Source: a virus (Duplodnaviria > Heunggongvirae > Uroviricota > Caudoviricetes). Taken from it: a stretch of DNA of 43,481 nucleotides. The position numbers were made by a program, and so were the translations under genes. This document shows positions 1-43,481 of the stretch, piece after piece (positions within the stretch are counted from its first letter, which is position 1; each line of letters opens with the position of its first letter). Where the stretch lies: the IMG/VR virus record IMGVR_UViG_2711768000_000011. One strand, given 5' to 3'. The notes under the pieces were generated by a model. The model saw nothing but the letters and a program-made list of their open reading frames with translations. It did no database searches and was not told the DNA's origin.

Positions 1-1236
1 CTACGATAACCGCGCATTCAACATGGCTACCTGTTCGTCGTTCATGTCATCAATCCACATACCGTAAATTTCATACACCATCTGCGCAGTTTCATGCCCC
101 ATCTGGCTGGCTATAAACGCCGGGTTCGCTCCTGCCGTCAACAGCCAGCAGGCAAAAGTATGCCGCGTATGGTACGGATTACGGCGGCGAATACCAGCAC
201 GTTTTACTGCTGCATTCCATCTCGCACCCAAACTGCTTACCGAGTAATAAGGTTTCTGTTTTCCGTTACACACTCTGGGCATGAAAACAAAATGCAGTTT
301 TTGCTTTTCGGTTCTGCCGTACTCCCGATGATAAAAAGTGATTTCGCTTTTGCGATGATGCCCGGTCAGTTTGTATTGCTCCTTCAGTGCTTCAAGAGCA
401 GGCTGCAGTAGTGTTACCGTCCGGATCCCCGCATTTGTTTTTGGGGGACCGAACATATCCAGTATCGTCAGGTTTCTTCTGACATTCACAACTCCCTTCT
501 CGAAATCCACATCCTCCCACGCCAGAGCAGCCAGTTCCCCGTGACGAAGCCCGGAGTATACGGCAAATTTCCACAAGTTCTGGCTCTGTCCTTTTTCACT
601 TTCCATTAATGCATTGAATTCTGTTTTAGATAACGGGTCAGGCTTTATTCTGTTTCTCTGTAATTTCTTTACTCCTTCAAATGGTTTGGTTGATATAAAT
701 CCCGACTGATACGCAAAACGTAACAACGAACAGAGCAGGGCGATATAGTTATCAACTGTGCGCACGGTTCTTCCTTTTTTGTTGGATCTTGGATTATCCA
801 GGTAAAGCGTTTCTCCATGCAGCAGTTCATTCCGGTAGTTTAAGATATCGCTATAACGAATATGCGATATCGGAGTACTCTCACAAATTATTATCCTGAG
901 TGTTTTTAATTGTGATTTCGTTTTCTTCATTGTGTTTGTTGTTAACTCTGTTTCTTTAATTTTTGTCCAGATATCACAAAGCTCCCCGAACGTTTTTATG
1001 ACCCTCGTTGTCACCATTTTTGCCCCAGTGCTGGACTGGGGAAAACGTCTTAAATACTCAAACTCACCGGAATTGATTTCATGAACTATCAACGCTCTTA
1101 AATTCCCGGCTTTTTTAATGTTACTGTTAGTAACCTCCCAGCCTTTCAATGTTTCCCGACATCGTTTTCCTCGAAACATGAACCAGATGCGAATGTATTT
1201 ACCTCGAATCTCGACACCTGTTGGTAATTTAGACAT
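1..1236 (-). CDS. intR: Tyrosine site-specific integrase, 411 aa (Rac IntR-like)
   Basis: Complete 411-aa ORF with stop at nt 1-3. N-terminus MSKLPTGVEIRGKYIRIW and C-terminal HTRHTFACWLL...YEIYGMW match the tyrosine-recombinase catalytic motif pattern. Recognised from memory as Rac IntR. Confidence 0.9.
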   Translation of the reverse strand: MSKLPTGVEIRGKYIRIWFMFRGKRCRETLKGWEVTNSNIKKAGNLRALIVHEINSGEFEYLRRFPQSSTGAKMVTTRVIKTFGELCDIWTKIKETELTTNTMKKTKSQLKTLRIIICESTPISHIRYSDILNYRNELLHGETLYLDNPRSNKKGRTVRTVDNYIALLCSLLRFAYQSGFISTKPFEGVKKLQRNRIKPDPLSKTEFNALMESEKGQSQNLWKFAVYSGLRHGELAALAWEDVDFEKGVVNVRRNLTILDMFGPPKTNAGIRTVTLLQPALEALKEQYKLTGHHRKSEITFYHREYGRTEKQKLHFVFMPRVCNGKQKPYYSVSSLGARWNAAVKRAGIRRRNPYHTRHTFACWLLTAGANPAFIASQMGHETAQMVYEIYGMWIDDMNDEQVAMLNARLS

Positions 1237-1237
1237 A

Positions 1238-1453
1238 TCATGAGTCTTTGATAAACTGATTTATCTTTGGATAGTTATACCAGATAATCCCTCGCTTACT
1301 GTCTGGCTTCCCTAAAGGAGATACTCGTTTGAAGTGGAAGCCTTCCACCCAACAGTTCTGGCGGTATGCTTCAATTTGTCTGGCCCCCAGACCAGTGCGA
1401 AGCATCAGGCCGTATTCAACCATCCACTCTTCATTAAAGATTACTTGTGCCAT
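1238..1453 (-). CDS. xisR: Excisionase-like protein, 71 aa (YdaQ/XisR-like)
   Basis: Small ORF immediately upstream of int on the same strand. Taken from internal ATG ([15 protein letters not shown]...), giving 71 aa as in Rac YdaQ. Confidence 0.7.
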
Positions 1454-1552
1454 CGCATCACCTCTGGCAGGCGCCAATGTTAGACTTAAATTGACGCCCG
1501 ATGTTGATTATTAATAATCAGCTATGAAGTTTTAATTTGAATACAATGCAAT

Positions 1553-1741
1553 TCACGAGGACTGAAGTTTCTCGCAATTAAAATTTATCAGTTTTACTTT
1601 CTGCTCTCTGGAAACGCCTGCTTCTTTTTTACCTGAGAGCATTTTTTCGCATTCTGATTTCGTTAGTTTAGATTTTGAATATCTTGTCCAGTTAGTAGGA
1701 GTGCCACCTTCCTTTTCAATAGTGGCGGTAATTTTATACAT
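1553..1741 (-). CDS. ydaC: Small Rac protein YdaC-like, 62 aa from MYKITATIEK
   Basis: ATG at 1741-1739 is preceded by GGAGGTG. Its start overlaps the end of the ralR reading frame (ATGTATAA). The 86-aa track ORF is an upstream extension without an RBS. Confidence 0.55.
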   Translation of the reverse strand: MYKITATIEKEGGTPTNWTRYSKSKLTKSECEKMLSGKKEAGVSREQKVKLINFNCEKLQSS

Positions 1742-1928
1742 GAACACCTCCATTATTATTTCCAGTGGTTCGTTTATTTCATCGTTCGAGTGCTTCTTTT
1801 TCACTTCCACCATAACCGGTTCGGGATTCGCATCCGTTACACTTCGCTCGGTAATATCCTGAAATGGCTTTCACCGTTACTGATGGACAACCACAAAATG
1901 GACATGGTTTAACATTGTCATATCTCAT
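1734..1928 (-). pseudogene. ralR: ralR-like toxin gene (Cys4 small DNase of the RalR/RalA type I TA pair) interrupted by an in-frame TGA
   Basis: Frame from ATG 1928 reads MRYDNVKPCPFCGCPSVTVKAISGYYRAKCNGCESRTGYGGSEKEALER, then TGA at 1781-1779. Reading through gives NKRTTGNNNGGVHV and TAA at 1736-1734, exactly 64 codons, the recalled RalR length. Not in the ORF track because it is under 60 aa. Confidence 0.5.
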
Positions 1929-1956
1929 AATTTTTCTCATAAAAATATTTCAAGTT

Positions 1957-1975
1957 GGCGGTGCATTACACCGCC
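1957..1975 (-). terminator. Hairpin (GGCGGTG-cauua-CACCGCC) just downstream of recT stop
   Basis: 7-bp perfect inverted repeat. On the minus strand a T-rich tract follows only after about 10 nt, so this is a weak terminator call. Confidence 0.3.
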
Positions 1976-1983
1976 AGGCTGAA

Positions 1984-2793
1984 TTATTCCTCTGAATTAT
2001 CGATTACACTGTATTCCCCGGTTAATACAGAGGAATCTGCAGGATCGATTGTCAGTGGTTCCTTTTCATCCATTGATACTGCACGCTGGATCTCAATTGA
2101 TACGGGCAGATATTTGAACAGGCGACGAATAGCCGTTTTCTTTGCCATTTCTTCCCAGTGAGTTACCCACGGCCCGTTATTACCAGCTTTACTCTGGCTG
2201 CGCACCAGCTCAATCTGTTTGCGCGTCATAACTTCAAACTGAGTACCTCCGTCTTTCAGTCTTGCGACAGCATAGACGTGGGTAACAGGGGCATCTTCGT
2301 TTTCTCCTGGGCGGTGTATTAACTTTTCATCAAGGCCAAATTCGAAATTAAACTCGTCACCTTCACGGACAACACGGGCTGACAGGCTGGCGATTTGACC
2401 TGAACGGCGAGCCAGATCAATCATGCCGCGATAGCCAATGATTAGCTGAACGTTTTTTTTACCGCTCTTTTCGTTTTTATTACCAAAAGGCAGTAAATAT
2501 GCATGACCGAGGGCGCTACCGGGCTCAAGTCCGAGCTGTGAACACTGTACGATTGCACTGACAAAACTCATAGTGTCACAGTTTCCTAACGCCGGAACTT
2601 TACGAATTTCTGTGGTGGCGATACGGATCATACGTTCAGCCGTCATATGGCGTGGAAGAGCTGCTGCCAGTTGCTCTTTCATTGATGGCTGGTTAATAAA
2701 ACTAATCACGTCGTTATTTTTAATTGCTGCTGGTGCACGGTTTCCCTGAGTTTTTTGCAGATCGGCTTTTGCGATTGGTGGTTGCTTAGTCAT
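1984..2793 (-). CDS. recT: RecT single-strand annealing recombinase, 269 aa
   Basis: Sequence from [17 protein letters not shown] recognised as RecT. Start ATG 2793 has an AGGA SD and overlaps the recE stop by 8 nt. The track ORF begins 19 codons upstream. Confidence 0.9.
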
Positions 2794-5386
2794 TTGCATA
2801 TTCCTTAGCCCAGCGGGGCAGTGATAACGTCTTAATAGCTGGCCATTCATCGGTATTGAGGCAGTCAGCCAGGGTTCGCAGATTGCGGTGATATTCCAGC
2901 TGACCTGCCAGTTTTGCTTCTTCGCCCATCATGAAAATTTCAACCGGATAACGTCCGCATTCAATAGTTGTGCTGGCAACCAGAAAAACGAAAGTTGGCT
3001 GCACTCCAAACTGTGCTTCATAACCGTCACTGTAGAATGCATCCTGAACGTGATAGCGGTAGTCGTAATAAGCGGTTTTGAATCGTTGAATATCCGCCGT
3101 AGTTTTCACGTCCATGATCCAGTGAAATTCAGGGATAATTTTGTCCGGACGGCACCGACACAAAATTGCTGTTTCAGGATCTTCCCAGTAAATTGATGAT
3201 TCAGCGTGTCCGGCGCTTTCAACAAGCCATTGCCCCAGCGGCAAAGCCATAACGCTCTGATACATGAGTTCAATTTTCCGGCCTTCTTCGGCAGTGATAA
3301 CCGTTTTTCCTGTGCTTGCGCATTCCCTCAGAAACGCTTTCTCTTCTTCTTTTCCGGAGTTTGTCCGGCGGTTAAATTCAGGTGCTACGATAAAGCGGTT
3401 ACTGAATTCTTCCGGCTCAAGTACCCGGCAGTGGAAAGCGGTTCCTAAATCGAGCGTTTTTGTCTTTGTGGTGTCCACGGGGGCATTTTTACGCCACAAA
3501 TACAGTGCCGGAGTATCAGCAATGTCATCGAGCTGAGACTTACTGACACCGGGACCCGCGTGGTAATTCTCATTCGAAATTCCGTAATAAATACCTGGCT
3601 CTATGTCTTCTACGATTACGGGATCTGCGACTTCGCCAGTTTCATCACTGCAATCGCGATGCGGATCGCTGCCAGCATTCTCATTGTGCGGATGTTCAGC
3701 GCCTTCCATTTCCTCCGGATCATTTTCCTTAGCTTCAACCTGACTCTCTTCATCGAATGTTTCCTGGTATGTTGCGTCGCCCATCACCGCACCACAGTCA
3801 GGGCAGTTATCCCCGCCAGTCTGGCCGCAGGCATTGCAGGCTATTTCCGGTTCCTGTTGCACTACTGGCTCAGGTTGATTCATATCCGGGCTGGTTTTTT
3901 CCGTTTCTGGCTGGTTCTGGTACACACAATCGCGAGTCTGGATCCCCTTTACCCATTTCGGATCGTTCGGGTCGCTAATTCCGTCAACAAATTCACCACG
4001 TGATGCAGCAAGCAATTTATCGGCATCGACAGGATTTTTTGATGGAATGTTTTTCCGGGCTTCATGGAGTTCTGCCCGCAGTTCCTGATATTTCGCATCA
4101 ACAGAATTTACCTGTGACTGAGCATCCAGCGGCTGCGTGTCCTGATGATGTTCAGTTGCGTCCGGTTCCATTGTTTCAGCCTCTCCCTGTTCAACTGCCG
4201 TTGTTCCAGATGGTTGCGGTTTTTCTTCATCATCCTGTTTTCCTTCTTCTGTTACTCGCTGCGGCATCGGGGCAGAGGAGCGACCGCAGGCAATATCCAC
4301 GATTTCCGGATCAGGGTTGGCATGATCGGTTTCAGTCAGTACTTTGTTCAGATATTCAGTGACGTGCGCGGGGATGACCTCGATCCCAATTGGTGCTTCT
4401 TTTACGGACGCAACCACGATGGCGCGGGAATAATCCAGCCCGCCAGGCATGGTGATGAATTTGTCGCGGAAAACAGAAAAGGGCGGTTTATTTTCAGCGA
4501 TAATTTCCTCAATGCGTTTAGCGTGTGCCGGATGAAGGTTATAGATGTCCAGATCCATTGAACGGGCCAGTACGCCAGTGGCTACGTCCCGCGCCAGTGA
4601 CGTCAGATCGTGTACGAAACCTTCGCCGCGATCGGTGAGGTTTCCGCCGCCAGCATTAGCACCGGAAGCCGTGCGAGTGATGTGTGAAACACGATTACCC
4701 TTCATCCACTCTTTTGTCAGCAGTCCTCGATCGGTGTAGTCAGCGTTCAGGTATGCTTCGAAAAAAGCAGTTATCAGTCCCAGGTTTGAATTACCAGGAT
4801 TAGGGAAAACTTTGTCAGTGTCACGAACCAGTTTGTGGAGTTCGCGAATTTCCAGCGGGTCGAGCAGGCTGGTTTTGTGGGAAACAGCCAGGGCAGTAAC
4901 AGCCGGTAGTTCTTCAGCCCGAGCAATGTGTAATGCCTGGAGTCCGTCGCGTGAAACGTGCGTTACCGGTTTTTCGCTGCCGTGTTGAGCAAGCCAACGA
5001 ATGGGCAGTTCCTGGCCAGAAATTGGGAGTAGCATATTCTCCTCAATCTCAGTCATGTCTTCGCCGTTGACGTTGGTATTGCCTTGATAGTGAGCGTTGT
5101 CTGGTGCTGCTCCCGGTTTTAGTTCCCATGTCATGGAGTCTTTGCTGAGTTGATAGCGTTCACTCCAGGTAAAATCGATCTCACCTTCAGCGGGCAGGTC
5201 ATTAACGACAGGAAAATTCGTGGCAACAGCTTTAAAATAGCTGCTCAGTTTTTTACCTGACTTAACGATCAGGTAGTCCAGAGTGGCACAGGTCGATTCA
5301 AAATCGTTGCTTGCCCACAGGACGACGTCAGGTTCACCGGATGATTTTTTCGCTTTCCGTAACAGGAAGAGTGGTTTTGTGCTCAT
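2786..5386 (-). CDS. recE: Exodeoxyribonuclease VIII RecE, 866 aa
   Basis: 866-aa ORF with acidic/proline-rich central region and C-terminal nuclease domain. Length and sequence recognised as Rac RecE; translationally coupled to recT. Confidence 0.9.
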
Positions 5387-5457
5387 TGTTTTTTAACCTC
5401 AACTCAGATTAAAATTCGTTTTGTTCAGTGAATGATCTTGCCGGATACACACTGTTC

Positions 5458-5482
5458 ATAGCCTGCGCCATACGCAGGCTAT
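5458..5482 (+). terminator. Hairpin ATAGCCTGCG-ccaua-CGCAGGCTAT followed by TTCTTTC on the + strand, in the racC-recE spacer
   Basis: 10-bp perfect inverted repeat with a 5-nt loop. The T-rich tail is on the + strand only, although the flanking genes are on the minus strand. Confidence 0.35.
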
Positions 5483-5487
5483 TTCTT

Positions 5488-5763
5488 TCAGATTTCACCT
5501 TTTAATTTCATTGCAATTAGAGTTGCCAGAAATTCGGCTTTTTTTTCTGCGGGCAGATTCTTTCCGATATGCACCAGGCACATTTTTTTGACACCTTCAT
5601 CAAGTGTTTTTACGTTGCCTGATGGACCATCGATATCAACCACAGTGAATGGGGTTTCTTTATTTTCTGTTTTAATTACGTAGCCAATGCGCTTTCCTTC
5701 CAGATTCACCTCGTGAACAATGTCATCGGTAGTTACAACAGTGGCTTCATAATTGGTAATCAT
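5488..5763 (-). CDS. racC: RacC, 91 aa
   Basis: From ATG 5763 (MITNYEATVVTTDDIV...) preceded by AAGGAG. Length matches Rac RacC. The track ORF has a 16-codon upstream extension. Confidence 0.8.
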   Translation of the reverse strand: MITNYEATVVTTDDIVHEVNLEGKRIGYVIKTENKETPFTVVDIDGPSGNVKTLDEGVKKMCLVHIGKNLPAEKKAEFLATLIAMKLKGEI

Positions 5764-5837
5764 GTTTTTCTCCTTAATTAAGGTTGAGCGAATACCTGCC
5801 ATTTCTGGCATAAATTCAGTTTCGAATAGTCAATTAA

Positions 5838-6008
5838 TTAAAGTTCATGTGCCATCTGGTCTTTTTCGGCACAAGCTTCACTGCAATATTTTCTCGGTTC
5901 GTCTTTTGATAAAATCCCGTGCATGAAGTGAAGCATTCTTTCAATAGCTTTGCTTTCTTCAACGTCTTTTTTGCAAAGGTGGTAAGCACATTTTATTTTC
6001 TTAGTCAT
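5838..6008 (-). CDS. ydaE: YdaE-like zinc-binding small protein, 56 aa
   Basis: Hand translation: [59 protein letters not shown] overlaps the kilR stop (TGATG). Missing from the ORF track because it is under 60 aa. Confidence 0.75.
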   Translation of the reverse strand: MTKKIKCAYHLCKKDVEESKAIERMLHFMHGILSKDEPRKYCSEACAEKDQMAHEL

Positions 6009-6229
6009 CACCATGACTCCGCCTTTACAGGTAAACCATCACGACCGAGGAAGACTTTAATCATGCGGTCAGTAATGCATGTTTTTGTGGTCAGGTTACG
6101 AATATATAGTTTTCGCTTTTTAATATTGTTTGCCGAGGCAATATATGTCCGGCCTTCATGAAGAACATAATCGCCAGGAGTCACACACTGACGTGGTATT
6201 TCATCAGTTCCGAAGTGATGTGCAATCAT
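6008..6229 (-). CDS. kilR: KilR cell-division (FtsZ) inhibitor, 73 aa
   Basis: From second ATG ([15 protein letters not shown]...) with GGAG 7 nt upstream. 73 aa matches Rac KilR. Confidence 0.8.
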
Positions 6230-6410
6230 AATTATCTCCATTTTTACAAATGAACTTTGTTGATGCGGTGCCTGGTGCCTCCAGGTGACTGCAACCAGTT
6301 AACAATTACAGTCGGCTTTCCCACCCAAACCAATAAGGACTAACATGACTTTTAACTGTGCCACGTGCGCTTAGCCGCATTCACCGCATCACAAAATTCA
6401 CTTTAAAAAG

Positions 6411-6452
6411 GGCGGACATCAGCCGAACTTCAAGAAAAAAACTGATGCCGCC
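6411..6452 (-). terminator. Stem-loop (GGCGGCATCAG...CTGATGTCCGCC) followed by CTTTTT on the minus strand, upstream of kilR
   Basis: 11-12 bp imperfect inverted repeat with a large loop; the T-run is on the minus strand only. Candidate leftward terminator or attenuator. Confidence 0.35.
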
Positions 6453-6670
6453 AGGACTACACACAGCAATGTCGTTATTTACAACCGGAGGCGCACTCCC
6501 ACCATTTAAATTTAACAGACAAGACCGACTCTTTATGGATATCGGAAATGCGCCTTCGTGTTGTGCCCGGTTTTATTTCACCACCTCCGGGCTTCGGTGG
6601 TCTCGGCTATACCCCTACAGCGAGAGCTTGTGTTAACATTTCAATACCCTTACAGTTGAGAGTTATTGAT

Positions 6671-7159
6671 ATGTTGGATGTATTTACTCCATTGTTGAAA
6701 CTTTTTGCTAACGAGCCACTCGAAATACTTATGTATACGATTATCATTTTTGGTCTCACTCTCTGGCTGATACCGAAAGAGTTTACTGTCGCATTCAATG
6801 CTTATACTGAAATACCTTGGCTCTTTCAGATTATCGTTTTTGCCTTTTCTTTCGTGGTCGCCATTTCCTTCTCAAGATTGCGAGCACATATTCAAAAGCA
6901 TTATTCATTACTACCAGAGCAACGAGTATTGCTTCGTTTATCTGAGAAAGAAATCGCTGTATTTAAAGATTTCCTTAAAACAGGAAATCTTATTATCACT
7001 TCTCCTTGCCGTAACCCGGTTATGAAAAAATTAGAACGGAAGGGCATCATTCAACATCAGAGTGATAGCGCAAACTGTTCTTATTATCTCGTCACCGAAA
7101 AATACTCCCATTTTATGAAGTTATTCTGGAACAGCAGGAGTAGACGTTTTAATCGTTAG
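6671..7159 (+). CDS. sieB: Superinfection exclusion protein SieB, 162 aa
   Basis: From ATG 6671 (MLDVFTPLLKLFANEPLE...), with two hydrophobic segments. 162 aa as recalled for SieB. The track ORF carries a 41-codon 5' extension. Confidence 0.8.
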   Translation: MLDVFTPLLKLFANEPLEILMYTIIIFGLTLWLIPKEFTVAFNAYTEIPWLFQIIVFAFSFVVAISFSRLRAHIQKHYSLLPEQRVLLRLSEKEIAVFKDFLKTGNLIITSPCRNPVMKKLERKGIIQHQSDSANCSYYLVTEKYSHFMKLFWNSRSRRFNR

Positions 7160-7311
7160 CTTACTGTGTGCTTCTCCAACCATCGGCGCGCACCAGTTTC
7201 GGTTTTAAATGTTTTGCTTTTGGTATACGTCATGGCAGTGAACGTTCCATCCTGGTTGGGGAACACGCCGCACACCAGGGATTCGTTGTTGCCGAGGTCG
7301 ATTTTTTGCAT
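7156..7311 (-). CDS. ydaF: YdaF-like small protein, 51 aa
   Basis: Hand translation MQKIDLGNNESLVCGVFPNQDGTFTAMTYTKSKTFKTETGARRWLEKHTVS. Stop overlaps the sieB stop (convergent). Under 60 aa, so not in the track. Confidence 0.65.
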   Translation of the reverse strand: MQKIDLGNNESLVCGVFPNQDGTFTAMTYTKSKTFKTETGARRWLEKHTVS

Positions 7312-7321
7312 TTTGCGAATC

Positions 7322-7456
7322 TCACATCTTGTTGCTGTGTATAGCGACTTCTGCCTGCCAGAGATCCCAGTCGTTGCTGCGTAAAGCCTGCACAGCCTGG
7401 TTGTAAGTGATACCGCAACAATCCATCAAATACTGAACTACTTCGTAATGCACCAT
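7322..7456 (-). CDS. ydaG: YdaG-like small protein, 44 aa
   Basis: From ATG 7456 (MVHYEVVQYLMDCCGITYNQ...) preceded by a strong SD GGGGAGAG. Confidence 0.65.
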   Translation of the reverse strand: MVHYEVVQYLMDCCGITYNQAVQALRSNDWDLWQAEVAIHSNKM

Positions 7457-7630
7457 CTTATCTCTCCCCTTAACGCCGGGTGGCGGAACTGAAACCTGCT
7501 GCACTGCAAAATCTGAACCCTGCCGTCATGTTCATACGCCTCGGGCTGGCTACTTAACCCCTGACCACTGCCTGGTAACTCGAAGTATTGCCCTGCGTTC
7601 TGTGGGGCGGGGTGGGTTGGTAGGTATATA

Positions 7631-7671
7631 ATGTACTTTGTGTTCATTGATGTAAAGTACTATAAGTACAT
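7631..7671. promoter_or_regulatory. Operator-like repeat cluster (ATGTACT-N3-AGTW/TGTT), candidate OL/PL region
   Basis: ATGTACT at 7631-7637. Palindromic AGTACTATAAGTACAT at 7656-7671 contains the same heptamer on the minus strand. Same motif as the repeats in the repressor/cro intergenic region. Confidence 0.45.
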
Positions 7672-7746
7672 TTTGTGTGTAAAAAAATGAGATGGGATAA
7701 AGTGAAGCACAAACCCGGAGGGGGACGCTACCGGATTTATGCTGGT

Positions 7747-8184
7747 TTAAGAGGCTTTTTGTTTTTTCTTTCGTGCTAGCTCTTCGTAAATTGCATTGTA
7801 CTTCTGTTTTTTCTCCTCAAGAGTTTTTAAAAGTTCATCTGTCTCACTGTCAGGGAGCTCGTCCAGAAGGTCAATGATGATTTTTTGTCTTGGATTTAAC
7901 TCCTGATAGAAACGTACCTGTCCACTTTCTTCTGTATCCTCTCCCAAAAGATAGGTTGGTGTTGTTCCAATGAGTGTTGCTAATTCCCTTAATTTCTCTC
8001 GGCGAGGAATTGTTTCGCCATTAAACCATTTGCTAACCGCTTTTGGTGTTAATTTCATTCGACGGGCAATTTCTGCCTGCCTTCCATGTTGTTCATAACC
8101 AGCGTTTTCACAGGCTAGCGCAAGCCTACTGGCGAACTCTTTACGCGCTTTATCTTCATGAACCATAAGTTCAATGATATTCAC
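7747..8184 (-). CDS. Prophage repressor, XRE-family HTH N-terminus with coiled-coil C-terminus and no S24 peptidase domain (RacR position)
   Basis: HTH segment QAEIARRMKLTPKAVSKWFNGE. Divergent from the Cro-like gene. Start is GTG 8184 or ATG 8166. C-terminal part is charged/helical rather than a LexA-like protease. Confidence 0.7.
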   Translation of the reverse strand: MNIIELMVHEDKARKEFASRLALACENAGYEQHGRQAEIARRMKLTPKAVSKWFNGETIPRREKLRELATLIGTTPTYLLGEDTEESGQVRFYQELNPRQKIIIDLLDELPDSETDELLKTLEEKKQKYNAIYEELARKKKQKAS

Positions 8185-8186
8185 TC

Positions 8187-8228
8187 TTGAATGTACTGTC
8201 AGTTCTGTTATAGCATGTACTCAAAGTT
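8187..8228. promoter_or_regulatory. Divergent promoter/operator region: two direct 14-bp repeats ATGTACTnnnAGTT overlapping a candidate PR (-35 TTGAAT, -10 TATAGC)
   Basis: Repeats at 8191-8204 and 8215-8228 lie between the repressor start and the Cro-like start. Confidence 0.45.
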
Positions 8229-8245
8229 CACATTGTGAGGGTGAT

Positions 8246-8500
8246 ATGAACCAGAAAACACTTGAAGATGTAATCAAAACTGTTCGCGTTTCTGTTGTGG
8301 CCGACGTTTGTGGTGTCAGCCAAAGAGCAATCTACAAATGGATGGATAACGGAAAATTGCCTCGCACAGAATATACCGGCGAAACAAATTACGCTGAAAA
8401 AATCGCTCATGCATCAAACGGATTATTTTCTGCTGATGTAATTTTAACTATTGGCAGAAATAAAACTACTACGAAAAAGCTGATGGGAGTTGATTCATGA
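8246..8500 (+). CDS. Cro/YdaS-like HTH protein, 84 aa from ATG 8246
   Basis: GAGGGTGA SD before ATG 8246. HTH VADVCGVSQRAIYKWMDNGKLP. First gene of the rightward operon, with stop overlapping the next start (ATGA). Confidence 0.65.
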   Translation: MNQKTLEDVIKTVRVSVVADVCGVSQRAIYKWMDNGKLPRTEYTGETNYAEKIAHASNGLFSADVILTIGRNKTTTKKLMGVDS

Positions 8501-8919
8501 AAATCAAGCATGAGCACATCGAGTCAGTGTTGTTAGCCCTGGCAGCCGAAAAAGGGCAGGCATGGGTAGCCAATGCCATTACTGAAGAATATCTGCGCCA
8601 GGGGGGCGGCGAATTGCCCCTGGTACCAGGCAAGGACTGGAATAATCAGCAGAATATCTATCACCGTTGGTTGAAAGGTGAAACGAAAACGCAAAGAGAA
8701 AAAATTCAGAAGCTGATCCCAGCAATTCTGGCAATCCTTCCGCGCGAGCTGCGTCACCGACTCTGCATCTTCGATACCCTGGAACGCCGTGCATTACTGG
8801 CGGCGCAGGAAGCGTTAAGTACGGCAATTGATGCGCATGATGATGCAGTCCAAGCCGTTTACCGGAAAGCGCATTTCAGCGGCGGCGGGTCTTCCGACGA
8901 TTCTGTCATTGTTCATTAA
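8497..8919 (+). CDS. ydaT: YdaT-like protein, 140 aa (toxic partner of YdaS in Rac)
   Basis: 140-aa ORF coupled to the upstream Cro-like gene. Length and position match Rac YdaT. Confidence 0.7.
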   Translation: MKIKHEHIESVLLALAAEKGQAWVANAITEEYLRQGGGELPLVPGKDWNNQQNIYHRWLKGETKTQREKIQKLIPAILAILPRELRHRLCIFDTLERRALLAAQEALSTAIDAHDDAVQAVYRKAHFSGGGSSDDSVIVH

Positions 8920-8931
8920 GCAAAAGTTTCC

Positions 8932-9789
8932 ATGCTGTTTGTGCTTATTCTAAGCCACCGGGCAGCATCATACGGGGCAATTATGGCCGCATTACCATAC
9001 ATGCAACTGTACATAGCTGATTACCTGGCTGACACCATGCATTTGTCAGCAGAGGAGCATGGTGCGTATTTGTTGCTGATGTTCAATTACTGGCAAACAG
9101 GAAAGCCAATACCTAAAAACAGGCTGGCAAAAATTGCCCGTCTGACTAACGAGCGATGGGCTGATGTTGAACCATCCTTGCAGGAGTTTTTTTGCGATAA
9201 CGGCGAGGAATGGGTGCATCTTCGGATTGAGGAAGATCTGGCATCAGTCAGGGAAAAATTAACCAAAAAATCAGCCGCAGGAAAAGCATCTGTTCAGGCC
9301 AGAAGAAGCAGAAAGGAAGCAGATGTTCAAACAAAACAAGAGAGAAATTTAACAGGTGTTCAAACAGATGTTGAAGTGGTGTTTGAACATGATGTCAACA
9401 CAAAGGCAACTAATAAAGATACAGATAAAGATCTAAAAACAGATCCCCCCCTAAATCCCCCCCGGGGGAATCGAGGTGTCAAAAAGTTTGACCCTCTGGA
9501 TATTGCTTTGCCGAACTGGATTTCTGTCTCGCTTTGGCGTGAGTGGGTTGAATTTCGCCAGGCATTGCGAAAACCGATTCGAACGGAGCAGGGCGCTAAC
9601 GGGGCGATACGGGAGCTGGAAAAATTCCGCCAGCAGGGTTTTTCACCTGAGCAGGTGATTCGACACAGCATCGCCAATGAATACCAGGGCTTGTTCGCGC
9701 CGAAAGGTGTTCGACCTGAGACGTTACTCCGACAGGTTAACACCGTCTCGTTACCGGATAGTGCGATCCCGCCAGGCTTCAGGGGGTAA
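8932..9789 (+). CDS. ydaU: Replication initiation-like protein YdaU, 285 aa (DUF1376-like)
   Basis: 285-aa ORF with N-terminal conserved segment MAALPYMQLYIADYLADTMHLSAEEHGAYLLL. Position matches the lambda O analogue. Confidence 0.8.
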   Translation: MLFVLILSHRAASYGAIMAALPYMQLYIADYLADTMHLSAEEHGAYLLLMFNYWQTGKPIPKNRLAKIARLTNERWADVEPSLQEFFCDNGEEWVHLRIEEDLASVREKLTKKSAAGKASVQARRSRKEADVQTKQERNLTGVQTDVEVVFEHDVNTKATNKDTDKDLKTDPPLNPPRGNRGVKKFDPLDIALPNWISVSLWREWVEFRQALRKPIRTEQGANGAIRELEKFRQQGFSPEQVIRHSIANEYQGLFAPKGVRPETLLRQVNTVSLPDSAIPPGFRG

Positions 9790-9795
9790 CTGACC

Positions 9796-10226
9796 ATGAA
9801 AAATATTGCGACAGGCGACGTTCTTGAACGTATCCGCAGACTGGCCCCGTCACATGTAACCGCGCCATTCAAGACGGTAGCGGAGTGGCGCGAGTGGCAA
9901 CTTTCCGAAGGCCAGAAACGTTGTGAGGAGATCAACCGTCAGAATCGTCAGTTGCGGGTGGAAAAAATTCTGAATCGCTCTGGCATCCAGCCATTGCACC
10001 GCAAATGCTCGTTTTCGAATTACCAGGTGCAGAACGAAGCGCAGCGATACGCGTTGAGTCAGGCGAAATCCATCGCTGATGAACTGATGACCGGGTGTAC
10101 AAATTTTGCGTTCAGCGGAAAACCTGGTACCGGGAAGAACCACTTAGCGGCAGCTATCGGGAATCGCCTGCTGAAAGACGGTCAGACAGTGATTGTGGTT
10201 ACCGTGGCTGATGTTATGAGTGCCCT
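9796..10226 (+). CDS. ydaV: DnaC-like helicase loader (IstB-type AAA+), 3' end lost in assembly gap
   Basis: Walker A GKPGTGKNHLAAAIG. The ORF runs into the N-run at 10227. The track's 422-aa ORF is an artefactual fusion across the gap. Confidence 0.75.
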
Positions 10227-10278
10227 NNNNNNNNNNNNNNNNNNNNNNNNNNNNNNNNNNNNNNNNNNNNNNNNNNNN
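10227..10278. other. Assembly gap (52 N)
   Basis: Run of N characters. Confidence 1.
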
Positions 10279-10302
10279 AATTTTTACCGGGAGGAAATTT
10301 TT

Positions 10303-11064
10303 ATGGAGACTGTTTTTGACGCACTGAAAGCAATGGGAAAAGCCACATCCATAGAACTTGCTGCGCGACTTGATATCAGTCGTGAAGAAGTGCTGAACGA
10401 ACTATGGGAACTGAAAAAAGCTGGTTTCGTTGATAAAAGCGCGTACACCTGGCGTGTGGCTGATAACAACGTTCAGCAGGAACAGCCAATGCAGGCAGAA
10501 CTGCCGGAAGAAACCACCACGGCAACTGTAGTGAAAATCTCAGAGTGCGATTTAACCGCGACGATTGAACAACGCGGACCACAAACGGCGGATGAACTGG
10601 CTACGCTGTTCGGTACAACATCCCGCAAAGTTGCTTCAACGCTGGCAATGGCAATCAGCAAAGGACGCCTGATTCGCGTAAACCAGAACAGTAAATTTCG
10701 TTACTGCATGCCGGGCGATAATTTACCAGCAGAGCCGAAAGCTGCATCGGTAGCGGAAACTGATGGTAAAGCCTTTCCTCAGCCAGCCGGTGTTGCGTTA
10801 CCAGTACAGGAAGCGGCAACACAGGAAGATATTAAAACAGAAACTGTGGCGGACATTGTGCAGTCGCTGCCATCGTTTACTGAAACGCAAGCGGATGACC
10901 TAGTTTTACCATCGCTGCATATGGCAAACCGCGAACTGCGTCGGGCGAAAAATCATGTCCAGAAGTGGGAGCGAGTCTGCGCCGCGCTGCGGGAGCTGAA
11001 CAAGCACCGGGATATTGTCCGACAGATTGTCGATTCCTCCAGTCGTATTGTGTCGGAAAAGTGA
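10303..11064 (+). CDS. Hypothetical protein with two winged-helix-like segments and a C-terminal coiled coil, 253 aa
   Basis: ATG 10303 with GGGAGG SD just after the gap. Function unknown. Confidence 0.6.
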
Positions 11065-11079
11065 TTGCCGGAGGCGCTT

Positions 11080-11496
11080 ATGGCAAAAGTTTTTACACAG
11101 GAAGAGCGTGAAAAAATTAAGGAGCAGGTTGTTGAGTTGGTACGCCAGAGTGGGCGCGAGACGTTAAGGCAACTGGAGGCCAAGACAGGTGCGACAAGAT
11201 ATCTGATGAGCATTCTTGCCAGAGAGTTGGTTGCCAGTGGCGATGTATACAACTCTGGCTATGGGTTATTCCCGTCTGAACAGGCTCGTAAGGATTGGAA
11301 AAACGCCCGCAAAAAACTATCCAGGGCAAAGGTGAAAAAAACGGTTGTGGTTGATCCTGACCTTATCTGGTCATTACCAGACGGAGAAATACGCCGCTAT
11401 GACAGGCGTCAGAACATAATCTGTCGCGAGTGCCGGAAGAGTGAAGTTATGAAACGTGTACTGGCATTTTATCAAGGAAATCTTCGGTATTTATAG
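11080..11496 (+). CDS. Hypothetical basic protein, about 138 aa
   Basis: ATG 11080 preceded by GGAGG. Contains CxxC (ICRECRK). The track start 11065 overlaps the previous stop. Confidence 0.55.
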   Translation: MAKVFTQEEREKIKEQVVELVRQSGRETLRQLEAKTGATRYLMSILARELVASGDVYNSGYGLFPSEQARKDWKNARKKLSRAKVKKTVVVDPDLIWSLPDGEIRRYDRRQNIICRECRKSEVMKRVLAFYQGNLRYL

Positions 11497-11634
11497 ACGT
11501 TACTAGATCAAAGAGCATTAGTTCATATGTAAATTGACATTTTTCTGGCACAGGGGAGAGCTAGCGTGGTTGTCCGCTTTGTGCCAATAGCGGACATTGC
11601 TGGCTCATGGTATGTTAGTTTAAGGAGGCAGGTT

Positions 11635-12657
11635 ATGCCCTGTATTTCGCTGTGGTATAATAGTTGCGCAATTGATACAAGGGAGCGTTACATCGTGAAA
11701 ATTGTTTTCGAGGTTAATGGAAAGAAAGTTCCACTAAAATCTTTAAAATACATAAGCAAAAAAGATCAACTCGAAGTAATGAAAAACTGGTTCTTTGAAA
11801 ACTTTGAAGATCCGGCAAATGCTTGTCCGTATGAAAGTAGAGAAGGTGGCTATGCTTACATATATGGCGGGCCGTATGATGCGAGCGAAGAACTACAATC
11901 CATCTTCGGTCAATATGTTAAATCTGAGTATATTGAGGAATTAGTAGATGAATTACAAACACAATGTTTTGACTGGTCTGGAAACTCAAATAATATAGAT
12001 GATTGGTACGATGATGATATCTACGACGCTGTAACGTCTTCCGGTAATCCGTATTTAAAATTCATTGATAATATCGATAAAATAAAAAAACTTGCAAAAG
12101 ATAAAACTGAACAACAGCAAAAAAACCACTTGCTTAGTTTGCTCTACACGAATGTTATTACAGCTTTGGAAACGCTTTATGTTGAGCTATTCATTAATTC
12201 TATAGAGAAAGATGATGTCTACATAGCCAATTGTATAGAAAAAGGTAAGACTGAATTTAAAGTAAGCAAAGATATTGCTGCGTTGCCTTTCAAGGGTGAA
12301 CCCATCGAGAAAATTAGGGGAGAGCTAATCAGGTCAATCAAGGAACACTTGATCAGTGCAAGCTGGCATAGCACTAAAAAGGTAATCGACCGCTATGAAG
12401 CTACATTCGATATAAAAGTACAAAAAGACTGTCCGATAGAAGCTATTGAATTGGCAACCCTCAATCGAAATCACTTAGTGCATCGTGGTGGAAAGGATAA
12501 AGAAGGGAACCTCGTAGTGATTACAGACCAGGATCTTGAAACGCTGATTGAAAATGCATCGAACCTGGCAATTATGCTCTACAACAGTTTAAATGTAGCA
12601 ACGAATAAAACCACCATTTTGCAACCAGATGACAAACCGTTCATTCATGAATTTTAA
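11635..12657 (+). CDS. Cassette gene A: hypothetical low-GC protein with an Rx4H (HEPN-like) motif RNHLVH
   Basis: Start ambiguous: ATG 11635 with AAGGAGG SD, or GTG 11695 with GGGAG SD. Coding region is about 35% GC. Acidic N-terminal half and helical C-terminal half. No recognisable phage function. Confidence 0.7.
   Translation: MPCISLWYNSCAIDTRERYIVKIVFEVNGKKVPLKSLKYISKKDQLEVMKNWFFENFEDPANACPYESREGGYAYIYGGPYDASEELQSIFGQYVKSEYIEELVDELQTQCFDWSGNSNNIDDWYDDDIYDAVTSSGNPYLKFIDNIDKIKKLAKDKTEQQQKNHLLSLLYTNVITALETLYVELFINSIEKDDVYIANCIEKGKTEFKVSKDIAALPFKGEPIEKIRGELIRSIKEHLISASWHSTKKVIDRYEATFDIKVQKDCPIEAIELATLNRNHLVHRGGKDKEGNLVVITDQDLETLIENASNLAIMLYNSLNVATNKTTILQPDDKPFIHEF
11653..11661 (+). promoter_or_regulatory. 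Candidate extended -10 (TGgTATAAT) upstream of or within the start of cassette gene A
   Basis: Motif seen directly; a perfect TTGACA lies at 11534-11539. Conflicts with the ATG 11635 start, so either the promoter or that start is wrong. Confidence 0.3.
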
Positions 12658-12672
12658 TAGCGCAGGTCATAC

Positions 12673-13674
12673 ATGGATATTCGCACACGAAAGACAAAAT
12701 TTTTAGAGTCGTTAGATTCAACTGAAGTGATACGCAAAGCAGTAAGTCTCGCTATAGATTGCATTATTGATAATCATAATAGTAATGAAGATACCCCCTT
12801 AGTTATTACCAGCTATGATGATCTCTGTAGAATCCAGGTGCTAAATTATGTACAGGAGTTTTGCGAAGCTGCATTCCCTGATATGGATGAATATTACTTT
12901 AGTCCTAACATACTTCGCATCAACGGCAAGACTAGTGAAGAAGCTTGTATTAACTTAATTAAACTCTTAAGAAGTACAAAAGGCATGCTATTCTGGTCCG
13001 ATGCCCCATCGTGGTTCGCTAGCCTCCCCGACGGATTATTCCATGTTGTTAACATTGATCAAAAAATCGTTACTCGCGGCCTTAATAAGAAAAACTCTAA
13101 GCCGACAATAATCAATAAAGATTACAGTGTAGATACACTACTATCAGAGCTATTTTTGAATGGCGCACACATGGAGCAACCCAACGTACACAACGTTTCT
13201 GAGGGAAACATGAAGTTCTATGATGAATGCCATGCTGGATTAATCAGACCAATACCCGCTCCAATAGGCGCGTCATACGATGAAGAGATCACAATTAATT
13301 CTCCAGATTGGCAAAAGCTCGCGTGTGTAGCTTTACGCCGCTATCAGTCGAAGGAATGTCATGACGGAATGCAATGGGATACAACCGATCATGGTTGGAC
13401 TGATGTAATCGCGTATCCATTCGTCGAAGAAATACAATCAATGGATAATAGTGGTTATCGACAATGTTTAGTTGGGCTGGTCACAATAAACAATTCAAAT
13501 GCAAATTCTCCGTACCTATCTACCGTTTGGATACATCCATTTTATCGCAGGAGAGGGTTATTAAGTAAGTTATGGCCAAAATTACAAGAGTTATATGGAA
13601 GTAACTTCGAAATTGAGCGACCTAATGAAAATATGAAAGCATTTCTGAAAAGTGCGAAACACGCAGATTACTAA
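12673..13674 (+). CDS. Cassette gene B: hypothetical low-GC protein, 333 aa, with a weak GNAT-like motif near the C-terminus
   Basis: Starts 15 nt after gene A stop, so likely co-transcribed. C-terminal LVGLVTI...HPFYRRRGLLSKLW resembles a GNAT beta-strand plus motif A, non-canonically. No recognisable phage function. Confidence 0.7.
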   Translation: MDIRTRKTKFLESLDSTEVIRKAVSLAIDCIIDNHNSNEDTPLVITSYDDLCRIQVLNYVQEFCEAAFPDMDEYYFSPNILRINGKTSEEACINLIKLLRSTKGMLFWSDAPSWFASLPDGLFHVVNIDQKIVTRGLNKKNSKPTIINKDYSVDTLLSELFLNGAHMEQPNVHNVSEGNMKFYDECHAGLIRPIPAPIGASYDEEITINSPDWQKLACVALRRYQSKECHDGMQWDTTDHGWTDVIAYPFVEEIQSMDNSGYRQCLVGLVTINNSNANSPYLSTVWIHPFYRRRGLLSKLWPKLQELYGSNFEIERPNENMKAFLKSAKHADY

Positions 13675-14235
13675 TTTATGAATCAGTCTGTGGAGTTAGG
13701 GTTGGTGTGAACAAGTAGGGTAAGAGCCTCAACGTGATGCTATGCCGACCTGCTCCCTGAGAATTCACACAGAAGGCTGCTAGCAATGTCTGCAGATCGC
13801 TCAAAGCGGACTAAAATGTTGGCTTGTTTCTGACTTAGAGCATTTAAGGAAGTGCTGGTGGTGACTGGTTGTTGTGTTCCATTTCTACAGAATAAAATCA
13901 CAGAAACTATACCCAATAGTTGTATTGAATCACTGACGAGACAGCCTCATATTTATCAGGACTGGTGTGCGTCTAATACAGGGGGTTGTCGTGCTGGTTC
14001 TCAAATGTGCGCTGGCTATTGCGGCTGTAATGGCAATTTATTGTCTTGCTGTTGTTCTTATGGAGCGGCTTTCTGATTGATTACATACTGGCTAGAAAAA
14101 AGGTGTTACCTTGGTTTATCTTTGTCCGGCAAGGTGCGCTCATTAATCTTAAGTAAATTTATTGCTCAAGTATTCAGATTACTTCTTATGGTTGAAGTCT
14201 CCTGTCAATGTAGAACCAATATATTTACAAAAATG

Positions 14236-14265
14236 AGACCCGTCGGGGATAGCCCTGCCGGGTCT
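14236..14265 (-). terminator. Rho-independent terminator for the YeaR-like gene
   Basis: AGACCCG ... CGGGTCT 7-bp stem, followed on the minus strand by CATTTTTG, immediately 3' of the gene stop. Confidence 0.55.
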
Positions 14266-14294
14266 GACTGTTAAAGCATTTTTAATATGATCAT

Positions 14295-14633
14295 CTATTT
14301 TTTGGTGCTATAGACTTTTTCGCCCGAAAAGTCTGGAGCGACCCAAAAGTTAATATTAAACTGAGCATCATCGCTTAGTTCAACACGGTGCCAGTATTGT
14401 GGTGGGCTTGTTGCAAAAGCGCCAGCATTAATGACTACTTTTATCTCCGGTTCAGTAGCATTCTCATCAGTAAAACCATAATATGTTACAGTGCCTTCCA
14501 TTACGCACAACTGCCCAAAAACACCTGCTGCTGTATTATGATGTGTTAATAACGCTGAAGGTACGTTCTCTTTTGTGAAGAACGGAGTTGAGCGTTTGAT
14601 TACCCAATCTTTAGGAATTCTCTTGTGTGTCAT
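14295..14633 (-). CDS. YeaR-like DUF1971 (cupin-like) protein, 112 aa
   Basis: ATG 14633 preceded by GGAGGAGG. Pattern RSTPF...G...V..G.V.YYGF.DE...EP...V.....FA..PP..WH......FNI.F.V.P matches recalled E. coli YeaR. Transcribed opposite to flanking phage genes. Confidence 0.65.
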   Translation of the reverse strand: MTHKRIPKDWVIKRSTPFFTKENVPSALLTHHNTAAGVFGQLCVMEGTVTYYGFTDENATEPEIKVVINAGAFATSPPQYWHRVELSDDAQFNINFWVAPDFSGEKVYSTKK

Positions 14634-15446
14634 AACCACCTCCTCCAAAACATGCATTAAAAATGCATCTTTTGGAGGGTTATGTCAAGCTGTTATGAAA
14701 CACATAATTGATATGTTGATTAGAGGAGAAGATAGAATAAATATGGTTGTTTTTCGTATAACTATTTGTTTTACTTTTAGTTTATGCATTCTGTGTGTTA
14801 GGAATAAGTTATTAAAGTTTAATCAAAAAATCTCGATGTAGTCCACATAGATTACTGTTACTGAACCTTATTGTGTGTATTAGTTGTGTTCTGAAATTTC
14901 AGCTTAATTATTTATGATGTATTTTTTAACGATAAATATTTTCCCAGGATACCTTTACTGTGTATATAAATAAATTATATACGCATAAATAATGTAAAGG
15001 CGTCCTTTTAGATATATCTTATCAAATGTTAATGACTTGAGTGGGAAATATGATTCCAGCAACTTATCATGTGGCTACTTTATAAAAATAATGCCCATAT
15101 AAAACAACAAGCGAAAAGGATTACGGATAAAAAAGGAGCGAGATGTGCGAACTTGTTATTTTCCATGTTTAACCACCTTAAATAATTGATGATGACGGGA
15201 TGATTGCATCTGTAATGCTTTTATTGAAATGTTATGATAAAAAAGAACTTTTGCATAACATTAAAATGTAATTTATCTAATCGTTTTTAATAATAAGTGT
15301 CGTATTTCTATCCTTGTACCAGCTATTTGATATGTAGTGTTTGTTCATGCTATGTGGGGCTTTACACCATAGCCAGTTTATTTATACTTTATTCGTCAGC
15401 CTGAACAACTGGCATCTGCTGCGCTGCGCCATCGAGAGATTGAGAA

Positions 15447-16046
15447 ATGGCGCATATACAACTGGTCAAACAAACCTCTTCTGGTTTACTTCTCCCGGCG
15501 ACGCCGGAGAGTTGCGATTTTCTGCATCAAATCAAAATAGGTGAGTGGATACACGCAGACTTTAAGCGTGTGCGTAACTACGCATTCCACAAGCGTTTTT
15601 TCAAACTCCTGCAACTGGGATTCGATTACTGGACTCCGGTCGGTGGGGCGATCACGCCTCGCGAACGAGAACTGCTGTCTGGTTTCGTTGATTACCTGTG
15701 CGAATCAGTTGGTCGGGAACACACGCCAGCCCTGAGTGATGCCGCAGAGCAATACCTTAACACCGTTGCGACTCGTAGAACCCGGGATACGGCGTTGCTA
15801 AAGTCGTTTGAGGCTTTCCGCGAGTGGGTAACCATTCAGGCCGGATTTTACACCGAGCATATTTATCCGGACGGTAGCCGTGGGCGTCGGGCAAAATCCA
15901 TCGCTTTTGCGAATATGGACGAAGTCGAGTTTCAGCAGGTTTATAAATCTGTACTGAATGTGCTGTGGAACTGGATTCTGTTCCGTAAATTCTCCTCTCA
16001 GGAGGAAGTTGAAAATGTGGCCGCACAACTACTGGAGTTTGCGTAA
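15447..16046 (+). CDS. Conserved lambdoid nin-region protein (DUF1367-like), 199 aa
   Basis: ORF preceded by 0.8 kb of AT-rich non-coding DNA. Family assignment is from memory only. Confidence 0.6.
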   Translation: MAHIQLVKQTSSGLLLPATPESCDFLHQIKIGEWIHADFKRVRNYAFHKRFFKLLQLGFDYWTPVGGAITPRERELLSGFVDYLCESVGREHTPALSDAAEQYLNTVATRRTRDTALLKSFEAFREWVTIQAGFYTEHIYPDGSRGRRAKSIAFANMDEVEFQQVYKSVLNVLWNWILFRKFSSQEEVENVAAQLLEFA

Positions 16047-16336
16047 TGGTGAATTTACGTAAAGCGGCTAAAGGCCAGATGTGCCAGATCAGAATCCCTG
16101 GCTACTGCAATCACAATCCCGAAACCTCTGTGCTGGCGCATTACAGGCTGGCGGGGACGTGCGGAACAGCGACAAAACCACATGATATGCAGGCGGCGAT
16201 AGCCTGTAGCTCATGCCACGATCTAATCGACGGGCGGGTAAAAACCAGCGATTACACCAAAGAAGAATTGCGCCTGATGCATGCTGAAGGGGTTTTTCGC
16301 ACACAAGAAATCTGGAGAAAGAAAGGTCATTTATGA
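16046..16336 (+). CDS. YbcO-like (DUF1364) putative nuclease, 96 aa, Cys-rich
   Basis: Cys cluster CQIRIPGYC...CSSCHD. Start overlaps the upstream stop (TAATG). Confidence 0.6.
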   Translation: MVNLRKAAKGQMCQIRIPGYCNHNPETSVLAHYRLAGTCGTATKPHDMQAAIACSSCHDLIDGRVKTSDYTKEELRLMHAEGVFRTQEIWRKKGHL

Positions 16337-16875
16337 TTTACCCAACGAATACAGGAAAAAGCGGAGAACACCTTCGCCTCACCACGCTGGAAAGTGTCTG
16401 GATTCAGGGAAAACTACGTATGTGGGGGCGCTGGTCGTATATTGGCGGTGGCAGGTCAGGGAATATGTTCAATCAGTTGTTGGCATCCAAAAAACTGACG
16501 AAAACAGCCATTAATGAAGCCCTGCGCAGAATGAAAAAAGCGGGAATAGAGAAAGCTGAGCTGGAAGCGTTTTTGCGAGAGATGATCAACGGCAAGCAAA
16601 AGAGCTGGCTGGCGCATTGTACTGATGCAGAGGCGTTATGTATTGATCGAGTCATAAGTGAGGTGCTGGCAGAGCATCCAGGATTGATTTGCATTCTCCG
16701 GCAACGCTATGAAGGGCGGGGGATGACTAAGCGCAAAATGGCTGAATTGCTAAATGATGCACACCCAGAGTGGTGTTTTAGCACATGCGAAAAACGGATT
16801 GCTAATTGGTTAGCTGTTGCTGAGTATGCCCTATATATTCCCATGCGTGAATCATTTGCTGAGAAAATGGCTTGA
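16333..16875 (+). CDS. Hypothetical protein, positional candidate for late-gene antiterminator (Q-like), 180 aa
   Basis: Last gene before a strong terminator and the lysis module, as for lambda Q. ATGA overlap with the upstream gene. The functional call is positional only. Confidence 0.4.
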   Translation: MIYPTNTGKSGEHLRLTTLESVWIQGKLRMWGRWSYIGGGRSGNMFNQLLASKKLTKTAINEALRRMKKAGIEKAELEAFLREMINGKQKSWLAHCTDAEALCIDRVISEVLAEHPGLICILRQRYEGRGMTKRKMAELLNDAHPEWCFSTCEKRIANWLAVAEYALYIPMRESFAEKMA

Positions 16876-16954
16876 TTTCTTACGTATAAACTGCTTCAAT
16901 TTTGCTATGCTTCGCAAAGCTGTATCGCGAGGCGGATTGCAGACATGGACATCG

Positions 16955-16982
16955 TAAAAAAACCGCTTAATGCGGTTTTTTT
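16955..16982 (+). terminator. Rho-independent terminator (AAAAAAACCGC-uuaau-GCGGTTTTTTT), candidate tR'-like
   Basis: Perfect GC stem flanked by an A-run and a T-run, so possibly bidirectional. About 80 nt after the Q-like gene. Confidence 0.8.
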
Positions 16983-17302
16983 ACGTCAGGAAAGCAGGGG
17001 AGAATGCTGCTAGTTGGGCAACTGGTCTTTCTGCTCCAAATTATAACAGAGACCAGTTATAGTTTCGGTGCTGTGTTTTTTTTACAATATTGTGATAACA
17101 CATTGCTGGCGGGAGTTTTGATATTTCTTGGCAGGGGCTGATGATGCGTTATCCTGATGTCGTCAACTCATATAAAATGAGATGAGAGATCATTGCAGGG
17201 TGGTTTGTAATTCGCTGTTTAGCGGGACAATATGTTGTCTGATACAAGACACCCGACGCCTCAGATTACTATAATAAAGACGAAGCATCCTTTGTATTGA
17301 CC

Positions 17303-17328
17303 AACCGCCTGTTTAGGCGGTTCTTTTT
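17303..17328 (+). terminator. Rho-independent terminator (CCGCCTGTTTAGGCGG + TTCTTTTT)
   Basis: 6-bp stem with 4-nt loop and a T-run. A TATAAT at 17270-17275 lies about 30 nt upstream. Confidence 0.65.
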
Positions 17329-17860
17329 GGGCTGGTTTATTGTATGCCAAATGATTATTAAAAAGGTTGTGTTAATAACAAGATCCGAAATAATATGCCT
17401 GCATATTTTTATCTTGCTTATATTCTGCATATTGTGCATAGCAGGCTCATCCCTGCAATCAAAACTGTATGATGAGTATTTTTTGTTTTCCTTTTTTCCA
17501 GTCATCTGATGATGACCTGCTTCTTTTTAATCCGGATCGACATCAGTTTTTTAAGATAATTCCTGCGAGTTATATGCATAAATGCCACAAACTCCGCATT
17601 TTATGTGGTTGGGAGTTGCCGGGCGCGCAGTGAGTTTGCTAAGAAAACTCCTGCATGGTGAATCCCCCTGTGCGGTGGGGTGATACCATTAACCTTTTCT
17701 GTCGCCGACAGGTATCACGAACATTTTGTTCACCGGGAGGCACCCGGCACCATGCACTTCAATAGATTCTCTCCACATTATGGATATTCTTTCAGAATAT
17801 CCCACGCAGACTTTGTGTAAATGTTAACAAATGTGCGTTTTATTTGATCTGATTCGCTGT

Positions 17861-17890
17861 TTGAGCGTCCAAAACAACGGTATATATAAT
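17861..17890 (+). promoter_or_regulatory. Candidate sigma70 promoter for the first lipoprotein gene (-35 TTGAGC, 18-bp spacer, -10 TATAAT)
   Basis: Motifs at 17861-17866 and 17885-17890, about 30 nt upstream of ATG 17920. Confidence 0.4.
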
Positions 17891-17919
17891 CCTTTACTAT
17901 ATGACATATGTGAGGAAAA

Positions 17920-18348
17920 ATGGGTTTTCGTAGCGCATCAATTCTTACGTTGATTATTAGTGGGATTATTATCGGGTGCACTGATGCTGTATCGACAAAT
18001 TATCATGACCGTACATCATATTACTCCGATAAAGCAATAGAGACACAGTATGTGAGTTCATCTGAACGTACTTCTGATGTTAGTGAGGATATCCGTCTGT
18101 ATGCCCATCAAATCAAGAGCGCCATCGAAAAACAGTTCGGGGATGCGAGTAAGTATTCAGGAAAAGAGTGTACACTGAGAATGCATATGGCCCCGAATGG
18201 CCTTCTACTGGAGGTTAAAAGAGAAAGTGGAGACCTCGATTTATGTCGTGAAGCGATGAATGCGATAAAGAATGCTGATATACCTGCCCCCCCTTCGCCG
18301 GAAGTATATAAAGTATTTCAAAATGGGGTGCTGGATTTTAAACCCTGA
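17920..18348 (+). CDS. Predicted lipoprotein, 142 aa (lipobox IIGC)
   Basis: Signal peptide and lipobox. C-terminal region is paralogous to the next gene (shared C.L.M...G, PEVY.FQ.G.D motifs). Confidence 0.7.
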   Translation: MGFRSASILTLIISGIIIGCTDAVSTNYHDRTSYYSDKAIETQYVSSSERTSDVSEDIRLYAHQIKSAIEKQFGDASKYSGKECTLRMHMAPNGLLLEVKRESGDLDLCREAMNAIKNADIPAPPSPEVYKVFQNGVLDFKP

Positions 18349-18498
18349 TATTTATTGTTTTGTAATAAACGGTTTCGGCTTAGGTTTGTTCTGACACAGC
18401 TACGGCACTGAGCTAAATTTAGCGGATAGTCAGCTCTGAGCCAGTGGCGGACGTAACAACTACTATTGCTGAGATTTTAATGGATTGAGGAGCAAGAA

Positions 18499-18894
18499 GT
18501 GGGATTAAAGAAAATCGTTATGTTGACTTTTTGGGTCGGTTTTGTTGCGGGATGCACACCTTTACACCCTTCAGATTGCCACAAAACTACTGCTACAGGT
18601 AGTTGCAGTTCAGGACGCTGGGATGATCAGGATGAATGGGGGGCGCAAGCGCGGGGAATCAGAGCTGCAATTAATGCCAAACTTGATGAGCCGCATAACT
18701 GGAAAGGGAAAAAATGCAGGTTGCATATGGAATTCTCTCAGGATGGCACGGCGTTAAAAATATCTACCAGTAACGGTGATAAAGCCTATTGCGAAGCGAT
18801 AAAGTCCGCAGCTCATAAAGCCAAATTTCCGGCCTTCAACAATCCGGAAGTCTACAGAGATTTTCAGAAATCTGGCTTTGACATGCGAGGTTAG
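18499..18894 (+). CDS. Predicted lipoprotein, 131 aa (lipobox VAGC), paralogue of the previous gene
   Basis: GTG start with GAGGAG SD. Signal peptide MGLKKIVMLTFWVGFVAGC. Conserved C-terminal domain shared with 17920-18348. Confidence 0.65.
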   Translation: MGLKKIVMLTFWVGFVAGCTPLHPSDCHKTTATGSCSSGRWDDQDEWGAQARGIRAAINAKLDEPHNWKGKKCRLHMEFSQDGTALKISTSNGDKAYCEAIKSAAHKAKFPAFNNPEVYRDFQKSGFDMRG

Positions 18895-19145
18895 CTCTTC
18901 AATTACTATATCTCATTCATAGCAAACTGACAGATTTGATGATGTTCTATATACGAAACCTGTGATGTCAAGTCTGAGCTAATACAAATAAACATAATAT
19001 CAGAGAAATACATTTTATTAGCTCGCTACGGCGAGCTTTTTATATTGCATCGTCTCCAGCATATATATCAATTAAGGCTCTGATTGATGTGTCTGAAAGC
19101 CTACACATAATAACTATGCCATCCGTTCCGTGCGGAGGTGAGGCT

Positions 19146-19361
19146 ATGAAATCCATGGACAAAATTTCAACAGGCATTGCCTACGGCACCTCCGCAGGCA
19201 GTGCTGGCTACTGGTTTTTACAGTTGCTCGATAGAGTAACTCCGTCACAGTGGGCTGCAATCGGTGTGCTGGGTAGTCTGGTATTTGGCCTGCTGACGTA
19301 CCTGACAAACCTTTATTTCAAGATTAAAGAAGATAAGCGCAAGGCTGCGAGAGGTGAATAA
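19146..19361 (+). CDS. Holin, 71 aa, with dual-start motif MKSM
   Basis: [26 protein letters not shown]... with hydrophobic segments and a charged C-terminus. Resembles DLP12 EssD. Confidence 0.8.
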
Positions 19362-19858
19362 TGCCTCCATCATTACGAAAAGTCGTTGCTGCTGCTATTG
19401 GTGGCGGAGCAATTGCTATAGCATCAGTGTTAATCACTGGCCCAAGTGGTAACGATGGTCTGGAAGGTGTCAGCTACATACCATACAAAGATATTGTTGG
19501 TGTATGGACTGTATGTCACGGGCATACAGGAAAAGACATCATGCTCGGTAAAACGTATACCAAAGCAGAATGCAAAACACTCTTGAATAAAGACCTTGCC
19601 ACTGTCGCCAGACAAATTAACCCGTACATCAAAGTCGATATACCGGAAACAACGCGCGGCGCTCTTTACTCATTCGTTTACAACGTGGGTGCTGGCAATT
19701 TCAGAACATCGACGCTTCTTCGCAAAATAAACCAGGGCGATATCAAAGGCGCATGTGATCAGCTACGTCGCTGGACATATGCTGGCGGTAAGCAATGGAA
19801 AGGTCTCATGACTCGTCGTGAGATTGAGCGTGAAATCTGTTTGTGGGGTCAGCAATGA
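19361..19858 (+). CDS. SAR endolysin (T4-lysozyme-like muramidase with N-terminal signal-anchor-release domain), 165 aa
   Basis: N-terminal Gly/Ala-rich hydrophobic segment [20 protein letters not shown] followed by a lysozyme domain. Start overlaps the holin stop (TAATG). Confidence 0.85.
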
Positions 19859-20319
19859 ACAGAGTAACCGCGATTATCTCCGCTCTGGTTATCTGCATCA
19901 TCGTCTGCCTGTCATGGGCTGTTAATCATTACCGTGATAACGCCATTACCTACAAAGCCCAGCGCGACAAAAATGCCAGAGAACTGAAGCTGGCGAACGC
20001 GGCAATTACTGACATGCAGATGCGTCAGCGTGATGTTGCTGCGCTCGATGCAAAATACACGAAGGAGTTAGCTGATGCGAAAGCTGAAAATGATGCTCTG
20101 CGTGATGATGTTGCCGCTGGTCGTCGTCGGTTGCACATCAAAGCAGTCTGTCAGTCAGTGCGTGAAGCCACCACCGCCTCCGGCGTGGATAATGCAGCCT
20201 CCCCCCGACTGGCAGACACCGCTGAACGGGATTATTTCACCCTCCGGGAACGACTGGTAATGATGCAGGCCCAACTTGAAGGTGCTCAGCAATACATAAC
20301 CGAGCAGTGTTTAAAGTAA
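19855..20319 (+). CDS. Rz i-spanin, about 154 aa
   Basis: N-terminal transmembrane segment and coiled-coil periplasmic domain. ATGA overlap with the endolysin. Confidence 0.8.
20075..20260 (+). CDS. Rz1 o-spanin lipoprotein embedded in the +1 frame of Rz, 61 aa
   Basis: Lipobox LVVVGC and proline-rich mature region (PPPPPAW...PPPDW), entirely inside Rz. Confidence 0.8.
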
Positions 20320-20456
20320 AATCTTAACTACAATATGATTCATTTTGATGATTGTTTCATAAGGAACAGTGAAGTAAGATCTAAGAGGAGTTAAATTTTA
20401 TACAGTATAATCATAATATTGCAGCAAGGTGGTTATAATTGAAAGAATATTTAGAT

Positions 20457-21914
20457 ATGAATACATCTCATGTAAGAGTTGTTACTCATATGTGTGGGTT
20501 CCTGGTTTGGCTCTATAGTCTTTCAATGTTGCCACCAATGGTTGTAGCATTGTTTTATAAAGAAAAAAGCCTGTTCGTTTTCTTTATAACTTTCGTTATA
20601 TTTTTTTGCATTGGTGGCGGAGCGTGGTATACAACTAAGAAATCTGGCATTCAATTACGTACCCGTGATGGGTTTATTATAATTGTAATGTTTTGGATTT
20701 TGTTTTCTGTTATTAGTGCATTCCCTTTATGGATTGACTCAGAACTTAATTTAACGTTCATTGATGCTCTGTTTGAAGGGGTTTCTGGAATAACAACAAC
20801 AGGAGCAACTGTAATTGATGATGTTAGTTCATTACCTCGGGCATATTTGTACTATCGGTCACAGTTAAATTTTATAGGTGGTTTAGGAGTTATTGTTCTG
20901 GCGGTTGCAGTATTGCCATTATTGGGTATTGGTGGTGCAAAGCTTTATCAGTCAGAAATGCCGGGGCCATTTAAGGATGACAAACTCACTCCCCGCCTGG
21001 CCGATACGTCACGGACACTGTGGATAACTTATTCTTTATTAGGTATTGCTTGTATTGTCTGTTATAGACTTGCAGGAATGCCTTTGTTTGATGCTATTTG
21101 TCACGGGATTTCCACAGTTTCGCTTGGTGGTTTCTCAACTCATAGCGAGAGTATCGGATATTTTAATAACTATTTGGTTGAGCTGGTGGCTGGTTCTTTT
21201 TCCCTGCTATCGGCTTTCAACTTCACTCTTTGGTATATTGTTATTAGCAGAAAAACGATAAAACCTTTAATCAGAGATATTGAACTTCGTTTCTTTCTGT
21301 TAATAGCCTTAGGGGTGATCATTGTTACCTCTTTCCAGGTCTGGCATATAGGTATGTATGACTTGCATGGAAGTTTTATTCATTCGTTTTTTCTTGCCAG
21401 CTCCATGCTCACTGATAATGGTTTAGCTACGCAGGATTATGCAAACTGGCCCACGCACACGATAGTGTTTTTGCTGTTGTCAAGTTTCTTTGGGGGATGT
21501 ATAGGTTCAACCTGTGGTGGAATTAAGTCACTTCGATTTCTTATACTTTTCAAACAAAGCAAACACGAGATAAATCAGCTTTCTCATCCCAGAGCGTTGT
21601 TGAGTGTAAATGTAGGAGGGAAGATAGTTACAGATCGTGTAATGAGGTCTGTATGGAGTTTCTTTTTTCTTTATACTCTCTTCACGGTGTTTTTTATACT
21701 GGTGTTAAATGGTATGGGATATGATTTTCTTACATCATTTGCAACAGTGGCTGCATGTATTAATAATATGGGATTAGGTTTTGGGGCTACTGCATCGTCA
21801 TTCGGAGTGCTTAATGACATTGCAAAATATTTAATGTGCATAGCTATGATTCTTGGTCGCCTTGAAATTTATCCTGTTATTATATTGTTTTCAGGTTTTT
21901 TTTGGCGCTCCTAA
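20457..21914 (+). CDS. trkG: TrkG potassium uptake protein (TrkH family), 485 aa
   Basis: Multi-pass membrane protein from MNTSHVRVVTHMCGFLVW. Recognised as Rac TrkG. Low GC. Confidence 0.9.
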   Translation: MNTSHVRVVTHMCGFLVWLYSLSMLPPMVVALFYKEKSLFVFFITFVIFFCIGGGAWYTTKKSGIQLRTRDGFIIIVMFWILFSVISAFPLWIDSELNLTFIDALFEGVSGITTTGATVIDDVSSLPRAYLYYRSQLNFIGGLGVIVLAVAVLPLLGIGGAKLYQSEMPGPFKDDKLTPRLADTSRTLWITYSLLGIACIVCYRLAGMPLFDAICHGISTVSLGGFSTHSESIGYFNNYLVELVAGSFSLLSAFNFTLWYIVISRKTIKPLIRDIELRFFLLIALGVIIVTSFQVWHIGMYDLHGSFIHSFFLASSMLTDNGLATQDYANWPTHTIVFLLLSSFFGGCIGSTCGGIKSLRFLILFKQSKHEINQLSHPRALLSVNVGGKIVTDRVMRSVWSFFFLYTLFTVFFILVLNGMGYDFLTSFATVAACINNMGLGFGATASSFGVLNDIAKYLMCIAMILGRLEIYPVIILFSGFFWRS

Positions 21915-22000
21915 TATATGGCTGATTTATAATTGTGAGTTTAATATTATGTTGACTCACTCATTGATCCAATACCTAACTTTACCAGCAACACCTCCGC

Positions 22001-22035
22001 CCCCAGTAGCACTGGCTGCTGGGGTGCGTTTTATT
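22001..22035 (+). terminator. Possible terminator after trkG (CCCCAG...CTGGGG then GCGTTTTATT)
   Basis: 6-bp stem with 12-nt loop; the T-run starts 4 nt after the stem. Weak. Confidence 0.3.
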
Positions 22036-22051
22036 CATAAAGCAAGGCTGT

Positions 22052-22840
22052 ATGAGCGAGAAATTAAAGATAGTCTATCGCCCATTACAAGAATTGTCAC
22101 CGTATGCGCACAACGCCAGGACGCACAGTACTGAGCAGGTGGCACAACTGGTAGAAAGTATTAAGCAATTCGGCTGGACTAATCCGGTGCTGATTGACGA
22201 AAAGGGCGAAATTATTGCGGGTCACGGTCGTGTTATGGCGGCTGAAATGCTCAAAATGGATTCTGTTCCGGTCATTGTTCTGTCTGGCCTGACGGATGAG
22301 CAGAAAAAGGCGTACCGCCTGGCAGATAATCGCCTGCCGATGAATGCTGGCTGGGATGAAGATCTGTTGCGGATGGAGCTGTCGGACCTAATCAATGCTG
22401 ATTTTGATGTCTCCCTGACAGGCTTCATCCCGGCAGAAATTGATGAACTGTTGACGGATGTTTTGCCCGGTACAGGAAATGAGGAGGAGCCGTATACGAC
22501 GAAAATTGATACGCCTGTTTATGAGCCGTCAGGCGGTAAACCGGATATCAGTGAACTGTACGACGATACGAAAACTCAGGAGCTGATCAGCCGGATACGT
22601 TCGGCGTCCCTTGATCCTGATATTGAGAAATTCCTCCTGTGTGCAGCAGAACGTCACACGGTGTTTAATTTCAGCAGAATTGCGGACTATTACGCTCATG
22701 CCCCCGCTGAAATTCAGTGCCTTTTCGAGGAGTCGGCGCTGGTGATCATTGATTATCAGCAGGCTATTGAAAATGGATTTGTCCGAATGACGCAGCGCAT
22801 GGTGGAGATCATGCATGGCGGGGAGGAGGAATATGCGTGA
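22052..22840 (+). CDS. ParB-like nuclease-domain protein, 262 aa
   Basis: N-terminal KIVYRPLQELSPYAHNARTH...IIAGHGRVMAA resembles the ParB/Srx N-domain. C-terminal part is of unknown function. Confidence 0.65.
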   Translation: MSEKLKIVYRPLQELSPYAHNARTHSTEQVAQLVESIKQFGWTNPVLIDEKGEIIAGHGRVMAAEMLKMDSVPVIVLSGLTDEQKKAYRLADNRLPMNAGWDEDLLRMELSDLINADFDVSLTGFIPAEIDELLTDVLPGTGNEEEPYTTKIDTPVYEPSGGKPDISELYDDTKTQELISRIRSASLDPDIEKFLLCAAERHTVFNFSRIADYYAHAPAEIQCLFEESALVIIDYQQAIENGFVRMTQRMVEIMHGGEEEYA

Positions 22841-23765
22841 TGATTTTTGCGCCTTTATTCTGACTCACGGGCGACCGGACAAAGTTCTGACTTACCGGAC
22901 GTTGCGTCGTGCTGGCTATACCGGGAAAATTTTTATCGTTGTTGATGATGAAGATAAGACACGGCATCAGTACATGGCTGAATTTGGTGAACAGGTGCTG
23001 GTATTTTCCAAAGCCGATATTGCTAGTCGTTTTGACGAAGCCGATAATTTTAGTGACCGCCGCTCAATTTTTTACGCCCGTAATGCCTGTTTCGACCAGG
23101 CAAAACTGGTCGGGTGTAAATACTTCATTCAGCTCGATGATGATTATCACGAGTTCCAGTTTCGGGTGGATCGCAACTATGACCAGGCCTATTTCCCGAT
23201 AAGGAAACTGGATGAGATCCTTTCTGAAATGCTTGCGTACTACGAATCAATACCTGCTCTTTCCATCGCTATGTCGCAGGGCGGGGATTTTCTTGGTGAC
23301 AATGGCGGCCATGCTTCGTGGGTGAAACGCAAGGCAATGAACAGCTTTATCTGTTCGGTTGATCGACCGTTCTCATTCATGGGGCGCATTAACGAGGATG
23401 TGAATACGTACACGAATCTCGGTCGCTGTGGTGAATTGTTTATGACGATCGGTGCTGTCCAGTTAGGGCAGAAACAGACGCAGAAAAACAGCGGCGGAAT
23501 GACCGAGCTGTATCTGGATTCCGGAACCTACGTTAAAAGTTTTTACTCCGTCATGTATGCGCCGTCGTGCGTAAAAATCTCACTTATGGGTGCCAGTCAT
23601 AAACGCATTCACCATCAGGTCACCTGGAACAACGCTGCAGTAAAAATCCTTCACGAAAAATACAGGAAGAAGACACCCTGCATATCAATGGGGGTGACAA
23701 ATGATTCCGTATTCGAAAGTCGAGTCTCTGGCAGCGTGCCGGATGACTGCACAACAAATCGCTGA
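22833..23765 (+). CDS. Hypothetical protein, about 310 aa, with weak GT-A-like (nucleotide-sugar transferase) features
   Basis: ATG 22833 with GGAGGAGG SD, overlapping the upstream stop by 8 nt. Hydrophobic strand followed by VVDDEDK and later QLDDDYHEF (DxD-like). Fold assignment is tentative. Confidence 0.55.
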   Translation: MRDDFCAFILTHGRPDKVLTYRTLRRAGYTGKIFIVVDDEDKTRHQYMAEFGEQVLVFSKADIASRFDEADNFSDRRSIFYARNACFDQAKLVGCKYFIQLDDDYHEFQFRVDRNYDQAYFPIRKLDEILSEMLAYYESIPALSIAMSQGGDFLGDNGGHASWVKRKAMNSFICSVDRPFSFMGRINEDVNTYTNLGRCGELFMTIGAVQLGQKQTQKNSGGMTELYLDSGTYVKSFYSVMYAPSCVKISLMGASHKRIHHQVTWNNAAVKILHEKYRKKTPCISMGVTNDSVFESRVSGSVPDDCTTNR

Positions 23766-23952
23766 CGTTCTGGATGTTGATCTGAACCGACTGAAAGAAA
23801 ATCGGGAAGCAATGACAGATTTTTATGCGGCCATCCGTAAGGGCAGAGCGAAAGGTGAAGCCGAGTTACGAGCGGCATTGTTTAAGCTTGCCAGAAAAGG
23901 GGATGCCTTTGCTCTGCGCGAACTACTCAGGGTGGATAAAAATCAGGACTAA
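23701..23952 (+). CDS. Small helix-rich protein, 83 aa, possible DNA-binding accessory protein upstream of terminase
   Basis: GGGGGTGA SD before ATG 23701. Overlaps the previous gene by 65 nt in another frame, so the start is uncertain. Confidence 0.4.
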   Translation: MIPYSKVESLAACRMTAQQIADVLDVDLNRLKENREAMTDFYAAIRKGRAKGEAELRAALFKLARKGDAFALRELLRVDKNQD

Positions 23953-23955
23953 CTG

Positions 23956-25050
23956 ATGAGCAGACCGGACTGGGGGGCGTTGCAGCAGGAGTATATTGCT
24001 GAATACACCCGCTCCGGTATATCTCCGGTGGCATGGTGTGAAGCAAGGGGACTGAATTACGCAACAGCCCGTCGTTACATCAAAAAAACTCCGAAAAATG
24101 CGCAGACAGAAATGTGCAAAACTGCGCAAAAAAGTGCGCAGAAAAAATCTGCGCAGACTGCACAAAAGCGGAACGAAAAATCTCAGGAAAAAAAGCCAGT
24201 ATTCGATGCGGGCCTGAATGAGGGCGACGCGGAGGAATTTTCGTTCTGTCCCGATGAATTCGGCATTTCTGACCAGCAGGCTAAGTTTGCGATGCTTGTT
24301 GCTCAGGGTAAAAAGCCGACAGAGGCGTACCGACTAGCCGGTTATGAGGGGCAAGGTGCGACAGCTAACAGCAACGCCAGTCGTATGCTTAGAAATGCCA
24401 GGGTTTTTCGCGCTATCAGCTACTTCCGCAATCAGTACCAGAAACGCTATACCGCAGACCTGGATTTACTAGTGAGTCAGTTGATGGCTATTGTCCTGGC
24501 CGACCCCAATCAGCTTGCACAATTTCGCCGTGTTAACTGCCGTTATTGCTGGGGCGAGAATCATCTCTACCAGTGGCGCGATATAGCAGAATTCGACAAG
24601 GCAGCGGCGCAGGCTTCCAGAGATGGCAAACCCGAACCGGAATATGGAGGCCTCGGCTTTGTTGATAACGCCATACCCAATCCGGACTGCCCGAAGTGCT
24701 GCGGTGAGGGAACGGGACAGCTTTATATGGCTGATACCACTCTGCTTGATGGGGATGCGCGGCAATTATATGCAGGGGCAAAATTCGGAAAATTCGGCGT
24801 TGAGATCCTGCTGGAGGATAAGGCTGCCGCCCGGCGTGAATTGTTGCGTTTGTTTTCTGCTGGCGGGGCTTTATGTGCAGATAAGCGGCTACGGGAACTG
24901 GAAATTGAACGGCGCAGAATGGAAAACCAGAAGCTGCGCAAAGAGATCGAAACGGTGGAAGATAATGAACATCCCCAGCCTGTGGCGATCAATATTAATG
25001 TGGTTGATGCCAGAGTAAGGAGTGATGAAGATGATCTCTCCGACGCTTAA
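23956..25050 (+). CDS. Terminase small subunit-like protein, 364 aa
   Basis: Central FAMLVAQGKKPTEAYRLAGYEG...ASRMLRNARV matches the terminase small-subunit (Terminase_2-type) signature. Lies immediately upstream of the large subunit. Confidence 0.65.
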   Translation: MSRPDWGALQQEYIAEYTRSGISPVAWCEARGLNYATARRYIKKTPKNAQTEMCKTAQKSAQKKSAQTAQKRNEKSQEKKPVFDAGLNEGDAEEFSFCPDEFGISDQQAKFAMLVAQGKKPTEAYRLAGYEGQGATANSNASRMLRNARVFRAISYFRNQYQKRYTADLDLLVSQLMAIVLADPNQLAQFRRVNCRYCWGENHLYQWRDIAEFDKAAAQASRDGKPEPEYGGLGFVDNAIPNPDCPKCCGEGTGQLYMADTTLLDGDARQLYAGAKFGKFGVEILLEDKAAARRELLRLFSAGGALCADKRLRELEIERRRMENQKLRKEIETVEDNEHPQPVAININVVDARVRSDEDDLSDA

Positions 25051-26332
25051 TGTGCCTCAGGCGCGATTTCTTTCAATGCCCCATAAATTTAAAGCCTATA
25101 TTGCTGGTTTTGGCTCGGGCAAAACATGGGTTGGGTGTGGCGGCATATGCAAGGGGATTTGGGAGCATCCAGGTATAAATCAGGGATATTTTGCGCCAAC
25201 GTATCCCCAAATTCGCGATATTTTTTACCCTACAGTGGAAGAAGTTGCTGCTGACTGGGGATTGAACGTAAAAATTAATGAGGGAAATAAAGAGGTTCAC
25301 TTTTATTACGGACGCCAGTATCGGGGAACCACTATCTGCAGATCGATGGAGAAGCCACAAACGATCGTCGGTTTCAAAATTGGTAATGCGTTGGTGGATG
25401 AACTGGACATTTTGCCGAAGGAAAAAGCCAGAACGGCGTGGCGCAAGATAATTGCACGTATGCGTTATAAGATTGATGGACTTCGCAACGGTATTGACGT
25501 TACAACCACGCCGGAAGGATTCAAATTTGTCTACGAGCAGTTTGTTAAAGCCGTGCGTGAAAAAACAGAGCTGGCCTCACTGTATGGTCTGGTGCAGGCA
25601 TCTACTTTCGATAATGAAAAGAACCTGCCAGCAGATTACATTCCTTCGCTTCTTGAATCATACCCTCCAGAGCTGATTAAAGCCTATCTTCGAGGACAGT
25701 TTACTAACCTGACAAGTGGTACTGTTTACCATCAGTTTGACCGGAAACTGAATAATTGCGAAGAAGTGGAGCAGCCAGGGGAGCCGATTTATATTGGGAT
25801 GGATTTTAACGTTGGAAAGATGGCGGGAATCGTCCATGTGCTGCGTTTGGGGCTTCCATGTGCGGTAACTGAAATCATCAATGCCTACGATACGCCGGAT
25901 ATGATCCGCATCATTAAAGAACGCTTCTGGCTGTATGATGGGAATGATTACCGGAAAGTGAGGGAAATTTATATTTATCCAGATGCTTCCGGGGATTCCA
26001 GAAAATCAAGTAACGCAAGTACGACGGATATAGCCCAGCTTAAGCAGGCTGGTTTTAACGTTGTGGTGAACAGCTCGAACCCGCCAGTAAAAGATCGCGT
26101 TAACTCAATGAATGCAATGTTCTGCAATGCCAATGGTGAGCGTCGCTATAAAGTTAATGTGAAGCGTTGCCCGTTATATGCCGAATCTCTGGAGCAACAG
26201 GTCTGGGATGAGAAGGGGGAGCCTGATAAAAAATCTGGCAATGATCACCCGAATGATGCCGGAGGTTATTTCATCGTTAAGCAATTCCCTATTGTCAAAC
26301 CGACCGGAAGAGTCACATCACTTCGGATTTAA
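25022..26332 (+). CDS. Terminase large subunit, 436 aa
   Basis: Walker A AGFGSGKTW near the N-terminus and acidic nuclease-domain residues later. Start could be ATG 25025. Confidence 0.8.
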   Translation: MMKMISPTLNVPQARFLSMPHKFKAYIAGFGSGKTWVGCGGICKGIWEHPGINQGYFAPTYPQIRDIFYPTVEEVAADWGLNVKINEGNKEVHFYYGRQYRGTTICRSMEKPQTIVGFKIGNALVDELDILPKEKARTAWRKIIARMRYKIDGLRNGIDVTTTPEGFKFVYEQFVKAVREKTELASLYGLVQASTFDNEKNLPADYIPSLLESYPPELIKAYLRGQFTNLTSGTVYHQFDRKLNNCEEVEQPGEPIYIGMDFNVGKMAGIVHVLRLGLPCAVTEIINAYDTPDMIRIIKERFWLYDGNDYRKVREIYIYPDASGDSRKSSNASTTDIAQLKQAGFNVVVNSSNPPVKDRVNSMNAMFCNANGERRYKVNVKRCPLYAESLEQQVWDEKGEPDKKSGNDHPNDAGGYFIVKQFPIVKPTGRVTSLRI

Positions 26333-26334
26333 TT

Positions 26335-27741
26335 ATGGCTGATATATCAACACCCAACCTCGACTATAACGATATGCTGGAGGCGTGGGATATTAACGAC
26401 GCACTGATGGGCGGTACGCTTGAAATGCGCAGGCAGGGGGAAAATTATCTCCCAAAATGGCCTAACGAAGATGAAGACGCTTATAAAAAACGCCTGTCTG
26501 TGGCTACGCTACTTCCTGTGTATGAAGAAAGCATCAAGCAAAATATTGGGCGCATATTTGCAGAGCCGACAGTATTGAGTGAGGAAACGCCGGCAAAAAT
26601 CAGGGAATATGCAGAAAATATCGACATGGAGGGGAGCCGACTGGATGTGTGGGCGCAGCAATTTTTCAGCCTCGCATTTCAGTATGGTGTGGCACATGCG
26701 CTGGTGGACTATCCACGAACGGATATGAAAGAGATTCGGACAAAAGCCGATGAAAACGCGACCGGTGGTCGTCCGTACGTTACGATGCTGAATCCACGCC
26801 AGGTTATTGGATGGAAATCGAAAGTTGAAAAAGGGAAAGTTGTTCTCACTGATTTGCGTATAAAAGAGGTCATCATTATTGATGGTGATGATTTCGGGCA
26901 GAAGAAGGTGGAGCAGATCCGCCATATTATGCCCCGTCGAGTTGAAATTTATCGACGTAGCGAAGGCACTAATGGCGAATCTGTCTGGACGCTTCATGAG
27001 TCATGGAATACCAGCCGTGATGATATTCCTCTGGTAACACTGTACACGAAGAAAACAGGATTTATGCGTGGTACACCGCCATTGCTTAATCTTGGCTTGC
27101 TGAATATCAAGCACTGGCAAAGCCAGAGCGAGCAGGACAATATTCTTCATGTTGCCCGCGTTCCATTGCTGGTGGCCTACGGGCTGGACAGGAATGAAGA
27201 ACTGACGGTTGGTGCATCCACCGCTACGATTTTTGAGGACAGAACAAAAAATGGCCTCGAATATGTTGAACATAGTGGCGCAGCGATAGAATCTGGCGAA
27301 ACATCACTTGAGAAGCTGGAAAATCAGATGCGTCATGCCGGCGCTAAACTTCTGCGTGCTGAAAATACATCCACCAAATCTGTTGATCAGACTAATGAAG
27401 AGCGAATGCAGGAAAACTCGCCGCTTTATACAATGGCGAACTCCCTCGAAGATGCCCTCGATAATATTCTCCAGATAATGGCGGAATGGATCGGAGAGAG
27501 TTGCGGTGGCAATGTGGATGTGCGCACTGAACTGGATGTATCTGCCCAGGTGTTTGACTCATCCTCCGCGCTGGCTGTTCAGTCATTGCGTCAGGGCGGT
27601 GATATACGTCAGATTGATGCGGTTCGGGTGTTGCAGGCGTTGAAATTTATCGATCAGGATTCCCGTCCAGAGGAAGTGATCGATGAATTAAAAAATCAGA
27701 GTGTAATGCTGATGGAAATCAATGATGCAAACCGTGAATGA
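26335..27741 (+). CDS. Portal protein, 468 aa
   Basis: Large ORF directly after the terminase large subunit with an acidic C-terminus. Assignment by position and size. Confidence 0.6.
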   Translation: MADISTPNLDYNDMLEAWDINDALMGGTLEMRRQGENYLPKWPNEDEDAYKKRLSVATLLPVYEESIKQNIGRIFAEPTVLSEETPAKIREYAENIDMEGSRLDVWAQQFFSLAFQYGVAHALVDYPRTDMKEIRTKADENATGGRPYVTMLNPRQVIGWKSKVEKGKVVLTDLRIKEVIIIDGDDFGQKKVEQIRHIMPRRVEIYRRSEGTNGESVWTLHESWNTSRDDIPLVTLYTKKTGFMRGTPPLLNLGLLNIKHWQSQSEQDNILHVARVPLLVAYGLDRNEELTVGASTATIFEDRTKNGLEYVEHSGAAIESGETSLEKLENQMRHAGAKLLRAENTSTKSVDQTNEERMQENSPLYTMANSLEDALDNILQIMAEWIGESCGGNVDVRTELDVSAQVFDSSSALAVQSLRQGGDIRQIDAVRVLQALKFIDQDSRPEEVIDELKNQSVMLMEINDANRE

Positions 27742-28837
27742 ACGGCTGCGTGATGAATCAATTGCTCATGCAGTCTGGATATCCCGCTATAGCACTGGCG
27801 TGGCTGCCAGAATGGTGAAAATACTGAATGACAGCGATGCGGAACTTACTGCTCGCCTGCTGATAGCACTGGACAGCCTCGATCCAGGTAGTTTTACCGT
27901 TAAGCGCCTGGAGTCACTTCTGGCGAGCGTCAGAGAGGTTAACCGCACTGCTATTAACAGCATGTTTACCAGTCTCTCCGGAGAGCTGAACGAGCTGGCA
28001 ATTTATGAGGCTGGTTATCAGTTAAGTCTGTTTGATTCTATGCTACCTGATTTTGTTGCTGATGTTCACCCTCTGGTTGGTATCTCTCCTGATGCACTTT
28101 ATGCCGCTGCAATGGCGCGACCATTCCAGGGACGACTGCTCAGTGAGTGGGCCTCAGATCTTGAGGCGGATCGGCTCAGACGCATAACAAATACAGTGCG
28201 TCAGGGTTTTTTGCTGGGGGATACCAATGAGCAGATCGCAAGAAAAATTCGGGGACATGTCAGTAAGGGATTTCAGGATGGTGCATTGCAGATGAGCCGG
28301 GCTAATGCGGCCAGCATTGCAAAAACAGCGGTTGGACATCTTGCTGCTACTGCCCGTGAGAGTTTTGCCAGCGCGAATAATGATTTGATTAAGGGTAAGC
28401 AATGGTTATCAACGCTTGATAATCGTACTACGCCACAATGTCGAATCAGGGATCGCCTCAAATATACGCTGAATAATAAACCTGTAGGTCACAGCGTGCC
28501 TTATTTGCAGGGGCCGGGAAAAATTCATTTCTGCTGCCGCTCAACGGAAACGTTCATTCTGAAATCAGCGAAGGAACTGGGTATTGATGTTCGCGATATT
28601 TCCCCGGCTGAGCGGGCCAGCATGGATGGCGTGGTGGCCGGAGATACAACCTACAGGGAATGGTTTTTGCGTCAGCCTTACACCAGACAAAAACAGATTG
28701 TGGGGGAAAGCCGAGCAAAGCTGATTCGGGATGGTGGTATGTCGCCAGATGAATTTTACACCGATAAAGGCGAATGGCTGACGCTGAAGCAGCTCCGTGA
28801 GCGTGATGCACAGGTATTCAGAAAAGCAGGGATTTAA
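27722..28837 (+). CDS. Head morphogenesis / minor capsid protein (Mu F / SPP1 gp7-like), 371 aa
   Basis: Follows the portal gene with overlapping start. Family call is from the typical gene order and recalled motifs. Confidence 0.55.
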   Translation: MMQTVNERLRDESIAHAVWISRYSTGVAARMVKILNDSDAELTARLLIALDSLDPGSFTVKRLESLLASVREVNRTAINSMFTSLSGELNELAIYEAGYQLSLFDSMLPDFVADVHPLVGISPDALYAAAMARPFQGRLLSEWASDLEADRLRRITNTVRQGFLLGDTNEQIARKIRGHVSKGFQDGALQMSRANAASIAKTAVGHLAATARESFASANNDLIKGKQWLSTLDNRTTPQCRIRDRLKYTLNNKPVGHSVPYLQGPGKIHFCCRSTETFILKSAKELGIDVRDISPAERASMDGVVAGDTTYREWFLRQPYTRQKQIVGESRAKLIRDGGMSPDEFYTDKGEWLTLKQLRERDAQVFRKAGI

Positions 28838-28856
28838 ATAAATCATTTATTACAAC

Positions 28857-28882
28857 AGGCTACCTTCGGGTGGCCTTTTTTA
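28857..28882 (+). terminator. Rho-independent terminator (AGGCUACC-UUCG-GGUGGCCU + UUUUUU)
   Basis: 8-bp stem including one G-U pair, a UUCG tetraloop and a T-run, 20 nt after the head morphogenesis gene stop. Confidence 0.7.
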
Positions 28883-28941
28883 TTGCTGCGATCCGGATGG
28901 TGAGCAGCGTAACTGTCGGAAGACTTAAACCAGGTACTAAT

Positions 28942-29706
28942 ATGAAACTGAAAACGGTCGAGATTAACGGAAAACAATACGCAGAAATTGATACTGCTGG
29001 CCTGCCAGTTTATGTGCACGACGATGGTAAAGAAATTGGCTTCGATGCACCGCTGGCGACAAAAAAAATTACAGAGCTTAATGGCGAGGCAAAAAATCAT
29101 CGCCTGGCTAAAGAAGCTGCAGAGGAAAAACTGGCTAAGTTTGCCGCTATCGAAGACCCGAAGAAGGCGATCGAGGCACTGGAAATGCTGTCAAAAATCG
29201 ACCAGAAAAAGCTGCTCGATGCGGGACAGGTTGACCAGGTTAAGGCAGAAATTACGAAAAATTTTCAGCAGCAATTAGATGAAGAAAAGCAACGCTCTCA
29301 GATGCTGGAGAAGCAGCTTTACGATTCTATGATTGGCGGTAGTTTTGCGGGTTCAAAATATATTGCCGATAAAATTGCGATCCCGGCAGATTTATTACAA
29401 GCCCGCTTCGGGCAGGCATTCAAAGTGGAAGAAGGGAGGATCGTTGCTTATGACGCTTCCGGCAACAAAATTTATTCCCGCGCGAAGCCTGGCGAACTGG
29501 CGCAGTTTGATGAGGCGCTGGAGTTCCTTGTCGAAAATTACCCTCAGAAAGACTACATCCTGAAAGCCAGTGGCAACAATGGCGGCGGCTCCCGTCCGAC
29601 ACAGCATGATATTGGTCAGAAAACGATGAAACGCTCTGCTTTTGATGCACTGGATGTTGCAGGTAAGCAAAACGCATTGAAAGACGGTATCACAATCGTT
29701 GATTAA
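28942..29706 (+). CDS. Putative scaffolding protein, about 254 aa
   Basis: Coiled-coil-rich (KKAIEALEMLSKIDQKKLLDAGQVDQVKAEITK...) and immediately upstream of the major capsid gene. Start uncertain; the track start 28870 lies inside the terminator. Confidence 0.5.
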   Translation: MKLKTVEINGKQYAEIDTAGLPVYVHDDGKEIGFDAPLATKKITELNGEAKNHRLAKEAAEEKLAKFAAIEDPKKAIEALEMLSKIDQKKLLDAGQVDQVKAEITKNFQQQLDEEKQRSQMLEKQLYDSMIGGSFAGSKYIADKIAIPADLLQARFGQAFKVEEGRIVAYDASGNKIYSRAKPGELAQFDEALEFLVENYPQKDYILKASGNNGGGSRPTQHDIGQKTMKRSAFDALDVAGKQNALKDGITIVD

Positions 29707-29804
29707 CACATTTGTCAGCTTCCGGATGGGAGCTGGTGTCAGGGCTGGATAGCTCATTACTCCATCTATTCACAATTACGCAAATTTTTAAGGAATATTT
29801 AATT

Positions 29805-30944
29805 ATGGCTGGAAATACCCTGACCGGGTTGATCCCGACTATTTATACCGCCCTGGATGTTGTATCCCGTGAGCAGGTAGGTTTTATCCCTGCGGTAGCA
29901 AAAAACGCAAAAGCTGACGCCGCAGCAAAAGATCAGACGGTAACCGCGCCAGTTGCGCCTGAGGCGAAAACCGAAGATATCGTACCGGGGCCGTCAGCTC
30001 CGAATACCGGTGATCAAAATATTGGCACTGTTGATGTAAAAATTACTAAATCCAAAATGGCACCGGTTAAATGGAATGGTGAAGAACAACTGGCTCTTGG
30101 CCCTTCAGGGACTTACAACACCATTCTGGCTGATCAGTTCAAGCAGGCTTTTCGCGCCCTTGCAAACGAGGTTGAGGCTGATCTTGGTGCGTTGTATTTC
30201 GGTGCTTCCCGCGCCGTGGGAACCGCAGGGACAACGCCGTTTGGTGTTAAAGATGATCTTTCTGATGCTGCTCTGGCTCGTCAGGTTCTGGAGGATAACG
30301 GCGCACCGACAACCGATCTGCAGATGGTGCTTGGCTCCACTGCCATTGCTAATTTGCGCGGAAAACAGTCTGTATTGTTTAAAGTGAATGAATCCGGCAC
30401 TGAACAGCTACTGCGTGAGGGCGTGTTGGGGCGTCTGGAGGGATTCAATATTCACAGTTCGGCAGGTGTGAAACGAGCGCCAAAGGTTGCTGCAACTGGT
30501 TATCTCGTGAATGGAGAGAAAAAAGAAGGCGATGTTCTTATTTCCATTGATACTGGTTCGGGGAGTATTTCTGCAGGTCAGATTGTTACGTTCGCTGGTG
30601 ATCCGAATCAGTATGTTGTGGCAGCAGCGACCAGCAATCTGATTACTCTTGCAGCGCCCGGACTGCGTCAGGATCTGGCCGATGATACTGCCATCACAGT
30701 TGTTGGGGCCTTTACTGCAAATATGGCGTTTGATCGCAACGCGTTTCTGCTGGCATCCCGTACTCCGGCAATGCCGGAAGGTGGCGATAATGCTGATGAT
30801 GTAATGAATGTTACGGACCCGATTTCAGGGATTACGTTCCAGATTGCACTGTATCGTCAGTATCGCCAGGTGCGCTATGAAGTTGGACTGGCATGGGGTG
30901 TTTCATCAGTGAAGCCGGCACATGGTTGTCTGATTCTTGGTTAA
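29805..30944 (+). CDS. Major capsid protein, about 379 aa
   Basis: ATG 29805 with AAGGAAT SD. Followed by a strong terminator. Position after the scaffold gene. Confidence 0.7.
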   Translation: MAGNTLTGLIPTIYTALDVVSREQVGFIPAVAKNAKADAAAKDQTVTAPVAPEAKTEDIVPGPSAPNTGDQNIGTVDVKITKSKMAPVKWNGEEQLALGPSGTYNTILADQFKQAFRALANEVEADLGALYFGASRAVGTAGTTPFGVKDDLSDAALARQVLEDNGAPTTDLQMVLGSTAIANLRGKQSVLFKVNESGTEQLLREGVLGRLEGFNIHSSAGVKRAPKVAATGYLVNGEKKEGDVLISIDTGSGSISAGQIVTFAGDPNQYVVAAATSNLITLAAPGLRQDLADDTAITVVGAFTANMAFDRNAFLLASRTPAMPEGGDNADDVMNVTDPISGITFQIALYRQYRQVRYEVGLAWGVSSVKPAHGCLILG

Positions 30945-30954
30945 ACATTCAAAC

Positions 30955-30975
30955 GGGGCTTCGGCCCCATTTTTA
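30955..30975 (+). terminator. Rho-independent terminator (GGGGC-UUCG-GCCCC + AUUUUUA)
   Basis: Perfect 5-bp GC stem with UUCG loop and T-run, 10 nt after the capsid gene stop. Confidence 0.8.
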
Positions 30976-30986
30976 ATGGGGGGCAT

Positions 30987-31163
30987 ATGGCCGGATTAAC
31001 TAAAGAGCAAAGAGCACAGCGTGAAGCCGCACAAAAAACGCAAATTGAGTTAGTGGTTATGGTGACCGATTATCAGATGTTTCCCGGCGCACCAACTATC
31101 GCTAATGTTCATCCTGATGAAGTTGACAACTGGAAGGCTATGGGCTGGAAAACTCAGGAGTAA
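30987..31163 (+). CDS. Small hypothetical protein, 58 aa (MAGLTKEQRAQREAAQKTQIELVVMV...)
   Basis: Hand-translated ORF between the capsid terminator and the head-tail genes. Under the track's 60-aa cutoff. Confidence 0.4.
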   Translation: MAGLTKEQRAQREAAQKTQIELVVMVTDYQMFPGAPTIANVHPDEVDNWKAMGWKTQE

Positions 31164-31166
31164 CAC

Positions 31167-31562
31167 ATGATCACTTACGTGACCTGTGATGACGTTGATA
31201 ATGCGTTTGGGAACGCCTGGACGAGTGAGAACGCTAAAAATAAAGCTGTTTTAATGGCTAATGCCTGGCTTAATGGCTTCAACCTGAAAATTAACCCATC
31301 CCGTATTCCGGAAGAGGTAAAACTTGCGGGAGCATATGCAGCCAGAATTGCCTCATTCGGTAAGTTGTTTCAGCAGAAAAATGATTCTGGCGTTGTTATC
31401 AGTAAAGCCGTGTCGGCTGACGGGGTCAGTGTATCGAAATCATTTTCTGAGTTGCCAGCAAACAGCACTGCATTGCTTGAACCCGATTTACAGCTTGCGA
31501 TAGCACTGCTGAAACCGTACGGACTTAGTCGCTCACAAGTCAGGGTTGTGAGGGGGGGATAA
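31167..31562 (+). CDS. Head-tail connector / head completion protein, 131 aa
   Basis: AGGAG SD. Position in the head-tail joining block; start codons overlap stops through 32715. Confidence 0.55.
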   Translation: MITYVTCDDVDNAFGNAWTSENAKNKAVLMANAWLNGFNLKINPSRIPEEVKLAGAYAARIASFGKLFQQKNDSGVVISKAVSADGVSVSKSFSELPANSTALLEPDLQLAIALLKPYGLSRSQVRVVRGG

Positions 31563-31945
31563 TGGGGCTTCGTGAAGAGATTCAGTCAGAGGTTGCCGCT
31601 GCTTTTGATGAGGATTTAGCGGACGCCGTGAGTGATTTTTCTGGTTCTTACGTTACGCACCGGCACTGGGATCCTGTGACGGAAACTGGCGGCGAATCAA
31701 CCGCAATCTATACCGGGCGAGGCGTGTTGACACGTTATAAGCTGGGCAGAATTGATGGGATTAATATTTTGCATGGTGACCTTAAATTAACCGCTCTGGT
31801 ATGCGAGGTTACGGATAAACCAGCTGTCGACCATATTATTGAGATTTATGATCCTGTATCAAGGCAGTTACAACGATACGAGGTAATTACAGCAAGTGTA
31901 GATCCTTCCGCATCAGTTTACTCTATCCAGTTAAGGAGAGCGTAA
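31562..31945 (+). CDS. Head-tail adaptor / head closure protein, 127 aa
   Basis: Translationally coupled (ATGA-type overlap). Assignment by position. Confidence 0.5.
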   Translation: MGLREEIQSEVAAAFDEDLADAVSDFSGSYVTHRHWDPVTETGGESTAIYTGRGVLTRYKLGRIDGINILHGDLKLTALVCEVTDKPAVDHIIEIYDPVSRQLQRYEVITASVDPSASVYSIQLRRA

Positions 31946-32326
31946 ATGGCAAAGGCATGGGATATAGAACCGTCAATATTTGCCGGGATGATTGAGGAAG
32001 ATGTAGGGCTGAAGATTCGCTACATCGCTATGCAGATTCTTACTGCTATTGATATTGCTGCTCCGGTTGATACCGGACGTTTCAGAAATAACAACCTGGT
32101 GTCGTTACAGCATCCCGATTTTGGTATATCTGATAACGTGGATCCGAACGGTACGATTGCTGTTCAGCGTGGGATCGGGGTTATTTCGAAAGCTGCAAAT
32201 TACGGGGTTATTTATATCCAGAATAACCTTCCTTATGCAGAGGCTCTTGAAAACGGTCATTCACAACAAGCGCCAACTGGCGTGTATGCCAACGCTTTTC
32301 ATGGTGTTTTACAGGCTTACAAATGA
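31946..32326 (+). CDS. Tail completion protein (HK97 gp10-like), 126 aa
   Basis: Position and size; recalled gp10-family features. Confidence 0.5.
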   Translation: MAKAWDIEPSIFAGMIEEDVGLKIRYIAMQILTAIDIAAPVDTGRFRNNNLVSLQHPDFGISDNVDPNGTIAVQRGIGVISKAANYGVIYIQNNLPYAEALENGHSQQAPTGVYANAFHGVLQAYK

Positions 32327-32715
32327 AGTTTACTGAAATCAGAAATACGGTTATTTCCAGAATGACGGCACAGACGATTATTGATGGAAAAGACGTATTG
32401 TATCCGAACGGGCCAACGTTCGATCCTTCCGGTAAGTTAATCTGGGCGCGGTTAAGTAATATTCCCGGGCAGGCTGGAGTTAATGAAATTGGCGCGGGGC
32501 CGGTTGTTTATCGCACGGGGATAATCATTATTCAGTTATTTGTCCCCGCAGGTTCTGGTTCAAAACTCATTACTGAGACAGCCGATAAATTGCGGGAACT
32601 GTTTGAGTTTCAGGATGACGATCGTCTCAGTTACCAGGCTGTTTCCTCAATAGCCGTTGGCGAAAAGAATGGCTGGTTCCAGCTTAATCTTCAAATTCCA
32701 TATCGCGCGCTCTAG
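32323..32715 (+). CDS. Tail terminator-like protein, 130 aa
   Basis: Last small gene before the major tail protein; overlapping start. Confidence 0.5.
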   Translation: MKFTEIRNTVISRMTAQTIIDGKDVLYPNGPTFDPSGKLIWARLSNIPGQAGVNEIGAGPVVYRTGIIIIQLFVPAGSGSKLITETADKLRELFEFQDDDRLSYQAVSSIAVGEKNGWFQLNLQIPYRAL

Positions 32716-32741
32716 CGCAATTAATGACATAGGAGGCTCCT

Positions 32742-33704
32742 GTGAGTTCAGGTGCAAAGGTTATCTCGGCATTTATCCGGGAGACGGTTGCAGGCACTAC
32801 GCCAGCAAGTGGTGACTGGAGTTTATTAAAACGCACAAGCTGGGGAGTAAAACCCACCCAGAATAAAGGCGAAAATAATGAGATTGGTGGCTCCCGGATG
32901 GCTCAGGGGGCGACGCCTGGCACTGTGGATGTCGGCGGTGATGTTGGTACCAAATTTCGCTGGGGTCAACATGATGATTTTCTTGCATCCTGTTTCGGCG
33001 CGGAATGGTCAGGCGATTCTCTGACAATGGGGAATGAGCGAATAACATTTTCTCTGGCGACCTATGCGTCCGATGTCGGAATTGCCTCTGTCGTCAGAGG
33101 AGCGCAGGTTGGCTCATGGAAAATGCAGATCCCTAACGACGGCGATATTACAGCGACCGTAACCTTTGCCGGACTGGACTGGGAATCAAAGGCCGATGAT
33201 ACGAATTTTATCAAAGGCGAACCTGTGGATAGTGCAGGAAAGCTACGTTATTCGTTTAAGGAGGTTTCAGCAGTAAGCCTGAATGGTGTTGCCGGAGGTA
33301 ACGGTTTTTGTATCGACAGTTTTGATATTCAGTTCGATAACAAACTCCAGACACAGCGTTGTATCGGGACTGGCTCGCCTTATGCAGGAGCAAATATTCC
33401 GACTACTTTTACACCGTCCGGTACGGTGACGCTTTCATGGTCTAAAGCCGCGTGGGAAATCTGGAGTAAAACACTGACTGGAGAAACAGTTCCGTTCAGC
33501 TTCACGCTTTCGAATGGAGAGGGGGCATACACTTTCAGTTTCCCGAAGGTTCAGGTGTCAGGTGAATGGCCTGATGGGGGTAATAGCGACATTATCCAGG
33601 TTCAATTGAGCATTACCGCAGCAGATGAAGCACCTACGATAACCAGAAAAAAAAATTCCCCGGCTGCCGTGATCGCAAAAGCCAGTGCTGAGGCGATTAG
33701 TTGA
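32742..33704 (+). CDS. Major tail (tube) protein, 320 aa
   Basis: Gly/Thr/Ser-rich protein directly upstream of the G/GT chaperone pair and tape measure gene. Confidence 0.65.
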   Translation: MSSGAKVISAFIRETVAGTTPASGDWSLLKRTSWGVKPTQNKGENNEIGGSRMAQGATPGTVDVGGDVGTKFRWGQHDDFLASCFGAEWSGDSLTMGNERITFSLATYASDVGIASVVRGAQVGSWKMQIPNDGDITATVTFAGLDWESKADDTNFIKGEPVDSAGKLRYSFKEVSAVSLNGVAGGNGFCIDSFDIQFDNKLQTQRCIGTGSPYAGANIPTTFTPSGTVTLSWSKAAWEIWSKTLTGETVPFSFTLSNGEGAYTFSFPKVQVSGEWPDGGNSDIIQVQLSITAADEAPTITRKKNSPAAVIAKASAEAIS

Positions 33705-33752
33705 TTTTCCGTTATTCCTCCTGTGGTACTGCCCTACAGGGGGACGCATTGA

Positions 33753-34214
33753 ATGAGGTTATGGATGTTTATTCTTAATCAGAAAATTATCATTGGTGGA
33801 GAACGCTGGTTTACGCCAATGAAGGACTTAAAACCTGTAGACGGGTTAAAACTGTTGGTGGCAAGCAGCGATAACGATCAGTATCGCTCCCGTAATGCAT
33901 TAATCCGTCGCCACATTGAGAAAATGGATGCCAGTTTGCACGTCGGAACGAAGGAGTTTGATATTTCAAAGGTTTCCGAGGTGGATTCTGTTGATGATTT
34001 ACTCATTGATAATGCCGCTCGTTATCTGCTGAAAGACTGGAAAGGGGTTGGTGAACTGGTTAATGGTGTTGAGGTTGCACTGGAATATACGGCAGAACGA
34101 GGGATCGCGCTGCTTAAGCAGAATCCAGAGTTGTACTGGCAGATCCTTGCAGAAGCAGCCAGCATCGCCCAGGGTAAAGAGCAGCAGAAGCAGGATACGA
34201 TAAAAAAGCCATAG
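33753..34214 (+). CDS. Tail assembly chaperone G-like, 153 aa
   Basis: Acidic small protein upstream of the tape measure gene. Contains the slippery heptamer A_AAA_AAG 4 nt before its stop. Confidence 0.7.
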   Translation: MRLWMFILNQKIIIGGERWFTPMKDLKPVDGLKLLVASSDNDQYRSRNALIRRHIEKMDASLHVGTKEFDISKVSEVDSVDDLLIDNAARYLLKDWKGVGELVNGVEVALEYTAERGIALLKQNPELYWQILAEAASIAQGKEQQKQDTIKKP

Positions 34215-34522
34215 CTGCCCAGCGGTGGTTATCGGAGTTCGGGGGAGAAAGGGGGGAAAAGGCAAGATGGAAGCGAGAAAAACTCAGGTTGCCACCGATA
34301 CCGGAACCAGAAATAGACCCGGTGCTTAAGGAGTTGTTGTACGCCTATTCGGTAATATCCCGTGCCCGACGTTATGCTGGAATGGCTGGGGTGCCTTTGC
34401 CTTTATCTCTGACAGAGATAAATGAATATTTAGCCACTCATCCGGTATTGATTGAGCGCGATGAATTTGAAGCAGTGATCTTTGCACTGGATGACCAGTA
34501 TTTTCAGGAGCAGTGTGTGTAG
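33753..34522 (+). CDS. G-T fusion chaperone produced by programmed -1 frameshift, about 256 aa
   Basis: The -1 frame is open from 34178 to stop 34520-34522 and overlaps the G frame exactly at the heptamer A_AAA_AAG (34202-34208). The track lists the distal part as a TTG-initiated 77-aa ORF. Confidence 0.6.
34202..34208 (+). promoter_or_regulatory. Slippery heptamer A_AAA_AAG (programmed -1 ribosomal frameshift site)
   Basis: Heptamer in the X_XXY_YYZ register of the G frame, the same sequence as the dnaX frameshift site. Confidence 0.6.
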
Positions 34523-34642
34523 TTGTTAATTACGTACACTCTGTTACAGAGATGTGATGGTGTCTTTAATTAAATCGATGATGCTCCTGGAGAAAAGCAT
34601 TGCGTGGCCTCGTAATCGCTATATCTACTATTATGTCGCCTG

Positions 34643-34668
34643 AAACCCACTTCGCGGTGGGTTTTTTG
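34643..34668 (+). terminator. Terminator/attenuator hairpin (CCCAC-uucgcg-GUGGG + UUUUUUG) upstream of the tape measure gene
   Basis: 5-bp stem and T-run 20 nt before ATG 34688. Confidence 0.5.
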
Positions 34669-34687
34669 TTGTCAGGAGTTTTAATAA

Positions 34688-37600
34688 ATGGCAGAGCAAA
34701 CCTCGCGTCTCGCAATAATTATTGATAGCACTGGAGCGAAAAATAATGCTGACAATCTGACCTCCTCATTAGTCAAAATGACGCAGGCTGGGGAAACTGC
34801 TGCAAATAGCGCAGGGAAAGTGACTAAGGCAACAGAAGATGAGAAGAACGCGCTCGCAAAATTAAAAGCAGCTATTGATCCAGTTGGTGCCGCAATTGAT
34901 ACTGTCGGTCGACGCTATTCTGAATTAAAGAAATTTTTCGATAAAGGGCTTATTGATAAAGAAGAATATGAATTTCTTGTCCGTAAACTTAATGAAACCA
35001 CAGAGGAATTGAGCGGGGTTGCGCAAGCGCAGAGAGAAGCCGAGAAGGCCGGAAAACTTGCTGCCGCCCAGCAGGAAGCGCAGGCTCAGGCCTTTCAAAG
35101 AATGCTGGACAAGATCGACCCTCTGGCTGCGGCGCTAAGAAATCTTGAACAACAGCATGATGAACTTAATGCTGCGTTTGCATCCGGGAAAATAAATGGT
35201 TCTCAGTTTGAGAATTATAGCCGAAAAATACAGGAAACACGGCGAGAGCTTACCGGAGAGGCTCAGGCAGAGCGAGAAGCAGCAAAAGCGCATGATGAAC
35301 AGGTTGTTGCTTTGCAACGTCTGATTGCTCAACTTGATCCTGTCGGAACTGCTTTTAATCGTCTGGTAGAACAACAGAAACAGCTCAATGAAGCAAAAGC
35401 TAAGGGGATGCTTTCTCCTGAAATGTATGAGGAGCTTTCTGGAAAACTTCGTGCTATGCGGAGTGAGCTTGAGGTTACTCAATCACAATTAAGCAAAACC
35501 GGAATGTCGGCAAAACAAACGGCTTTTGCTATGCGCATGTTGCCTGTACAAATGACGGATATTGTTGTTGGGTTGTCCACTGGTCAGTCGCCATTTATGG
35601 TGTTAATGCAGCAGGGCGGCCAGCTAAAAGATATGTTCGGTGGGATTGGCCCGGCGATCAAAGGTGTAGGTTCTTATGTGCTGGGATTAATTAATCCTTT
35701 TACCCTGGCCGCAGCAGCCGTTGGGGTCTTAGGACTGGCTTACTATAAAGGCTCTCAGGAGCAGGACGAATTTAATAAATCTCTTATTCTTACCGGAAAT
35801 CAGTTGGGGACAACCAGCGGGCAATTGGGCGATATAGCTCAACGTGCCGGGAATGCGGCTGATTCGACAACTGGTGCTGCGGCGGCAGTATTAAATCAGC
35901 TTGTGCGTTCGGGAAAGGTAGCGAGCAGTTCGCTGGAGCAAGTGACGACAGCGATAGTAAAAACGAGCGAAGTAACAGGAATATCAACCGAACAACTGGT
36001 TAATGACTTCAATGAAATTGCAAAGGATCCTGTCAGTGCCATATCAAAACTTAATGATCAGTACCATTTTCTGACACTTGCGACTTATAACCAGATTAAG
36101 GCGCTACAGGATGAAGGGAACCAGCAGGAGGCCGCCCGCATTGCGACAGAAGAATACTCATCCTCAATGATCCAGCGCACCAACCAGATTAAAGAAAATC
36201 TTGGTTATCTTGAGACTGCATGGAAAGCTGTCGCAGACTCCGCAAAATGGGCATGGGATTCCATGCTGGATATTGGCCGTGAGGCCTCCCTTGATCAAAA
36301 AATCTCAGATGTTCTCCGTCAAATTGATGAAATAGAAAAAAATACCCGACCCGGAGTTTTCGGGTTAGGTGGCATTGGAGATGGCGGAGCTCAAAATAAA
36401 AGGCTGGCACGATTAAAGCAGCAATTGGGCGTACTTCAAGCAGAAAAAATTGCTCAGGACGTACTAAATTCATCAATAAACGATTACAACAAGCGACAAC
36501 AGGAAGGAATTGAACTCAGACAGAGAGCAGATGCCTTTTCAAAACAATATCAGACCCGGGAGCAGCAGAGAGCTAGTGAACTTGCAAAACTGGAAAAGCT
36601 AAAGAATCAGTATTCAAAGGAAGAATATAATAATCTTATCGCTCAAATAAATGAGCGTTATAAAGATCCAAAGCAACCAAAGGCGAAAGGTTATTCTGAT
36701 GATGCAGCCCAACGAATGATTGATCATCTGAATCAACAGAATGCGTTACTAAGTTCACAAGCTGAGTTGACCGTTAAATTAAGTTCCTCTGAACAGGAAC
36801 TGGTTAAGTGGCGTCAGCGGATTGCCGACCTAGAGTCACGACCATCATCGAAATTAACCCAGGATCAGAAATCGCTTCTCTTACACCGGGAAGAAATAAC
36901 CACGTTGATGGAGAAAAATGTTGCGATTGAAAAAAATAACAGGCTAATCAAGGAATCCGCCGAAATAACAGCATGGCGTGATTCATTGCAGGCTTCGATT
37001 GATAATCGTCAGCAGGGGTATGATATTCAGATTGCTGGTTATGGGGTTGGCGATAAAAATCAGCAACGCCAGCAGGAATTACTGCGGATTGAACATGGAT
37101 ATAACAATCAGCGTCTGCAACTTGAACGTGACTATGCAGATAAATCCCGTGGAATGTCAGATCATGTTTTTCAAGAGAAAATGCAGGCTCTGAATGATGC
37201 TCTGGAACGGGAAAAAGAAATTGTCAGACAGAAAAACGAGCAGCTCGATATTCAGGCAGGAGACTGGGTTAGTGGTGCCTCCCAGGGATTCAATAACTGG
37301 CTGGATGACACTAAGGATATCAGTGAGCAGATAAAATCAACCACGACTCAGATGTTTGATGGGATGACCGATGCGCTGGGTGATTTTGTCACGACAGGCA
37401 AGGCAAATTTTCGTTCTTTCGCTACTTCCGTGATTTCGGATCTTAGTCGAATAGCATTAAAGGCTTCAATTACTGGGATTTTCGACAGCATTAGTAACAG
37501 TTCTTCTGGGGGGATTTTAGGAACTATCGGGAGTGCTATTAGTAAATTTATTCCGAATGCAAAGGGCGGTGTTTATGAGTCTCCGTCATTGAGCACGTAT

Positions 37601-37921
37601 TCGAACGGTATTTATGATTCCCCGCAATTTTTTGCTTTTGCAAAAGGGGCTGGTGTTTTTGGTGAGGCTGGACCGGAAGCCATTATGCCATTAACACGAA
37701 CTTCCGATGGTTCTCTTGGTGTCAGAGCTATTAATAGTAAAAGTGGTAATGGAGGCGGAGATATTACCTATGCCCCTGTATACCAAATCACTATTCAAAA
37801 TGACGGCCAGAATGGAGAGATTGGCCCTCAGGCAATAAAAGCACTTATGGGGATGGTTGATCAGCGGGTGCAGGGCAATCTGTTAAATATGCGACGTGAT
37901 GGGGGAATGTTAAGTGGCTAA
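34688..37921 (+). CDS. Tail tape measure protein, 1077 aa
   Basis: Very long, coiled-coil-rich ORF with Gly-rich C-terminal segments, located between GT and the M-L-K-I-J block. AGGAG SD. Confidence 0.9.
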
Positions 37922-38252
37922 TACGGAAGAATTTCACTGGTTACCAGAGGATGGAATGAAAACAGAAAATAAACCATCGATAAAAACTGTAAGATTTGGT
38001 GATGGTTATGAGCAACGAAGTCCAAATGGACTTAATCATTCTCTGCGCGTTTTCACCTGTGATTTCAAAGTTGAGGCGAATGAACGTGATTCATTTGAAA
38101 AATTTTTAGCCCGGCATGAAGGCTATAAATCTTTTTTTTGGCGCCCGCCGGGTATTAACAGAAAAATCAGAGTGGTGTGTCGAACGTGGTCAGCGACAGA
38201 ACATATCACCTATACCGATTTTTCGTGTCAGTTTGACGAAGTGGTGATCTGA
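37914..38252 (+). CDS. M: Minor tail protein M (lambda gpM-like), 112 aa
   Basis: Size, position and overlap with the tape measure stop and the L start. Confidence 0.8.
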
Positions 38253-38950
38253 TGCAGGACATACAACAGGAAACGCTGAATGAATGCATTCGTGCGGAGC
38301 AGTCGGCCAGCGTGGTGCTCTGGGAAATCGACCTGACCGAGGTAGGCGGGGATCGCTACTTTTTCTGCAATGAGCAGAACGAGAAAGGAGAGTCTGTCAC
38401 CTGGCAGAGTCGGCAGTATCAGGCCTATCCCATTCAGGGGAGTGGATTTGAGATGAACGGCAAAGGTGCCAGTGCAAGGCCAACGCTGAAAGTCTCTAAT
38501 CTGCACGGCATGGTCACCGGGATGGCGGAAGACCTGCAGAGTCTGGTCGGCGGAACGGTGGTCAGGCGTAAGGTTTACGCCCGTTTTCTGGATGCGGTGA
38601 ACTTCGTCAACGGAAACAGTGACGCCGATCCGGAGCAGGAGGTGATCAGCCGCTGGCGTATTGAGCAGTGCAGCGAACTGAGCGCGGTCAGTGCCTCCTT
38701 TGTACTGTCCACGCCGACGGAAACGGACGGCGCTGTTTTTCCGGGGCGCATCATGCTTGCTAATACCTGCACCTGGACCTATCGCGGTGATGAGTGCGGT
38801 TATCACGGTCCGGCTGTCGCGGATGAATATGACCAGCCAACGTCCGATATCACGAAGGATAAATGCAGCAAATGCCTGAGCGGTTGTAAGTTCCGCAATA
38901 ACGTCGGCAACTTTGGCGGCTTCCTTTCCATTAACAAACTTTCGCAGTAA
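38252..38950 (+). CDS. L: Minor tail protein L (lambda gpL-like), 232 aa
   Basis: 232 aa with C-terminal Cys cluster (CTWTYRGDECGYHG...CSKCLSGC) recognised as lambda L. Confidence 0.85.
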   Translation: MQDIQQETLNECIRAEQSASVVLWEIDLTEVGGDRYFFCNEQNEKGESVTWQSRQYQAYPIQGSGFEMNGKGASARPTLKVSNLHGMVTGMAEDLQSLVGGTVVRRKVYARFLDAVNFVNGNSDADPEQEVISRWRIEQCSELSAVSASFVLSTPTETDGAVFPGRIMLANTCTWTYRGDECGYHGPAVADEYDQPTSDITKDKCSKCLSGCKFRNNVGNFGGFLSINKLSQ

Positions 38951-38955
38951 ATCCC

Positions 38956-39693
38956 ATGACACAGACAGAATCAGCGATTCTGGCGCACGCCCGGCGATGT
39001 GCGCCAGCGGAGTCGTGCGGCTTCGTGGTGAGAACACCGGAGGGGGAAAGATATTTTCCCTGCGTGAATATTTCCGGTGAGCCGGAGGAGTATTTCCGNN
39101 NNNNNNNNNNNNNNNNNNNNNNNNNNNNNNNNNNNNNNNNNNNNNNNNNNNNNNNNNNNNNNNNNNNNNNNNNNNNNNNNNNNNNNNNNNNNNNNNNNNN
39201 NNNNNNNNNNNNNNNNNNNNNNNNNNNNNNNNNNNNNNNNNNNNNNNNNNNNNNNNNNNNNNNNNNNNNNNNNNNNNNNNNNNNNNNNNNNNNNNNNNNN
39301 NNNNNNNNNNNNNNNNNNNNNNNNNNNNNNNNNNNNNNNCTGGCGGGAATTGAGATGCCAGATTTTCATCGTGAGGACGACTGGTGGCGTAATGGTCAGA
39401 ATCTCTATCTGGATAATCTGGAGGCTACAGGGCTGTATCAGGTGCCGTTGTCAACGGCGCAGCCGGGCGATGTGCTGCTGTGCTGTTTTGGTTCATCGGT
39501 GCCGAATCATGCCGCCATTTACTGTGGTGACGGCGAGCTGCTGCACCATATTCCTGAACAACTGAGTAAACGAGAGAGGTACACCGACAAATGGCAGCGA
39601 CGCACACACTCCCTCTGGCGTCACCGGGCATGGCACGCATCTGCCTTTACGGGGATTTGCAGCGATTTGGCCGCCGCATCGACCTTCGTGTGA
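38956..39693 (+). CDS. K: Tail assembly protein K (lambda gpK-like), interrupted by assembly gap
   Basis: N-terminus MTQTESAILAHARRCAPAESCGF and C-terminal part recognised. The middle is replaced by N 39099-39339. Confidence 0.75.
   Translation: MTQTESAILAHARRCAPAESCGFVVRTPEGERYFPCVNISGEPEEYFXXXXXXXXXXXXXXXXXXXXXXXXXXXXXXXXXXXXXXXXXXXXXXXXXXXXXXXXXXXXXXXXXXXXXXXXXXXXXXXXXLAGIEMPDFHREDDWWRNGQNLYLDNLEATGLYQVPLSTAQPGDVLLCCFGSSVPNHAAIYCGDGELLHHIPEQLSKRERYTDKWQRRTHSLWRHRAWHASAFTGICSDLAAASTFV
39099..39339. other. Assembly gap (241 N)
   Basis: Run of N characters. Confidence 1.
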
Positions 39694-40238
39694 AAACGGG
39701 GGCCGAAGCCATCCGGGCACTGGCCACACAGCTCCCGGCATTTCGTCAGAAACTGAGCGACGGCTGGTATCAGGTGCGCATTGCCGGGCGTGATGCAGGC
39801 GAAAATGAATTATCTGCCCGTCTTAATGAACCGCTGGCAAATGGTGCCGTGATCCACATCGTTCCGCGTCTGGCGGGTGCCAAAAGTGGCGGTGTGTTTC
39901 AGGCGGTGCTGGGTGCGGCGCTGATTGCGGTGGCATGGTGGAACCCTGTGGGCTGGCTGGGGGCCGCGGCTGTATCGGGTATGTATGCAGCAGGGGCCAG
40001 TATGATCCTGGGTGGTGTGGCGCAGATGCTGGCACCGAAAGCCAGGACGCCCACGGCAGCCAGTACAGATAACGGCAAACAGAACACGTATTTCTCGTCA
40101 CTGGATAACATGGTTGCCCAGGGTAATGTTCTGCCTGTTCTGTACGGGGAAATGCGCGTGGGGTCACGTGTGGTTTCTCAGGAGATCAGCACGGCAGACG
40201 AAGGGGATGGTGGTCAGGTTGTGGTGATTGGTCGCTGA
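39591..40238 (+). CDS. I: Tail assembly protein I (lambda gpI-like), 215 aa
   Basis: MAATHTLPLASPGMARICLYGDLQRFGRR... recognised as lambda I. Overlaps the 3' end of K in another frame, as in lambda. Confidence 0.85.
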   Translation: MAATHTLPLASPGMARICLYGDLQRFGRRIDLRVKTGAEAIRALATQLPAFRQKLSDGWYQVRIAGRDAGENELSARLNEPLANGAVIHIVPRLAGAKSGGVFQAVLGAALIAVAWWNPVGWLGAAAVSGMYAAGASMILGGVAQMLAPKARTPTAASTDNGKQNTYFSSLDNMVAQGNVLPVLYGEMRVGSRVVSQEISTADEGDGGQVVVIGR

Positions 40239-43200
40239 TGCAAANNNNNNNNNNNNNNNNNNNNNNNNNNNNNNNNNNNNNNNNNNNNNNNNNNNNNNNN
40301 NNNNNNNNNNNNNNNNNNNNNNNNNNNNNNNNNNNNNNNNNNNNNNNNNNNNNNNNNNNNNNNNNNNNNNNNNNNNNNNNNNNNNNNNNNNNNNNNNNNN
40401 NNNNNNNNNNNNNNNNNNNNNNNNNNNNNNNNNNNNNNNNNNNNNNNNNNNNNNNNNNNNNNNNNNNNNNNNNNNNNNNNNNNNNNNNNNNNNNNNNNNN
40501 NNNNNNNNNNNNNNNNNNNNNNNNNNNNNNNNNNNNNNNNNNNNNNNNNNNNNNNNNNNNNNNNNNNNNNNNNNNNNNNNNNNNNNNNNNNNNNNNNNNN
40601 NNNNNNNNNNNNNNNNNNNNNNNNNNNNNNNNNNNNNNNNNNNNNNNNNNNNNNNNNNNNNNNNNNNNNNNNNNNNNNNNNNNNNNNNNNNNNNNNNNNN
40701 NNNNNNNNNNNNNNNNNNNNNNNNNNNNNNNNNNNNNNNNNNNNNNNNNNNNNNNNNNNNNNNNNNNNGGAAAAAGACATCACCATTAAGGGCAAAACCA
40801 CCTCGCAGTATCTGGTCTCGGTGGTGGTGGATAACCTGCCTCCGCGCCCGTTCAGTATCCGGATGCGCAGGATGACACCGGACAGCACCACAGACCAGCT
40901 GCAGAACAAAACGCTCTGGTCGTCATACACCGAAATCATCGATGTGAAACAGTGCTACCCGAACACTGCACTGGTCGGCGTACAGGTGGACTCGGAGCAG
41001 TTCGGCAGCCAGCAGGTGAGTCGTAATTATCATCTTCGCGGGCGCATTCTGCAGGTGCCGTCGAACTATAACCCGCAGACGCGACAATACAGCGGTATCT
41101 GGGACGGAACGTTAAAACCAGCATACAGCAACAACATGGCCTGGTGTCTGTGGGATATGCTGACCCACCCGCGCTACGGCATGGGGAAACGTCTTGGTGC
41201 GGCGGATGTGGACAAATGGGCGCTGTATGTCATCGGCCAGTACTGCGACCAGTCAGTGCCGGACGGCTTTGGCGGCACGGAGCCGCGCATCACCTGTAAT
41301 GCGTACCTGACCACACAGCGCAAGGCGTGGGATGTGCTCAGTGATTTCTGCTCGGCGATGCGCTGTATGCCGGTATGGAACGGGCAGACGCTGACGTTCG
41401 TGCAGGACCGACCGTCGGATAAGGTGTGGACCTATAACCGCAGTAATGTGGTGATGCCGGATGATGGCGCGCCGTTCCGCTACAGCTTCAGCGCCCTGAA
41501 AGACCGCCATAATGCCGTTGAGGTGAACTGGATTGACCCGGATAACGGCTGGGAGACGGCGACAGAGCTTGTGGAGGATACGCAGGCCATTGCCCGTTAC
41601 GGTCGTAACGTCACGAAGATGGATGCTTTTGGCTGTACCAGCCGGGGGCAGGCACACCGCGCCGGGCTGTGGCTGATTAAAACAGAACTGCTGGAAACGC
41701 AGACCGTGGACTTCAGCGTGGGCGCAGAAGGGCTTCGCCATGTGCCGGGCGATGTCATTGAAATCTGTGATGATGACTATGCGGGTATCAGCATCGGCGG
41801 GCGCGTGCTGGCGGTAAACAGCCAGACCCGGACGCTGACGCTCGACCGTGAAATCACGCTGCCATCCTCCGGTACCATGCTGATAAGCCTGGTTGACGGA
41901 AGTGGCAATCCGGTCAGCGTGGAGGTTCAGTCCGTCACCGACGGCGTGAAGGTGAAAGTGAGCCGTGTTCCTGACGGCGTTGCTGAATACAGCGTGTGGG
42001 GGCTGAAGCTGCCGACGTTGCGCCAGCGCCTGTTCCGCTGTGTGAGTATCCGTGAGAACGATGACGGCACGTATGCCATCACTGCCGTGCAGCATGTACC
42101 GGAAAAAGAAGCCATCGTGGATAACGGGGCGCACTTTGACGGCGACCAGAGCGGCACGGTGAATGGTGTCACGCCGCCAGCGGTGCAGCACCTGACTGCC
42201 GAAGTCACCGCAGACAGCGGGGAATATCAGGTGCTGGCGCGCTGGGACACGCCGAAGGTGGTGAAGGGGGTGAGCTTTATGCTTCGCCTGACCGTGGCAG
42301 CGGATGACGGCAGTGAGCGGCTGGTCAGCACGGCCCGGACGACGGAAACCACATACCGCTTCACGCAACTGGCGCTGGGACGGTACACGCTGACAGTCCG
42401 GGCGGTAAATGCCTGGGGACAGCAGGGCGATCCGGCGTCGGTATCGTTCAGGATTGCCGCACCGGTAGCACCGTCGCGGATTGAGCTGACGCCGGGCTAT
42501 TTTCAGATAACTGCCACGCCGCATCTTGCGGTTTATGATCCGACGGTACAGTTTGAGTTCTGGTTCTCGGAAACGCGGATTACCGATATCAGGCAGGTTG
42601 AAACCACAGCCCGCTACCTTGGCGCGGGGCTGTACTGGATAGCCGCCAGTATCAATATCAAACCGGGCCATGATTATTACTTTTATATCCGCAGTGTGAA
42701 CACCGTTGGCAAATCGGCATTCGTGGAGGCCGTCGGTCGGGCGAGCGATGATGCGGAAGGTTACCTGGATTTTTTCAAAGGCAAGATAACCGAATCCCAT
42801 CTCGGTAAAGAGCTGCTGGAAAAAGTTGATCTGACGGAGGATAACGCCAGCAGACTGGATGAGTTTTCGAAAGAGTGGAAGGACGCTAACGATAAATGGA
42901 ATGCGATGTGGGGCGTCAAAATTGAGCAGACCAAAGACGGCAAACATTATGTCGCGGGTATTGGCCTCAGCATGGAGGACACGGAGGAAGGCAAGCTGAG
43001 CCAGTTTCTGGTTGCCGCCAATCGTATCGCGTTTATTGACCCGGCAAACGGGAATGAAACGCCGATGTTTGTGGCGCAGGGCAACCAGATATTCATGAAC
43101 GACGTGTTCCTGAAGCGCCTGACAGCCCCCGCCATTACCAGCGGTGGCAGTCCTCCGGTATTTTCCCTGACATCAGACGGAAAGCTGACCGCTAAAAATG

Positions 43201-43481
43201 CGGATATCAGTGGTAGTGTGAATGCGAACTCAGGAACGCTCAACAATGTCACGATTAACCAGAACTGTACGATTAAGGGCATGCTGGAGGCGACCCAGGT
43301 CAGAGGGGATTTCGTTAAAGCTGTATCAAAAGCCTTCCCGAAAAAAGTCGGTACGTGGGGTAACACGGAAACACCAGACGGTACGGTTACAGTCACCATC
43401 AGCGATGATCATAACTTTGACCGCCAGATTATTATTCCGCCCATTATTTTTAACGGTATAGCGTATGACGATCCGGGGAGC
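40238..43481 (+). CDS. J: Tail tip / host specificity protein J (lambda gpJ-like), partial, contains gap and runs off window
   Basis: ATG 40238 overlaps the I stop (ATGA). After the gap, an open frame from 40770 to the window end translates to ...[14 protein letters not shown]...[23 protein letters not shown]..., recognised as lambda J. Absent from the ORF track because there is no stop in the window. Confidence 0.9.
40245..40768. other. Assembly gap (524 N)
   Basis: Run of N characters. Confidence 1.

Follow-up and report, generated by a model that had tools for sequence, protein, structure and literature searches.

Two lipoprotein genes in the Q-to-lysis slot of a Rac-like lambdoid prophage carry TolA domain III and may act as co-receptor decoys

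What do two small lipoprotein genes contribute to a prophage when they lie between its antiterminator and its lysis genes? The question is raised by a window of 43,481 nucleotides, the whole stretch of Caudoviricetes DNA analyzed here (IMG/VR record IMGVR_UViG_2711768000_000011), in which genes 1 and 2 are cargo in the Q-to-lysis slot of a Rac-like lambdoid prophage (Table 1). Both open reading frames, of 142 and 131 amino acids on the plus strand, had been called correctly in the initial annotation, and its proposal of envelope cargo is borne out by the presence of two intact lipoprotein genes in this slot.

The C-terminal domain shared by the two proteins is TolA domain III (TolAIII; Pfam PF06519), which is identified by both Pfam and Foldseek and had gone unrecognized when the common domain was first noticed. 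The Pfam TolA matches of gene 1 (82.6 bits, E 2.4e-23) and gene 2 (54.6 bits, E 1.3e-14) exceed the gathering score of 25 bits, and the BLASTP alignment of the two proteins (29% identity over 141 columns, E 2e-18) places their resemblance far beyond chance. Against residues 334-421 of E. coli TolA, gene 1 shows 60% identity and gene 2 shows 34%, and a sequence search of solved structures returned TolAIII chains at E about 1e-27. The AlphaFold models have block-mean pLDDT values above 90 over most of the domain, and Foldseek aligned them with 2x9a_B (gene 1; rmsd 0.6 Å, 88 columns) and 3qdp (gene 2; rmsd 1.1 Å, 86 columns). In both proteins, the two domain cysteines align with the disulfide cysteines of TolA, the Cys84-Cys109 pair of gene 1 corresponding to Cys363-Cys388. 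The fold is common to the TonB C-terminal domain according to Foldseek, and gene 1 has a weak Pfam TonB_2 match. Two motifs proposed earlier for the domain require correction: C.L.M...G..L has five rather than three residues between M and G, and in FQ.G.D the G sits one position apart in the two proteins.

The remainder of TolA is absent from both proteins, which have neither its transmembrane anchor (domain I), their N-termini being lipoprotein signal peptides, nor its long Lys/Ala-rich helical domain II. Their NCBIfam TolA matches are restricted to profile positions 265-362 and 293-386, and their genes lie between the Q-like gene and the lysis cassette, not in a tolQRA-tolB-pal operon. Both proteins match PHROG 5772 over its full length (profile 1-128; E 1.6e-62 and 6.7e-65) and gene 2 weakly matches PHROG 5374, two families with unassigned function.

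The signal peptides and lipoboxes (IIGC and VAGC) described initially are both present, each protein having a positive n-region, a hydrophobic h-region, and a lipobox of the form [LVI][ASTVI][GAS]C. Gene 1 begins with MGFRSASILTLIISGIIIGC and its lipobox IIGC leads to Cys20 (17977-17979), while gene 2 begins with MGLKKIVMLTFWVGFVAGC and its lipobox VAGC leads to Cys19 (18553-18555); a linker of approximately 25-30 residues with pLDDT below 50 follows before the domain in both. The lipobox is present in every full-length homologue aligned and is retained in gene-1 variants of 91%, 74%, and 66% identity. Shine-Dalgarno sequences precede gene 1 (GAGG, 17912-17915) and gene 2 (GAGGAG, 18487-18492). 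PGAP places the start of gene 2 at an internal ATG (18520), by which the Lys-Lys n-region is lost; the GTG start is supported by a plasmid homologue having ATG at the same position and the same GAGGAG before it. The residue following the lipobox cysteine is Thr in both proteins, and Thr instead of Asp fits outer-membrane sorting; Asp occupies this position in none of the 66 lipobox-bearing family representatives. From these signals, we infer export of both products, lipidation at Cys20 in gene 1 and Cys19 in gene 2, and delivery to the outer membrane, on its inner face.

Table 1. Positions of the two genes, their protein regions, and the flanking elements in the window.
Feature	Protein residues	Position	Strand	Basis or remark
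Q-like antiterminator gene		16333..16875	+	Pfam PF06576 (DUF1133), E 2.5e-107; upstream border of the slot
Terminator-like hairpin		about 16947-16985		Read by eye from the sequence
Promoter-like site (AAGACA, 18-nt spacer, TATAAT)		17246-17275	+	Consensus scan
Hairpin then T run, after the promoter-like site		17303-17322 and beyond (element to 17330)	+	Scan
STnc100-family prophage small RNA		17623..17809	+	Rfam RF02076; directly 5' of gene 1
Candidate sigma-70 promoter of gene 1 (TTGAGC, 18-nt spacer, TATAAT)		17861..17890	+	10/12 match
Gene 1, lipoprotein ORF, 142 aa		17920..18348	+	ATG start
Gene 1 signal peptide and lipobox	1-20			
Gene 1 disordered linker	21-50			
Gene 1 TolA domain III	51-142	about 18070-18345	+	
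Gene 2, lipoprotein ORF, 131 aa		18499..18894	+	GTG start
Gene 2 signal peptide and lipobox	1-19			
Gene 2 conserved Cys-containing linker	20-45			
Gene 2 divergent TolA domain III	46-131	about 18634-18891	+	
Intrinsic-terminator-like hairpin (AGCTCGC-TACG-GCGAGCT) and TTTTTAT		19020..19045 (hairpin 19020-19037)	+	Scan
Lysis cassette: P21-type holin, lysozyme, Rz with embedded Rz1		19089..20319	+	Pfam PF04971, PF00959, PF03245

The two genes had been regarded as tandem paralogues that arose by duplication and diverged under diversifying selection, and neither part of this account is supported. Gene 2 shares approximately 88% identity with genes carried by IncB/O/K/Z plasmids and by pO157, and its chromosomal counterparts in Enterobacter and Serratia reach 83-86%. 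Gene 1 resembles host TolAIII (60%) more closely than it does gene 2 (29%), and gene 2 is near the plasmid and chromosomal genes, which points to two separate acquisitions; a recent tandem duplication is ruled out by these identities. The dN/dS ratio of gene 2 is 0.08-0.12 and that of gene 1 is 0.36 (0.25 inside the domain), a range that rules out diversifying selection and indicates that both genes are functional and under purifying selection.

Of the 5,426 complete E. coli genomes, 771 contain the gene pair with at least 99% identity, while a tblastn search of deposited phage genomes gave a single positive among 50,697, mEp460_ev081. Family matches are also carried by 917 of 72,556 plasmids. 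On conjugative IncB/O/K/Z (I-complex) plasmids, relatives of gene 2 are located directly 3' of the relaxase gene in the transfer region; a third type of homologue is found on conjugative Klebsiella IncF plasmids, and the gene-2 homologue of pO157 lies near psiB-psiA-hok. No homologue was found in the 50-68 kb stretch of the classical F plasmid, which includes the leading region, and the gene is thus not a general feature of F plasmids. The relatives of gene 2 in Enterobacter and Serratia are chromosomal, those of Enterobacter occupying stable, non-mobile sites and that of Serratia adjoining GmrSD and HEPN genes. When 1.84 billion representative proteins were searched with a family profile, 581 matched, and the best 149 of them contain 66 short, lipobox-bearing proteins, most of which, among the representatives read, end in a TolA-like xLDF[KR]x motif. 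The combination of lipobox and TolAIII comprises at least 66 clusters at 50% identity. Related loci on IMG/VR viral contigs are only near-identical E. coli prophage copies, which are informative on linkage and not on diversity. No TolAIII-like fold was detected among the BFVD viral structures at E ≤ 0.001, none of the PADLOC defence models match genes 1 and 2, and a full-text literature search on TolA-domain lipoproteins of prophages or plasmids found no study.

The slot itself is used for different cargo in other prophages. The Q-like gene at its border also matches Phage_antitermQ (PF06530) weakly (E 8.6e-6), and a tRNA scan of the window found none. The segment 17246..17330, which with low confidence may be the late promoter and its early terminator, always accompanies the Q-like gene in the IMG/VR viral-contig loci. 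Further downstream, the block 17729-19361, comprising genes 1 and 2 and the holin gene, is 99% identical across phages with different Q genes and occurs downstream of no fewer than two distinct Q modules. Since the block is common to phages that differ in Q, a Q-specific late promoter must sit upstream of it, and genes 1 and 2 should consequently be co-transcribed with the lysis genes on induction; this argues against the suggestion of the initial annotation that they stand separate from the late operon. The sigma-70 promoter that it assigned to gene 1 is present as a site, but such sites are not enriched in this AT-rich region (11 observed vs 6.8 ± 2.8 in shuffles); in addition, the region upstream of the 66%-identical gene-1 variant is unrelated, so conservation lends the proposed promoter no support. 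The STnc100 RNA scores 86.6 bits, where the gathering score is 47, has a terminal hairpin without the U tract of the family consensus, and also lies 5' of gene 1 in phage mEp460_ev081. Its role as a Q-dependent late leader was considered and rejected, as in mEp460 both Q and its tRNAs precede it by a considerable distance, and it is absent from the loci of the 66% variant. The terminator-like hairpin after gene 2 closes the two-gene cassette before the holin gene, and PGAP uses the gene names essD and rrrD in the lysis cassette that follows.

The shared domain copies the tip of TolA that is grabbed by filamentous phages and many colicins, and genes 1 and 2 may on this ground well encode decoys, tethered to the outer membrane, on which filamentous-phage g3p and Tol-dependent colicins would be trapped, a reading to which we give a probability of roughly 0.45. 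The lipidated TolAIII domain would be tethered just below the outer membrane, disconnected from the TolQR motor, and would offer incoming molecules the edge-strand docking surface of TolA. Its ligands would be the N1 domain of g3p in filamentous phages and the translocation domains of the group A colicins N, A, E1, and K, and their unproductive binding to the decoy would leave the cell tolerant. Gene 1 would act as a close mimic of TolAIII and gene 2 as a divergent version, probably widening or shifting the ligand range, with transcription from the late operon on induction and possibly from an own promoter in the lysogen. Of the functions suggested initially, exclusion is the best supported, in the form of a decoy of a periplasmic co-receptor and not of a masked surface receptor. 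Levengood-Freyermuth and colleagues reportedly obtained tolerance to group A colicins with a periplasmic TolAIII construct in 1993.

Gene 1 retains the beta-3 strand of TolA (VLDFKP vs PLDFKP), including Asp418 and Lys420, the positions at which proline abolishes the binding of colicin N and g3p, blocks the TolA-TolB interaction, and gives a tol phenotype (PMC4339652). The colicin A site on TolA contains three cation-pi lysines (PMC3365938), two of which, Lys379 and Lys396, are retained in gene 1 as mapped by alignment. Furthermore, the I-pilus phage IF1 docks on TolAIII (PDB 2x9a), and the mobile-element contexts of the homologues fit a defence where hosts are exposed. A precedent is the signal-sequence-TolAIII construct whose export to the periplasm causes E. 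coli to leak periplasmic protein (PMC6195910). Against the decoy reading, gene 2 has none of the three colicin A lysines and its beta-3 strand is changed to GFDMRG, and its very strong conservation across genera and its stable sites in Enterobacter speak no less for a conserved host partner than for an arms race. The affinity of TolAIII for its ligands is only micromolar, and a decoy therefore needs substantial expression, while a close TolAIII mimic should compete for TolB and could harm the envelope. The single positive among the deposited phage genomes and the lack of a PADLOC model match also count against it. The broader proposal is held more tentatively, namely that enterobacterial mobile elements carry a natural co-receptor decoy in which the ligand-binding domain of TolA has been re-engineered as an outer-membrane lipoprotein that intercepts g3p and Tol-dependent colicins in the periplasm, so that plasmids would offset the vulnerability to phages brought by their own pili and prophages and pO157 would make their hosts colicin-tolerant. 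We know of no earlier defence that imitates a host entry factor, as opposed to modifying, masking, or removing one.

As the main rival, which we consider less likely, a tethered TolAIII might instead modulate the host Tol-Pal system by binding the TolB N-terminus, Pal, or CpoB and uncoupling the outer membrane from the wall locally. This would aid envelope breaching in late infection, while plasmids build their conjugation apparatus, or in vesicle production. The position of genes 1 and 2 directly 5' of the holin gene, within the predicted late transcription unit, is in keeping with such a role, but the spanins Rz and Rz1 already handle the outer membrane. The homologue of I-complex plasmids comes next after the relaxase in the transfer region, but to our knowledge conjugation has no need for Tol-Pal disruption. 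The conservation of gene 2 across genera (dN/dS 0.08) and its housekeeping-like chromosomal sites suggest a conserved host partner, yet a constitutive weakening of the envelope would be costly for a gene that is stably chromosomal in Enterobacter and Serratia. Gene 1 and the majority of the family retain the TolB-binding strand, and a signal-sequence-TolAIII construct exported to the periplasm renders the outer membrane leaky, E. coli losing periplasmic protein (PMC6195910), although the interaction of TolA with TolB is weak, at about 40 µM (PMC4339652).

It is improbable that, as the initial annotation suggested, the domain masks a receptor. It would do so by docking, through strand addition, on an outer-membrane protein from the periplasmic side, for example on a strand of a porin or transporter that resembles a TonB box or Tol box, and would block tailed phages or other colicins as Cor and Llp do on FhuA. 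Small outer-membrane lipoproteins such as Cor and Llp are a known exclusion device of lambdoid phages (see also bioRxiv 10.64898/2026.03.26.714494), the fold and the weak TonB_2 match of gene 1 recall TonB, and the changed beta-3 strand of gene 2 could suit a ligand other than those of TolA. However, neither gene is related in sequence to Cor or Llp, Pfam and PHROGs giving only TolA, TonB_2, PHROG 5772, and weakly 5374; no candidate target was identified, and the surfaces of gene 1 match the ligand sites of TolA, not those of TonB. Far less credible still is that gene 1 is a tolA fragment captured by recombination and gene 2 a hitch-hiking ORF, both non-functional. PGAP does annotate gene 1 as an incomplete tolA pseudogene "missing N-terminus", and its match to TIGR02794, which scores above the cut-off, is confined to the last ~100 profile positions. 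Against this stand the intactness of both ORFs with their Shine-Dalgarno and canonical lipoprotein signals, the lipobox kept in all three gene-1 variants, dN/dS below 1, and the recurrence of the architecture across the clusters described above.

The decoy reading can be compared with several known systems. TolAIII itself (PDB 1TOL, 1S62, 3QDP/3QDR, 2X9A), to which g3p-N1, colicins N and A, and the TolB N-terminus bind, has the same fold and disulfide pair as genes 1 and 2 and the same beta-3 docking strand as gene 1. Genes 1 and 2 differ from TolA by lacking the inner-membrane anchor, helical domain II, TolQR coupling, and location in the tol-pal operon, and their domain should hang from the outer membrane, whereas TolA reaches across from the inner one. 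The pTA3Y-type laboratory construct (Levengood-Freyermuth, 1993; Wan and Baneyx, 1998) is likewise a periplasmic TolAIII uncoupled from the motor, but it is artificial, soluble, and overexpressed, while genes 1 and 2 are natural, diverged, predicted to be lipid-anchored, and borne by prophages and plasmids. Llp of T5 and Cor of phi80, N15, HK022, and mEp phages are also small phage lipoproteins of the outer membrane that stop further phages or colicins from the periplasmic side; they bind and plug the receptor FhuA, whereas genes 1 and 2, unrelated in sequence, would imitate a host co-receptor. The superinfection immunity conferred by filamentous-phage g3p blocks phage and colicin entry through the same interaction of g3p N1 with TolAIII, except that there host TolA is saturated by a phage ligand, whereas genes 1 and 2 would use a copied host domain to absorb the ligand. 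Other lambdoid Q-to-S cargo, such as stx in Stx phages and the nmpC/lc porin genes, occupies the same slot between antiterminator and holin, with a late transcript and an own terminator, and bor lies near this slot; the searches made gave no earlier example of TolA-domain cargo there.

If the decoy reading is true, a seventh of sequenced E. coli would be tolerant to filamentous phages and group A colicins, and the same tolerance would be carried by the O157:H7 virulence plasmid and by many I-complex and Klebsiella IncF resistance plasmids. This would bear on the control of enterohaemorrhagic E. coli (EHEC) with colicins, on engineered colicin-producing probiotics, and on M13-type delivery vectors. 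It would also shed light on the way in which conjugative plasmids withstand phages specific for their pili, and mimicry of a host co-receptor domain would be a new principle of exclusion or defence. Whatever its function, the family provides naturally diverged TolAIII domains under purifying selection with which partner-binding surfaces can be mapped. A minor point concerns annotation: besides the pseudogene label given to gene 1, PGAP wrongly applies the name "cell envelope integrity protein TolA" to many members of the family, which are not TolA.

A gap of 2.2 kb separates the Q-like gene from the holin and contains two plus-strand genes (gene 1 and gene 2), whose coordinates are exactly those of the initial annotation and whose N-termini carry the predicted canonical lipoprotein signals that it had described. 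The window is apparently an intact lambdoid prophage, marked as Rac-like by the RalA RNA beside RecT and RecE. In the plasmid homologue of gene 2, ATG stands where the window has GTG, with the same GAGGAG upstream, so the 131-aa form is preferred over the internal ATG (18520) at which the NCBI pipeline PGAP starts the gene. The bases 5' of gene 2 (18393-18498) include ctgacacagctacggcactgag, which resembles ctgacagagctatggtactgag of the IncB/O/K/Z plasmid L175 (6975-7030); there the motif directly precedes the ribosome-binding site, while approximately 55 additional bases, perhaps an insertion or a local repeat, separate the two in the window.

Features of the prophage around the two lipoprotein genes
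Feature	Position	Strand	Remarks
Integrase, RecT, RecE	in window
RalA antitoxin sRNA	1557-1735	+	Rfam RF02694, 225 bits; adjoins RecT and RecE
DUF1367 gene, YbcO gene, then Q-like gene (DUF1133)	Q-like gene 3' end at 16875
Candidate late promoter and early terminator	17246-17330
STnc100 prophage small RNA	17623-17809	+	Directly 5' of gene 1; Rfam RF02076, 86.6 bits vs gathering score 47; also at comparison locus L003 (4891-5081)
Gene 1	17920-18348	+	142 aa, N-terminus MGFRSASILTLIISGIIIGC
Gene 2	18499-18894	+	131 aa, GTG start behind GAGGAG, N-terminus MGLKKIVMLTFWVGFVAGC
Terminator-like hairpin	19020-19045		Closes the two-gene cassette
Lysis cassette (P21-type holin, lysozyme, Rz/Rz1)	19089-20319
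trkG (TrkH-family potassium transporter)	20439-21914	+	Immediately after Rz
Terminase and tail genes	in window

The domain common to both proteins is TolA domain III (TolAIII), as judged from concordant sequence searches and predicted structures. Pfam PF06519 matches gene 1 (E = 2.4e-23) and gene 2 (1.3e-14), and a sequence search aligned gene 1 with the solved TolAIII chains 1s62, 3qdp, 2x9a, and 1tol at E of approximately 1e-27. In BLASTP, gene 1 is 60% and gene 2 is 34% identical to residues 334-421 of E. coli TolA, and the two are 29% identical to each other. Their AlphaFold models have block-mean pLDDT above 90 over most of the domain and below 50 in the signal peptide and linker; Foldseek superposed gene 1 on 2x9a_B, which is TolAIII in complex with the g3p of phage IF1, at 0.6 Å rmsd over 88 columns, and gene 2 on 3qdp at 1.1 Å over 86 columns. 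The TolAIII cysteine pair (Cys363 and Cys388) is aligned in both. Both proteins lack the membrane anchor and long helix of TolA, and the NCBIfam TolA models match them only in the final 80-100 model positions; by sequence, they are TolAIII-only lipoproteins and not TolA. Lipoprotein sorting is governed by the Asp(+2) retention rule, and the residue following the lipid-bearing cysteine is Thr in both, so outer-membrane sorting is predicted for the two proteins.

Published TolA contacts were transferred onto both proteins through their BLASTP alignment with TolA. The g3p N1 domain, colicin N, and the TolB N-terminus use the TolA beta-3 strand (A415-K420), and substituting proline for D418 or K420 eliminates binding of colicin N and g3p, prevents the TolA-TolB interaction, and produces a full tol phenotype (PMC4339652). 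This strand reads APLDFKP in TolA, GVLDFKP in gene 1, and SGFDMRG in gene 2. Colicin A binds the strand L375-P380 together with K368, K379, and K396 (PMC3365938); gene 1 has LLEVKR there and keeps K379 and K396 with K368 replaced by His, and in gene 2 the strand reads ALKIST and none of the three lysines remains. The mapping suggests that gene 1 is a close TolAIII mimic and gene 2 a diverged relative, whose own linker contains Cys and is highly conserved (PLHPSxCHKTTAxGSCSSGRWDDQDEWG).

A two-subfamily profile gave 581 matches (E <= 1e-3) among 1.84 billion representative proteins. Lipobox proteins, mostly 115-150 aa, make up 66 of the best 149 matches, none of the 66 with Asp at +2, and most of those inspected have the TolA-like C-terminal motif xLDF[KR]x. 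The named members, generally mislabelled as TolA, belong to Serratia, Kosakonia, Enterobacter, Leclercia, Dryocola, and Scandinavium. The 1.5-kb segment is present at ≥99% identity and ≥80% coverage in 771 of 5,426 complete E. coli genomes. Among 50,697 deposited phage genomes, the single carrier is mEp460_ev081, which is 99% identical to window 17729-19362 (gene 1, gene 2, and holin) and differs in Q and endolysin. In 158 IMG/VR viral-contig loci, from two scans with partly overlapping contigs, this block is intact wherever the contig permits; the window's Q-like module lies upstream in approximately half and, as in mEp460_ev081, is absent from the other half. The Q-to-holin slot of other prophages holds a 66% variant of gene 1, beside tRNAs, a regulator of the AraC type, and a gene encoding DUF1737, SASA, and DUF6645 domains.

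Plasmids and chromosomes also carry the family. A tblastn match was obtained on 917 of 72,556 plasmids (488 of them predicted conjugative). Conjugative IncB/O/K/Z plasmids (L175 6995-7426; L176-L179) have the gene-2 type directly 3' of mobA/nikA and the relaxase, consistently approximately 70 bp downstream and in the relaxase orientation, and this spacing and orientation suggest co-transcription with the relaxosome genes. In pO157, the homologue follows psiB, psiA, and hok; classical F has none within the stretch examined. Conjugative Klebsiella IncF plasmids encode a third type (144 aa, lipobox LITAC), approximately 35% identical to gene 2, which adjoins a thioredoxin-fold gene (L180 5217-6246, K. 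pneumoniae plasmid pMR0617ctx); about 310 plasmids, mostly of Klebsiella, yield the same low-identity (<60%) tblastn match. A few kb from it in L180 lies a UvrD-helicase and ATPase gene pair resembling a defence system. In Enterobacter, the gene occupies a constant chromosomal position away from any phage genes. The Serratia marcescens chromosome (L167 7001-9736) has a gene-2 homologue next to a gene of the GmrSD family and one with a HEPN domain, in a neighbourhood that appears defence-island-like.

The initial annotation had explained the pair by tandem duplication under diversifying selection, and both proposals fail against these relatives. Gene 2 DNA (18469-18896, from 30 bp 5' of the start through the stop) is 87% identical to the pO157 gene, megablast found a match of the same level (approximately 87%) on some 600 plasmids altogether, and the protein is 83-86% identical to the Enterobacter and Serratia chromosomal genes. 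Most relatives of gene 1 are E. coli prophage genes (91%, 74%, and 66% identity), and each of these carries a lipobox. By the Nei-Gojobori method, gene 2 has a dN/dS of 0.11-0.12 in comparison with the plasmid copies and of 0.08 with the Enterobacter and Serratia genes; comparing gene 1 with its 66% variant gives 0.36 overall and 0.25 for the domain. The pattern indicates separate acquisition of each gene and purifying selection.

Transcription of a lambdoid holin gene depends on Q, and each Q protein works solely at its own cognate late promoter. Since phages with different Q modules share the gene 1-gene 2-holin block, the late promoter is placed upstream of 17729, and both genes should belong to the late transcript on induction, contrary to the earlier view of a unit separate from the late operon. 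The sigma70 promoter proposed at 17861-17890 does match the consensus, but this AT-rich stretch is not enriched in promoter-like sites over shuffles, and the site is not conserved 5' of the 66% variant. Because the last hairpin of the window's STnc100 no longer has the U tract present in the family consensus, transcription might continue into gene 1. A 2026 preprint (10.64898/2026.05.13.724894) links STnc100 with the PasD sRNAs.

For function, we infer a periplasmic decoy as the best-supported reading (probability roughly 0.45). A flexible linker would suspend the TolAIII domain from the outer membrane, uncoupled from TolQR, and the domain would capture entrants obliged to dock on TolA, namely the g3p-N1 of filamentous phages and the group A colicin translocation domains. 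The docking strand is preserved in gene 1 and most of the family, PDB 2x9a holds IF1 g3p bound to TolAIII, and the architecture recurs on conjugative plasmids, conjugative pili being the primary receptors of TolA-dependent filamentous phages. Levengood-Freyermuth and colleagues reportedly found in 1993 that free periplasmic TolAIII confers colicin tolerance. Free TolAIII exported to the periplasm also causes leakage (PMC6195910), and such leaky cells suit the main rival as well, a less likely reading in which the domain would act on a partner in the host (TolB, Pal, or CpoB) and loosen the envelope or otherwise tune Tol-Pal. The position beside lysis genes, homologues in plasmid transfer regions, and the very strong conservation of gene 2, chromosomal in several genera, favour such tuning.

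Masking of an outer-membrane receptor by strand addition is improbable next to either the decoy or Tol-Pal tuning. More improbable still are non-functional remnants, as implied by RefSeq/PGAP, whose annotation of gene 1 at comparison locus L001 (12489-12749, window 18088-18348) covers just the final 87 codons and calls them a pseudogene ("tolA, incomplete, missing N-terminus"). The remaining probability is assigned to unforeseen functions.

Both sequences are already in databases and the domain is already named there; PHROGs places them in family 5772 with no function assigned, and many relatives in other genera are labelled "cell envelope integrity protein TolA" despite being 120-150 aa lipoproteins. 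Full-text literature searches found no functional study of these TolAIII lipoproteins, PADLOC has no model for them, and BFVD yielded no comparable fold. The closest known systems are TolAIII itself, the artificial periplasmic TolAIII construct, the exclusion lipoproteins Llp and Cor, and g3p-mediated immunity, from each of which a defining feature sets the pair apart. It is plausible that they are phage and plasmid envelope exclusion cargo, with co-receptor mimicry as a new principle; the decoy hypothesis is specific, cheap to test, and bears on EHEC plasmids, resistance plasmids, colicin therapeutics, and filamentous-phage tools.

Elsewhere in the prophage, adjacent plus-strand ORFs at 11566-12657 (363 aa) and 12673-13674 (333 aa), between the replication genes and the NinR-like region, matched nothing in Pfam or PADLOC and may be uncharacterised cargo. 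The G+C content of trkG is markedly low (0.33-0.43 vs approximately 0.48 in the lysis genes), and the same arrangement is seen in K-12 Rac.

Follow-up and report, generated by a model that had tools for sequence, protein, structure and literature searches.

Within a 43,481-nucleotide stretch of viral DNA, which we call the window and which represents a Rac-like prophage of E. coli, a ParB-like gene runs through a short overlap into a gene for a predicted glycosyltransferase (GT), immediately ahead of the terminase genes. What might such a pair glycosylate, and what would a ParB-like protein contribute? We favor, at a probability of about one half, the view that the two proteins form a late-expressed, adaptor-dependent DNA glycosylation module. 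A previous reading of the sequence alone had proposed a DNA modification or packaging-associated module, and the pre-terminase slot and the GT family both speak for this, but the enzymes that usually generate an acceptor are absent. The locus is laid out as follows.

20439-21914: trkG (Pfam TrkH, 1e-144).
22001..22024, + strand: terminator-like hairpin with a 10 bp stem, 7 GC, and a T-run (sequence scan).
22052..22840, + strand: ParB-like adaptor gene, the full-length form of ynaK, 262 aa (ORF call, Pfam, PHROG).
22052..22459, + strand: ParB/Srx-type N-module, aa 1-136, a predicted NTP-binding-type fold plus two helices.
22493..22528, + strand: linker motif YTTKIDTPVYEP, aa 148-159, unstructured in the AF2 model.
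22547..22837, + strand: C-terminal domain (CTD), aa ~166-262, predicted helical, acidic.
22820..22840, + strand: putative translational-coupling junction, with Shine-Dalgarno GGGGAGGAGG at 22820-22829, ATG at 22833 and TGA at 22838-22840.
22833..23765, + strand: TAGT-family GT-A gene, 310 aa (Pfam PF20691, phrog_842; PGAP name GREB1-related protein).
23136..23147, + strand: DDDY, aa 102-105, predicted DXD metal/nucleotide-sugar motif, invariant.
23388..23411, + strand: INEDVNTY, aa 186-193, predicted second acidic catalytic motif (E-D...Y), invariant or nearly so.
23499..23702, + strand: clade-specific basic C-terminal module of the GT, aa ~223-290 (GTYVKSFY...RIHH), phrog_31222, pI 9.6.
23701..23952, + strand: 83-aa basic helical ORF (phrog_309 'terminase small subunit', 8e-23).
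23956..26332, + strand: terminase genes TerS (23956-25050) and TerL (25022-26332), assigned by Pfam, a conserved downstream context.

Both genes of the pair are real and under strong purifying selection rather than chance ORFs, judging from thousands of homologues (E-values as low as 1e-208) and low dN/dS (~0.12 for the ParB-like gene, ~0.07 for the GT). The sequence-only reading had placed a 262-aa protein, an 8-nt overlap into a protein of about 310 aa, and an overlapping helical ORF of 83 aa between trkG and the terminase small subunit, and each of these was recovered: Pfam matches of the flanking genes agree with the location, the stop codon TGA (22838-22840) overlaps the GT start by 8 nt (ATGCGTGA), and the 83-aa ORF extends 65 nt into the 3' end of the GT gene. 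The junction reads GGGGAGGAGGAATATGCGTGA, with the Shine-Dalgarno core GGAGG 6 nt 5' of the ATG at 22833. Counted from its first ATG the GT ORF would span 22815-23765 and encode 316 aa; PGAP too chooses the start equivalent to 22833, which gives 310 aa, and this is where the GT begins in relatives without the upstream ATG. Comparable overlaps of 4-11 nt occur in phi jlb1, HHTV-2 and NTR1, such that start/stop overlaps are seen in phages of E. coli, Lactobacillus, Haloarcula and Nocardia. The hairpin that follows trkG lies 27 nt before the ParB-like start and marks the upstream boundary of the module, and a sequence scan found no sigma-70-like promoter between this terminator and that start. 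Of 92 dereplicated loci, 71 have TerL no more than 4 kb downstream, and in phage c5 the pair constitutes ORF1 and ORF2, adjoining cos. The terminases themselves belong to several unrelated families (Terminase_2/6, Terminase_3, Terminase_4/TerL_ATPase). The 83-aa ORF, whose start we place at 23701 because its N-terminus is conserved in enterobacterial relatives, is kept between the GT and TerS in those relatives only; by its PHROG match it is TerS-related, a part of the terminase module and outside the conserved pair.

That the 310-aa protein is a TAGT-family GT-A enzyme is clear from its sequence. It matches Pfam TAGT (PF20691) at 118.8 bits against a cut-off of 27.5 (E 4.1e-34, model positions 4-205 of 205) and phrog_842 at 8e-104, and among the matches listed 120 of 120 GT homologues carry PF20691 as a precomputed annotation. 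The glycosyltransferase call, which had previously been considered weak, is thus strong at the level of family (Pfam TAGT, 4e-34) and of motifs (invariant R...DDD...EDxxxY). A non-transferase fold with known packaging function had been named as an outcome that would speak against a modification module; Foldseek returned SpsA, glycogenin and other GT-A enzymes, together with viral TAGT models at 2.8e-21, for an AF2 model that is confident for aa 1-150 only and leaves the C-terminal half unmodeled. Across bacteria, archaea and phage the invariant elements are R14, DDDY102-105, QGGD, RKxMN and INEDVNxY. The two acidic motifs pointed out from sequence are indeed present, VVDDEDK at aa 36-42 and QLDDDYHEF at aa 100-108, and contain the invariant D38, D41 and D102-D104/Y105. 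The TAGT motif has been defined as R...DDD...EDY/F (bioRxiv 10.1101/2023.12.21.572611); in this family conservation of R14, D102-D104/Y105 and E188-D189...Y193 is complete or no lower than 90%. The Pfam match stops at aa ~222, and the basic C-terminal module beyond it is a candidate surface for binding the CTD or the substrate. The two families contrast in charge, with a median pI of 8.95 for the GT and 4.6 for the partner.

The partner in the window is strongly acidic (pI 4.5, net charge -24) and consists of a ParB/Srx N-domain, a helical HH segment, a linker and the CTD. As had been read from the sequence, the N-terminus of the 262-aa protein (22052-22840) resembles ParB/Srx: Pfam ParB_N (PF02195) scores 29.3 bits against a cut-off of 26.3, a profile search of the PDB finds Noc/ParB structures at 2.8e-5, and Foldseek, which had been suggested as a check, retrieves Noc, ParB, PadC, KorB, Srx and SerK at 1e-6 to 1e-2, with the best matches at about 1e-6. 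More informative is where else this module occurs. It matches PADLOC MTase_II (PDLC03229; aa 10-144, E 1.5e-38, model positions 13-151 of 436) and phrog_498 (6e-51, model positions 31-171 of 633), and is by these matches the same module as the N-terminus of phage ParB-DNA-methyltransferase fusions (type II). Only the ParB module of these models is matched, and no methyltransferase catalytic domain was found in the window protein. The label 'ParB-like nuclease-domain' given from sequence is a historical name and finds no support as a statement of function. In the PDB profile alignment to Noc, box II reads AGHGR where ParB has GERR. The G is constant in 98 family members; 59 of them have His and 38 Asn in place of Glu, and 82 retain Arg. 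This gives a family motif of G-[H/N]-x-[R/T], with the box II arginine missing from ~16% of ParB modules. From these sequences NTP binding by the N-module is plausible, and ParB-type hydrolysis doubtful. A true partition ParB (ParABS) was considered as an identity and rejected: TIGR00180 reaches 38.1 bits against a cut-off of 58.45, over the N-domain only, with no HTH or other DNA-binding domain in the adaptor by Pfam and no ParA in the prophage by PGAP.

The rest of the adaptor is more distinctive. In the partner family a ~115-aa acidic CTD carries a YTxKIxxPxYEP motif, whose Pro and second Tyr are invariant among 51 diverse partners, and the CTD proper has invariant R-H (AAxRHxVF), Y (IAxYYA) and D (LVIID) positions. 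No CTD relatives were found in Pfam, and a PDB profile search gave spurious helical-repeat matches only. In the AF2 model of the adaptor residues 1-95 are folded, 103-134 form helices and 166-255 are helical, and pLDDT stays below 50 between 137 and 158; the models of both proteins were built from alignments of 55-99% identical enterobacterial sequences, and their pLDDT of 66 and 69 is moderate.

How tightly are the two proteins linked? We assessed 302 loci, of which 225 lie on viral contigs and 77 on genome contigs; they come from many phyla, archaea among them, with Gram-negative, Gram-positive, CPR and archaeal hosts, and in every one a CTD partner lies within ~2.5 kb of the GT, directly adjacent in 288. 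One locus (L181) encodes a natural ParB-CTD-GT fusion, and ~10% of partners are CTD-only, without the ParB module. On this distribution, the constant partner of the GT clade is a previously undefined CTD and not the ParB domain. Among neighbor clusters from 117 dereplicated loci no third gene family accompanies the pair consistently; leaving aside a merged ParB/GT cluster and a large TerL-type cluster, the widest is a 153-aa ORF directly after the GT, without a Pfam match, in 36 of the 117. This Pfam scan of neighbors covered 148 cluster representatives (the best 25 of 113 families), and the ten most frequent clusters were scanned individually. Subsets of loci do have accessory genes beside the pair, such as GalE (TIGR01179, 317 bits) or a second TAGT paralogue, and others have CofD/YvcK-like and NTP-transferase genes or a radical-SAM enzyme, the latter in ~7 of the 117 loci.

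Missing from all of this is a source of the acceptor. ORF Pfam searches and PGAP revealed no TET/JBP, C5-methyltransferase or thymidylate-synthase-like hydroxymethylase in the window; no TET/5mYOX or hydroxymethylase is annotated or detected in the complete phages c5 (31.8 kb) and phi jlb1 (38.3 kb); and precomputed Pfam annotation shows no TET_JBP/5hm-pyrimidine pathway among the neighbors in loci L314-L316. For 5mYOX, absence was judged from Pfam TET_JBP, PGAP and PHROG annotation and from gene-size accounting in complete small genomes. The TAGT family name reflects its founding members, and an association with TET is not required for membership. Two window genes at 11566-13674 (363 and 333 aa) were considered as hidden acceptor-making enzymes; they are found in 209 E. 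coli genomes, versus 889 with the pair, and were for that reason rejected as obligatory partners. Lack of an acceptor-making enzyme implies either that the GT acts on a group of canonical DNA or that its target is not a base. To the best of our knowledge, no glycosyltransferase is established to modify canonical DNA bases, and phage DNA glycosylation is known to us only downstream of 5-hydroxymethyl- or 5-hydroxy-pyrimidine synthesis.

If the adaptor-dependent reading is correct, a two-protein glycosylation module would head the late packaging operon. Its 310-aa GT would be DXD-dependent and would probably use a UDP-hexose donor. The CTD and the YTxKIxxPxYEP linker of the acidic, obligate partner may bind and activate the basic GT, and the ParB/Srx-type N-module could couple the GT to DNA, possibly in an NTP-gated manner, by analogy with the ParB-like proteins that activate phage thymine dioxygenases when the substrate is double-stranded DNA. 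As the pair is expressed with the terminase, replicated phage DNA would be glycosylated just before or during packaging, and its recognition by host defenses could change. The protein families, the intact catalytic motifs, purifying selection, strict linkage and fusion, the pre-terminase position, the sugar-nucleotide accessory genes and the lack of a 5-hydroxymethyl-pyrimidine pathway are observed; DNA as the substrate, the activating or adaptor function of the CTD, and the biological role are what we infer. Against DNA stand the strong acidity of a partner without a recognizable DNA-binding domain, the ~10% of partners without the ParB module and the ParB modules without the box II arginine. 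No experiment on any member of the pair appears in the searchable literature. More tentative, and unlikely in our view, is the specific form in which the GT and its CTD-ParB adaptor glycosylate canonical, non-hydroxymethylated DNA on the backbone or on the base itself, at a ring N or O or an exocyclic amine.

Known systems resemble parts of this module. The PF20691 prototype, the T2/T6 beta-glucosyl-HMC-alpha-glucosyltransferase, shares the Pfam family, GT-A fold and DXD chemistry, and adds a second glucose to glucosyl-5hmC that derives from a dCMP-hydroxymethylase plus alpha-GT pathway (PMC13216743). Unlike the T-even system, the present one shows neither a hydroxymethylase nor an alpha/beta-GT, in annotation or in searches, and the GT has a clade-specific basic C-terminal module and an obligate CTD partner. 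We know of no description of a CTD partner in T-even phages. The PHROG name beta-glucosyl-HMC-alpha-glucosyltransferase is therefore misleading for this clade, given the absent pathway, the extra module and the partner. A closer parallel to the adaptor is found in the ParB activators of phage T-dioxygenases (5mYOX), which are required specifically on dsDNA (PMC13229309, O'Toole et al., PNAS 2026). They follow the same plan of an NBD, a short helical segment, a disordered linker (~50 aa) and a CTD, with no DNA-binding domain; they sit next to a DNA-modifying enzyme, often near terminase; and in both cases the NTP-site residues are not strictly required or conserved. The adaptor CTD is likened to that of ParB176 by domain description only. 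No domain is seen near 5mYOX more frequently than GTs (31%), and the GT-A enzymes that accompany 5mYOX transfer sugar to 5hmC (bioRxiv 10.1101/2023.12.21.572611); in contrast, the ParB-like protein here pairs directly with a GT, and there is no 5mYOX in the window, c5 or phi jlb1.

ParB-N/methyltransferase fusions (phrog_498, PDLC03229) are clearly homologous to the adaptor over the N-terminal ~140 aa and, like the GT pair, enriched in prophages (PMC12704722). In those proteins the methylating enzyme is part of the same polypeptide and its targets are canonical bases, whereas here a separate GT would be recruited via the CTD and covalent fusion is rare (L181). Partition ParB (ParABS), Noc and KorB share the N-terminal CTPase-type fold; the adaptor differs in having no HTH, ParA partner or parS evidence and in the replacement of GERR. 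The base J glucosyltransferase (JGT) of kinetoplastids, which acts on 5hmU made by JBP, and animal GREB1 are GT-A enzymes tied to the superfamily of the GT and are likened to it by description; PGAP labels the window GT 'GREB1-related'. To our knowledge neither has a ParB/CTD partner. The accessory genes of the pair (GalE, second TAGT and others) resemble known DNA-glycan clusters, and the GT-A enzymes found with 5mYOX in phages match JGT best in structure (bioRxiv 10.1101/2023.12.21.572611).

Other targets have to be weighed. The main rival, which we regard as unlikely, is that the GT modifies a protein, most economically its own partner at a linker Tyr or Thr/Ser in the manner of glycogenin or, in a variant, a packaging or virion protein of the same operon. 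Another TAGT member, GREB1, is an O-GlcNAc transferase acting on ER-alpha (PMC7968844); the linker, predicted to be unstructured and lying beside a docking-type domain, has a motif that looks like a substrate, its P and Y being invariant; a DNA acceptor pathway is absent; tandem second GTs could lengthen a protein-linked glycan; and strict co-inheritance and fusion are also expected of an enzyme and its substrate. Glycogenin is among the structural matches, but these reflect generic GT-A similarity (E ~1e-3, TM ~0.3). The partner, however, has the N-module that is fused to DNA methyltransferases and an architecture like the ParB activators of DNA dioxygenases, the basic GT with its C-terminal module of pI 9.6 fits a nucleic-acid-binding enzyme, and in one pair-bearing phage (L315) four GT2 genes form a block of their own by the capsid gene, as virion glycosylation would predict. 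It is also conceivable, at distinctly lower odds, that the GT performs conventional hypermodification on 5hmU, 5hmC or an existing sugar, with the acceptor coming from an unrecognized phage enzyme, the host or a co-resident element. All characterized DNA-acting TAGT/GT-A enzymes use hydroxyls of 5hm-pyrimidines or sugars, and thousands of divergent 5mYOX-like contigs are reported to lack Pfam TET/JBP annotation (PMC13229309); the radical-SAM neighbor and the 363- and 333-aa window genes are potential sources. Yet the two window genes occur in fewer E. coli genomes than the pair, and no neighbor cluster other than ParB/GT and TerL-type exceeds the 36 loci noted above. In c5 the ORFs of at least 200 aa besides the pair are all structural, replication, anti-repressor or lysis genes except for one of 208 aa without a Pfam match, phi jlb1 has no unannotated non-structural ORF of at least 200 aa, and the hosts, spread over many phyla and archaea, have no hydroxymethylated DNA base in common.

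Two further explanations seem to us improbable. One is a small-molecule or host target (a nucleotide, signaling molecule or envelope polymer) serving anti-defense or lysogenic conversion; there is precedent in prophage TarP, which glycosylates teichoic acid. The GT-A enzymes associated with 5mYOX are structurally like TarP (bioRxiv 10.1101/2023.12.21.572611), ParB/Srx folds, small-molecule kinases among them, bind a range of NTPs (PMC12704722), SerK and Srx are among the adaptor Foldseek matches, and the PDB matches of the GT include AvpGT, solved with the nucleoside analogue Ara-A. Both proteins are predicted to be soluble (maximum KD19 1.25 and 1.08), and we reject a membrane or surface-glycan role because neither has a hydrophobic segment. 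Expression in lysogens is unlikely because the pair belongs to a late operon, behind a terminator, with no promoter-like site before its start; the hosts also share no envelope polymer. Neither protein matches any defense model except through the methyltransferase N-module (PADLOC). Most improbable is an accessory to packaging or partition without GT catalysis, where the ParB-like protein would be a pac/cos binder, a nuclease or a plasmid-type partition protein and the GT a structural protein or moron. The conserved place immediately upstream of TerS/TerL, the nuclease or NTPase activity of some ParB/Srx proteins (PMC4619093), and the database names 'partition protein' and 'nuclease' would fit. 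One would not then expect invariant GT catalytic residues under so low a dN/dS, sugar-nucleotide enzymes as accessory genes, unrelated terminases beside the same pair, or a ParB module that is dispensable where the CTD and GT are not; the sub-threshold TIGR00180 score, the lack of HTH and ParA, and the decay of the module in phage Ld25A and K-12 Rac count against it as well.

Why does the identity of the partner matter? Phage TAGT/GT-A genes are often 'solitary' and unexplained, in 288 of 753 phages in one study (PMC13216743) and in ~65% of GT contigs in another survey (bioRxiv 10.1101/2023.12.21.572611). One large clade of 'solitary' TAGT genes is not solitary: it is tied to an acidic CTD, which is usually fused to a methyltransferase-type ParB module. 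If DNA is the target, there would be a new modification chemistry or a new acceptor, with a bearing on evasion of restriction and defense, on the behavior of prophage DNA in sequencing and on enzymatic DNA-labeling tools. Should canonical DNA be modified, an undescribed post-replicative chemistry would exist in about one sixth of complete E. coli genomes and in small temperate phages whose hosts range over bacterial phyla and archaea, and part of the 'solitary TAGT' puzzle would be explained. If instead the partner protein is the target, phage packaging modules would contain a self-priming glycoprotein system. Several database annotations should also be corrected, namely 'partition protein', 'beta-glucosyl-HMC-alpha-glucosyltransferase' and the pseudogene calls for ynaK.

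Of 5426 complete E. coli genomes, 889 (~16%) carry an intact pair at a coverage of at least 80%. Pair-bearing phages exist in GenBank, and the pair occurs in E. coli prophages described as inducible. K-12-type strains retain just the first 254 nt (ynaK), joined to ydaY, which bears out the statement in the sequence-only reading that K-12 Rac has only short remnants, ynaK and ydaY, at this position.

The window carries a Rac-type lambdoid prophage of E. coli, and its segment 21900-24000 is 100% identical in sequence comparison to a stretch of strain EC2, accession NZ_CP058571, where its neighbours are recET, the lysis genes, trkG and a complete complement of head and tail genes. The gene for an acidic, ParB-like protein (hereafter the partner), that for a TET-associated glycosyltransferase (TAGT; here GT) and an 83-aa ORF are tightly packed between trkG and the terminase genes:

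20439-21914, trkG (Pfam TrkH, 1e-144)
22001-22024, terminator-like hairpin 3' of trkG
22052-22840, ParB-like partner gene, 262 aa
22833-23765, TAGT GT gene, 310 aa
23701-23952, 83-aa ORF
23956-25050, terminase small subunit, TerS (Terminase_2)
25022-26332, terminase large subunit, TerL (Terminase_6N/6C)

The sequence-only reading had described a 262-aa protein, an 8-nt overlap, a protein of about 310 aa and an overlapping 83-aa ORF in the trkG-terminase interval, and the ORF map agrees on each point. A mechanical ORF list starts the GT at 22815, an in-frame ATG upstream of 22833. At the partner/GT junction, GGGGAGGAGGAATATGCGTGA, a strong Shine-Dalgarno sequence lies 5' of ATG 22833, the reading frame from this ATG overlaps the partner's TGA by 8 nt, and the same start is used by PGAP and by relatives that lack the upstream ATG. 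A scan of the interval between the hairpin and the partner gene found no promoter-like site, and we infer that the late packaging operon starts with the partner gene, the GT gene and the 83-aa ORF.

Judged by their sequences, both partner and GT are real genes. Each has thousands of database relatives, and dN/dS is ~0.12 for the partner gene and ~0.07 for the GT gene in comparisons with unsaturated synonymous sites. The pair is found at ≥80% coverage in 889 of 5426 complete E. coli genomes, and the GT recurs at 98.7-99% identity in GenBank phages (Escherichia phages vB_EcoS-...R... and Salmonella phage SPF_0923). The earlier remark that K-12 Rac holds only remnants here is accurate: K-12-type genomes (for instance the genome matches H65-H67) retain no more than an initial 254 nt, ynaK, fused to ydaY. 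Many other E. coli proteins (P0192-P0237) consist of the first ~165 aa of the partner joined to Lom, tail-fibre-assembly, NlpC/P60 or TerL fragments. Together, the fusions at ~165 aa and the 254-nt remnant suggest that deletion end-points recur inside the partner gene during Rac decay. PGAP annotates ynaK of EC2 (20153-20410 of that locus) as a 258-nt pseudogene 'missing C-terminus', while the same DNA in the window holds 262 intact codons; the call looks like an annotation artefact spread from the truncated 87-aa YnaK of K-12.

The assignment of the second protein as a glycosyltransferase, which the sequence-only reading considered weak, turns out to be strong: the GT matches Pfam PF20691 (TET-associated glycosyltransferase) at 4.1e-34 (118.8 bits, gathering score 27.5) and phrog_842 at 8e-104, and PGAP names it 'GREB1-related protein'. 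Its two suspected DxD-like motifs (VVDDEDK and QLDDDYHEF) are genuine, with invariant aspartates in both. An alignment with relatives from Salmonella, Pantoea, a sphingomonad, Lactobacillus phage phi jlb1, haloarchaeal virus HHTV-2, Nocardia phage NTR1 and a 191-kb Vibrio phage keeps R14, D41, D102-D103-D104-Y105, Q149/G151-D152, R166-K167/M169-N170, I186-N-E-D-V-N191/Y193, T216-Q217, G231-T232/K235-S-F-Y238 and R258/H260-H261 invariant. The signature R...DDD...ED(Y/F) is that of the active site of phage DNA-modifying GT-A enzymes (bioRxiv 10.1101/2023.12.21.572611). The fold check that the earlier reading had in view also returned GT-A enzymes; the AF2 model is confident for residues 1-150 only, and these match SpsA, glycogenin and GT2 members in the PDB (E ~3e-4) and viral TAGT models in BFVD (2.8e-21). 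The Pfam model stops near residue 222, and the ~65 residues beyond (GTYVKSFY...RIHH) form a clade-specific, strongly basic module of pI 9.6; the family as a whole is basic (median pI 8.95).

What distinguishes this GT clade is its company. Loci were fetched by the GT's most conserved peptides, INEDVN[TMY] and DDDY, from IMG/VR (three scans with different reference sequences) and from GTDB (one genome per species), so that the linkage described here holds for the motif-defined clade and has no bearing on TAGTs of T-even phages or those associated with 5mYOX, the TET/JBP-type dioxygenases. A partner homologue lies directly upstream of the GT or overlaps it in 214 of 225 assessable viral loci, and it is nearby in all of the remaining 11. 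These 11 loci are arranged as follows:

L086, a frameshift splits the GT; the partner gene is still directly adjacent
L172, L182, L190 and L198, a second TAGT paralogue is inserted
L102/L227, a radical-SAM gene is inserted
L218, CofD/YvcK-like-HAD and nucleotidyltransferase genes are inserted
L165/L166, the gene order is reversed
L181, a natural fusion of partner and GT in one 522-aa ORF

In the genome collection the partner is present at 77 of 77 assessable loci, adjacent in 74, with hosts among Ignavibacteria, Bacillota, Bacteroidota, Desulfovibrionaceae, Thermodesulfobacteriota, Planctomycetota, Verrucomicrobia, Spirochaetes, Chlorobi, Actinobacteria and CPR bacteria, and one archaeon. One locus is a 49,973-bp Virgibacillus sp. 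CBA3643 replicon annotated as plasmid pCBA3643-01 (L235), which may be a phage-plasmid. The module can be lost or collapsed in close relatives of carrier phages, and thus is not essential, since in Lactobacillus phage Ld25A (H50/H51; record 366-500) a gene annotated 'ParB nuclease' keeps only a 45-aa remnant of the GT C-terminus.

When the E. coli partner was split into parts, its constant part proved to be the C-terminal ~115 residues (CTD), present in 224 of 225 viral loci. A ParB-type N-module fitting a single profile occurs in 99 of 113 dereplicated partners, and 11 of the 113, including those of Vibrio jumbo phages, consist of the CTD alone, at lengths of 123-156 aa and away from contig ends. 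Across 51 diverse partners, the Pro and second Tyr of the linker YTxKIxxPxYEP are invariant, as are the Arg of AAxRHxVF (its His is conserved in ≥90%), the Ala and Tyr of IAxYYA, the Asp of LVIID and the Ala of AIxNG. There is no Pfam model for the CTD, and a profile search returned no credible sequence relative in the PDB. Searching 1.84 billion representatives gave 1195 proteins, 1009 of them at 1e-10 or better; among the best 150 of the 1195 matches the CTD is always C-terminal, in proteins of mostly 250-310 or 130-200 aa.

The N-terminal ParB/Srx-like domain that the sequence-only reading had seen is upheld by a narrow pass of residues 1-95 against Pfam ParB_N (29.3 bits vs 26.3), by a profile match to Noc/ParB structures (2.8e-5) and by fold (Noc/ParB at ~1e-6, with PadC, KorB, sulfiredoxin and a serine kinase also matched). 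The partner is no partition ParB: its TIGR00180 score misses the cut-off and covers the N-domain alone, an HTH and a ParA are both lacking, and its box II reads AGHGR in place of the GERR of ParB. Residues 10-144 match the N-terminal part (positions 13-151 of 436) of a PADLOC type II DNA-methyltransferase model at 1.5e-38, and the N-module matches phrog_498 'DNA methyltransferase' at 6e-51, so it is the module known from phage ParB-DNA-methyltransferase fusions, whose architecture has been noted as enriched in prophages (PMC12704722). Beyond it, the AF2 model has an acidic helical segment, predicted disorder at 137-158 and a helical C-terminal domain. This is the plan of the ParB activators of phage thymine dioxygenases, which have an NBD, a short helical segment, a ~50-aa linker and a CTD without a DNA-binding domain (PMC13229309). 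Across the ParB modules the box II Gly is invariant, the catalytic Glu of ParB is replaced by His in 59 and by Asn in 38, and the Arg persists in 82 of 98, so NTP binding is plausible but probably not universal. This variation echoes the activator ParB176, in which mutating the NTP site leaves activation in place (PMC13229309). With a pI of 4.5 and a net charge of -24 the partner is strongly acidic, and so is its family (median pI 4.6).

Among the 92 dereplicated loci whose flanks are long enough, 71 have TerL on the same strand no more than 4 kb downstream, usually 0.3-1.5 kb away, with just a TerS gene in between; these terminases come from several unrelated families. The pair occupies ORF1 and ORF2 of the cos phage c5 and begins 90 nt from the genome end. 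Other recurrent neighbours are just ordinary replication and head genes, plus accessory genes in subsets of loci: a GalE UDP-glucose 4-epimerase (8 of 117; TIGR01179, 317 bits vs a 262 cut-off), a radical-SAM enzyme (7 of 117, plus L102) and second TAGTs. This radical-SAM enzyme, of ~320 aa, is encoded between the two genes or next to them (L102 936-1904, L198 8658-9614 and five further dereplicated loci), is MoaA/SPASM-like by weak scores alone with no equivalog match, and could tailor the sugar or prepare the acceptor. Such a gene set makes sense as a cluster that builds glycans from UDP-sugars, and it resembles two subclasses described for phage DNA-glycan clusters, 'sequential GT' and 'epimerase + GT' (bioRxiv 10.1101/2023.12.21.572611). 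A metagenomic phage with the pair upstream of its terminase also carries four consecutive GT2-family genes just after its capsid gene (L315 17837-20316, L316 8659-11138), possibly a second, separate block for virion glycosylation.

The known substrates of TAGTs, the methyltransferase-type ParB module, the match to dioxygenase ParB activators and the basic GT lead us to favor, at a probability of roughly 0.5, a glycosyltransferase that depends on an adaptor and modifies phage DNA at a late stage of infection. In this reading the CTD and linker motif would bind and activate the GT, and the ParB module would be an often-fused accessory coupling it to DNA or NTP. Known DNA glycosylation needs a hydroxyl acceptor, 5hmC/5hmU or 5-hydroxy-C, and 5hmC/5hmU are made either by a thymidylate-synthase-like enzyme or by a methyltransferase followed by TET/5mYOX (PMC13216743; bioRxiv 10.1101/2023.12.21.572611). 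No acceptor-making enzyme was detected among the window ORFs, in the PGAP annotation of the identical EC2 prophage, in the complete genomes of phages c5 (31.8 kb) and phi jlb1 (38.3 kb) or in the Pfam annotation precomputed for another two phage contigs; 5mYOX was looked for with the Pfam model and by annotation, and phage 5mYOX enzymes can escape that model (PMC13229309). The sole unexplained non-structural protein of ≥200 aa in c5 and phi jlb1 is a 208-aa ORF with no Pfam match.

This missing pathway would allow a new chemistry in which the GT glycosylates canonical DNA, which we consider unlikely, and it equally allows a target other than DNA. The main competitor, protein glycosylation, is itself unlikely; its most economical target would be the partner itself, glycosylated at an invariant Tyr or Thr of the disordered motif much as glycogenin is, and GREB1, a TAGT-family protein, is an O-GlcNAc transferase (PMC7968844). 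An acceptor supplied from elsewhere we consider quite improbable, and a small-molecule or host target somewhat more so. Least probable of all is a non-catalytic role in packaging or partition, which is contradicted by the GT's invariant catalytic residues, by the fact that the ParB module can be dispensed with and by the accessory sugar-nucleotide genes.

The components of the pair are of known kinds. ParB-like genes and terminases have been noted near phage GTs (bioRxiv 10.1101/2023.12.21.572611), solitary TAGTs with role unknown were counted in 288 of 753 GT-encoding phages (PMC13216743), and ParB-like proteins activate T-dioxygenases (PMC13229309). The searchable literature yielded neither an account of this obligate CTD-TAGT pair nor a description of the CTD as a domain, and no experiment on the pair. 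The system is common in E. coli and can be tested with two genes.

The 83-aa ORF matches phrog_309 'terminase small subunit' (8e-23), lies between GT and TerS in enterobacterial relatives and went undetected in most loci at greater distance; it belongs with the packaging genes. Its N-terminus MIPYxKVESLAAC is conserved in six relatives, which favors a start at 23701, preceded by the Shine-Dalgarno-like GGGGGTGA, over PGAP's 23743, 14 codons too late. The overlap between ORF and GT stems from ~20 aa by which the E. coli GT is extended at its C-terminus and which the ~288-aa relatives lack.

Elsewhere in the window, two adjacent genes (11566-12657, 363 aa, and 12673-13674, 333 aa; phrog_17908 and phrog_16994) have only sub-threshold HEPN/RES-NTD and GNAT matches and no PADLOC match, and may be an early-region moron, a toxin-antitoxin or defence cassette. 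Only 209 of the 5426 E. coli genomes carry them, which rules them out as obligatory partners of the pair. A 26% GC island at ~40200-40950, between a lambda tail-assembly I-like gene (39591-40238) and a high-GC region downstream, holds overlapping ORFs of 183-241 aa on both strands with no Pfam matches and is probably an inserted moron. At 9796-11064 a single 422-aa ORF joins an IstB/DnaC-like ATPase (ydaV-like), an HTH and DUF1627; its EC2 counterpart is annotated as a ydaV pseudogene with an internal stop and a separate DUF1627 gene.

Follow-up and report, generated by a model that had tools for sequence, protein, structure and literature searches.

How are the two overlapping reading frames that lie between the tail tube and tape measure genes of this phage genome decoded, as two separate proteins or as one short protein and a longer product made by a -1 frameshift? 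The window, i.e. the whole stretch of 43,481 nucleotides that was analysed (IMG/VR record IMGVR_UViG_2711768000_000011), is a Rac-type E. coli prophage. Many E. coli chromosomes match the 1-kb region of the locus at 100% identity, and 1,074 of 5,426 complete genomes contain it. The window and the Rac remnant of E. coli K-12, where the gene is called ydaY, are identical from 33863 on, and Rac in K-12 keeps only a truncated copy of the locus. An earlier note on this DNA had proposed a G-T tail chaperone fusion generated by programmed -1 frameshifting, and that proposal is supported by the order of the genes, by matches to protein families and by sequence comparison with relatives. We consider it highly probable that G, the tail assembly chaperone of this Rac-like prophage of the siphovirus type, is the product of the ORF at 33765-34214, and that the longer product GT is made by a -1 frameshift at A_AAA_AAG.

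To place the locus, we assigned the neighbouring genes with Pfam. The order is tail terminator (32323-32715), tail tube, G, (T), tape measure and then, 3' of the tape measure gene, genes like lambda M, L, K and I. The tail tube (major tail) protein gene (32742..33704) lies directly upstream of G, matches Phage_tube_2 (E 9e-32) and is annotated “phage tail tube protein” in RefSeq, while the next gene downstream (34688..37921) is the tape measure protein gene, with matches to TMP_2 (E 4e-81), Tape_meas_lam_C and TMP_4. These two genes and all the features between them that are described below are on the plus strand. The overlapping G and T ORFs between tube and tape measure genes thus occupy the canonical position of lambda G/T. 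Elsewhere in the window, two small RNAs scored above the Rfam gathering score, namely the RalA antitoxin sRNA of the Rac RalR/RalA system (1557-1735, 225 bits) and STnc100 (17623-17809, 87 bits).

The standard decoding product of the first ORF is G, a YdaY-family tail assembly chaperone of 149 aa (33765..34214). Its start is most likely ATG 33765, rather than 33753, because a Shine-Dalgarno-like GAGG (33755..33758) is read 6 nt upstream of this codon and because the N-terminus MFILNQ...GERWF.P is kept in homologues. The G stop is preceded by the 0-frame codons CAG GAT ACG ATA AAA AAG CCA and is itself a TAG (34212..34214). Within this series the slippery heptamer A_AAA_AAG (34202..34208), the putative site of tandem -1 slippage by tRNA-Lys, stands in the X_XXY_YYZ register, just as had been claimed. 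One sense codon (CCA) separates it from TAG, which begins at the fourth nucleotide after the heptamer, and the earlier description of the site as lying 4 nt before the stop is acceptable in this sense. In the -1 frame, TAA at 34175..34177 marks how far 5' a shift could occur. Translation bears out that this frame opens at 34178 and that 104 codons lead to the stop at 34520-34522; counted from 34178 it is open for 114 codons, 104 of which (34208-34519) lie past the heptamer.

The two frames overlap over 37 nt (34178-34214), and A_AAA_AAG is the sole canonical shift motif there. The heptamer by itself is statistically unremarkable, since AAAAAAG occurs 22 times on both strands of the window against 13.9 expected. 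What stands above chance is its register, where it lies within the gene order and the 37-nt overlap, and the fact that it is conserved.

The T segment (34208..34522), 104 codons followed by TAG in the -1 frame, is defined by translation, by coding constraint and by a match to PHROG 1189, a family without assigned function (E 1e-36). Joined to G, it gives a predicted GT coding sequence, join(33765..34208,34208..34522), of 252 aa, whose conceptual junction lies between ...QDTIKK and AIAAQRWLSEF.... The -1-frame tryptic peptides expected from this conceptual protein are AIAAQR, WLSEFGGER and LPPIPEPEIDPVLK. The family matches cross the junction. G matched PHROG 313, “tail assembly chaperone”, with E 5e-46 (158 bits; profile positions 15-149 of 258), T alone matched positions 173-246 of the same profile, and the conceptual fusion matched positions 20-246 of 258 with E 8e-51 (174 bits). 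It follows that the members of PHROG 313 are full-length G-T proteins. Besides, all G homologues carry a precomputed assignment to the new Pfam family PF27119 (Phage_YdaY). T matched PF23812 (Phage_TAC_18) with 20.7 bits (E 5e-4), which is below the gathering threshold of 27 bits, and 8 of 18 T homologues matched this family at E<=0.01, the best at 9e-6; this suggests a distant relationship of T to Phage_TAC_18, not membership. The NCBIfam search with G, T and the fusion gave no match, and the PDB sequence search, for which the profiles of G and T were modelled separately, gave no match at E<=1.

To figure out whether the arrangement is kept, we drew on genomes, viral contigs and phage records for related loci. 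It turned out that the two-frame layout is present in Escherichia, Citrobacter, Klebsiella, Raoultella, Serratia, Pantoea, Siccibacter, an Erwinia phage and an Acinetobacter phage. The -1 ORF measured from the shift site is 102-121 codons long in every intact relative, and the 0-frame stop lies 0, 3, 21, 75 or 105 nt past the heptamer. Conservation of the T protein across genera begins directly after the site, with the pattern KKA[IL][AE]AQ.WL.EFGGE.GEK....

Selection on the T segment was estimated by the Nei-Gojobori method for the window versus 13 relatives. Over the whole segment dN/dS was 0.07-0.17 in the -1 frame, versus mostly at least 1 in the other frames. The 81 nt from the heptamer to TTG 34289, the first start codon of the -1 frame, were also taken by themselves. 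For close pairs, -1-frame dN/dS was 0.07-0.12 in these 81 nt; for distant pairs dS was saturated and dN was 0.16-0.40; frames 0 and +1 gave values mostly above 1 (range about 0.65-2.9). Purifying selection on the -1 frame therefore sets in with the heptamer itself, before any start codon occurs. Since the constrained 81 nt contain no start codon, translation there would come only from ribosomes arriving from G.

This bears directly on a reading with two independent genes, in which TAG 34212 terminates G and ribosomes begin T on its own at an internal codon such as TTG 34289, with no recoding at all. Current annotation speaks for it: RefSeq and GenBank place a “hypothetical protein” at 34289..34522 or 34337..34522, and many database entries are T-only fragments. 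The starts of these fragments, however, vary from entry to entry (60-138 aa), and a separate T gene leaves several observations unexplained, namely purifying selection and residues conserved across genera in 81 nt without a start codon, the conservation or compensated replacement of the heptamer, and the single PHROG profile match across the G-T junction. We therefore regard a separate T gene as very unlikely. As the earlier note had said, the ORF list of the window holds only a TTG-initiated fragment of T (34289..34522, 77 aa; “hypothetical protein” in PGAP), and we judge this fragment to be an annotation artefact, with GT by frameshifting as the preferred reading of the locus.

The heptamer itself was compared in 15 diverged relatives. 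A_AAA_AAG (as NNA AAA AAG) was found in 11 of them, G_GGA_AAG (as GTG GGA AAG) in 2, from Raoultella and Pantoea, and C_GCA_AAG followed by TAA in the other 2. The AAG codon is invariant in all 15. In the preceding 45 codons, by comparison, none of the 11 degenerate codons with an invariant amino acid keeps one codon, and third positions are invariant in 1 of 45. Judged from this alignment, the shift site is under nucleotide-level constraint. The change from A_AAA_AAG to G_GGA_AAG takes three coordinated substitutions and a K to G change, and slipperiness is preserved. The Acinetobacter phage TCUAN1 (about 31% identity) also has G_GGA_AAG in register, with a T ORF of 120 codons. Reported shifting in E. 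coli is 0.29% for AAAAAAG with no stimulator, 4.3% with the IS911 stimulator and 39% with the IS3 stimulator, and the values for GGGAAAG are 0.28%, 3.8% and 43%, respectively (PMC4066793 Table S3). Because the measured efficiencies are nearly identical, the two heptamers can be seen as interchangeable.

The same comparison speaks to transcriptional slippage, by which RNA polymerase would add or lose an A in the A6 run while the ribosome does not slip. There are indeed six consecutive A at 34202-34207, and poly-A runs can cause polymerase slippage (PMC3711429). Slippage-prone bacterial A runs are nevertheless longer (n>7) in the summary that PMC3711429 gives of them; the relatives with G_GGA_AAG or C_GCA_AAG have the same two-frame architecture with at most 3 A in a row; and conservation falls on the X_XXY_YYZ register and the terminal AAG, both of them marks of tRNA re-pairing, and not on the length of the run. 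Slippage of the polymerase is thus even less probable than a separate T gene, and classical tandem -1 slippage by the ribosome is the best-supported reading of these sites.

Two kinds of relatives depart from the heptamer. In L095 (2324-2334) and in L103, Erwinia phage Gungnir39 (about 1985-1995), the site reads GTC GCA AAG TAA, with no full heptamer; only the A-site A_AAG can re-pair, and the stop codon follows directly. This suggests that single-tRNA slippage beside a stop may be an alternative route to the same T frame. In the Pseudomonas phages Aurca01 and phiPSA1 (L101 and L104), which are about 32% identical, T likewise lies in the -1 frame relative to G. The 3' end of G contains GGGAAAG in these phages, but phased GGG_AAA_G in the G frame, not G_GGA_AAG, and no canonical in-register heptamer was seen in their G/T overlap. 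As far as these phages indicate, the shift-site rule is not universal across the wider family.

Many copies of the Rac-like prophage are decaying. Three relatives (L035, L037 and L052) have broken T frames, one of them through a change in the length of a G run at window position about 34250-34256. In E. coli strain G3 (L002, 1542-2505) the tail tube is annotated as a frameshifted pseudogene, and this prophage copy is otherwise identical. In E. coli NB16F79 (P0001), 12 codons are deleted between two GCAGAAGCAG repeats (window-equivalent about 34150-34193), by which G is joined to the -1 frame upstream of the heptamer, giving an obligate G-T fusion of 240 aa and no free G. Several other E. coli database proteins (P0040, P0019, P0014 and P0123) are chimeric ORFs of various kinds. 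Some combine unrelated N-termini, such as a ParB-like domain or a terminase-small-like region, with the C-terminal part of YdaY, and others place the G N-terminus directly on the T C-terminus. The chimeras reflect different deletions in Rac-like remnants, including the ynaK-ydaY junction of K-12 at window position 33863.

Such damage raises the thought that the window itself holds a decayed gene: in a defective prophage, a frameshift mutation would have split a chaperone ORF that was once continuous, and the heptamer would be a chance feature. Defects are common in Rac-type prophages, the K-12 copy is truncated, the T frames of the three broken relatives are obviously damaged, and a single-ORF fusion does exist in P0001. 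But the two-frame layout is kept across at least eight genera and both frames are under purifying selection, and the P0001 form is a secondary deletion of 12 codons between repeats, not the ancestral form. Decay is, by our estimate, the least probable of the three alternatives, and a functional pair of G and frameshifted GT is the reading that we keep.

The T-to-tape-measure spacer was also compared. In the window it is 165 nt long (34523..34687), with a terminator-like hairpin at 34642-34665 followed by a T run, which lies outside the frameshift signal, and it contains a possible ORF of 28 aa (about 34557-34643). The same slot holds cargo inserts in some relatives, such as an Ail/Lom-like outer membrane protein (L071 and L060) or a lipoprotein (Klebsiella L099), and is only 15-43 nt long in others. 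It looks like a moron insertion site, of which the window may have kept only a remnant or the terminator.

How would the shift proceed? We infer from sequence the occurrence of the shift, its efficiency and the roles of the G and T parts. Most ribosomes would stop at TAG 34212 and release G of 149 aa. A small fraction would pause on the heptamer with tRNA-Lys on AAA in the P site and on AAG in the A site; both tRNAs would re-pair one base back, on AAA_AAA, and decoding would resume in the -1 frame at GCC 34208, running for 104 codons to TAG 34520 and producing GT of 252 aa. Such tandem slippage works because tRNA-Lys pairs less well with AAG than with AAA (PMC5009743). If the proteins act as in lambda, the G part, present in G and GT alike, may coat the tape measure protein, the T part, which only the rare GT has, may recruit the tube protein, and the frequency of the shift would set a fixed, low GT:G ratio.

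We searched for stimulators around the site. The earlier note had proposed structure prediction downstream for a stimulatory hairpin, and this gave a negative answer: folds, a consensus fold and Rfam revealed no conserved stimulatory hairpin or pseudoknot. Single-sequence folds of 34209 to 34270, 34300 and 34340 and of 34180-34300 had z-scores from -0.34 to +0.89, no better than shuffles. RNAalifold on 13 relatives gave a consensus of -2.3 kcal/mol with 6 pairs and no conserved structure, and Rfam over 34150-34720 at E<=1 returned nothing relevant. A hairpin beginning at 34209 (-11.3 kcal/mol) was rejected as a stimulator, for it leaves no spacer after the heptamer and is not conserved. Upstream, AGGA (34192-34195) lies 6 nt before the heptamer and is present in only about 10 of the 15 relatives. 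As a Shine-Dalgarno-like stimulator it is unproven and was set aside, being only partly conserved and confounded with Q/K-E/D codons. The site is thus different from the stimulated cassette of the dnaX type, with its upstream Shine-Dalgarno-like element and downstream stem-loop. The heptamer is followed here by CC, which is reported as the most shift-prone 3' context for A_AAA_AAG (PMC5009743).

Since no stimulator was found, the shift frequency is expected to be low, probably between a few tenths of a percent and a few percent, which would be in range for a lambda-like excess of G over GT. The level of the bare heptamer in a reporter, about 0.3% (PMC4066793), is lower than the G:GT ratio of 30:1 in lambda (PMC5009743). 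A wider generalization, which we put forward with considerable doubt, is that the YdaY-type chaperones form a series of minimal stimulator-free sites, comprising A_AAA_AAG, G_GGA_AAG, the single-tRNA site C_GCA_AAG plus stop and possibly the out-of-phase GGG_AAA_G of Pseudomonas. If this were true, nothing but the heptamer, the nucleotides just 3' of it (CC here) and the spacing to the stop would tune the GT:G ratio, and E. coli K-12 would still make a frameshifted product from the Rac remnant ydaY.

For annotation, the consequence is practical. All six RefSeq/GenBank records that we inspected for the locus and close relatives list “YdaY” plus a short “hypothetical protein”, with no ribosomal slippage. 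The PGAP “protein YdaY” begins at TTG 33855 (119 aa; also L002 2656-3015), apparently fitted to the N-terminally truncated K-12 Rac remnant. In all homologues the N-terminus (MxI...GERWF.P) starts at the equivalent of ATG 33765, and about 30 residues are therefore absent from the RefSeq YdaY models. Re-annotation as join(33765..34208,34208..34522) would give a function to two “hypothetical” genes in Rac-like prophages and in related Klebsiella, Citrobacter and Erwinia phages. The main value of the analysis is this correction at a very common E. coli prophage locus. The mechanism is textbook, and the locus is a further well-supported case of G/GT frameshifting, with no biology beyond that.

Among known systems, E. 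coli dnaX (gamma/tau) uses the identical A_AAA_AAG, decoded by the single E. coli tRNA-Lys (PMC5009743). In dnaX, a strong upstream Shine-Dalgarno-like element and a downstream hairpin accompany about 50% shifting (PMC3711429), whereas no conserved element of either kind was found here; besides, the shifted product of dnaX is the shorter one, while GT is the longer one.

A closer parallel is ECs1801 of prophage Sp9 in E. coli O157 Sakai, for which A_AAA_AAG is “safely inferred” in cluster A_AAA_AAG_25 (Sharma et al. 2014, PMC4066793). There the same heptamer lies at the end of a tail chaperone gene of an E. coli prophage and leads to a longer -1 product. The earlier note was correct that the present heptamer is unlike G_GGA_AAG of lambda, but with ECs1801 already listed this is not novel. 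TAG follows the heptamer immediately in ECs1801, whereas CCA stands between them here, and its product has 124 aa against 149 aa and belongs to a different, HK97-like tail module. We rejected ECs1801 as the present gene, for BLASTP gave no alignment; because the protein sequences are unrelated, its cluster is not this gene. A literature search combining ydaY with frameshifting found no paper linking the two.

The reference case is lambda. Its G/GT frameshift and the wide conservation of that frameshift in long-tailed phages are covered by PMC5009743 in the form of a summary of earlier work (Levin, Hendrix & Casjens 1993; Xu, Hendrix & Duda 2004, 2013, 2014). At the level of sequence the two systems are far apart. 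There is no detectable similarity to lambda gpG and gpT (hhalign probability 0.1% for G and 0.2% for T), and the relationship would be one of analogy or very remote homology only. The lambda T CDS has 144 aa (NC_001416 10115..10549), compared with 104 aa for T here. Lambda T also overlaps H, whereas here T and the tape measure gene are 165 nt apart, with the terminator-like hairpin in the spacer. To our knowledge, no RNA stimulator has been established for lambda, and likewise no conserved one was found at this locus.

In arrangement and in the site itself the two are alike. The lambda pair likewise has the tube gene (V) on one side and the tape measure gene (H) on the other, and its two products, a short one read in the 0 frame and a longer one that runs on in the -1 frame, also share their N-terminal part. 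The lambda site is also a few codons before the 0-frame stop, 15 nt in lambda and 3 nt here, and both use a tandem-slippage heptamer ending in A_AAG, G_GGA_AAG in lambda and A_AAA_AAG in the window. Some relatives of the present gene use lambda's own G_GGA_AAG, which makes this family a neat case of one slippery heptamer exchanged for another of equal measured efficiency.
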